From assembly GCF_009914755.1 (NCBI RefSeq), contig NC_060926.1: a stretch of 64,000 bases of DNA; one strand, written 5' to 3'. The DNA is from the human T2T-CHM13v2.0 reference genome, Homo sapiens. Shown here piece by piece: positions 1 through 64,000 of this stretch. Made by a program: the position numbers and the translations under genes. Below the pieces are notes generated by a model. That model made no database searches and had not been told where the DNA came from. It was given only the letters and a program-made list of their open reading frames with translations. Each line of letters opens with the position of its first letter. The stretch's first letter is position 1.

Positions 1-3000
1 ACAGTGTACAGGCTCCAGAAACCCTGCTGTAGAAACCCTACAGTGTACAGGCCAGCCGCCACATCAGAGAATAATCTGCTCCAAAGTAGAAATAGTGCCC
101 AGAGTGAGAAACCCTGCTCTAGAAACCCTACAGTGTACAGGCCAGCCGCCACATCAGAGAATAATCTGCTCCAAAATAGAAATAGTGCCCAGAGTGAGAA
201 ACACTGCTCTAGAAACCCTACAGTGTACAGGCTCCACAAACCCTGCTCTAGAAACCCTACAGGGTACAGGCCAGCCGCCACATCAGAGAAAAATCTGCTC
301 CAAATAGAAATAGTGCCCAGAGTGAGAAACCCTGCTCTAGAAACCCTACATTGTACAGGCCAGCCGCCACATGAGAGAATAATCTGCTCCAAAATAGAAA
401 TAGTGCCCAGAGTGAGAAACCCTGCTCCAGAAACCCTACAGTGTACAGGCCAGCCGCCACATCAGAGAATAATCTGCTCCAAATAGAAATAGTGGCCAGA
501 GTGAGAAACCCTGCTCTACAAACCGTACAGTGTACAGGCCAGCCGCCACATCAGAGAATAATCTGCTCCAAACTAGAAATAGTGCCCAGAGTGAGAAACC
601 CTGCTCTAGAAACCCTACAGTGTATAGGCCAGCCGCCACATCAGAGAATAATCTGCTCCAAATAGAAATAGTGCCCAGAGCGAGAAACCCTGCTCTAGAA
701 ACCCTACAGTGTACAGGCCAGCCGCCACATCAGAGAATAATCTGCTCCAAATAGAAATAGTGCCCAGAGTGAGAAACCCTGCTCTAGAAACCCTACAGTG
801 TACAGGTCAGCCGCCACATCAGAGAATAATCTGCTCCAAATAGAAATAGTGCCCAGAGTGAGAAACCCTGCTCTAGAAACCCTACAGTATACAGGCCAGT
901 TGCCACATCAGAGAATAGTCTGCTCCAAAATATAAATAGTGCCCAGAGTGAGAAACACTGGTCTAGAAATCCTACAGTGTACAGGCTCCAGAAACCCTGA
1001 TCTAGAAACCCTACAGTGTACAGGCCAGCCGCCACATCAGAGAATAATCTGCTCCAAATAGAAATAGTGCCCAGAGTGAGAAACAGTGCTTTAGAAAACC
1101 TACAGTGTACAGGCCAGCCGCCACATCAGAGAATAATCTGCTCCAAATAGAAATAGTGCCCAGAGTGAGAAACCCTGCTCTAGAAACCTTGCAGTGTACA
1201 GGCCAGCCGCCACATCGGAGAATAATCTGCTCCAAATAGAAATAGTGCCCAGAGTGAGAAACCCTGCTCTAGAAACCCCACAGTGTACAGGCCAGCCGCC
1301 ACATCAGAGAATAATCTACTCCAAAATAGAAATAGTGCCCAGAGTGAGAAACCCTGCTCTAGAAACCCTATAGTGTACAGGCCAGCCGCCACATCAGAGA
1401 AAAATCTGCTCCAAATAGAAATAGTGCCCAGAGTGAGAAACCCTGCTCTAGAAACCCTACAGTGTACAGGCCAGCCGCCACATCAAGGAATAATCTGCTC
1501 CACATAGAAATAGTGCCCAGAGTGAGAAACCCTTCTCTAGAAACCCTACAGTATACACGCCAGCCGCCACATCAGAGAATAATCTGCTCCAAATAGAAAT
1601 AGTGCCCAGAGTGAGATACCCTGCTCTAGAAACCTTACAGTGTACAGGCCAGCCGTCACATGAGAGAATAATCTGCTCCAAATAGAAATAGTGCCCAGAG
1701 TGAGAAACCCTGCTCTAGAAACCCTACAGTGTATACGCTCCAGAAACCCTGGTCTAGAAACCCTACAGTGTACAGGTCAGCCGCCACATGATAGAATAAT
1801 CTGCTCCAAATAGAAATAGTGCCGAGAGTGAGAAACCCTGCTCTAGAAACCCTACAGTGTACAGGCCAGATGCCACATCAGAGAATAATCTGATCCAAAC
1901 TAGAAATAGTGCCCAGAGTGAGAAAACCTGCTCTAGGAACCCTACAGTATACAGGCTCCAGAAAACCTACTCTAGAAACCCTACAGTGTACAGGCCAGCC
2001 GCCACATCAGAGAATAATCTGCTCCAAACTAGAAATAGTGCCCAGAGTGAGAAACCCTGCTCTAGAAACCCTATAGTGTACAGGCCAGCCACCACATGAG
2101 AGAATAATCTGCTCCAAATAGAAATAGTGCCCAGAGTGAGTAACCCTGCCCTAGAAACCCTACAGTGTACAGGCCAGAAGCCACATCAGAGAATAACCTG
2201 CTCCAAATACAAATAGTGCCCAGAGTGAAAAACCCTGCTGTAGAAACCCTACAGTGTACAGGCCAGCCGCCACATCAGAGAACAATCAGCTCCAAATAGA
2301 AATAGTGCCCAGAGTGAGAAACCCTGCTCTAGAAACCCTACAGTGTACAGACCAGCCGCCACATCAGAGAATAATCTGCTCCAAATAGAAATAGCGCCCA
2401 GAGTGAGAAACCCTGCTCTAGAAACCCTACAGTGTACAGGCCAGCCACCACATCAGAGAATAATCTGCTCCAAATAGAAATAGTGCCCAGAGTGAGAAAC
2501 CCTGCTCTAGAAACCCTACAGTGTACAGTCCAGCCGCCACATCAGAGAATAATCTGCTCCAAAATAGAAATAGTGCGCAGAGTGAGAAACCATGCTCTAG
2601 AAACCCTACAGTGCACAGGCTCCAGAAACGCTGCTCTAGAAACCCTACAGTATACAGGCCAGCCGCCACATCAGAGAATAATCTGCTCCAAATAGAAATA
2701 GTGCCCAGAGTGAGAAACCCTGCTCTAGAAACCCTACAGTGTACAGGCCAGCCGCCACATCAGAGAATAATCTGCTCCAAATACAAATAGTGCCCAGAGT
2801 GAGAAACCCTGCTCTAGAAACCTTGCAGTGTACAGGCCAGCCGCCACATCAGAGAATAATCTGCTCCAAATAGAAATAGTGCCCAGAGTGAGAAACCCTG
2901 CTCTAGAAACCCTACAGTGTACAGGCTCCAGAAACCCTGCTCTAGAAACACTACAGTGTACAGGCCAGCCGCCACATCAGAGAATAATCTGCTCCAAACG

Positions 3001-6000
3001 AGAAATAGTGCCCAGAGTGAGAAACCCTGCTCTAGAAACCCTATAGTGTACAGGCCAGCCACCACATCAGAGAGTAATCTGCTCCAAATAGAAATAGTGC
3101 CCAGAGTGAGAAACCCTGCTCTAGAAACCCTACAGTGTACAGGCCAGCCGCCACATCAGAGAATAATCTGCTCCAAATAGAAATAGTGGCCACAGCGAGA
3201 AACCATGCTCTAGAAAGCCTACAGTGTAGAGGCCAGCCGCTACATCAGACAATAATCTGCTCCAAACTGGAAATAGTGCCCAGAGTGAGAAACCCTGCTC
3301 TAGAAAGCCTACAGTGTACAGGCCAGCCGACACATCAGAGAATAATCTGCTCCGAATAGAAATAGTTCCCAGAGTGAGAAACCCTGCTCTAGAAACCCTA
3401 CAGTGTACAGGCCAGCCTCCACATCAGAGAATAATCTGCTCTAAACGAGAAATAGTGCCCAGAGTGAGAAACCCTGCTCTAGAAACCCTACAGTGTACAG
3501 GCTCCAGAAACCCTGCTCTAGAAACACTACAGTGTACAGGCCAGCCGCCACATCAGAGAATAATCTGCTCCAAACGAGAAATAGTGCCCAGAGTGAGAAA
3601 CCCTGCTCTAGAAACCCTATAGTGTACAGGCCAGCCACCACATCAGAGAGTAATCTGCTCCAAATAGAAATAGTGCCCAGAGTGAGAAACCCTGCTCTAG
3701 AAACCCTACAGTGTACAGGCCAGCCGCCACATCAGAGAATAATCTGCTCCAAATAGAAATAGTGGCCACAGCGAGAAACCATGCTCTAGAAAGCCTACAG
3801 TGTAGAGGCCAGCCGCTACATCAGACAATAATCTGCTCCAAACTGGAAATAGTGCCCAGAGTGAGAAACCCTGCTCTAGAAAGCCTACAGTGTACAGGCC
3901 AGCCGACACATCAGAGAATAATCTGCTCCGAATAGAAATAGTTCCCAGAGTGAGAAACCCTGCTCTAGAAACCCTACAGTGTACAGGCCAGCCTCCACAT
4001 CAGAGAATAATCTGCTCTAAACGAGAAATAGTGCCCAGAGTGAGAAACCCTGCTCTAGAAACCCTATAGTGTACAGGCCAGCCGCCACATGAGAGAATAA
4101 TCTGCTCCAAATAGGAATAGTGGCCAGAGCGAGAAACCCTGCTCTAGAAAGCCTACAGTGTACAGGCCAGCCGCCACATCAGAGAACAATCTGCTCCAAA
4201 TAGAAATAGTGCCCAGAGTGAGAAACCCTGCTCTAGAAACTCTGCAGTGTACAGGCCAGCCGCCACATCAGAGAATAATCTGCTCCAAATAGAAATAGTG
4301 GCCAGAGTGACAAACCCTGCTCTAGAAACCCTACAGTGTACAGGCTCCAGAAACCCTGCTGTAGAAACCCTACAGTGTACAGGCCAGCCGCCACATCAGA
4401 GAATAATCTGCTCCAAAATACAAATAGTGCCCAGAGTGAGAAACCCTCCTCTAGAAACCCTACAGTGTACAGGCTCCAGAAACCCTGCTCTAGAAAACCT
4501 ACAGTGTACAGGCCAACCGCCACATCAGAGAATAATCTGCTCCAAACTAGAAATAGTGCCCAGAGTGAGAAACCCTGCTCTAGAAACCCTACAGTGTACA
4601 GGCCATCCGCCACATCAGAGAATAATCTGCTCCAAATAGAAATAGTGCCCAGAGTGAGAAACCGTATTCTAGAAACCCTACAGTGTACAGGCCCGCCGCC
4701 ACATCAGAGAATAATCTGCTCCAAATAGAAATAGTGCCCAGAGTGAGAAACCCTGCTCTAGAAACCCTACAGTGTACAGGCCAGCCGCCACATCAGAGAA
4801 TAGTCTGCTCCAAATAGAAATAGTGCTCAGAGTGAGAAACCCTGCTCTAGAAACCCTACAGTGTACAGGCCAGCCGCCACATCAGAGAATAATCTGCTCC
4901 AAACTAGAAATAGTGCCCAAAGTGAGAAACCCTGCTCTAGAAACCCTACAGTGTACAGGCCAGCCGCCACATCAGAGAATAATCTGCTCCAAATACAAAT
5001 AGTGCCCAGTGTGAGAAACCCTGCTCTAGAAACCTTGCAGTGTACAGGCCAACCGCCACATCAGAGAGTAATCTGCTCCAAATAGAAATAGTGCCCAGAG
5101 TGAGAAACCCTGCTCTAGAAACCCCACAGTGTACAGGCCAGCCGCCACATCAGAGAATAATCTACTCCAAAATAGAAATAGTGCCCAGAGTGAGAAACCC
5201 TGCTCTAGAAACCGTACAGTGTACAGGCCAGCCGCCACATCAGAGAAAAATCTGCTCCAAATAGAAATAGTGCCCAGCGTGAGAAACCCTGCTCTAGAAA
5301 CCTTACAGTGTACACGCCAGCCACCACATCAGAGAATAATCTGCTCCAAATAGAAATAGTGCCCAGAGTGAGAAACCCTTCTCTAGAAACCCTACAGTAT
5401 ACAGGCCAGCCGCCACATCAGAGAATAATCTGCTCCAAATAGAAATAGTGCCCAGAGTGAGATACCCTGCTCTAGAAACCTTACAGTGTACAGGCCAGCC
5501 GCCACATCAGAGAATAATCTGCTCCAAATAGAAATAGTGCCCAGAGTGAGAAACCTTGCTCTAGAAACCCTACAGTGTACAGGCCAGCCGCCACATCAGA
5601 GAATAATCTGCTCCAAATAGGAATAGTGCCCAGAGTGAGAAACCGTATTCTAGAAACCCTACAGTGTACAGGCCAGCCGCCACATCAGAGAATAATCTGG
5701 TCCAAATAGAAATAGTGCCCAGAGTGAGAATCCCTGCTCTAGAAACCCTACAGTGTACGGGCCAGCCGCCACATCAGAGAATAATCTGCTCCAAATAGAA
5801 ATAGTGCTCAGAGTAAGAAACCCTGCTCTAGAAACCCTACAGTGTACAGACCAGCCGCCACATCAGAGAATAATCTGCTCCAAACTAGAAATAGTGCCCA
5901 AAGTGAGAAACCCTGCTCTAGAAACCCTACAGTGTACAGGCCAGCCGCCACATCAGAGAATAATCTGCTCCAAATACAAATAGTGCCCAGTGTGAGAAAC

Positions 6001-9000
6001 CCTGCTCTAGAAACCTTGCAGTGTACAGGCCAGCCGCCACATCAGAGAGTAAACTGCTCCAAATAGAAATAGTGCCCAGAGTGAGAAACCCTGCTCTAGA
6101 AACCCCACAGTGTACAGGCCAGCCGCCACATCAGAGAATAATCTACTCCAAAATAGAAATAGTGCCCAGAGTGAGAAACCCTGCTCTAGAAACCGTACAG
6201 TGTACAGGCCAGCCGCCACATCAGAGAATAATCTGCTCCAAAATACAAATAGTGCCCAGAGTGAGAAACCCTCCTCTAGAAACCCTACAGTGTACAGGCT
6301 CCAGAAACCCTGCTCTAGAAACCCTACAGTGTACAGGCCAGCCGCCACATCAGAGAATAATCTGCTCCAAAACAGAAATAGTGCCCAGAGTGAGAAACTC
6401 CGCTCTGGAAACCCTACAGTGTACACGCCAGCCGCCACATCAGAGAATAATCTGCTCCAAATAGAAATAGTGTTCAGAGTGAGAAACCCTGCTCTAGAAA
6501 CCCTGCAGTATACAGGCCAGTCGCCATATCAGAGAATAATGTGCTCCAAATAGAAGTAGTGCCCAGAGTGAGATACCCTTCTCTAGAAGCCCTACATTGT
6601 ACAGGCCAGCCGCCACATCAGAGAATAATCTGCTCCAAATAGAAATAGTGCCCAGAGTGAGAAACCCTGCTCTAGAAACCGTACAGTGTACAGGCCAGCC
6701 GCCACATCAGAGAATAATCTGCTCCAAAATAGAAATAGTGCCCAGAGTGACAAACCCTCCTCTAGAAACCCTACAGTGTACAGGCTCCAGAAACCCTGCT
6801 CTAGAAACCCTAAAGTGTACAGGCCAGCCGCCACATCAGAGAATAATCTGCTCCAAACTAGAAATAGTGCCCAGAGTGAGAAACCCTGCTCTAGAAACCC
6901 TACAGTGTATAGGCCAGCCGCCACATCAGAGAATAATCTGCTCCAAATAGAAATAGTGCCCAGAGTGAGAAACCGTATTCTAGAAACCCTGCAGTGTACA
7001 GGCCAGCCGCCACATCAGAGAATAATCTGCTCCAAATAGAAATAGTGCCCAGAGTGAGAAACCCTGGTCTAGAAACCCTACGGTGTACAGGCCAGCCGCC
7101 ACATCAGAGAATAATCTGCTCCAAATAGAAATAGTGCTCAGAGTGAGAAACCCTGCTCTAGAAACCCTACAGTGTACAGGCCAGCCGCCACATCAGAGAA
7201 TAATCTGCTCCAAACTAGAAATAGTGCCCAGAGTGAGAAACTCTGCTCTAGAAACCCTACAGTGTACAGGTCAGCCACCACATCAGAGAATAATCTGCTC
7301 CAAACTAGAAATAGTGCCCAGAGTTAGAAACTCTGCTCTGGAAACCCTATAGTGTACAGGCTCCAGAAACCCTGCTCTAGAAACCCTACAGTGTACAGGC
7401 CAGCCGCCACATCAGAGAATAATCTGCTCCAAATAGAAATAGTGCCCAGAGTGAGAAACCCTGCTCTAGAAACCCTACAGTGTACAGGCCAGCCAACACG
7501 TCAGAGAATAATCTGCTCCAAATAGAAATAATGCCCAGGGTGAGAAACCTTGCTCTAGAAACCCTACAGTGTACAGGCCAGCCGGCACATCAGAGAATAA
7601 TCTGCTCCAAATAGAAATAGTGCTCAGAGTGAGAAACGCTGCTCTAGAAACCCTACAGTGTACAGGCCAGCCGCCACATCAGAGAATAATCTGCTCCAAA
7701 TTAGAAATAGTGCCCAGAGTGAGAAACCCTGCTCTAGAAACCCTACAGTGTACAGGCCAGCCGCCACATCAGAGAATAATCTACTCCAAATAGAAATAGT
7801 GCCCAGAGTGAGAAACCCTGCTCTAGAAACCGTACAGTGTACAGGCCAGCCGCCACATCAGAGAATAATCTGCTCCAAAATACAAATAGTGCCCAGAGTG
7901 AGAAACCCTCCTCTAGAAACCCTACAGTGTACAGGCTCCAGAAACCCTGCTCTAGAAAACCTACAGTGTACAGGCCAACCGCCACATCAGAGAATAATCT
8001 GCTCCAAACTAGAAATAGTGCCCAGAGTGAGAAACCCTGCTCTAGAAACCCTACAGTGTACAGGCCATCCGCCACATCAGAGAATAATCTGCTCCAAATA
8101 GAAATAGTGCCCAGAGTGAGAAACCGTATTCTAGAAACCCTACAGTGTACAGGCCAGCCGCCACATCAGAGAATAATCTGCTCCAAATAGAAATAGTGCC
8201 CAGAGTGAGAAACCCTGCTCTAGAAACCCTACAGTGTACAGGCCAGCCGCCACATCAGAGAATAGTCTGCTCCAAATAGAAATAGTGCTCAGAGTGAGAA
8301 ACCCTGCTCTAGAAACCCTACAGTGTACAGGCCAGCCGCCACATCAGAGAATAATCTGCTCCAAACTAGAAATAGTGCCCAAAGTGAGAAACCCTGCTCT
8401 AGAAACCCTACAGTGTACAGGCCAGCCGCCACATCGGAGAATAATCTGCTCCAAATACAAATAGTGCCCAGTGTGAGAAACCCTGCTCTAGAAACCTTGC
8501 AGTGTACAGGCCAACCGCCACATCAGAGAGTAATCTGCTCCAAATAGAAATAGTGCCCAGAGTGAGAAACCCTGCTCTAGAAACCCCACAGTGTACAGGC
8601 CAGCCGCCACATCAGAGAATAATCTACTCCAAAATAGAAATAGTGCCCAGACTGAGAAACCCTGCTCTAGAAACCGTACAGTGTACAGGCCAGCCGCCAC
8701 AACAGAGAAAAATCTGCTCCAAATAGAAATAGTGCCCAGCGTGAGAAACCCTGCTCTAGAAACCTTACAGTGTACACGCCAGCCACCACATCAGAGAATA
8801 ATCTGCTCCAAATAGAAATAGTGCCCAGAGTGAGAAACCCTTCTCTAGAAACCCTACAGTATACAGGCCAGCCGCCACATCAGAGAATAATCTGCTCCAA
8901 ATAGAAATAGTGCCCAGAGTGAGATACCCTGCTCTAGAAACCTTACAGTGTACAGGCCAGCCGCCACATCAGAGAATAATCTGCTCCAAATAGAAATAGT

Positions 9001-12000
9001 GCCCAGAGTGAGAAACCCTGCTCTAGAAACCCTACAGTGTACAGGCCAGCCGCCACATCAGAGAATAATCTGCTCCAAATAGGAATAGTGCCCAGAGTGA
9101 GAAACCGTATTCTAGAAACCCTACAGTGTACAGGCCAGCCGCCACATCAGAGAATAATCTGGTCCAAATAGAAATAGTGCCCAGAGTGAGAATCCCTGCC
9201 CTAGAAACCCTACAGTGTACAGGCCAGCCGCCACATCAGAGAATAATCTGCTCCAAATAGAAATAGTGCTCAGAGTGAGAAACCCTGCTCTAGAAACCCT
9301 ACAGTGTACAGACCAGCCGCCACATCAGAGAATAATCTGCTCCAAACTAGAAATAGTGCCCAAAGTGAGAAACCCTGCTCTAGAAACCCTGCAGTGTACA
9401 GGCCAGCCGCCACATCATAGAATAATCTGCTCCAAATACAAATAGTGCCCAGTGTGAGAAACCCTGCTCTAGAAACCTTGCAGTGTACAGGCCAGCCGCC
9501 ACATCAGAGAGTAAACTGCTCCAAATAGAAATAGTGCCCAGAGTGAGAAACCCTGCTCTAGAAACCCCACAGTGTACAGGCCAGCCGCCACATCAGAGAA
9601 TAATCTACTCCAAAATAGAAATAGTGCCCAGAGTGAGAAACCCTGCTCTAGAAACCGTACAGTGTACAGGCCAGCCGCCACATCAGAGAATAATCTGCTC
9701 CAAAATACAAATAGTGCCCAGAGTGAGAAACCCTCCTCTAGAAACCCTACAGTGTACAGGCTCCAGAAACCCTGCTCTAGAAACCCTACAGTGTACAGGC
9801 CAGCCGCCACATCAGAGAATAATCTGCTCCAAAACAGAAATAGTGCCCAGAGTGAGAAACTCCGCTCTGGAAACCCTACAGTGTACAGGCCAGCCGCCAC
9901 ATCAGAGAATAATCTGCTCCAAATAGAAATAGTGTCCAGAGTGAGAAACCCTGCTCTAGAAACCCTGCAGTATACAGGCCAGTCGCCATATCAGAGAATA
10001 ATGTGCTCCAAATAGAAGTAGTGCCCAGAGTGAGATACCCTTCTCTAGAAGCCCTACATTGTACAGGCCAGCCGCCACATCAGAGAATAATCTGCTCCAA
10101 ATAGAAATAGTGCCCAGAGTGAGAAACCCTGCTCTAGAAACCGTACAGTGTACAGGCCAGCCGGCACATCAGAGAATAATCTGCTCTAAAATAGAAATAG
10201 TGCCCAGAGTGACAAACCCTCCTCTAGAAACCCTACAGTGTACAGGCTCCAGAAACCCTGCTCTAGAAACCCTAAAGTGTACAGGCCAGCCGCCACATCA
10301 GAGAATAATCTGCTCCAAACTAGAAATAGTGCCCAGAGTGAGAAACCCTGCTCTAGAAACCCTACAGTGTATAGGCCAGCCGCCACATCAGAGAATAATC
10401 TGCTCCAAATAGAAATAGTGCCCAGAGTGAGAAACCGTATTCTAGAAACCCTGCAGTGTACAGGCCAGCCGCCACATCAGAGAATAATCTGCTCCAAATA
10501 GAAATAGTGCCCAGAGTGAGAAACCCTGGTCTAGAAACCCTACAGTGTACAGGCCAGCCGCCACATCAGAGAATAATCTGCTCCAAATAGAAATAGTGCT
10601 CAGAGTGAGAAACCCTGCTCTAGAAACCCTACAGTGTACAGGCCAGCCGCCACATCAGAGAATAATCTGCTCCAAACTAGAAATAGTGCCCAGAGTGAGA
10701 AACTCTGCTCTAGAAACCCTACAGTGTACAGGTCAGCCACCACATCAGAGAATAATCTGCTCCAAACTAGAAATAGTGCCCAGAGTTAGAAACTCTGCTC
10801 TGGAAACCCTATAGTGTACAGGCTCCAGAAACCCTGCTCTAGAAACCCTACATTGTACAGGCCAGCCGCCACATCAGAGAATAATCTGCTCCAAATAGAA
10901 ATAGTGCCCAGAGTGAGAAACCCTGCTCTAGAAACCCTACAGTGTACAGGCCAGCCACCACGTCAGAGAATAATCTGCTCCAAATAGAAATAATGCCCAG
11001 GGTGAGAAACCTTGCTCTAGAAACCCTACAGTGTACAGGCCAGCCGCCACATCAGAGAATAATCTGCTCCAAATAGAAATAGTGCTCAGAGTGAGAAACG
11101 CTGCTCTAGAAACCCTACAGTGTACAGGCCAGCCGCCACATCAGAGAATAATCTGCTCCAAACTAGAAATAGTGCCCAGAGTGAGAAACCCTGCTCTAGA
11201 AACCCGACAGTGTACAGGCTAGCCGCCACATCAGAGAATAATGTGCTCCAAATAGAAATAGTGCCCAGAGTGAGAAACACTGCTCTGGAAACCCTACAGT
11301 GTACAGGCCAGCCGCCACATCAGAGAATAATCTGCTCCAAAATAGAAATAGTGCCCAGAGTGACAAACCCTCCTCTAGAAACCCTACAGTGTACAGGCTC
11401 CAGAAACCCTGCTCTAGAAACCCTAAAGTGTACAGGCCAGGCGCCACATCAGAGAATAATCTGCTCCAAACTAGAAATAGTGCCCAGACTGAGAAACCCT
11501 GCTCTAGAAACCCTAAAGTTTACAGGCCAGCCGCCACATCAGAGAATAATCTGCTCCAAACTAGAAATAGTGCCCAGAATGAGAAACCCTGCTCTGGAAA
11601 CCCTACAGTGTATAGGCCAGCCGCCACATCAGAGAATAATCTGCTCCAAATAGAAATAGTGTCCAGAGTGAGAAACCGTATTCTAGAAACCCTACAGTGT
11701 ACAGGCCAGCCGCCACATCAGAGAATAATCTGCTCCAAATGGAAATAGTGCCCAGAGTGAGAAACCCTGCTCTAGAAACCCTACAGTGTACAGGCCAGCC
11801 GCCACATCAGAGAATAATGTGCTCCAAATAGAAATAGTGCTCAGAGTGAGAAACCCTGCTCTAGAAACCCTACAGTGTACAGGCCAGCCGCCACATCAGA
11901 GAATAATCTGCTCCAAATACAAATAGTGCCCAGTGTGAGATACACTGCTCTAGAAACCCTACAGTGTACAGGCCAGTCGCCACATCAGAGAATAATCTGC

Positions 12001-15000
12001 TCCAAATAGAAATAGTGTCCAGAGTGAGAAACCCTGCTCTAGAAACGCTACAGTGTACAAGCCAGCCGCCACATCAGAGAATGATCTGCTCCAAACTAGA
12101 AATAATGCCCAGAGTGAGAAACCCTGCTCTGGAAACCCTACAGTGTACAGGCCAGCCGCCACATCACAGAATAATGTGCTCCAAAGAGAAATAGTGCCCA
12201 GCGTGAGAAACCCTGCTCTAGAAACCCTACAGTGTACAGGCCAGCCGCCACATCAGAGAATAATCTGCTCCAAAGAGAAATAGTGCCCAGAGTGAGAAAC
12301 CCTGCTCTAGAAACCCTACGGTGTACAGGCCAGCCGCCACATGAGAGAATAATCTGCTCCAAATGGAAATAGTGTCCAGAGTGAGAAACCCTGCTCTAGA
12401 AACCCTACAGTGTACAGGCCAGCCGCCACATCAGAGAATAATCTGCTCCAAACTAGAAATAGTGCCCAGAGTGAGAAACTCTGCTCTAGAAACCCTACAG
12501 TGTACAGGTCAGCCACCACATCAGAGAATAATCTGCTCCAAACTAGAAATAGTGCCCAGAGTGAGAAACTCTGCTCTGGAAACCCTATAGTGTACAGGCT
12601 CCAGAAACCCTGCTCTAGAAACCCTACAGTGTACAGGCCAGCCGCCACATCAGAGAATAATCTGCTCCAAACTACAAATAGTGCCCAGAGTGAGAAACCC
12701 TGCTCTAGAAACCCTACAGTGTACAGGTCAGCCGCCACATGAGAGAATAACCTGCTCCAAACAGAAATAGTGCCCAGAGTGAGAAACCCTGCTCTAGAAA
12801 CCCTATAGTGTACAGGCCAGCCGCCACATCAGAGAATGATCTGCTCCATATAGAAATAGTGCCCAGAGTGAGAAACCCTGCTCTAGAAACCCTACAGTGT
12901 ACAGGCCAGCCGCCACATCAGAGAATAATCTACTCCAAAATAGAAATAGTGCCCCGAGTGAGAAACCCTGCTCTGGAAACCCTACAGTGTACAGGCCAGC
13001 CGCCACATCAGAGAATAATCTGCTCTAAATAGAAATAGAGCCCAGAGTGAGAAACCCTGCTTTAGAAACCCTACAGTGTATAGGCCATCCGCCACATCAG
13101 AGAATAATCTGCTCCAAATAGAAATAGTGCCCAGAGTGAGAAACCCTGCTGTAGAAACCCTACAGTGTACAGGCCAGCTGCCACATCAGAGAATAATCTG
13201 CTCCAAATAGAAATAGTGCCCAGAGTGAGAAACCCTGCTCTAGAAACCCTACAGTGTGCAGGCCAGCCGCCACATCAGAGAATAATCTGCTCCAAAATAG
13301 AAATAGTGCCCAGAGTGAGAAACTCTGCTCTGGAAACCCTACAGTGTACAGGCTCCCGAAACCCTTCTCTAGGAACCCTACAGTTTACAGGCCAGCCGCC
13401 ACATCAGAGAATAATGTGCTCCACATAGAAATAGTGCCCACAGTGAGAAACCCTTCTCTAGAAACCCCACAGTGTACAGGCCAGCCGCCACATCAGAGAA
13501 TAATGCTCCAAATAGAAATAGTGCCCAGAGTGAGAAACCCTGCTCTAGAAACCCTACAGTGTACAGGCCAGCCGCCACGTCAGAGAACAATCTGCTCCAA
13601 AATAGAAATAGTGCCCACAGTGAGAAACCCTGCTCTAGAAACCCTACAGTGTACAGGCCAGCCGCCACATCAGAGAATAATCTGCTCCAAATAGAAATAG
13701 TGCCCAGAGTGAGAAACCCTGCTCTAGAAACCCTACAGTGTACAGGCCAGCCGCCACGTAAGAGAACAATCTGCTCCAAAATAGAAATAGTGCCCAGAGT
13801 GAGAAACCCTGCTCTACAAACCCTACAGTGTACAGGCCAGCCGCCACATCAGAGAATAATCTGCTCCAAACTAGAAATAGTGCCCAGAGTGAGAAACTCT
13901 GCTCTGGAAACCCTACAGTGTACAGGCTCCAGAAACCCTGCTCTAGAAACCCTACAGTGTACAGGCCAGCCGCCACATCAGAGAATAATCTGCTCCAAAC
14001 TACAAATAGTGCCCAGAGTGAGAAACCCTGCTCTAGAAACCCTATAGTGTACAGGCCAGCCGCCACATCAGAGAATCATCTGCTCGAAATAGAAATAGTG
14101 CCCAGAGTGAGAAACCCTGCTCTAGAAACCCTACAGTGTACAGGCCAGCCGCCACATCAGAGAATAATCTACTCCAAATAGAAATAGTGCCCAGAGTGAG
14201 AAACCCTGCTCTAGAAACCGTACAGTGTACAGGCCAGCCGCCACATCAGAGAATAATCTGCTCCAAAATACAAATAGTGCCCAGAGTGAGAAACCCTCCT
14301 CTAGGAACCCTACAGTGTACAGGCTCCAGAAACCCTGCTCTAGAAACCCTACAGTGTACAGGCCAGCCGCCACATCAGAGAATAATCTGCTCCAAAACAG
14401 AAATAGTGCCCAGAGTGAGAAACTCTGCTCTGGAAACCCTACAGTGTACAGGCCAGCCGCCACATCAGAGAATAATCTGCTACAAATAGAAATAGTGTCC
14501 AGAGTGAGAAACCCTGCTCTAGAAACCCTGCAGTATACAGGCCAGTCGCCATATCAGAGAATAATGTGCTCCAAATAGAAGTAGTGCCCAGAGTGAGATA
14601 CCCTTCTCTAGAAGCCCTACATTGTACAGGCCAGCCGCCACATCAGAGAATAATCTGCTCCAAATAGAAATAGTGCCCAGAGTGAGAAACCCTGCTCTAG
14701 AAACCGTACAGTGTACAGGCCAGCCGCCACATCAGAGAATAATCTGCTCCAAAGTAGAAATAGTGCCCAGAGTGACAAACCCTCCTCTAGAAACCCTACA
14801 GTGTACAGGCTCCAGAAACCCTGCTCTAGAAACCCTAAAGTGTACAGGCCAGCCGCCACATCAGAGAATAATCTGCTCCAAAGTAGAAATAGTGCCCAGA
14901 GAGAGAAACCCTGCCCTAGAAACCCTACAGTGTACAGGCCAGCCGCCACATCAGAGAAGAATGTGCTCCAAATGGAAATAGTGCCCAGAGTGAGAAACCC

Positions 15001-18000
15001 TGCTCTAGAAACCCTACAGTGTACACGCCAGCCACCACATCAGAGAATAATCTGCTCCAAATAGAAATAGTGCCCAGAGTGAGAAACCCTTCTCTAGAAA
15101 CCCTACAGTATACAGGCCAGCCGCCACATCAGAGAATAATCTGCTCCAAATAGAAATAGTGCCCAGAGTGAGATACCCTGCTCTAGAAACCTTACAGTGT
15201 ACAGGCCAGCCGCCACATCAGAGAATAATCTGCTCCAAATAGAAATAGTGCCCAGAGTGAGAAACCCTGCTCTAGAAACCCTACAGTGTACAGGCCAGCC
15301 GCCACATCAGAGAATAATCTGCTCCAAATAGAAATAGTGCCCAGAGTGAGAAACCGTATTCTAGAAACCCTACAGTGTACAGGGCAGCCGCCACATCAGA
15401 GAATAATCTGGTCCAAATAGAAATAGTGCCCAGAGTGAGAAACCCTGCTCTAGAAACCCTACAGTGTACAGGCTCCAGAAACCCTGCTCTAGAAACCCTA
15501 CAGTGTACAGGCCAGCCGCCACATCAGAGAATAATCTGCTCCAAAACAGAAATAGTGCCCAGAGTGAGAAACTCTGCTCTGGAAACCCTACAGTGTACAG
15601 GCCAGCCGCCACATCAGAGAATAATCTGCTCCAAATAGAAATAGTGTCCAGAGTGAGAAACCCTGCTCTAGAAACCCTGCAGTATACAGGCCAGTCGCCA
15701 TATCAGAGAATAATGTGCTCCAAATAGAAGTAGTGCCCAGAGTGAGATACCCTTCTCTAGAAGCCCTACATTGTACAGGACAGCCGCCACATCAGAGAAT
15801 AATCTGCTCCAAATGGAAATAGTGCCCAGAGTGAGAAACCCTGCTCTAGAAACCCTACAGTGTACAGGCCAGCCGCCACATCAGAGAATAATGTGCTCCA
15901 AATAGAAATAGTGCTCAGAGTGAGAAACCCTGCTCTAGAAACCCTACAGTGTACAGGCCAGCCGCCACATCAGAGAATAATCTGCCCCAAATACAAATAG
16001 TGCCCAGTGTGAGATACACTGCTCTAGAAACCCTAGAGTGTACAGGCCAGTCGCCACATCAGAGAATAATCTGCTCCAAATAGAAATAGTGTCCATAGTG
16101 AGAAACCCTGCTCTAGAAACGCTACACTGTACAAGCCAGCCGCCACATCAGAGAATGATCTGCTGCAAACTAGAAATAGTGCCCAGAGTGAGAAACCCTG
16201 CTCTAGAAACCCTACAGTGTACAGGCCAGCCGCCACATCAGAGAATAATGTGCTCCAAAGAGAAATAGTGCCCAGCGTGAGAAACCCTGCTCTAGAAACC
16301 CTACAGTGTACAGGCCAGCCGCCACATCAGAGAATAATCGGCTCCAAAGAGAAATAGTGCCCAGAGTGAGAAACCCTGCTCTAGAAACCCTACGGTGTAC
16401 AGGCCAGCCGCCACATGAGAGAATAATCTGCTCCAAATGGAAATAGTGTCCAGAGTGAGAAACCCTGCTCTAGAAACCCTACAGTGTACAGGCCAGCCGC
16501 CACATCAGAGAATAATCTGCTCCAAACTAGAAATAGTGCCCAGAGTGAGAAACTCTGCTCTAGAAACCCTACAGTGTACAGGTCAGCCACCACATCAGAG
16601 AATAATCTGCTCCAAATAGAAATAGTGCCCAGAGTGAGAAACCCTGCTCTAGAAACCCTACAGTGTACAGGCCAGCCGCCACATCAGAGAATAATCTGCT
16701 CCAAATAGAAATAGTGCCCAGAGTGAGAAACCGTATTCTAGAAACCCTACAGTGTACAGGGCAGCCGCCACATCAGAGAATAATCTGGTCCAAATAGAAA
16801 TAGTGCCCAGAGTGGGAAACCCTGCTCTAGAAACCCTACAGTGTACAGGCTCCAGAAACCCTGCTCTAGAAACCCTACAGTGTACAGGCCAGCCGCCACA
16901 TCAGAGAATAATCTGCTCCAAAACAGAAATAGTGCCCAGAGTGAGAAACTCTGCTCTGGAAACCCTACAGTGTACAGGCCAGCCGCCACATCAGAGAATA
17001 ATCTGCTCCAAATAGAAATAGTGTCCAGAGTGAGAAACCCTGCTCTAGAAACCCTGCAGTATACAGGCCAGTCGCCATATCAGAGAATAATGTGCTCCAA
17101 ATAGAAGTAGTGCCCAGAGTGAGATACCCTTCTCTAGAAGCCCTACATTGTACAGGACAGCCGCCACATCAGAGAATAATCTGCTCCAAATGGAAATAGT
17201 GCCCAGAGTGAGAAACCCTGCTCTAGAAACCCTACAGTGTACAGGCCAGCCGCCACATCAGAGAATAATGTGCTCCAAATAGAAATAGTGCTCAGAGTGA
17301 GAAACCCTGCTCTAGAAACCCTACAGTGTACAGGCCAGCCGCCACATCAGAGAATAATCTGCCCCAAATACAAATAGTGCCCAGTGTGAGATACACTGCT
17401 CTAGAAACCCTAGAGTGTACAGGCCAGTCGCCACATCAGAGAATAATCTGCTCCAAATAGAAATAGTGTCCAGAGTGAGAAACCCTGCTCTAGAAACGCT
17501 ACAGTGTACAAGCCAGCCGCCACATCAGAGAATGATCTGCTGCAAACTAGAAATAGTGCCCAGAGTGAGAAACCCTGCTCTAGAAACCCTACAGTGTACA
17601 GGCCAGCCGCCACATCAGAGAATAATGTGCTCCAAAGAGAAATAGTGCCCAGCGTGAGAAACCCTGCTCTAGAAACCCTACAGTGTACAGGCCAGCCGCC
17701 ACATCAGAGAATAATCGGCTCCAAAGAGAAATAGTGCCCAGAGTGAGAAACCCTGCTCTAGAAACCCTACAGTGTACAGGCCAGCCGCCACATGAGAGAA
17801 TAATCTGCTCCAAATGGAAATAGTGTCCAGAGTGAGAAACCCTGCTCTAGAAACCCTACAGTGTACAGGCCAGCCGCCACATCAGAGAATAATCTGCTCC
17901 AAACTAGAAATAGTGCCCAGAGTGAGAAACTCTGCTCTAGAAACCCTACAGTGTACAGGTCAGCCACCACATCAGAGAATAATCTGCTCCAAACTAGAAA

Positions 18001-20486
18001 TAGTGCCCAGAGTGAGAAAGTCTGCTCTGGAAACCCTATAGTGTACAGGCTCCAGAAACCCTGCTCTAGAAACCCTACAGTGTACAGGCCAGCTGCCACA
18101 TCAGGGAATAATCTGCTCCAAACTACAAATAGTGCCCAGAGTGAGAAACCCTGCTCTAGAAACCCTACAGTGTACAGGTCAGCCGCCACATGAGAGAATA
18201 ACCTGCTCCAAATAGAAATAGTGCCCAGAGTGAGAAACCCTGCTCTAGAAACCCTATAGTGTACAGGCCAGCTGCCACATCAGAGAATGATCTGCTCCAT
18301 ATAGAAATAGTGCCCAGAGTGAGAAACCCTGCTCTAGAAACCCTACAGTGTACAGGCCAGCCGCCACATCAGAGAATAATCTACTCCAAAATAGAAATAG
18401 TGCCCCGAGTGAGAAACCCTGCTCTGGAAACCCTACAGTGTACAGGCCAGCCGCCACATCAGAGAATAATCTGCTCTAAATAGAAATAGAGCCCAGAGTG
18501 AGAAACCCTGCTTTAGAAACCCTACAGTGTATAGGCCATCCGCCACATCAGAGAATAATCTGCTCCAAATAGAAATAGTGCCCAGAGTGAGAAACCCTGC
18601 TCTAGAAACCCTACAGTGTGCAGGCCAGCCGCCACATCAGAGAATAATCTGCTCCAAAATAGAAATAGTGCCCAGAGTGAGAAACTCTGCTCTGGAAACC
18701 CTACAGTGTACAGGCTCCCGAAACCCTTCTCTAGGAACCCTACAGTTTACAGGCCAGCCGCCACATCAGAGAATAATGTGCTCCAAATAGAAATAGTGCC
18801 CAGAGTGAGAAACCCTTCTCTAGAAACCCCACAGTGTACAGGCCAGCCGCCACATCAGAGAATAATCTGCTCCAAATAGAAATAGTGCCCAGAGTGAGAA
18901 ACCCTGCTGTAGAAACCCTACAGTGTACAGGCCAGCCGCCACGTCAGAGAACAATCTGCTCCAAAATAGAAATAGTGCCCACAGTGAGAAACCCTGCTCT
19001 AGAAACCCTACAGTGTACAGGCCAGCCACCACATCAGAGAATAATCTGCTCCAAATAGAAATAGTGCCCAGAGTGAGAAACCCTGCTCTAGAAACCCTAC
19101 AGTGTACAGGCCAGCCGCCACGTCAGAGAACAATCTGCTCCAAAATAGAAATAGTGCCCACAGTGAGAAACCCTGCTCTAGAAACCCTACAGTGTACAGG
19201 CCAGCTGCCACATCAGAGAATAATCTGCTCCAAAATAGAAATTGTGCCCAGAGTGAGAAACCCTGCTCTAGAAACCCTACAGTGTACAGGCCAGCCGCCA
19301 CGTCAGAGAACAATCTGCTCCAAAATAGAAATAGTGCCCACAGTGAGAAACCCTGCTCTAGAAACCCTACCGTGTACAGGCCAGCTGCCACATCAGAGAA
19401 TAATCTGCTCCAAAATAGAAATTGTGCCCAGAGTGAGAAACCCTGCTCTAGAAATCCTACAGTGTACAGGCTCCTGAAACCCTGCTCTAGAAACCCTACA
19501 GTGTACACGTCAGCCGCCACATCAGAGAATAATTTGCTCCAAACTAGAAATAGTGCCCAGGGTGAGAAACCCTGCTCTAGAAATCCTACAGTGTACAGGC
19601 TCCCGAAACCCTGCTCTAGAAAGCCTAGAGTGTACAGGCCAGCTGCCACATCAGAGAATAATCTGCTCCAAAATAGAAATAGTGCCCAGAGTGAGAAACC
19701 TTTCTCTAGAAATCCTACAGTGTACAGGCTCCAGAAACCGTGCTCTAGAAACCCTACAGTGTACAGGCCAGCCACCACATCAGAGAATAATCTGCTCCAA
19801 AATTGAAATAGTGCCCAGATTGATAAACCTTGTTCTAGAAATCCTACAGTGTACAGGCTCCAGAAACCCTGCTCTAGAAACCCTACAGTGTGCAGGCCAG
19901 CCACCACATCAGAGAATAATCTGCTCCAAAATAGAAATAGTGCCCAGAGTGAGAAGCCTTGCTCTAGAAATCCTACAGTGTACAGGCTCCAGAAACCCTG
20001 CTCTAGAAACCCTACTGTGTACAGGCCAGCCGCCACATCAGAGAATAATCTGCTCCAAACTAGAAATAGTGTCCAGAGTGAGAAACCTTGCTCTAGAAAT
20101 CCTACAGTGTACAGGCTCCAGAAACCCTGCTCTAGAAACCCTACAGTGTACAGGCCAGCCACCACATCAGAGAATAATCTGCTCCAAAATAGAAATAGTG
20201 CCCCAGAGTCAGAAACCTTGCTCTAGAAATCCCACAGTGTACAGTCTCCAGAAACCCTGCTCTAGAAACCCTACAGTGTACAGGCCAGCTGCCACATCAG
20301 AGAATAATCTGTTCCAAAATAGAAATAGTGCCCAGAGTGAGAAACCCTGCTCTAGAAACCGTACAGTGTACAGGCTCCAGAAACCCTGCTCTAGAAACCC
20401 TACAGTGTACAGGCCAGCTGCCACATCAGAGAATAATCTGCTCCAAAATGGAAATAGTGCCCAGGGTGAGAAACCCTGCTCTAGAT
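1..20486 (+). repeat. Large tandem array (macrosatellite/VNTR) of 89/90-bp monomers plus 39-bp submonomers, derived from the MER20 3' end and its target site
   Basis: Monomer gtgtacaggccagccgccacatcagagaataatctgctccaaatagaaatagtgcccagagtgagaaaccctgctctagaaaccctaca (89 bp; the 90-bp variant has one extra base after ctccaaa) repeats continuously. It aligns by eye to the recalled MER20 3' end (ATCCTACAATGCACAGGACAGCCCCCACAACAAAGAATTATCCGGCCCAAAATGTCAATAGTGCCGAGGTTGAGAAACCCTG). The array ends at gagaaaccctg-ctctagat (20468-20486). Confidence 0.93.
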
Positions 20487-20589
20487 TGACATCCTCAGGG
20501 GACCCAGGCTGGAGGGCTCTCCCGACACCACATTTTCTTAGAGGTTTTCCTACCTGCGTGAGGTGCACAGCCCCCTTATTACTCTTGGC

Positions 20590-21640
20590 TGTTTTAATAT
20601 TATGACACAGTAAGAAATATATATTTAGTCTTCATCCCCTGTTCGTGGCATAGAGTTCCTAAAACCTTTGAGCTTTCCTGAATGATAGCAGTGAAAGGAG
20701 CATCTTTGTATTCATAATAAGCCCCTTGCTAACATACCTGAATTGATGCTAATAAAGTGGCTCTTTAATCACCTCTGGATGGTGATTGGCCACCAGAGGA
20801 ATGAACTATGTGATTCAGAACTTTCAACTTCCCTGCCTCCAGGGAGGGGAGAGGGGCTGGGTATTGAGTTAATCAATGGCCAGTGGTTTAATCAATCATG
20901 TCTATGTAATGGAATGAACCTCCATAAAATCCCTAACTGATGGGGTTCAGAGAGCTTCTGGATTGGTTAGTGCATTCACATGCTGGGAAGATGAGCACCC
21001 CAGCTCCACGGAGACAAAAGATGCTGTTTGGGGACTGCTCCACACTTCGCCCTGTGTACCTCTTCATCTGGCTGTTCATTTATATCCTTTATAATATCCT
21101 ACAGGTGTGGTGGTGCACACCTATAGTCCCAGCTACTTGCTGGGTGGGAGGCTCAGGTGGGAGGATCGCTGGAGCCCAGGAGTTCAAGGCAGCAGTGAGC
21201 TATGATCATGCCACTTCACACCAGCGTGGGCAACAGAGCAAGACCCTGTCTCTAAAAGAAAAAAAATTCCTTTCTAGTAAACTGGCAATAATAAAGTGTT
21301 TCTCTGAGCTCACAGGTGAGCTGTTATATCAAATTATCAAACCTAATGAGGGGGTTATGGAAGCCCCCAGTTTGTAGCTAGGTCAGATGTAGGAGTGTGG
21401 ATAACCTGGGGACCCACTACTTGTGATTGACATCTGAAGTTGGGTCAATTTTGTAGGACTGAACCCTTAACCTGTAGGAGGTGTGTTAACTCCAGGTAGT
21501 TAGTGTCAAAATTGAATTAAGTTGTAAGACACCCAGCTGGGATTTCCACCAAGAATTGGAAAATTGCTATGGCATAGAAAACCCACACATTTGGGTCAGA
21601 AGTATTGTGAGTGGAGAAAGAGTTTTTTCTTTAACTGTAC
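20590..21640 (+). mobile_element. MER21-family solo LTR, interrupted by an Alu monomer
   Basis: taagaaatatatatttagtct...cctaaaacc start, cttcatctggctgttcatt..tatccttt core and gtcagaagtattgtgagt end resemble the recalled MER21B/C consensus; strand tentative. Confidence 0.7.
21102..21266 (+). mobile_element. Alu right monomer (AluJ/FRAM-like)
   Basis: caggtgtggtggtgcacacctatagtcccagctac...gagcccaggagttcaaggc...A-tail. Confidence 0.85.
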
Positions 21641-21659
21641 ACACACTCTCACACTAGCA

Positions 21660-21830
21660 ACTAACATTGAATGCCTTTTCTGTTTAGGGTATCATGCTTC
21701 ACACTTTACATGGATCACTTCCTTCAGTTCTCACAGTAAGCCTTGGAAGCATGTATCATTCTCTCTCTTTTACAATGAGGAAACTGAAGGTTAGAGGTGA
21801 CATGACTTGCCCAAGGTGACACAGCTAGAA
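21660..21830 (-). mobile_element. MIR
   Basis: ttttacaatgaggaaactgaagg...gacttgcccaaggtgacacagctag is the reverse complement of the MIR core. Confidence 0.85.
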
Positions 21831-21876
21831 AGCGGTCTCTGCTCTCAACTGCTCTACAGCACTGCCTCCCTAAGAT

Positions 21877-22285
21877 TGTTATTGAAACACCAGGGGTTCA
21901 GGCTAGGTCTGCTGCTTGCAGCACAGAAAGCCAGTGACTGAGAGGACGAGTGTTGCCAAGGAAGACGGTGCTGCAGCGGAGGAGATGGCAGATCAGTCTC
22001 AAACCCATCTCCCTGACTAACTAAACTTGGGGGTTTACATAGCAGAGAAGAAATGTAACAATGTATTGGAAAATAGGACCTAGGGAGGGGTAAGGAAACA
22101 AAATCAGGGGTCTGGCATCTCATTGTCTGGTTGCCATGATCTGGTGAGTTTCAGTTCTTTGATGCTTTTTGAGAGGTCTACTAGTCCTTTCCTAAGGAAG
22201 GAACTCAGAGAAAACAAATGTTTAAGTTTCAAGCTTTAAGACCACAAGGTCCCATTTCTATGTTTATCCAAAAGAACTGTCTATG
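21877..22285 (-). mobile_element. ERV1-class LTR fragment (MER57/MER66-like; subfamily uncertain)
   Basis: tgttattgaaacaccaggggttc...agaaagcc..tcagtctcaaa.ccatctccctgac resembles the reverse strand of a MER4-group LTR. Confidence 0.55.
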
Positions 22286-22286
22286 G

Positions 22287-23143
<857 letters not shown>

Positions 23144-23173
23144 TAATACTGATTTCTAAGTACTATCCTGAAA

Positions 23174-23192
23174 TGACCAGCAGAGGGCAGCA
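23174..23192 (+). promoter_or_regulatory. CTCF-like binding motif
   Basis: tgaccagcagagggcagca closely fits the CTCF core CCASYAGRKGGCRS; binding not shown. Confidence 0.6.
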
Positions 23193-23307
23193 GTACATTA
23201 AAGTGCTGAAGGAATGACGCTGGACCCTTAGGCTTCATGGTATGTTCTGGGCAAAGGCAGAGCCTGGTCCCTGGGGTGTTGGCATCAATGGACTCAGGAG
23301 GAATTTA

Positions 23308-23771
<464 letters not shown>

Positions 23772-23828
23772 TTAGATAGAGGGCACCTCTCCAGTCCGTG
23801 CAGCACCACACGAGTCCCCGGCTGTTGT

Positions 23829-23997
23829 CAGAGCATGGTAAGTGTGTGTGTGTATGTGTGTGTGTGCGTATGTGCAAATGTCCACCCGCCAGAGCATGGT
23901 GAGAGTATGTGTGTGTGTGTGTGCACGCAAACGCCCACCCCCCAGAGCACGGTGAGAGTGTGTGTGTGCATGTACAAATGTCCACCCCGCCCTCCAG
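23829..23997 (+). repeat. Three imperfect ~55-60 bp units each containing a (TG)n tract
   Basis: cagagca(t/c)ggt(a/g)ag..(tg)n..aaa(t/c)g(t/c)ccaccc repeated three times. Confidence 0.85.
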
Positions 23998-24259
23998 AAA
24001 AGCAGCTGAATCATCTTTCCCGTATGCCACCCTCTCTCTTGGAGCTGTCTGGTTCTCCATCTTATCGGGGACCTGAGGCAGCTGAATATAAAGGGCATGG
24101 GTGGTGATGCAGGAATGTAGACTGTGGTGGGCGAAGGGCCTGAGAATGCAGCCTCGGGCCTCCTTTCACCCTAGGAAGCCAGAGGAACCTCAGGGAGATG
24201 TGAAGCCCCTGGGGTCAGATGCAGAACTGTACATATATAAATATGCACTTATATAGCTT

Positions 24260-24690
24260 ATTTTAAAAACTTTTAATCTTGAAATAATTATAGATTCACA
24301 AGAAGTTGTAAAAATAGTAGCAAGGCTCTGTGTGCCTTTCGACCAGTTACCCCCAATGGTAATATCTACATTACTTAAGCACAATAGGTAAACGAGGAAA
24401 TGACATTGGTACGATCCAGGCCTTATTTGGACTTAGAGAGTTTTACATACACTTATGTGCATGTGTGTGGGTATAGTTCTATGCAATTTTATCACATGTA
24501 TAGATTGGTGTAACTCCCACCACAATCAAGATACAGAACTGTTCCATCACCCCAAAGATCCCTCATGCTACCCTTTTATATTAATATTTACACCCACTCC
24601 TCTCTCCCCTCCCTGTCCCTGCCCCTAGCAGTCACTAATCTCTTTTCTGTCCTTATCATCTTGTCATTTCAAGAATGTTACATATATACA
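24260..24690 (-). mobile_element. Old L1 (L1MC-like) 3' fragment
   Basis: ttgaaataattatagattcaca.gaagttg.aaaaatagta...caccacaatcaagatacagaactgttccatcacccca. Confidence 0.75.
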
Positions 24691-24702
24691 TATATATTTT
24701 AT

Positions 24703-25300
24703 TTATTTATTTTTTTTGAGATAGGGTTTCACTCTGTTGCCCAGGCTGGAGTGCAGTGGCACAATCTCGGCTCACTGCAACCTCCACCTCCTAGGCTAGA
24801 GTGATCCTCCTACCCCAGCCTCCCAAGTAGCTGGGACCATAGGTGCGCACCACCATGCCCAGCTAATTTTTTAAATTTTTTGTAGAGATGGGGTTTCACC
24901 GTGTTGCCCAGGCTGGATCTCGAATTCCTGAGCTCAAGTGATCTGCCTGTCTCGGCCTCCCAAAATGCTGGGATTACAAGTATGAGCCACTGCGCCCAGC
25001 CCTGTATGTTTTTTTTTTTTGAAATGGAGTTTTGCTCTTGTTGCCCCGACTGGAGTGCAATGTGCGATCTCGGCTCACTGCAACCTCCACCGCCTCCCAG
25101 GTTCCACTCTTCTGCCTCAGCCTCCCAAGTAGCTGGGATTACAAGTGTGCACCACCATGCCCGGCTAATTTTTGTATTTTTAGTAGAGATGGGGTTTCAC
25201 CACGTTGGCCAGGTTGGTCTTGAACTCCTGACCTCCGGTGATCCGCCCACCTCGGCCTCCCAAAGTGCTGGGATGAGAGGCATGAGCTACCACGCCTGGC
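24703..25300 (-). mobile_element. Two tandem Alus (about 24703-25002 and 25008-25300)
   Basis: Two dimeric Alu reverse complements. Confidence 0.92.
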
Positions 25301-26943
25301 CCTATATGTATTTTTACAAGGGATCCACAGCAGTCATCATATTCTCAAAGGCATCCACAGTAAAGTGCTGAGATTGCAGGAGCTTGGTGTGAATTCTACA
25401 AGAAGCTGAACAGCAGCAGATCCCGTTCTCTTGCCGAGCAGTGCCAGGTGTTCTCTGGGTGTGAGGAAATCATAATCAGCCTCTGTTGAATGATTACTGT
25501 GTGTCAGGCACCAACGTCTCAAAGATGTTAAGTAACCTGCCCGAGGCCACACGGCAGCAAGTGGCAGAGCAGGAGTGAGCCAGGTTCTCTCTGTGCCCCT
25601 CTGCTTCCGCAGGAGTGATGAAATAGGAGATGCATCTGCACAGAAAGGCTCGGCTGGCCGCAGAAACCCAGGCAGGTCCAGAAACCAGTCCTTGAGCCAG
25701 CAGGAGGTTTGGGAGCTGCAGATGTGACTAGGAGAGCGCCAGCCCTGGGGGTGCTTCTGGCAAGGGAGCTTGCTGGCCAGGATGGGTGAGCCATGGCTTG
25801 CCAGAGGGTGGCCTGCTGGTCTCCTGGTGGCACCAACTTCCTCTAAGTGCCTTCCCAAGTCATGACGATACTTGGTGGTCCAGATAAGTATTTGTGTGTG
25901 GGCGGCAGGGAAAGCAGGTGGAATTATCGTAGGAAGGCAGTAGAGTTGGCTGACAGTGGTAGATGATGGCACTGGACATTTTTTGGCTACTAATCAGTGG
26001 CGGATGTCTCACTAAATTTGGTCAAAGTTCTGCACATGAGTTGGGGCACTTTTTGGAGAAAGCCAGGCCGATCTCACTTAGTCCCTGTCGCCACTTCCTG
26101 CCTCCACCTCGTGCCTTTTGGTTGTCCTCTCCTCTCCTGTGTAACCAGGTGGCATGAGCCTTAGGGTACTTCACTTCCTCTCCCCAAAAGAAAGGCCTGG
26201 GGCTGGAGTTGGGGACCGGCACTGTGGTGTGCACTGGGATGGTTTTTCTTTCTGTCTGGCTGTTATCTGGGCTCCTCTCTTGTTGAGGTAGGAAAGATGG
26301 GACTCCTCCCAGGTTTCCCGTTGGAGTATGTGTGACCACCCGTGGCCATAGGCTCTGAGGCCCACATCTCCTCTTTCTATCATTACCCCATTTTCCTCTG
26401 CAGGGATTACCTCTCTTCCATCTATATATTCTTGCAGGGAGTAATTCCAGCTGCAAAAGCCTGAAGACAGGAGCCAGACCCACCTCGGCCCACCCCATGG
26501 AGCAGGGAGGCCACAGAGCTCAGTCATCTAGACAAGCTCTTGTGGGGCTTAGATCTAATGCAGAGCCACCACCTTGGTGGCCACGTGTCCCTGGACTTAG
26601 GCTGTGGCCCAGGCTTCCCCACCCTAGCCCAGGATACACTCGCTTCTTGCTCAATTTCAAGCCATGAATTCTGGGAGTCCCCAGGATCCTCCCAATCTTC
26701 CTCTTGCTTAAGTTGGCCGGCATTGGGTCTTTTACCAGTGACCAAAGCACCACAATTTTAGACACAGTGGAATGCAGACTTGGCCTCATTTGGGTCCCCT
26801 CCCTGTGGCCTGCCACACTCAGCAATGAGAGCCCTCCTTGGGGCCCTGCCCAGCTCCCCATGATGTGGAGTAAAGGCTCTGATGGGAAGAGAAATCTCCA
26901 TTTTATCCCACTATATCTCCTCTTTACAAACTTCCTTTTCCTA

Positions 26944-27606
<663 letters not shown>

Positions 27607-27965
27607 TGTCTTAGTTTGCTAGGGCTGCCATAACAAAGCACGCAGGTCCTTGAGGGGCGTCACTTCACTCTGTGTCACTGTGTTACAATGTCGATGAGGG
27701 GGAGAAACATCCATTCCTCCCCATGTCTGCATAGGTTTTCTCTGGGTACTCCACTTTCCTCCCAAACCCCAAAAGCTGTGAATGGGTGTGTCTGCATGGC
27801 CCCGGTCTGAGTGAGTGTGGGTGTGTGTGAATGGCCCTGAAATGGGATGGCATCCTGTCCAGGGCTGGTTCCCGCCCTGTGTCCTCAGCTGCTGGGAGAG
27901 GCGCCAGCCACCTGAGACCTTGAACGATAATCAGCAGGTTGGAAAGTGAAAGGATGCAACGATTA

Positions 27966-28278
<313 letters not shown>

Positions 28279-28535
28279 TTCATAAAATCTACAATAATCA
28301 TAGAGATGCACTGCCATAACAGATGCGGTAGGAAAGGGCCCAGTGAGCCTACGGCATTCAGGATTATTTGTTTCTGAACTGCATGGTGCTCCTTCCAATG
28401 TTGGCTTTGCAGACATTTATTCCTTGATTTAACCCACCATGACTAGGACCACCATCACTCACTGATTCACCAGAAACCGGAAGATTGTCTTACTTGTTTT
28501 TATTAATCTTTCTTAAAGATATGTATGGCTCACAT

Positions 28536-29465
28536 TTATTTTATTTTTTGAGACAGAGTTTCGCTCTTGTCGCCCAGGCTGGAGTGCAGTGGTGCAATCT
28601 CGGCTCACTGAAACTTCTGCTTGCTGGGTTCAAGTGATTCTCCTGCCTCAGCCTCCCGAGTATGTATCTGGGATTACAAGTATGTACCACCACACTCGGC
28701 TAATTTTTTTTTTCTTTTTCTTTTCTTTTTTCTTTTTTTTTTGAGACAGAGTCTTGCTCTGTCGCCCAGGCTGGAGTGCAGTAGCGTGATCTTGGCTCGC
28801 TGCAACCTCCACCTCCTGAGTTCAAACGATTCTCCTGCCTCAGCCTCCTGAGTAGCTGGGACTACAGGTGTGTGCCACCACTCCTGGCTAATTTTTTTTT
28901 TTTTTGAGATGGAGTCTCGCTCTGCCACCCAGGCTGGAGTGCTGTGTCGCAATCTGGGCTCACTGCAAGCTCCACCTCCTGGGTTCACGCCATTCTTCTG
29001 CCTCAGCCTCCCGAGTAGCTGGGACTGTAGGCGCCCGCCACCACGCCCAGCTAATTTTTTGTATTTTTAGTAGAGACGGGGTTTCACCGTGTTAGCCAGG
29101 ATGGTCTCCATCTCCTGACCTCGTGATCCACCTGCCTCGGCCTCCCAGAGTGCTGGGATTACAGGCGTGAGCCACCGCTCCCGGTCCTCCTGGCTAATTT
29201 TTGTAGTTTTAGTAGAGACAACGTTTCACCGTGTTCGCCAGGCTGGTCTTGAACTCATGACCTCAGGTGGTCTGTCCGCCTTGGCCTCCCAAAGTGCTAG
29301 GATAACAGGCATGAGCCATCGCACTGGGCCTAATTCTGTATTTTTAGTAGAGATGGGGTTTCACCATGTTGGTCAAGCTGGTCTCAAACTCCTGACCTCA
29401 GGTGATCCACACGCCTTGGCCTCCCAAAGTGCTGGGATTACAGGCATGAGCCAAGGCGTCCAGCC
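28536..29465 (-). mobile_element. Triple nested Alu (AluY inside AluS inside AluS)
   Basis: Arm order R1,R2,[R3,L3],L2,L1; ctcctggctaattttt duplicated at 28881-28896 and 29187-29202 around the inner AluY. Confidence 0.88.
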
Positions 29466-30536
29466 TATTTCTATTTTTAATATTAGAAGTGCCTGGGGTC
29501 TTTATTTTGAAGTTTGGTGGTGCTTTTTTGACCAGAAATATGCTGTAGGAACTTAACTCTTGTTTGTATTAGTTAGCCTATGGTAAAATTGGTTTCGTTA
29601 TACGTTGTTTCACTTAAAGTCACAGTTTATAAGAACCCACTGATGATAAGTGAGAACTTACTTTACCACCAAATGGATGGCTTAAAATAACAACCTTACC
29701 GTCTCACGGTTCTGGAGATTAGAAGTCAAAAATCAGGGTGTTGTGAGGGTCGGGTCCTTGTGAGAGCTGGAGGGAAGGATCCGTTGGAGGCCTCTTGCTG
29801 GCCTGTGGATGGCTGTCTTTATGTTCACATGGTTTTCCCCTGTATCTTCATTTCATCTTTCCTCTGTGTCCAAATTGTCCCATTTTATAAGGACACCCAT
29901 CAGACTGGACACCCATCACTGGGCCCACCCTAATGACCCCACTTTTACTTGATCACCTCTGTAAGGACTCTATCTCCAAATAAGGTTACATTCTGAGGTA
30001 GAGGGGTTGGGGGAGGACACAATTTGACCATATCAGTATAGTACATAGCACATAGTAAGTACTAAATAAATGCTAGCTGCTATTATTCTAATAATGGTAC
30101 TGCAATCCATGGTTACTTACAGTGAACACCCCTGGAAGTCAGGTGACCCTGGTATCCTGGCTGAAAATCAGGCAGCCCTGTGGGTTCCCTATCTGATTAC
30201 ACTGGTGTAAGGGGCTGGGCAGCAGACAAGTGGATTTGCACATGAAGGCCTTGAATTGAGTGTGCTGAAGCTGGGACTTGAACTAGGACTCTTGGCCAGA
30301 TCTGATGGGGCTGGGGCCAGGCACCAGAGCTGAAGCCACATGTGGCCTGGTGTCGTCTTCATTAGCTTGTTGTCCAGGAAAAATATGGCTCCACAGACCT
30401 GCTGGGGAAGATCTGAGCTTCAGGGTTCCTGTCTGCCAGGGGTGCTAGAGTCAGGGTCTGTGGTCTCCCCATAGTTCTGGGACCTATCCTGGAGATCTCC
30501 TTGCATCTCAGGACATCATTGTCTTATTCAAAGCAC

Positions 30537-31144
30537 TTTTTTTTTTTTTGAGATGGAGTTTCACTCTTGTTGCCCAGGCTGGAGTGTAATGGTGTGATCT
30601 CCGCTCACCGCAACCTCTGCCGGGTTCAAGTGATTCTCCTGCCTCAGCCTCCCAAGTAGCCGGGATTATAGGCATGTGCCACCGTGCCCAGCTAATTTTG
30701 TATTTTTAGTAGAGACGGGGTTTCTCCATGTTGGTCAGGCTGGTCTCGAACTCCCGACGTCAGGTTATCTGCCCACCTCAGCCTCCCAAAGTGCTGAGAT
30801 TACAGGCGTAAGCCACCGCACCTGGCCTTTTGTGTGTGTGTGTGTGTGATGGAGTCTCACTCTGTTACCCAGACTGGAATGCAGTGGCATGATCTTGGTC
30901 ACTGCAACCTCCACCTCTGGGTTCAAGCGATTCTCTTGGGTTCAAGCGATTCTCCTGCCTCAGCCTCTTGAGTTGCTGGGATTACAGGCATCTGCCACCA
31001 TGCCCAGATAATTTTTGTATTTTTAGTAGAGACTGGGTTTCACCATGTTGGCCAGGCTGGTCTTGAACTCCTGACCTTAAGTGATCCACCCGCCTTGGCC
31101 TCCCAAAGTGCTGGGATTACAGGTGTGAGCCACTGCGTCTGGCC
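30537..31144 (-). mobile_element. Two tandem Alus separated by (TG)n
   Basis: Alus at about 30537-30827 and 30849-31144; tcaaagcactttt flanks the pair on both sides. Confidence 0.9.
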
Positions 31145-31159
31145 TCAAAGCACTTTTAG

Positions 31160-32790
31160 TTGCCATTGACAAGACCCACTACAACTAATGTAAGAAAAAA
31201 AAGTAAGGGAGGAGTTGTGGCAGAGTGGCAGAGGAGAGGAGGATTTGGAGGATACAGACGTGTCCCATGAAACTCCTAGGCATAGTGTACAGCAGTCCTC
31301 CTACTGCCGGGACCAGTAACTGGGGTGGTGGACCTCAGAACTGAAGTGTTGCTGCCTCTTGCATTCTCTCGGAGGCCATTTACTCTCCCCTCTCAGTTTC
31401 CTGTCCATCTGCTTCTCTCTCTCTCTGAAGATCCCTTCCCAGCTTCTCCAGGCACAGGCTGCCGTCACTGGGACGCCGCCTCGGGCTTGTCAGAAGCATT
31501 TAACTGCGCCACTGACTAGTGTCCTTGAGTCCCAATTCCACATTTTTGGGAGAGAGAATCTAACTGGCAGACAGTCCTGGTTGCCTGCTTAAAAGTCACC
31601 TGCCCCTTCGTTCTTGTCAAGAAAACTCCAGTTTTGTTTCAGGTGCCAACCAATGTGCCCCATCCCAGGTGACTGACTGTGATGGTCTAAGATGATCTTA
31701 TTATTATTATTTTTTTGCCAGATACTTGATTCTACAGCCTCCATACAACTGTGTGATTCAGTCCTGGTAAAGGAGGCATCACTGTGTTCCTACTGGGGGC
31801 CTCATGGAAAAGGTCTTGGTTTCTTAATATCAGATGTTATTTCTGGAGCTGCAGCAGCTATGACATTACAGTGTGACAACCATAGGGACAAGAAGCCAAT
31901 ATGTTGAGGATGGTAGGGTGAAAGAATGGAAAGTGCCAGGGTTTTGATACTGCTAAGCTATGTGAGCAGTCCTGGGCATTGTCTTTTGGACTTCTTGTTT
32001 GTGCAAAAAGTGTACTCATGTTGTTTAAATCATCATTAGTTGGGTTTTCTGTTACTTGTAGCCATAACATTCCTAACATAACCTAATTGCAAGGAGCAGA
32101 AACCGAATGCAAACTGGCTCAATTTTAAATAAAAAAGGAGGGGAAGGAAGACTGGTTCATGTAATAAAATCCAGAGGAATGACTAGACTGGCCCCAGGGG
32201 CTCAGGAAGTCATCAGAGAATGTGCTCCATTCTCTGCAGGTTCCGTGGCTCTGCCTGCCTCTGAGTTTTGGCTTTATCCTCAGGGTCTCCCTTCCATCAA
32301 GATCCCAACACCGGCTATGGCAATTCTAGAGATTTCATTTTCACTCCATACCCCACAGAACAAGAGAGGGAGCAGGGGAGGGGCTCTCTCGTTCTTCCTT
32401 AGAGGAGTCCTGAGTTTCACTGTGATTGGACCAGCCTGGGTCAAGTGCCCATCTCTCAACCAATCACAGACCAAAGGAGATACGCTGATTGGCACATGTC
32501 TGGACTCCCAACCTCCCCACGAACACCAGGCGACAGGGGTGATTTGTTGGCATACTCTCATCTCAGACTGAAGGTGGGGTTGTCCCACTCTGACCGCATG
32601 AGAGAGGGGAGGCTTCCGAAAAGAAATTTGAGGTACTCTTAGCAGAATGGAGGGGAAATACATGTTGGACGGCAAACCACAGGTGTCCACCTCCAGCATA
32701 TGTCCCTTGCTGATCAAGTCAGCTGTGACAGGAAGGGCAGGATCGTGTAGCACAAGCAAGTCTACTGGGATGGGGGTGCAGTTCTCCCAT
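31160..32790. mobile_element. Cluster of old MLT1 (MaLR) LTR fragments
   Basis: ttttctgttacttgtagcc..aacattcctaac end motif near 32080 and tgattggaccagcctgggtca.gtgccca..c.caaccaatcac near 32425. Confidence 0.55.
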
Positions 32791-33390
32791 AAGGGGAATG
32801 ACGGCTGGACAGGTATCTCAGGACGTCTCCACCACCGCTGTTAGGGTTTGTGGCTCCAAGACACTGTGCTGGTGTGATTGCCACGTGCCTCAGAACATTC
32901 AGCTGGTCATGCTTCTCTAGCCATCTCCACTGGCCTGGTACAGGTCTGCAGGGGGCCTAGGGGTCGGCCAAGGAAATGCTGTGGTTGAAGAAGCCTCCTG
33001 GGTTGCAGCTGCATATGCTGGGCAGGGCTTAGGATGTACTTATACAGGAGCCCTGTCCCTACCCATGCCCACTGGCTGTGCCTTGTATCCTCAAGCTGTC
33101 CAGCACAGACATCAGTTTCCTCCCACACTCTTCCCTACCCCCACCACGAAGTTCTTCCATTCCAGGTGGGCACAGAGGTTTCTGTAGAGAGAACTGGGCC
33201 AAGGTGACTTCTAATGTCCTATGATACTCAGGTATAGGAAAAGGTCAATGTTACTCAAAGTATGCCATGCATATTACTGTGGTATGTGACATAGTTTCTT
33301 TTAATAGACATGTATTGTATAAGTATACATTAATTTATATATACATTTTTAAACATGTCTTATTTTAAAAATATTTTTATTCTAAAATAA

Positions 33391-33715
33391 GGCCAGGGCG
33401 GTGGCTCACGCCTGTAATCCCAGCACTTTGGGAGGCCGAGGCGGGTGGATCATGAGGTCAGGAGATCGAGACCATCCTGGCTAACACAGTGAAACCTCGT
33501 CTCTACTAAAAATACAAAAAAAAATTAGCCGGGCGTGGTGGCGGGCGCATGTAGTCCCAGGTACTCGGGAGGCTGAGGCGGGAGAATGGCATGAACCCGG
33601 GAGGCGAGGCAGAGCTTGCAGTGAGCCAAGATCGCGCCACTGCATTCCAGCCTGGGTGACAAAGCGAGACTCTGTCTCAAAATATATATATATATTTATT
33701 ATAAAATAAAATAAA
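33391..33715 (+). mobile_element. AluY-like
   Basis: ggatcatgaggtcaggagatcgagaccatcctggctaacac..gagaatggc..gaacccgggaggc..agcttgcag diagnostic positions. Confidence 0.92.
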
Positions 33716-33939
33716 GACAGAAAAACATACAGAAGATGTAAAGCTGAAAGTAGTATTATAAATATTACAAGGCAAACACCCCAAACCCAAGAACCAGAGA
33801 GTTCTCTGTCCCCATCACAGCCTCCTGCCTCCCTGCAAAAGCAACTACTGCCTGGCTGACACGGTAACCATTCCCTTACTTGTGTTTCATCACCCAAGTG
33901 GGCATTCCTAGATACTCTGGTTCAGTCTTGCCTGGGTGA

Positions 33940-34206
<267 letters not shown>

Positions 34207-34564
34207 TTGAAAATATATCTTTTACCTCTCTGTTAATCTACAGGTTCTCCCTTCACTGCTTTCTTTTCCTTTCAGTTTATCTGTTGAAGAACCTGGGCCA
34301 TTTGACTGTGGTGTTTCTGTTGTATTTTGCTGGCTGCCCACTCGTGCCCACTTGTGCTCCTTTCTCTGTATTTCCTGCCCACATCAGCTGGATCTAGAAG
34401 TTTGATCAGACTCCGCTTGCACCTCTTTGGCGAGGCTCTGGGTGGTGACGTGTTCCTTCATTGGGGAGGCATAATGTCCAGCTGCTTTTCCTTTGTGGTG
34501 TTCACACTATCGATGCTCAATACCTAGGTCCATTAATTTACTGGGAGTTGCAAAATAGTGACAT

Positions 34565-34751
34565 ATATTTTTTTCATTGTGCCGTGATTCAGATTTTATT
34601 GCTTCTCAATTTTGTCATTCCACACAATTTGTAAGTAAATAGACTTCGAGAAAATAGACTGTGGGTGCTAGACAGATGATGGCAACATTAGTGAGACGGC
34701 TTCGGCATTTTACATAAGATAATGGAAAGAGCCGCAGCCGCCACCACTACC
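34565..34751 (-). other. Short orphan retro-insertion (possible processed-transcript 3' end)
   Basis: Minus strand has AATAAA about 20 nt before an A-run; flanked by diverged duplication aaatagtgacat / aaatgatgatat inside L1. Confidence 0.45.
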
Positions 34752-35033
34752 AAATGATGATATTTTAGTTCCATTTTTTTTTTCATTTATTTGCTGGAAT
34801 TCTTTATAAACAGATGCTTCCTTTCATCAATGGGATTGCCCAGTGGTACTGCTCACATAGGAGAGGCAGGTTAAATGCTTCCTTCTGTCCCTACATTTAC
34901 CAGCTTGCAAAATAATATACTGGGTTCCTTATCATCCTCTGGAGGCAACCAATTCATTTTTCTAAATATCATTATGAACTCATGTATTTAAGTATATTTG
35001 ATGGGTTTCAATTTGTTGCAGTTATTACTGTAG

Positions 35034-35387
<354 letters not shown>

Positions 35388-35634
35388 CTCTTTGGGTTGT
35401 CTCTTTTGACACAAGCCCAGTAGAGAATGATGGTTCCTGTGCCATCATGTATCTCAAGATGTTCCAAGCTCCTTTTGTATGTTTTCTCATGCAGCCCTGT
35501 CAGTCGGAAAGGATATTTCATGACCACATGTGGACTCCAGGGATGCTCACTGTTACTGGGTTTGTCATTGTTTCGAGGCCAGAAATAACAGACGTAGAAT
35601 GATAGACAAAATACCTCATGAGTTCATCATACTG

Positions 35635-35929
<295 letters not shown>

Positions 35930-36619
35930 TAATTCTTTATATTAAACATTCCTTTTTCAAATTATTTTGTGGTTTCTCTCTCCTGAATGTTTCCTGAGTA
36001 ATGCAATGTGGTATCAAACATTTTTTTCTTTCTCCTTTTCTTTTAATTTCAGGAGAGTTTCCTTAAATTATAGCTTTTAGTATTTATTTTTCCTGTTCTC
36101 TTGCTTTGATTGTCATTTTCAGGGACTCCTGTTATCTGTGTGTTGGATTTTCTTTGACATTTACAGTATTTGTCATTTTTTTTCTTGAATTCCTTATGTG
36201 TGTTCATTTCTTTTTTATTTAAAAAATTTCTCCCTTTTCACATTCTGTTTCTCATGAAGCATCATTCGAATCACTCATGTGTCTTCTAATTTAATCTTTA
36301 TATGTGAAATCATTTTTCATTTTATTTCAAAATCTGTCCCAGCTGCCATAATCTCATTTCTTGGTCTTTCCAGTTCTGATACTTTTAAGGTATTTTTTCT
36401 TTATTTGAAATCATTAGTATAGTTTTGCTCATTGTATGGATGTTATTCTGCTCTATATTTTCTTTTATTGTCACAGACACTTTGGATGCGATTTCACGTT
36501 GGTACTTTGTATTCCCCATTTTTTATACAAAATTCATTTTCTTGAACTTTCAGAATGAAGTGGGTTGAGAAAGCTTTCCCAACATCACAGTTCTTCTCCA
36601 TATACATAGTGTTAAAAAC

Positions 36620-38270
<1,651 letters not shown>

Positions 38271-38759
38271 GTTGTGAAGTTAGAAGCCGAATTCTGTTTT
38301 TGATAAAAAGTTATTCTACATGCTAGATAGCAAAGTAGAAAGGACTGTGTTTATTTTTGCCTTGGAATTGCAATTAAAGATCAGTCAAGGAACAAGATAC
38401 CCAGAAATGATTAAGAAATTCAAGAATATAATAATGGAAGCGTTCTTTCTGGTTTCATTTTTTTTCCTCCTGATGAGAAAGTGGCCAGAAATTAGGCAAA
38501 TGACTCTTCAAGATTTTTTCCCCAAGGTTTAATCATTACAGTAGTTATTCTCAAAATGCTGTCTGAGAGCCACCCACGTGACAATCACTTTAGGGGACTT
38601 TATTTTTGAAGTCCAGCAGTATTGAATCAGAATTTGAGGAGGCGTTGCCCTAACGTCCGAATTTTTAGCTAGTATCAAACTGATCCATAGATATAATAGA
38701 TTTTTAAGAACTTCGACCATAAGCAAAAGATTGGATCATTCTGTTTTTCTCTTTTCATT

Positions 38760-38888
38760 TCGTTATTCTTTTCATTGAGATGAGGTCGCACTCTGTCACC
38801 CAAGCTGGAGTGCAGTGGTGCAGACCTCGGCTCACTGCAACCTCTGCCTCCTGAGTTCAAGCGATTCTCCTTCCTCAACCTCCCGAGT
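38760..38888 (-). mobile_element. Alu right-arm fragment
   Basis: gagatgaggtcgcactctgtcacc...ctcccgagt. Confidence 0.85.
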
Positions 38889-39166
38889 TCTCTTTTCATT
38901 TCTTTTTGTCATTTTCTTTTCTTTGTTTTCCTCAGCATCTACAATTGTGTCCTTTGGGTGGTGTTGGGCTCTCAATTTCAAGAAATTGCCAAGGCACTGA
39001 TCCCATAATACATGTGGACAAAATCACTAGAATCTTAATATAGTTCGTTCACCTGATTTTAATTTTATAAAACAGAGAAGATCAAAAAAAAAAAAAAAAA
39101 GGAAAATTTACTTCTGAACGATTGAGTATTACAAGTCTCTATTATGCTGTCATGATCTTTTATTTA

Positions 39167-39523
<357 letters not shown>

Positions 39524-39873
39524 TCACATTATAATTAACTAACTCATTTGTTACTATGTCCTGTGACTCTTTAAGATTAAATATGAACAGCACTGAAGAT
39601 TTTGAATAGGGTAAGAACAGATTGCTGTCCTCATTAGAGATAAAACTTAAAATTTTTCTAAAACATTATCGTCGATGTTCAGTGTTCTTTTTCTATTTTG
39701 AAATTCACAATATTGGGACTGGTATTTCTTCTATTGATTGAAGCTGGTTTTCCCCAGGAAACACATAAAGTATTCCTTATATATCTTCCCACTTACTCCT
39801 TTGAAATGAATAATATAATATGTAGTCTCTACACTGTTACAAATTGGAAATCCAAACATAGTAAGAACAAGTG

Positions 39874-40196
<323 letters not shown>

Positions 40197-40663
40197 TGAT
40201 TTACTCTGAGTCTTAACCTAATAATCAGTAGAAATAGGATAAAAACCATGTAACCCTAGGCTTTTTCATTTTTCCTTGAGTGTGGGTTTGACCAATTTTT
40301 TTTTTGAAAATTTCTTTTTTCATTCTACACTTAAATGTATGTGTGTTTAATTTGTATTTATCCTTCTCCCTGTCCCTTCCTTTCCCCCTTTCCATCACAG
40401 AACATCAGTAGACTATGACTATATAATAAGGTCACAGTCGCCATCTAGACTTTGGCATAAACACCAGTTTAACACCCAGAAATTTGCTACTCCTCAAATA
40501 ATGTCTTGGATATTTTTAAAAGAAGTTTTTTTCTCTCCATCTTTTAGTGCCCGCACCTCCAAGTAACATTTATTCAGAGAGGGATACGTACACAACATGG
40601 AAGATTTAATGTAAACTCAAAGTCACTGGTGCAGCCACACTGCACGACAACACTGTTCACAGT

Positions 40664-43186
<2,523 letters not shown>

Positions 43187-43189
43187 ATT

Positions 43190-45985
<2,796 letters not shown>

Positions 45986-45988
45986 GTG

Positions 45989-46306
45989 GGCTGGGCTTGG
46001 TGGTTCACGCCTGTAATTCCAGCATTTTGGGAGGCCGAGGTGAATGGATCACCTGAGGTCAAGAGTTTGAGACCAGCCTGGCCAACATGGCGAAACCCCG
46101 TCTCTACTAAAAATATAAAAATTAGCCAGGCATGGTGGCGGGCGCCTGTAATCCCAGCTACTGAGGAGGCTGAGGCAGGAGAATTGTTTGAATCTGGGGG
46201 TGGGGCAGAGGCTGCAGTGAGCTGAGGTGGTGCCACTGCACTCCAGCCTGGGCAACAAAGCAAGATTCCATCTCAAAAATAAATAAATAAATAAATAAAA
46301 ATAAAA
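45989..46306 (+). mobile_element. AluS with (TAAA)n tail
   Basis: Dimeric Alu. Confidence 0.92.
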
Positions 46307-46338
46307 ATTATTTGTAAGCAATTTGGATGTTTTTCTCC

Positions 46339-46722
46339 TAAAAAATGGGCAAAGGATCTGAATGGATATTTCATATATGCAGATAGATAGACAAAGGTCT
46401 AATAAGCACGTGGAAACATGCTCTACATCATTAGCCAACAGGGCAATGCAAGTCAAAGCCACAATGAGATACCACTTCACAACGGGAATGGTTATAATGA
46501 AAAGACAAGGAGTAACACGTGTTGGTGAGGACAAGGAGAAACTGAGGCCCTCACGTGCGACTGGTGGGAATGTAAAATGGCGCAGCCACTTTGGAAAACA
46601 GCGCCTGGCACTCCCTCAAAATATTAAACATAGAATTGCCATCTGACCCAACAATTTCACCCCTAGATGTACATGCAAAAGAACCGAACACATTTGTCCA
46701 CACAAAAACTTATACACAAATG
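46339..46722 (+). mobile_element. L1M ORF2 3' relic, continuation of the 36620-38270 element
   Basis: aaaaatgggcaaaggatctgaat.gatatttc...ccacaatgagataccacttcaca...ctggtgggaatgtaaaatgg..cagccactttggaaaaca. Confidence 0.88.
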
Positions 46723-48042
46723 GTAACTTACTGTTTTTGCTGTAGGGGTTGGTGGATGGTCAGGCATGGGTTAGGCAGAACCCTGAGTGGGTCTACCTGG
46801 CCCATCCTCTCTCTGGGACAGATTCGTGTTCATTAAATTTATGAGATTGATGTATCAACCCAAAAAAGCCAATTTAGTTCTTTTTGTGTGTGTGAGAAAT
46901 TGTTGATGCCAGAGGAATTAGAAAACTCTCCTGGCCTCACAATCTGTGAATTGTTTTCTCTGCAGTTGACCCATATTTGGAAAAGCAAACCATAAACGGA
47001 AGATTGTTTGCGGAAGATGGGATAAGGACAAGGAGACTTCGTGAATCAACTGGCAGTGACATCCAGTCTACTCGGGAGACACACCCATCTCTCAAAGTGG
47101 TAGCCTTCCCCAGGGGGCAAGAACGCTAGAGGCCATGGCAGAGCTGCTGCCCACAACAAGACTTTGCAGGCCCCATGGGGGCTCCTTTTGTGCGTCCATG
47201 CCCGGCACTCTTCTGGAGGACGCCATCTGTTTTGAGATAGGCTCTTCCACTGGGGAGCTCCTAGCAGAGCCTTCCAGTCCTGGGAGCCTTTCTGGGTCTG
47301 TCAGATGGGCTTACATAGCTGTGCAGTTTCCTTTCCAGACTCTTTTTGATCATTCTTGGAAGGCAGACTTTTCTCCATCTCTACGTTCTTGGGGATTTGA
47401 GGAAAGCCTTATTGGAAGCATCAGGGAGTGCCGGCAGACTCTCACAGAGCTAATCTAGTGCTACAACAGGGCCTCGGAGCCTGGGACTTGAAGTGTGCCT
47501 TTAATCCTATGAAGACAGGCACGTGCACTCCTCACTGTTTGACCCAGCATCCAAGAGACAGGAGGGTGACTATCAGTCATTCTGTGCCATGAGGAGCAAG
47601 TTCATGGACCTTCCTCCACATGGGAGAGTGGATTTTCCAGCAAGGGCTCTGACACAGGAATGGCAGGCTGTGGGTGGCTGTCCACCTGTTTGGTTTTTTC
47701 TCCAAGAGGTAGCTGGGAGAGGGTTAAATGCCATGCATAAGATACTTATTCAGAGACATTAGTAAGCCCTGACCGTCCATGACCTCATAAAAATGCACAC
47801 ACCCTTTCTCTCATCCATATGTAACCTTAGAAAAAATTAACCTGGCCTCAATCATAATTTATATAGGAATACAATATCCCCACTTGTACTTTCACAAAAA
47901 TTCCCTCATCTCTGTCACTAAATGACACACTGATTGAAAGTTTATTACCTGGCATTGAAGGTTTCTATTTATGGCTCTTAGATGTATGGCCCTCAAATAC
48001 AAACAGGAGAGTTCAAGAGTGTCACAAAACAAACTAGTCTAA

Positions 48043-50520
<2,478 letters not shown>

Positions 50521-50851
50521 TAAGGATTTTAGAACAGTAGACTGTCAGTGTTTGGGCAGCTGGCCAGACACAGGAACAAAGCCTGTCCTCAGGATTCCAG
50601 CAGAGACCTGCTCGAGGCCGCGGAATGTTGGGGTTTTCCACTCAGATGTTGACAGTGCTTTCTCACTCTGTACCAGCGTGAAGGCAAAAGCTTTCTCTAG
50701 AGCATTTTCTTCTGCTGAGAGGGGCAATGAGTGTGAGGGTGTTTTTGTAACTGAGTGACAGTGCTGAATTTGTAACTTAAACCCCTGCCCTCCCAGGTGC
50801 ACGCAGGTGCATGATTGGAATATGCACACACTCATATGCTCTGACACACAC

Positions 50852-51158
50852 TTTTTTTTTTTTTGAGACAGGGTTTTGCTCTGTTGCTGAGGCTAGAGGC
50901 TAGAGTGCAGTGGCGCAATCACAGCTCACTGCCACCTTGACATTCCGGAATCAAGTGATCTTCCCACCTCAGCCTCCTGAATAGGTGGGACCGTAGCATG
51001 TGCCATCACACTTGGCTAATTTGTTTGTATTTTTTGTGTAGTGACGGGGGTCTCACTATGTTGCCCAGGCTGGTCTTGAACTCCTGGGTTCCAGTGATCT
51101 TCCGGCCTCAGCTTCCCAAAGTGCTGGGATTACAGGTGTGAGCCCCCATGCCCCGCCC
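50852..51158 (-). mobile_element. AluJ
   Basis: Diverged Alu with caagtgatcttcccacctcagcc and tcactatgttgcccagg. Confidence 0.9.
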
Positions 51159-51440
51159 TGTCTTTAAATTAGATTATTAAATTAAAAGCATTTCAAAGCA
51201 GAAAACAATGTGGCTTTTTAGACTAAGTTTCTGAACTTGTCTCTTGTTGGCTGAGGACAGTCACTTGTACAAAGACATCAGGATTCACACAGGGCCCTGC
51301 CCTGCCCCACCCTCTTGACCCCACTCAGGCCACCACCAACCCCTTAACCGACATACACACCTGTTCCTCTTTGGTGCAGAAGAGAGACAGTAGAATCAAG
51401 AGATGGGAAGTGACTCAAGGTCTCCCATCCACTCTCGTCA

Positions 51441-52110
<670 letters not shown>

Positions 52111-52125
52111 TCAAGAGCGAAATGA

Positions 52126-52608
<483 letters not shown>

Positions 52609-52849
52609 AACCGTAGGATTTTCTTAAGGAGCAAACACTCAGTGGGCATTGAGGGTATAGGCCAATGGGCTCTCTCAGATGTTTCTGGGATCAACTGGTA
52701 AAATCCCTTTACCCCAAATGGGGAAGCCATTTGGCATGAACGCTGATGTTTTAACTTTTTGACCCACTAATTTCTAGGAATACTATCCTAAGAAAATAAT
52801 TCTAAACATGGGAAAAGCTCAATGTCCAATTATTTTCAATATAACTTTT

Positions 52850-52850
52850 A

Positions 52851-52881
<31 letters not shown>

Positions 52882-53164
52882 TTTTTTTGAGTTGGAGTCT
52901 CGCTTTGTCATCCAGGCTGGAGTGCAATCTTGGCTCACTGAAACCTCTGCATCCCGGGTTCAAGTGACTCTCCTGCCTCAGCCTCCTGAGTAGCTGGGAC
53001 CACAGGCATGCACCACCATGCCCAGCTAATTTTTGTATTTTTAACAGAGACAGGGTTTCACCATGTTGGCCAGGCTGGTCTGGAACTCCTGACCTCAAAT
53101 GATCCACTTGCCTTGGCCTCCCAAACTGTGCTGGGATTACAGGCATGAGTCACCGTGCCCGGCC
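52850..53164 (-). mobile_element. AluS
   Basis: Dimeric Alu in reverse complement. Confidence 0.9.
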
Positions 53165-54164
53165 TATAACACTGTTATAGAGGGGCATAAAAGCAGAAAC
53201 AATCGAGTTGTACATGTGCCTGGGGTTTGGTAAATATTTAATTACTTGTACTCTACATTGTTTTCTCCCATTGCGAGGAACAATGATTCACATAGGGCTT
53301 GTTTCTAGGATGCCAAGCCTGAGACAGGAAAGCTGCCCAGACCAAGTCACCCTGGGGTCTCTGTCCTTCCTCCAGGGCCTTCCTGCAGGTCTCACCCCAC
53401 AACTACTCCCCTTTCTTTGTGTATCTGCTCTAACCTTCATTTGTTCCTGCATGTGGCCAGGACCCAAGATCCATTGCCTCTTTCTTCCTAGCTAACAAAA
53501 CCCTCTCCCTGTCTCTGCCCCCGCCTCCCTTTCTGGAATCTGCAGCCCAAATGTGCTGGGTGCTGATTCTCATGTTTTCTCCCCTCTCTCTGTAGCTCTG
53601 GGACAGAACTGAACATTCCTTCAAATGCCATCTGAAGACAAAATCAAAACTGCTTTCAAATTCTTTTAAAACCATTACATAAAATATAAATTGCTTGTCA
53701 ACTTCATAAATAGCGAGAAGCAATGAATCGGCTGTCCATTTGCTAAATTCATCAAATTGGTCATTCAGAGAAACTGGTAAAAAGAATTATAAAAACGCTA
53801 AATATTGGCAAAACAGAAAATGACTTTTAAAATAATTCAAGAGAAATCAGTATAAACTGAAAGATTCTTGTATCGAATATGTTATGAATTTGGAATATCA
53901 TTATATAAAGAGTGTGATCAGAAAAAAGCTAAGTTGACCCTCTCATTCTCAACAATTTAAACATTTCTTAAAATGCCAGTAAGATAGTAAAGAATAATAT
54001 TAAATATGTAAAAAGCATATTCCCTAAAATGGTGACTGGAAAATCAGTGTACTGACTAAGCTTGGTGAGTTGGTCATGTAGTGACCAATTGATAAAAGAT
54101 GGATTCTCGTGGAATTTATTGTGAAACCCACCACTGACTTGCCCTAAGAAAGTCATGGGTAGTT

Positions 54165-54362
54165 TCTCTCTCTCTGGGTGGGTTTGTGTGTGTGTGTATA
54201 TGTGTGTGTGTCTCCAACTCTGTCTGTCTCCCTGTATCTCTCTGTCTGTCTCTATGTCTCTATTTCCCTCTGTCTCTCTGTCCTCGTCTGTCTGTCTCTG
54301 TCTATGTCTCTATCTTCCTCTGTCTCTCTTGGTGTCTCGCTCTGTCTCTTTGTCCCTCTCTC
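54165..54362. repeat. Low-complexity (TG)n/(TCTG)n tract
   Basis: Direct reading. Confidence 0.85.
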
Positions 54363-54474
54363 CTCGGCCCCTCCCATGCTGCAGCTCCTATCTGCACACT
54401 GGCTCCTGTCTTCAGTTGCCCCATTCTTCAACTGGCCAGGGTGTCCTGCCTACCCATTCCCCCTCAGAGCCTAA

Positions 54475-54848
<374 letters not shown>

Positions 54849-55149
54849 TGAATTTCAAATTCTTAGAGAGAGGAATTACCTGACTTGGCTCAGGGCAGGG
54901 GTTTCACGAATCAGGTGGGACTGCATGGAGCCACGTGGAGCCACACCTTATGGGATATTCTGAAGGAGACAGTGATGTGTCTAGGGTGCAGCTGCTCCCA
55001 CCTGGTCCTCCCACTTCTTCCCATGGATCCAGTTCTAAAGGTGCCCTCACCTGCATGATCCCACCACCCCCATCCCATCACAAAGGGGCTTCTGCCATCT
55101 CCTAAGAGTGGTTCCCCTGCCTTCCCACTCTGCTAGATTAGCACAGCCT

Positions 55150-55340
55150 CTGTTCCCGTACTCTGCTTTAGTTTTCCTCACAGCATCCTTGATGTGAAAT
55201 TTCATATTTGCTAATCTTTTATCGGCCTCCCCAACCAGAACCTAAGATCCCCCTGGGCAGGGACTTTGTCCTCTTCACTGCCCCAGCCCTAGCTCCTACA
55301 ATCGTGCCTGAGGCTCAGTGAGTATTTGGTGAATGACTGA
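55150..55340 (+). mobile_element. L2 3' fragment
   Basis: gggcagggactttgtc.tcttcactg...gctcagtgagtatttggtgaatgactgaa. Confidence 0.75.
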
Positions 55341-55519
55341 AATAGACTCACATCCTCCCCAGTGGGAGGCCGCCAAAGTCTCCAGGACCACTTCGAAAAC
55401 AGGGACCACAGGGCTGGGGTGGTGGCCAGTCAGTCCTCTGCCCCCGTCTGTCTCCCCAAACCCCAGTCCTCCTCTTCCAGCTCTGGCCGCCTCCCCAGGG
55501 GGAAAGGTGGGGAAAATTG

Positions 55520-56350
55520 TCTCATCGTCTCTTTATTTCTCCAGATGAGCTTCAGAATTATTTGGGCTCGTTTCCCAAAAAGTTCCATTAAAATTTTGGT
55601 GGACATCACATTAAATGTATACATCCATTTAAAAAGAAAAGACATTGTTACAACATGGAGGCTTCTCACCATGAGCACACTTCTCTTGTCTTCCTTTAAA
55701 ACCCTCAGTAAAATTCTGTAGTTTTCAGAGTTTCTGCATATTTATTGTTAAGCTTATTTCTAGGGTGTTTGATTTTTACAGTTGCTATTGTGTGTGTGTG
55801 GGGGGGGTGGTCTTTCCCCTCCTCTTTTATTTTCTAATTGTTGGTATAGAGGAAAGGAAGTGATTTGTGAATGTTTCTTTTTTATCCATTCACTTTATCT
55901 AATTTCACTCTTAATAAAATTCTAGGAATTTTTCATTTGGTTATCGGGGCTATAAGACTGCATTATCGACAAATGATAATTTTACCTCTTTCCTTTTTCT
56001 TCCTCTAGTTGTATGTCTTTTTCAGCTGTTTCTTATTGCATTCAGCAAAGCGGATCTTTTCTTAAATAAACCTTTCATTAGGGAAGACATTCAGGACTCC
56101 GCAGAATATTTAAGGAACAAAACCATGAAAGTGACACATCTCGACTCCTGGGATGCTGCCAATGCAGTACTTAGAGGAGATTTATGGCTCCCAGTGCTTA
56201 TATTAGAGAGGGAGAAACGAGAAACAATAAATCAAGCTGATACCTAATGAACTTTGTTCCCTTTAAGCTATGAACCAAGAAAATGGAGAAAAAGGAAGTA
56301 ATAAATCTAAACAAAATGTAGGAAGAAGAGAGAATTGATAAACTTAATCA
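55520..56350. mobile_element. Old L1M fragments (minus, then plus)
   Basis: cattaaatgtatacatccattt..aagaaaagacatt.ttacaa and gcagtacttagaggagatttat.gc ORF2-like motifs. Confidence 0.55.
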
Positions 56351-58059
56351 GTAGCACATGGGAGGAAATGGCTCTTCTGCAGAGCGGGCCAGAGTGGGAC
56401 GGCATGGAGAAGTGGGAACAGGTCCTTCCAGGCAGCCTGGCTCTTCCTTCTCATCATGTACTGGGAGGTGGGTGGGTTTGAGGCAGGAGGCTCTGCTGAC
56501 CCCATGGCCACCCACTGGCCATGGACTTCTGATGGGAGTTTTTGCTGGAACCAGTACTCTGGAAATACTTGGCTGGGGTAGAGAACGCTCAAAATCAGGA
56601 ATGCATCCCCAGCAGATGCGGCCTCCAGGGAGAAAGAGGTGCTAAGCCGGGGTGAGCAGTGAGTGTGCCCCATAGGCGTCTCACACCATACTTTGTAAAT
56701 CCATCTGGTCTCATGCTTCTTAGAGGGTCCTTGTTTCCCTCTATCTTGTCTTCCGTCAAATTTCTTTTCAGAATTCCACCCTGATGGAGAAAAAGGCAAG
56801 CTGTCGGTTTTGTTTGCCCTCAGGCCAGAGCACTTGGGGATGAGGGCGGGTGTAAGAGGGCACAGGTGGCTAGTGTGGGAAGACTGGTTATGCTGGGCCC
56901 ACAACTTCTTTTTGGGGTGGTTGTTTGGAGGATTTAAAGCTATGTTTATTTATTTATTCATTCATCTGAGATGGTCTTGAAATAGCACAATGCTGTGTTT
57001 TTTTTTTTTTTAAGGGAAAACTCCCTTAGAGTTGGTCTTTAAAAAATTCATAAGTCATTAGCCAAATTCTAAAAAGGAGCAAATGCAAATTAATACACTC
57101 TGAAAAAGGAAAGAACTAATACAAAATATGTTCTACAAGCAAAACGAGGGTATCAGCTTCTCAGCAGTCTGCTTGTATGTTTTTGTAACCAAATGGAAAT
57201 TGTTTTCTTCCCAGGGGCTCATCATCTACTCCTCTCAACTCAGTGTAATCTGCAACAATTGCTTTTAATAGAGAAGATAAAGCTCCCAGCTGCGTTTTTA
57301 AACAAACAGAAGGACAGAAGGACATCTTGGCATAGATCTGGTTTCTGGTCATAATCGCTGGATGGCCTCTTCATTTTACAAGGGAAGGGGAATCAGCTCC
57401 CATTTTCCAGGTGGGAGTTGGTGTCAAACCGGCTTAGCAGGTGCTGGCTCCCTGGTGAGCTGAGTTCTGGCACAAGCAAACTAGTCTCCTGGAAGGGAAG
57501 AATGAAGACCCCATTTGTCTCTTCCAGGTCAAGATCTTAAGTCAGGAGATTTGTGGGAGGGCTCTGGCCACGGTCTTGTGAAAGGGTTGCACCACTCCTG
57601 GCACAATGTGAGCTGAGGCTGGGAGTTGCAGGGCTCACCCACCCTGCTGGTATGGAGGTTTGGGGAGACTCTCAAGTCTGCGAAGGTGACCTAAGGAAAC
57701 TGAGGTCTGGGAACCCAAACGAGGGCTACCATTGAGGTATGAACAGCAGGGGCATCACCGCAATGGTCCACAGGTGTCCTGCAGACTGCGGGACGAGTTT
57801 TCAGCAGTGATACTGGGGGGCAGCAGCAGAGGCAAAGATGGCAGCAGAATCTACTTGCCTGGTGTGGGGAGGACTCAAGATGGATGGAGGTACTGACTTT
57901 CCTGGTAATAGGAGCTTGTAGACATGTGACTGGACATTCAGAGATGTGATTCCTTTGTATGCCAAGAAGGTGAAGCAGTTTACTGTTCTTCTCCATGCAC
58001 TTAGCAATATATGTTAATTTCCAGCATTTGGCAAAATCAAGTTAGTCTGGGCAGCTTTA

Positions 58060-58779
<720 letters not shown>

Positions 58780-58789
58780 TAAAGGGCTT

Positions 58790-59018
58790 TATTTAAGGAA
58801 ATGTTAGCTTCTGTAACAAATAAACCTCAAAATATATCCTGCTTATACATGATAGGGAGTCCAAAGTGCATACTGTGGCCAGCTGGCTGGCACTCAGCAC
58901 TGATTCTTAGACCCAGGATCCTGCCATCTTGTGGCTCTGCTATCTTCAGCATGTTGCTTCCAGGGTCACCAGGCTTGTTCACATCAAGCTGTCTGAGGGT
59001 GAAGAACATGGAGGAATG

Positions 59019-59066
<48 letters not shown>

Positions 59067-59222
59067 TTTCATGTGCTAGGAAGTGGCACGGGTTGCTTCT
59101 GCTCATGTTCTGTTGGCTGGAACTCCGTCATATGGCCACACTTAACTGCAAAGGAGGCTGGGAAATGAAGTCTTGCAATGCCTGAGAAGAAGAGGAAATT
59201 GGTTGGTGAACAGATAACGGTT
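58790..59222. mobile_element. MLT1-type MaLR LTR containing (CA)n at 59019-59062
   Basis: gttagct.ctgtaacaaataaacc..aaaatat, ttggctggaactc.gtcatatggccacac.taactgcaaaggaggctgggaaatg. Confidence 0.72.
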
Positions 59223-59227
59223 TGTGC

Positions 59228-59711
59228 CTGTAGGGAAGGAAAATACATCTTTTTTTTTTCTGCTCTTCCAGGTTCTCTGGCTGGGGCTCTGTAAATTAGA
59301 CTAATGGAAGACAGATTAATAGGCAGAAAAAAAAAGAAGTTTATTAGCATGTGTATCATGCATGCACATGGGAGCATTCAGAGATGAGTAACTCAAACGG
59401 GTAGAAGTTGGAGTCTAGATACTATATCCAACTTAGTAGGAGAAAGAGAGGGAGGGAAGGGGCATTTAGGGAAAAGCAAATGACATTTTGGAAATGTAAG
59501 TGAGCCCTTAGGAGAATAAACGTGAGATGTGATAGTTTGTGCCAGTGTCTGTTAGAGGTACTCCTGGGGAGGGGATTTATGGCAATTGAGTTCTTTTGGG
59601 AGCTTCTGCTTTTAGGCAGACAAGGGATTTCAGGAACTCAAATGACTTTGGCACAAAATAATTCTTATGCCGAAGTGGCACATTTGAGGGTGGCATTTAC
59701 TGATTCCCTCA
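59228..59711 (-). mobile_element. ERV1 LTR (MER34/MER39-like)
   Basis: tgtagggaaggaaaa start; attcttatgcc.aagtggca.attt..gggtggcat...tgattccctca end. Confidence 0.65.
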
Positions 59712-59906
59712 TGCCCCAGATATCACACTGATTATCACAAGAGACCCAGAGCGCCCTTCGCAAACGCTGGATTGGAAATGTCAAATTCAGCATGGAAATG
59801 TCACAGTCCTTGAACATGCTTGAATGAATAAGTGAAAAGCACACTTCTGTTGAAGGGGAAAGAATGTATGATTCTGATCCTTGGACCAGACTCTCTTCCT
59901 TGACAG

Positions 59907-59908
<2 letters not shown>

Positions 59909-59939
<31 letters not shown>

Positions 59940-60219
59940 AGAAGGAGTTTCGCTCTTGTCGCCTAGGCTGGAGTGCAGTGGTGTGATCTAGCTCACTGCA
60001 ACCTCAGCATCCTGGGTTGAAGCGATTCTCCTGCCTCAGCCTCCTGAGTAGTTGGGATTATAGGCACCTGCCACCACGTCTGGCTAATTTTGTATTTTTA
60101 GTAGAGACAGGGTTTCACCATGTTGGTCAAGCTGGTCTTGAACTCCTGACCTCAGGTGATCCACCTGCCTCGGCCTCCCAAAGTGCTGGGATTATAGGTG
60201 TGAGCTACCATGCCTGGCC
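59909..60219 (-). mobile_element. AluS
   Basis: Dimeric Alu with long poly-T. Confidence 0.92.
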
Positions 60220-60809
60220 TCTCTTTCTTGGCAGCCTTTCTATCTCAGTTGTTCTGAGAGTTCGTGCCAAGGAGCACAGTGACACATTCTGTAACCCTTA
60301 CCTTGGAACCATTGTTCTGGGGATTCTTCACAACCCCACAAGTGTCATCCACCTGATGACATCACATTCATGCTGCTTTGGTGTCCAAGGCATTGAAGGC
60401 CGTGCTGAGAGGGTGACATTGGTGTTTGTTACAGCTGGGGTGACTCTTTCAGGTTCATCTTATTTTCTCCTGACAAATACATGTGCCCTCTCAGCCCCTG
60501 GATCAACAAGGGTGCTTTTTGTTCATCTCAATAAGAAGTCCTTTCTTTGTTTTCTCATTTGCCACATGCTCTGCCTCATGGCTACTCCAGCGTCAGTACT
60601 GATCGGCGTCCAGTGTCTGGGCACTGTGCTGACACTCATTAGACTTTAGATCCCCCATCCTAGTAGCCACCTGCAGGGCAGGGCTCTGCAGCGGACTCTT
60701 TCGGCTCTGGTAGGGGTCTATTTGAGTGATCCATAAACCCCCAGGTCCTCTGGCTTCTGGGGCATTTTGTAAATGGCTATTTTGTGCTATTTTACTAAAG
60801 GTGTCAGAT

Positions 60810-62834
<2,025 letters not shown>

Positions 62835-63105
62835 ACTGGAAACACATCTTTATATAGCTCTCCTCCCTTCATGGGGGCTTGTGGGGAAGTGAGAAAGAAA
62901 AGCAGGGCGGCAGTGCCTCTGGAAGCTCTTTGGTGCTTCCAAAAGGTAGAAATGGGGAACCCTCTGTTCAGCAGAGCATGTTTTTGAATTTGGAGGTTGC
63001 CCAGAGAGGCCTGGAAGCCAGTGCAGGGGAGGGCCACATTGTTCAGCACACCAGGATGCTGAGTTTGAAGGGGGCATAGGGAGGACCTCAAAAATGACAG
63101 TAGGG

Positions 63106-63473
<368 letters not shown>

Positions 63474-63575
63474 CTAGGAAATTTTTAAGACTCTAAGAAT
63501 CTTTGCAGTGAAACAGCTCCATCACTACCTACTGAGACCAGGCTACTCACCAGGGCCTGGACCCTGGTCTACTCC

Positions 63576-64000
63576 TGTAAGGTACATGGATGTGCTTTGG
63601 TCAAGGAATAGGGTGAGGGGGATATCCACGCCTGCATGTCTGAGCGAGTTTGGCGCGCAGGCACACACTTCCACTTGTTACACAACCTGTTTGTTTAAGT
63701 TCATACTTGGCTCTGAGCCACTATTGTCTGTAGAAGGTATAATTGCCCTACTAATGCTGTACAGGGGCTCTTGAGGCTCAGCTTGGCTCAACATGGCTGG
63801 ACATGGCTCTTGTGCAGGTGTGCTGGCTCCCAGAGAAAGAGATAGAGAGAGAGCCAAAGCTGTCTGTCTTGCAGATGGACAAGAGGGAGCCAGGACATAG
63901 CTCGGCTTGCTCATGCCCAGAGAGAGAAAGAGTTAAGCTGCTGACCCTGAAGGCAGTGGAGAGCTGGCCGCACAGGTGTGCATGGGAGCTGCAGGACTAA
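63576..64000 (+). mobile_element. LTR18-like (ERVL) LTR running off the window
   Basis: tgtaaggtacatggatgtgctttggtcaaggaatagg...gagtttggcgcgcagg...ggctctgagccactattgtctgta.aaggtataattgccct matches the recalled LTR18A/B start. Confidence 0.7.

What the first reader, a model, noticed from the sequence alone, without database searches (positions are those of the whole stretch)
1..20486. Over 20 kb satellite built from a MER20 transposon terminus plus its target site
Seen: roughly 200 near-identical 89/90-bp monomers, each ending ...gtgagaaaccctg|ctctagaa. The array stops exactly at gagaaaccctg|ctctagat before unique DNA. Established: MER20 is a hAT-Charlie MITE ending ...GTTGAGAAACCCTG, and Charlie elements prefer an 8-bp NTCTAGAN target. 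Inference: the right terminal ~80 bp plus the TSD of one ancient MER20 insertion was amplified into a satellite, and 20479-20486 is the original right TSD. I have an unverified recollection that a large MER20-derived array was noted in a human tandem-repeat survey, so the array itself may not be new.
Basis: partly seen in the sequence, partly recalled or inferred. Interest (0 to 1): 0.8.

Follow-up and report, generated by a model that had tools for sequence, protein, structure and literature searches.

The report
Known MER20-derived tandem array, 2q37.1
About 330 head-to-tail copies of the last ~81-83 bases of one old MER20 transposon, plus its 8-base insertion scar, form a 27-kb block between COPS7B and NPPC; the array has been in print since 2008 and only the scar detail is a small addition.

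Summary
Window 1-20486 is the right three quarters of a 27,047-bp tandem array that begins 6,560 bp left of the window. The whole array has 329 units: 282 of 87-91 bp and 47 of 39 bp. It ends ...GAGAAACCCTG|CTCTAGAT before unique DNA.

A profile built from 27 dispersed genomic copies matches the monomer and the founder element at the array's left end. That founder is a full-length MER20, split by a LINE-1 insertion and abutted by an Alu. Its left target-site duplication reconstructs as CTCTAGAA. This is the 8-mer at 275 of 329 unit junctions and matches the right-end CTCTAGAT at 7 of 8 bases. The founder's own internal sequence at that place (CTGATAAACAT) fits worse.

The array itself is already published. 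Warburton et al. 2008 describe it as 89-bp repeats equal to MER20 128-219, with a full-length MER20 at the start. A 2026 pangenome preprint lists it as a structurally variable hAT-Charlie cluster. I found no sign of function: no coding frame, CpG depletion, and no conserved sub-motif.

Verdict: a known, probably neutral, transposon-derived VNTR. TSD inclusion is a minor refinement. Low interest.

The parts
1..20478 (+). In-window part of the tandem array: 248 units start here (214 of 87-91 bp, 34 of 39 bp). Each unit is CTCTAGAA plus the MER20 3' ~81 bp ending GAGAAACCCTG. The array continues 6,560 bp to the left of the window (L032:3440-10000). The parts outside the window are listed with locus coordinates in the full report: founder MER20 5' and 3' pieces, LINE-1 insert, Alu, and left TSD remnants.
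   Evidence: TRF; segmentation; profile hits (E 1e-21 for the last units); left extension
20479..20486 (+). CTCTAGAT: right target-site duplication of the founder MER20. It matches the reconstructed left TSD CTCTAGAA at 7 of 8 bases. Unique DNA follows.
4349..12599 (+). Largest internal block duplication: 4349-9135 and 7811-12599 are 97.8% identical at a shift of 3,462 bp.
   Evidence: blastn self-comparison
14814..18050 (+). Second in-window block duplication: 14814-16672 and 16191-18050 are 98.2% identical at a shift of 1,377 bp.
19346..20478 (+). Right-end stretch organised as a 129-bp dimer (39-bp short unit + 90-bp unit), about 8.8 copies.
   Evidence: TRF; unit pattern

Best explanation
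This is a single-locus, non-coding tandem array (a VNTR or small satellite) that grew out of one MER20 hAT-Charlie MITE. Origin (inferred): a segment of about 91 bp was duplicated in tandem. It ran from MER20 position ~133-135 (AAACATCCTACA...) through the element's 3' end (...GAGAAACCCTG) and on to base 6-8 of the right target-site duplication (CTCTAGAA). The junction has 1-3 bp of A-microhomology. Early changes (inferred): loss of 2 bp (AT) gave the 89-bp unit, and one extra A in an A-run gave the 90-bp unit. Two internal deletions of 27 and 23 bp gave the 39-bp unit. Growth (shown as pattern, mechanism inferred): the array then expanded to ~330 units by unequal exchange or replication slippage in multi-unit blocks. 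It most likely has no function and evolves neutrally. From monomer divergence, using substitution rates that I recall, I place the main amplification in the primate era, roughly 10-40 Myr ago. The later block duplications would be around 8-12 Myr old. Both dates are inference.
For: Family membership. 39 dispersed matches (of 69 candidates) at 75-87% identity lie on many chromosomes. 30 of 30 fetched loci align to the founder fragment, and 26 of 30 best HSPs start at least 12 bp upstream of where the monomer begins. A 217-position profile was built from 27 of the 30 copies; L011, L012 and L025 were dropped because their 5' halves did not align. It hits the founder at E 2.1e-40 (positions 44-217), the monomers at E 1e-21 and 4e-18, and the 5' piece at E 2.3e-8 (positions 1-68).

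Local origin. The monomer consensus and the founder's 3' end are each 64/79 identical to the family consensus but 77/79 identical to each other. They therefore share 14 of their 15 departures from the family.

TSD inclusion. The family's flanks have consensus CTCTAGAN on both sides, and 8 of 30 copies keep at least 6 of 8 left-right matches. The founder's left flank reconstructs to CTCTAGAA, the right end is CTCTAGAT, and the junction 8-mer is CTCTAGAA in 275 of 329 units. The founder's internal sequence at that place is CTGATAAACAT. Edit distance to the observed junction is 4 for the TSD model, 7-8 for the internal-only model and 7 for a longer-flank model.

Growth by blocks. A 4.8-kb block is repeated at a shift of 3,462 bp (97.8% identity), 2.2 kb at 1,904 bp (97.6%), 2.0 kb at 3,364 bp (98.3%) and 1.86 kb at 1,377 bp (98.2%). 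The 39-mer equals the 89-mer minus 27+23 bp with 0 mismatches, and 38 of 47 short units are followed by a 90-mer, which fits a single origin spread by block exchange.

Neutrality. Divergence is star-like with no dependence on lag and no edge gradient. Variation is spread over all positions and is highest at C and G, with no invariant sub-motif. CpG observed/expected is 0.22. The period is not a multiple of 3, and stop triplets (TAG, TAA, TGA) can be seen in the monomer text; no ORF scan of the array was run. No Rfam family lies in the array and no gene is annotated there (hub table).
Against: Three of the eight left-TSD bases are inferred across the Alu insertion. The right-end copy differs at base 8 (T versus A). 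The TSD model still needs a 2-bp deletion, and 0 of 329 units keep the ancestral ACATCC form, so no intermediate survives. RepeatMasker, as reported by Warburton 2008, aligns the monomers to MER20 128-219 with no flank. nhmmer can also run an ungapped, low-posterior alignment of CTAGAAAC onto the family's CTAAACAT. The founder's 3' end is the first array unit and may have been homogenised with the array, which weakens both the 'late origin' argument and the dating. Neutrality is argued from the absence of signals in sequence alone. No chromatin, expression or population data were available here.
Confidence: 0.85

Rival explanations
1. Internal-only expansion, as printed in 2008. The unit is purely MER20 positions 128-219, the junction is 219|128, and the CTCTAGAA at each junction is a mutated CTGATAAA. 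The likeness to the TSD would then be coincidence.
For: Warburton 2008 reports the RepeatMasker placement as 128-219. An ungapped alignment of the monomer start to the family consensus gives 5 of 8 matches. nhmmer extends one hit back to position 117, with posteriors of 4-7.
Against: Edit distance to the observed junction is 7-8, against 4 for the TSD model. It would require CTGATAAA to mutate by chance into the exact left-TSD 8-mer. It also leaves the 7-base identity between the monomer start and the DNA after the last unit as coincidence.
Confidence: 0.06
2. Longer first unit through flank microhomology. The first duplication joined the ACATCCT 11-17 bp right of the element to the ACATCCT inside MER20, giving a 93-bp unit that carried the whole TSD plus TTG. 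This later shrank to 89 bp.
For: A 7-base identity (ACATCCT) exists between the right flank at 20489-20495 and founder positions ~135-141.
Against: Edit distance to the observed junction is 7. The flank-founder local score is reached by 739 of 2000 shuffles. nhmmer finds no profile hit in the flank.
Confidence: 0.04
3. Functional array. The ~330 MER20 3' modules act together as a copy-number-dependent chromatin or cis-regulatory element, for example a KZFP or heterochromatin target, an insulator or an enhancer cluster, for neighbouring genes.
For: The only support is context. The locus is reported as copy-number variable (CNV '+' in Warburton's Table 2; 'high-complexity spot'). From my own recollection, not from a call, MER20 copies elsewhere have been reported as regulatory elements.
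Against: There is no conserved sub-motif among the 282 long units. Divergence is star-like and neutral-looking, with CpG decay. The RefSeq silencer at 23163-23252 lies outside the array (hub table). No data here show binding or expression.
Confidence: 0.05

Closest known systems
The 2q37.1 'Mer20' array of Warburton et al. 2008 (BMC Genomics 9:533, PMC2588610; passages read)
   Same: It is the same object. Their entry is hg18 chr2:232,395,638-232,422,714, 27,076 bp of 89-bp repeats ~80% similar to MER20, with a full-length MER20 at the start in the same orientation, read as tandem expansion of the element's last 89 bp. My figures are 27,047 bp, 81% identity to a family consensus, and a founder at the left end.
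   Different: They place the unit at MER20 128-219 and do not use the words 'target site' or 'TSD'. Here the unit is ~81-83 bp of MER20 plus 6-8 bp of the TSD. They list a 1.5-kb higher-order unit x18.7. I find irregular block duplications (shifts 1,377, 1,459, 1,904, 3,364 and 3,462 bp), not one regular period. The founder is 'full length' only when read across a 1,093-bp LINE-1 insert.
[quoted passage not shown]
   Same: Same locus, named as a tandem-repeat-driven high-complexity spot among 320 haploid assemblies.
   Different: A one-line mention only.
LTR12B-derived 125-bp array at Yq11.222 (Warburton 2008, passage)
   Same: A sub-segment of one transposable element expanded into a large tandem array that RepeatMasker shows as a dense block of diverged TE fragments.
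   Different: The source there is an LTR that already carries three internal tandem copies. Here the source is the terminus of a DNA-transposon MITE with no internal repeat, and the unit crosses the element's boundary into the TSD.
MITE- and TE-derived satellites in other eukaryotes (review PMC9659126; search listing and abstract only)
   Same: The general route from a transposable element to a tandem repeat.
   Different: I did not read its cases, so I cannot say whether a unit containing the TSD is described there.

Membership tests
MER20 (hAT-Charlie non-autonomous DNA transposon) derivative | Significant sequence homology to the family | tested here: met
   Profile of 27 dispersed genomic copies: founder E 2.1e-40, monomers E 1e-21 and 4.4e-18. 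Monomer consensus is 64/79 identical to the family consensus. Dfam itself was not available. The name MER20 comes from RepeatMasker as cited in Warburton 2008.
MER20 (hAT-Charlie non-autonomous DNA transposon) derivative | Terminal inverted repeats at the family's ends | tested here: met
   The family consensus starts CAGTGGTTCTCAAC and ends GTTGAGAAACCCTG. By my reading, the reverse complement of the 3' end matches the 5' end at 12 of 14 bases. The monomers keep only the 3' TIR.
MER20 (hAT-Charlie non-autonomous DNA transposon) derivative | 8-bp target-site duplication, preferred target NTCTAGAN | tested here: met
   In 30 dispersed copies the consensus is CTCTAGAN on both flanks, and 8 of 30 keep at least 6 of 8 left-right matches. 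Founder: CTCTAGAA (reconstructed) versus CTCTAGAT.
Tandem array / VNTR | Head-to-tail copies at one locus | tested here: met
   329 contiguous units with no spacer. All 306 genome-wide junction matches fall in this array.
Tandem array / VNTR | Copy number varies between haplotypes | not testable with these tools
   Literature only: CNV '+' and 'high-complexity spot'. hg18 (27,076 bp) and CHM13 (27,047 bp) are nearly equal in length.
Higher-order-repeat satellite (1.5-kb unit, Warburton Table 2) | One regular multi-monomer period along the array | tested here: not met
   Blocks at 97% identity or more repeat at shifts of 3,462, 1,904, 3,364, 1,377, 1,459, 574 and 982 bp in different parts of the array. 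Mean monomer distance is flat with lag.

The most novel reading that the evidence does not exclude
The array is a primate-specific, copy-number-variable cluster of ~330 MER20 3' modules that nucleates a chromatin state or binds a factor in proportion to its length, and so tunes neighbouring genes (COPS7B, NPPC, DIS3L2). A second, independent bold reading is that the unit boundary sits at the outer edge of the TSD because the first duplication arose from faulty repair at the transposase's staggered cut, not from a later random event.
Probability: 0.05. Interest if true: 0.55.

Novelty: already known. Interest (0 to 1): 0.2.

Why it matters
The case cleanly documents how a tandem array is born from a transposon end. 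The founder element, both of its TSDs and the array are all still readable at one locus. Because the unit crosses the element boundary, it pins the first duplication's breakpoints to within 3 bp. It also shows a small trap for annotation: RepeatMasker-style placement (128-219) hides the flank-derived 8-mer. Beyond that the locus is a known VNTR with no evidence of function, so it mainly serves as a marker for long-read and pangenome studies.

Tried and rejected
- Fuzzy-regex and Hamming segmentation mis-split units. The junction carries a 9-bp direct repeat (AGAAACCCT, 14 bp apart), which also explains TRF's 14-bp rows. I replaced these with a chained segmentation.
I replaced it with a blastn self-comparison.
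- Right flank as a decayed monomer or microhomology partner: the local score was reached by 739 of 2000 shuffles, and there was no nhmmer hit. Rejected as evidence.
- Pfam on three minus-strand ORFs of the 1.09-kb insert gave 0 families. The PDB sequence search then identified LINE-1 ORF2p.
- A position-specific conservation scan of the 282 long units found nothing that stands out.
- Rfam on the whole window found nothing in the array.
- Literature for further descriptions: MER20+tandem repeat (23 papers), MER20+2q37 (2), MER20+satellite+array (11), COPS7B+VNTR (1), MER20/VNTR/minisatellite terms, hAT-Charlie+MIR1471 (1). Among the rows listed in these searches, and judging from titles and abstracts for all papers but the two I opened, only Warburton 2008 and the 2026 preprint concern this array. 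Neither mentions the TSD in the passages I saw.
Full report
**What is there.**
The first 20,486 bases of the window are tandem repeats with periods of 89 and 90 bp. A 39-bp short form is interspersed, and a 129-bp (39+90) dimer dominates the last ~1.1 kb (TRF; sequence). The window starts inside the array. I fetched the 20 kb to its left from the same assembly (L032 = G000:C2:232304001-232314000, so L032 position minus 10000 gives the window coordinate). The first junction lies at L032:3440, which is 6,560 bp left of window base 1.

A chained segmentation of the whole array gives 27,047 bp. That is 329 units (168 of 89 bp, 110 of 90 bp, 2 of 88 bp, 1 of 87 bp, 1 of 91 bp and 47 of 39 bp) plus a terminal CTCTAGAT. 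Of these, 248 units start within the window: 214 long and 34 short. The unit starts with exactly CTCTAGAA in 275 of 329 cases and ends with exactly GAGAAACCCTG in 180 of 329.

Long units differ from each other by 6.0% on average and from their consensus by 3.1%. Eleven of 282 equal the consensus. The 36-nt junction motif, allowing up to 3 mismatches, occurs 306 times in the 3.1-Gb assembly, always on the forward strand and never in the reversed control. Exactly 306 such matches lie in this array. So this is a single-locus repeat.

**Is it MER20-derived?**
Dfam was not available, so I built the test from the genome itself. A search of the assembly with the last 224 bases of the array returned 39 scored matches (of 69 candidates) at 75-87% identity on many chromosomes. 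None was tandem.

All 30 fetched loci aligned to the 169-nt founder fragment at the array's left end. In 26 of 30 the best HSP began well upstream of the point where the monomer starts. MAFFT alignment of these copies with flanks shows a ~217-bp element with sharp ends, CAGTGGTTCTCAAC... and ...GTTGAGAAACCCTG. The two ends are inverted repeats of each other, matching at 12 of 14 bases by my reading.

I built a profile from 27 of the 30 copies; three were dropped because their 5' halves did not align. The profile hits as follows:

| Target | Profile positions | E-value |
|---|---|---|
| Founder 3' piece | 44-217 | 2.1e-40 |
| Array units | — | 1e-21 and 4.4e-18 |
| Segment 1.1 kb further left (5' piece) | 1-68 | 2.3e-8 |

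The eight bases on either side of the 30 copies have the consensus CTCTAGAN. Eight of 30 copies still keep at least 6 of 8 left-right matches. The name MER20 for this locus comes from RepeatMasker as reported by Warburton et al. 2008, and hAT-Charlie comes from the 2026 preprint.

**The founder and its scars (all left of the window, L032 coordinates).**
- **1794-1799:** CTCTAG, the left portion of the old left flank.
- **~1801-2108, minus strand:** an antisense Alu with a T-rich tail at its left edge. It is supported by two Metazoa_SRP partial hits, E 2e-12 and 6e-8, below the gathering score. The name Alu is recalled.
- **2109-2113:** TAGAA, the five bases of the left TSD that still abut the element.
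- **2114-2171:** MER20 5' piece, CAGTAGCTTTCAACC....
- **2172-3264, minus strand:** a 1,093-bp insert flanked by ATATTTGGAGAC (2160-2171) and ATATCTGGAGAC (3265-3276).
- **3277-3439:** MER20 3' piece, ending GAGAAACCCTG.
- **3440:** first array junction.

The insert has a T-run at its left edge. A minus-strand ORF in it matches residues 1144-1263 of human LINE-1 ORF2p (E 2.9e-17; Pfam gave nothing). It is therefore an antisense, 5'-truncated LINE-1 with a 12-bp TSD. This explains why the 2008 paper could call the MER20 'full length'.

If the Alu is removed, with either a 3-4-bp or a partly deleted 15-bp Alu TSD, the same pre-insertion sequence results: ...TTACTCTCTAGAA|CAGTAG. The left TSD is therefore CTCTAGAA and the right one, at window 20479-20486, is CTCTAGAT.

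**Does the unit include the TSD?**
At the place where monomers read CCCTG|CTCTAGAAACCCTACAGTG, the founder reads GGATG CTGATAAACATCCTACAAAG. I compared three models of the first junction with the observed one.

| Model | Edit distance to observed junction |
|---|---|
| Element end + TSD + MER20 from ~AAAC/AAC/AC | 4 |
| MER20 219\|128 only | 7-8 |
| Unit reaching 10 bp into the flank via an ACATCCT microhomology | 7 |

The other two are one 2-bp deletion.

The flank's ACATCCT is not significant: 739 of 2000 shuffles reach the same local score. The junction 8-mer equals the reconstructed left TSD and matches the first seven bases after the last unit. The refinement is that the right breakpoint can only be placed at TSD base 6, 7 or 8, because A/AA is shared by the two partners.

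No unit keeps the ancestral ACATCC (0 of 329). The 2-bp loss made a perfect 9-bp direct repeat (AGAAACCCT) 14 bp apart. This accounts for TRF's 14-bp rows and for my first faulty segmentations.

**How it grew.**
The monomer consensus and the founder's 3' end are each 64/79 identical to the family consensus, but 77/79 identical to each other. At the two differing columns the family has AT, the founder AA and the monomers GT. They therefore share 14 of 15 departures from the family. This ties the array to this very copy and suggests amplification long after insertion. One caution applies: the founder's 3' end is also the first unit and could have been homogenised.

The 39-bp unit is the 89-bp unit minus 27 and 23 bp, with no mismatch. 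In 38 of 47 cases it is followed by a 90-mer, as expected for one deletion variant spread by block exchange.

Self-comparison shows large internal duplications:
- 4.8 kb at a shift of 3,462 bp (97.8% identity)
- 2.2 kb at 1,904 bp (97.6%)
- 2.0 kb at 3,364 bp (98.3%)
- 1.86 kb at 1,377 bp (98.2%)
- several shorter ones

There is no single regular higher-order period, and monomer distance is flat with lag and along the array. Using recalled primate substitution rates of about 1e-9 per site per year, 3.1% to consensus suggests a main burst some tens of Myr ago. Blocks 1.7-2.6% apart suggest events roughly 8-12 Myr ago. The single CpG is intact in 248 of 282 long units. These dates are inference only.

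**Function.**
I found nothing that points to one.
- The period is not a multiple of three, and stop triplets can be seen in the monomer text. I did not run an ORF scan of the array.
- Rfam finds nothing in the array.
- No gene is annotated, and the RefSeq silencer lies 2.7 kb to the right (hub table).
- CpG observed/expected is 0.22.
- Variation among units is spread over all positions and is highest at C and G, with no protected sub-motif.

I commit to a neutral, transposon-derived VNTR that expands and contracts by unequal exchange. A chromatin or regulatory role is not excluded, but it has no support here.

**What is known.**
Warburton et al. 2008 (passages read) list this array twice. One entry is hg18 chr2:232,395,638-232,422,714, 27,076 bp with an 89-bp unit. 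The other is 28.1 kb with a 1.5-kb unit x18.7, CNV '+', 'Mer20'. They state that the repeats are ~80% similar to MER20 128-219, that a full-length MER20 in the same orientation begins the array, and that the array is a tandem expansion of the element's last 89 bp.

Their text contains neither 'target site' nor 'TSD'. [quoted passage not shown] My other searches turned up no further description among the rows they listed.

The array is thus already known. The inclusion of the TSD in the unit, the reconstruction of both TSDs across the Alu, the LINE-1 split of the founder and the block map are small additions. Supplements of the preprint could not be opened and might hold length data.

**Verdict.**
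Observation confirmed, interpretation supported, object already published. Low interest.

Noticed in passing
window 40687-42663: A 2-kb minisatellite of 86 copies of a 23-bp C/T-only unit (TCCCTCCTCTCTCCCTCCCTCCT) with 95% matches. It is a long polypyrimidine tract on the + strand.
   Followed up: no
window 22556-23006: (TTTC)n of about 75 copies directly abuts a minus-strand Metazoa_SRP hit above the gathering score (22859-23006), presumably an antisense Alu whose tail expanded. The RefSeq silencer at 23163-23252 lies just beyond.
   Followed up: partly
L001 (G000:C7:66.64 Mb) and L016 (G000:C23:132.34 Mb): Two of the dispersed MER20 copies share the same flanks on both sides in the alignment, so they are paralogous copies of one insertion carried by a duplication between chromosomes 7 and X, not independent insertions.
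   Followed up: no
window 20489-20495: ACATCCT, 11 bp right of the element end, repeats the founder's internal ACATCCT at the unit's left breakpoint. It is tempting as a microhomology but not significant (739 of 2000 shuffles).
   Followed up: yes
window 28535-29453: TRF reports 135-192-bp 'periods' made of Alu-like sequence (GAGACAGAGTCTCGCTCT...), which looks like adjacent or partly duplicated Alu copies rather than a true array.
   Followed up: no
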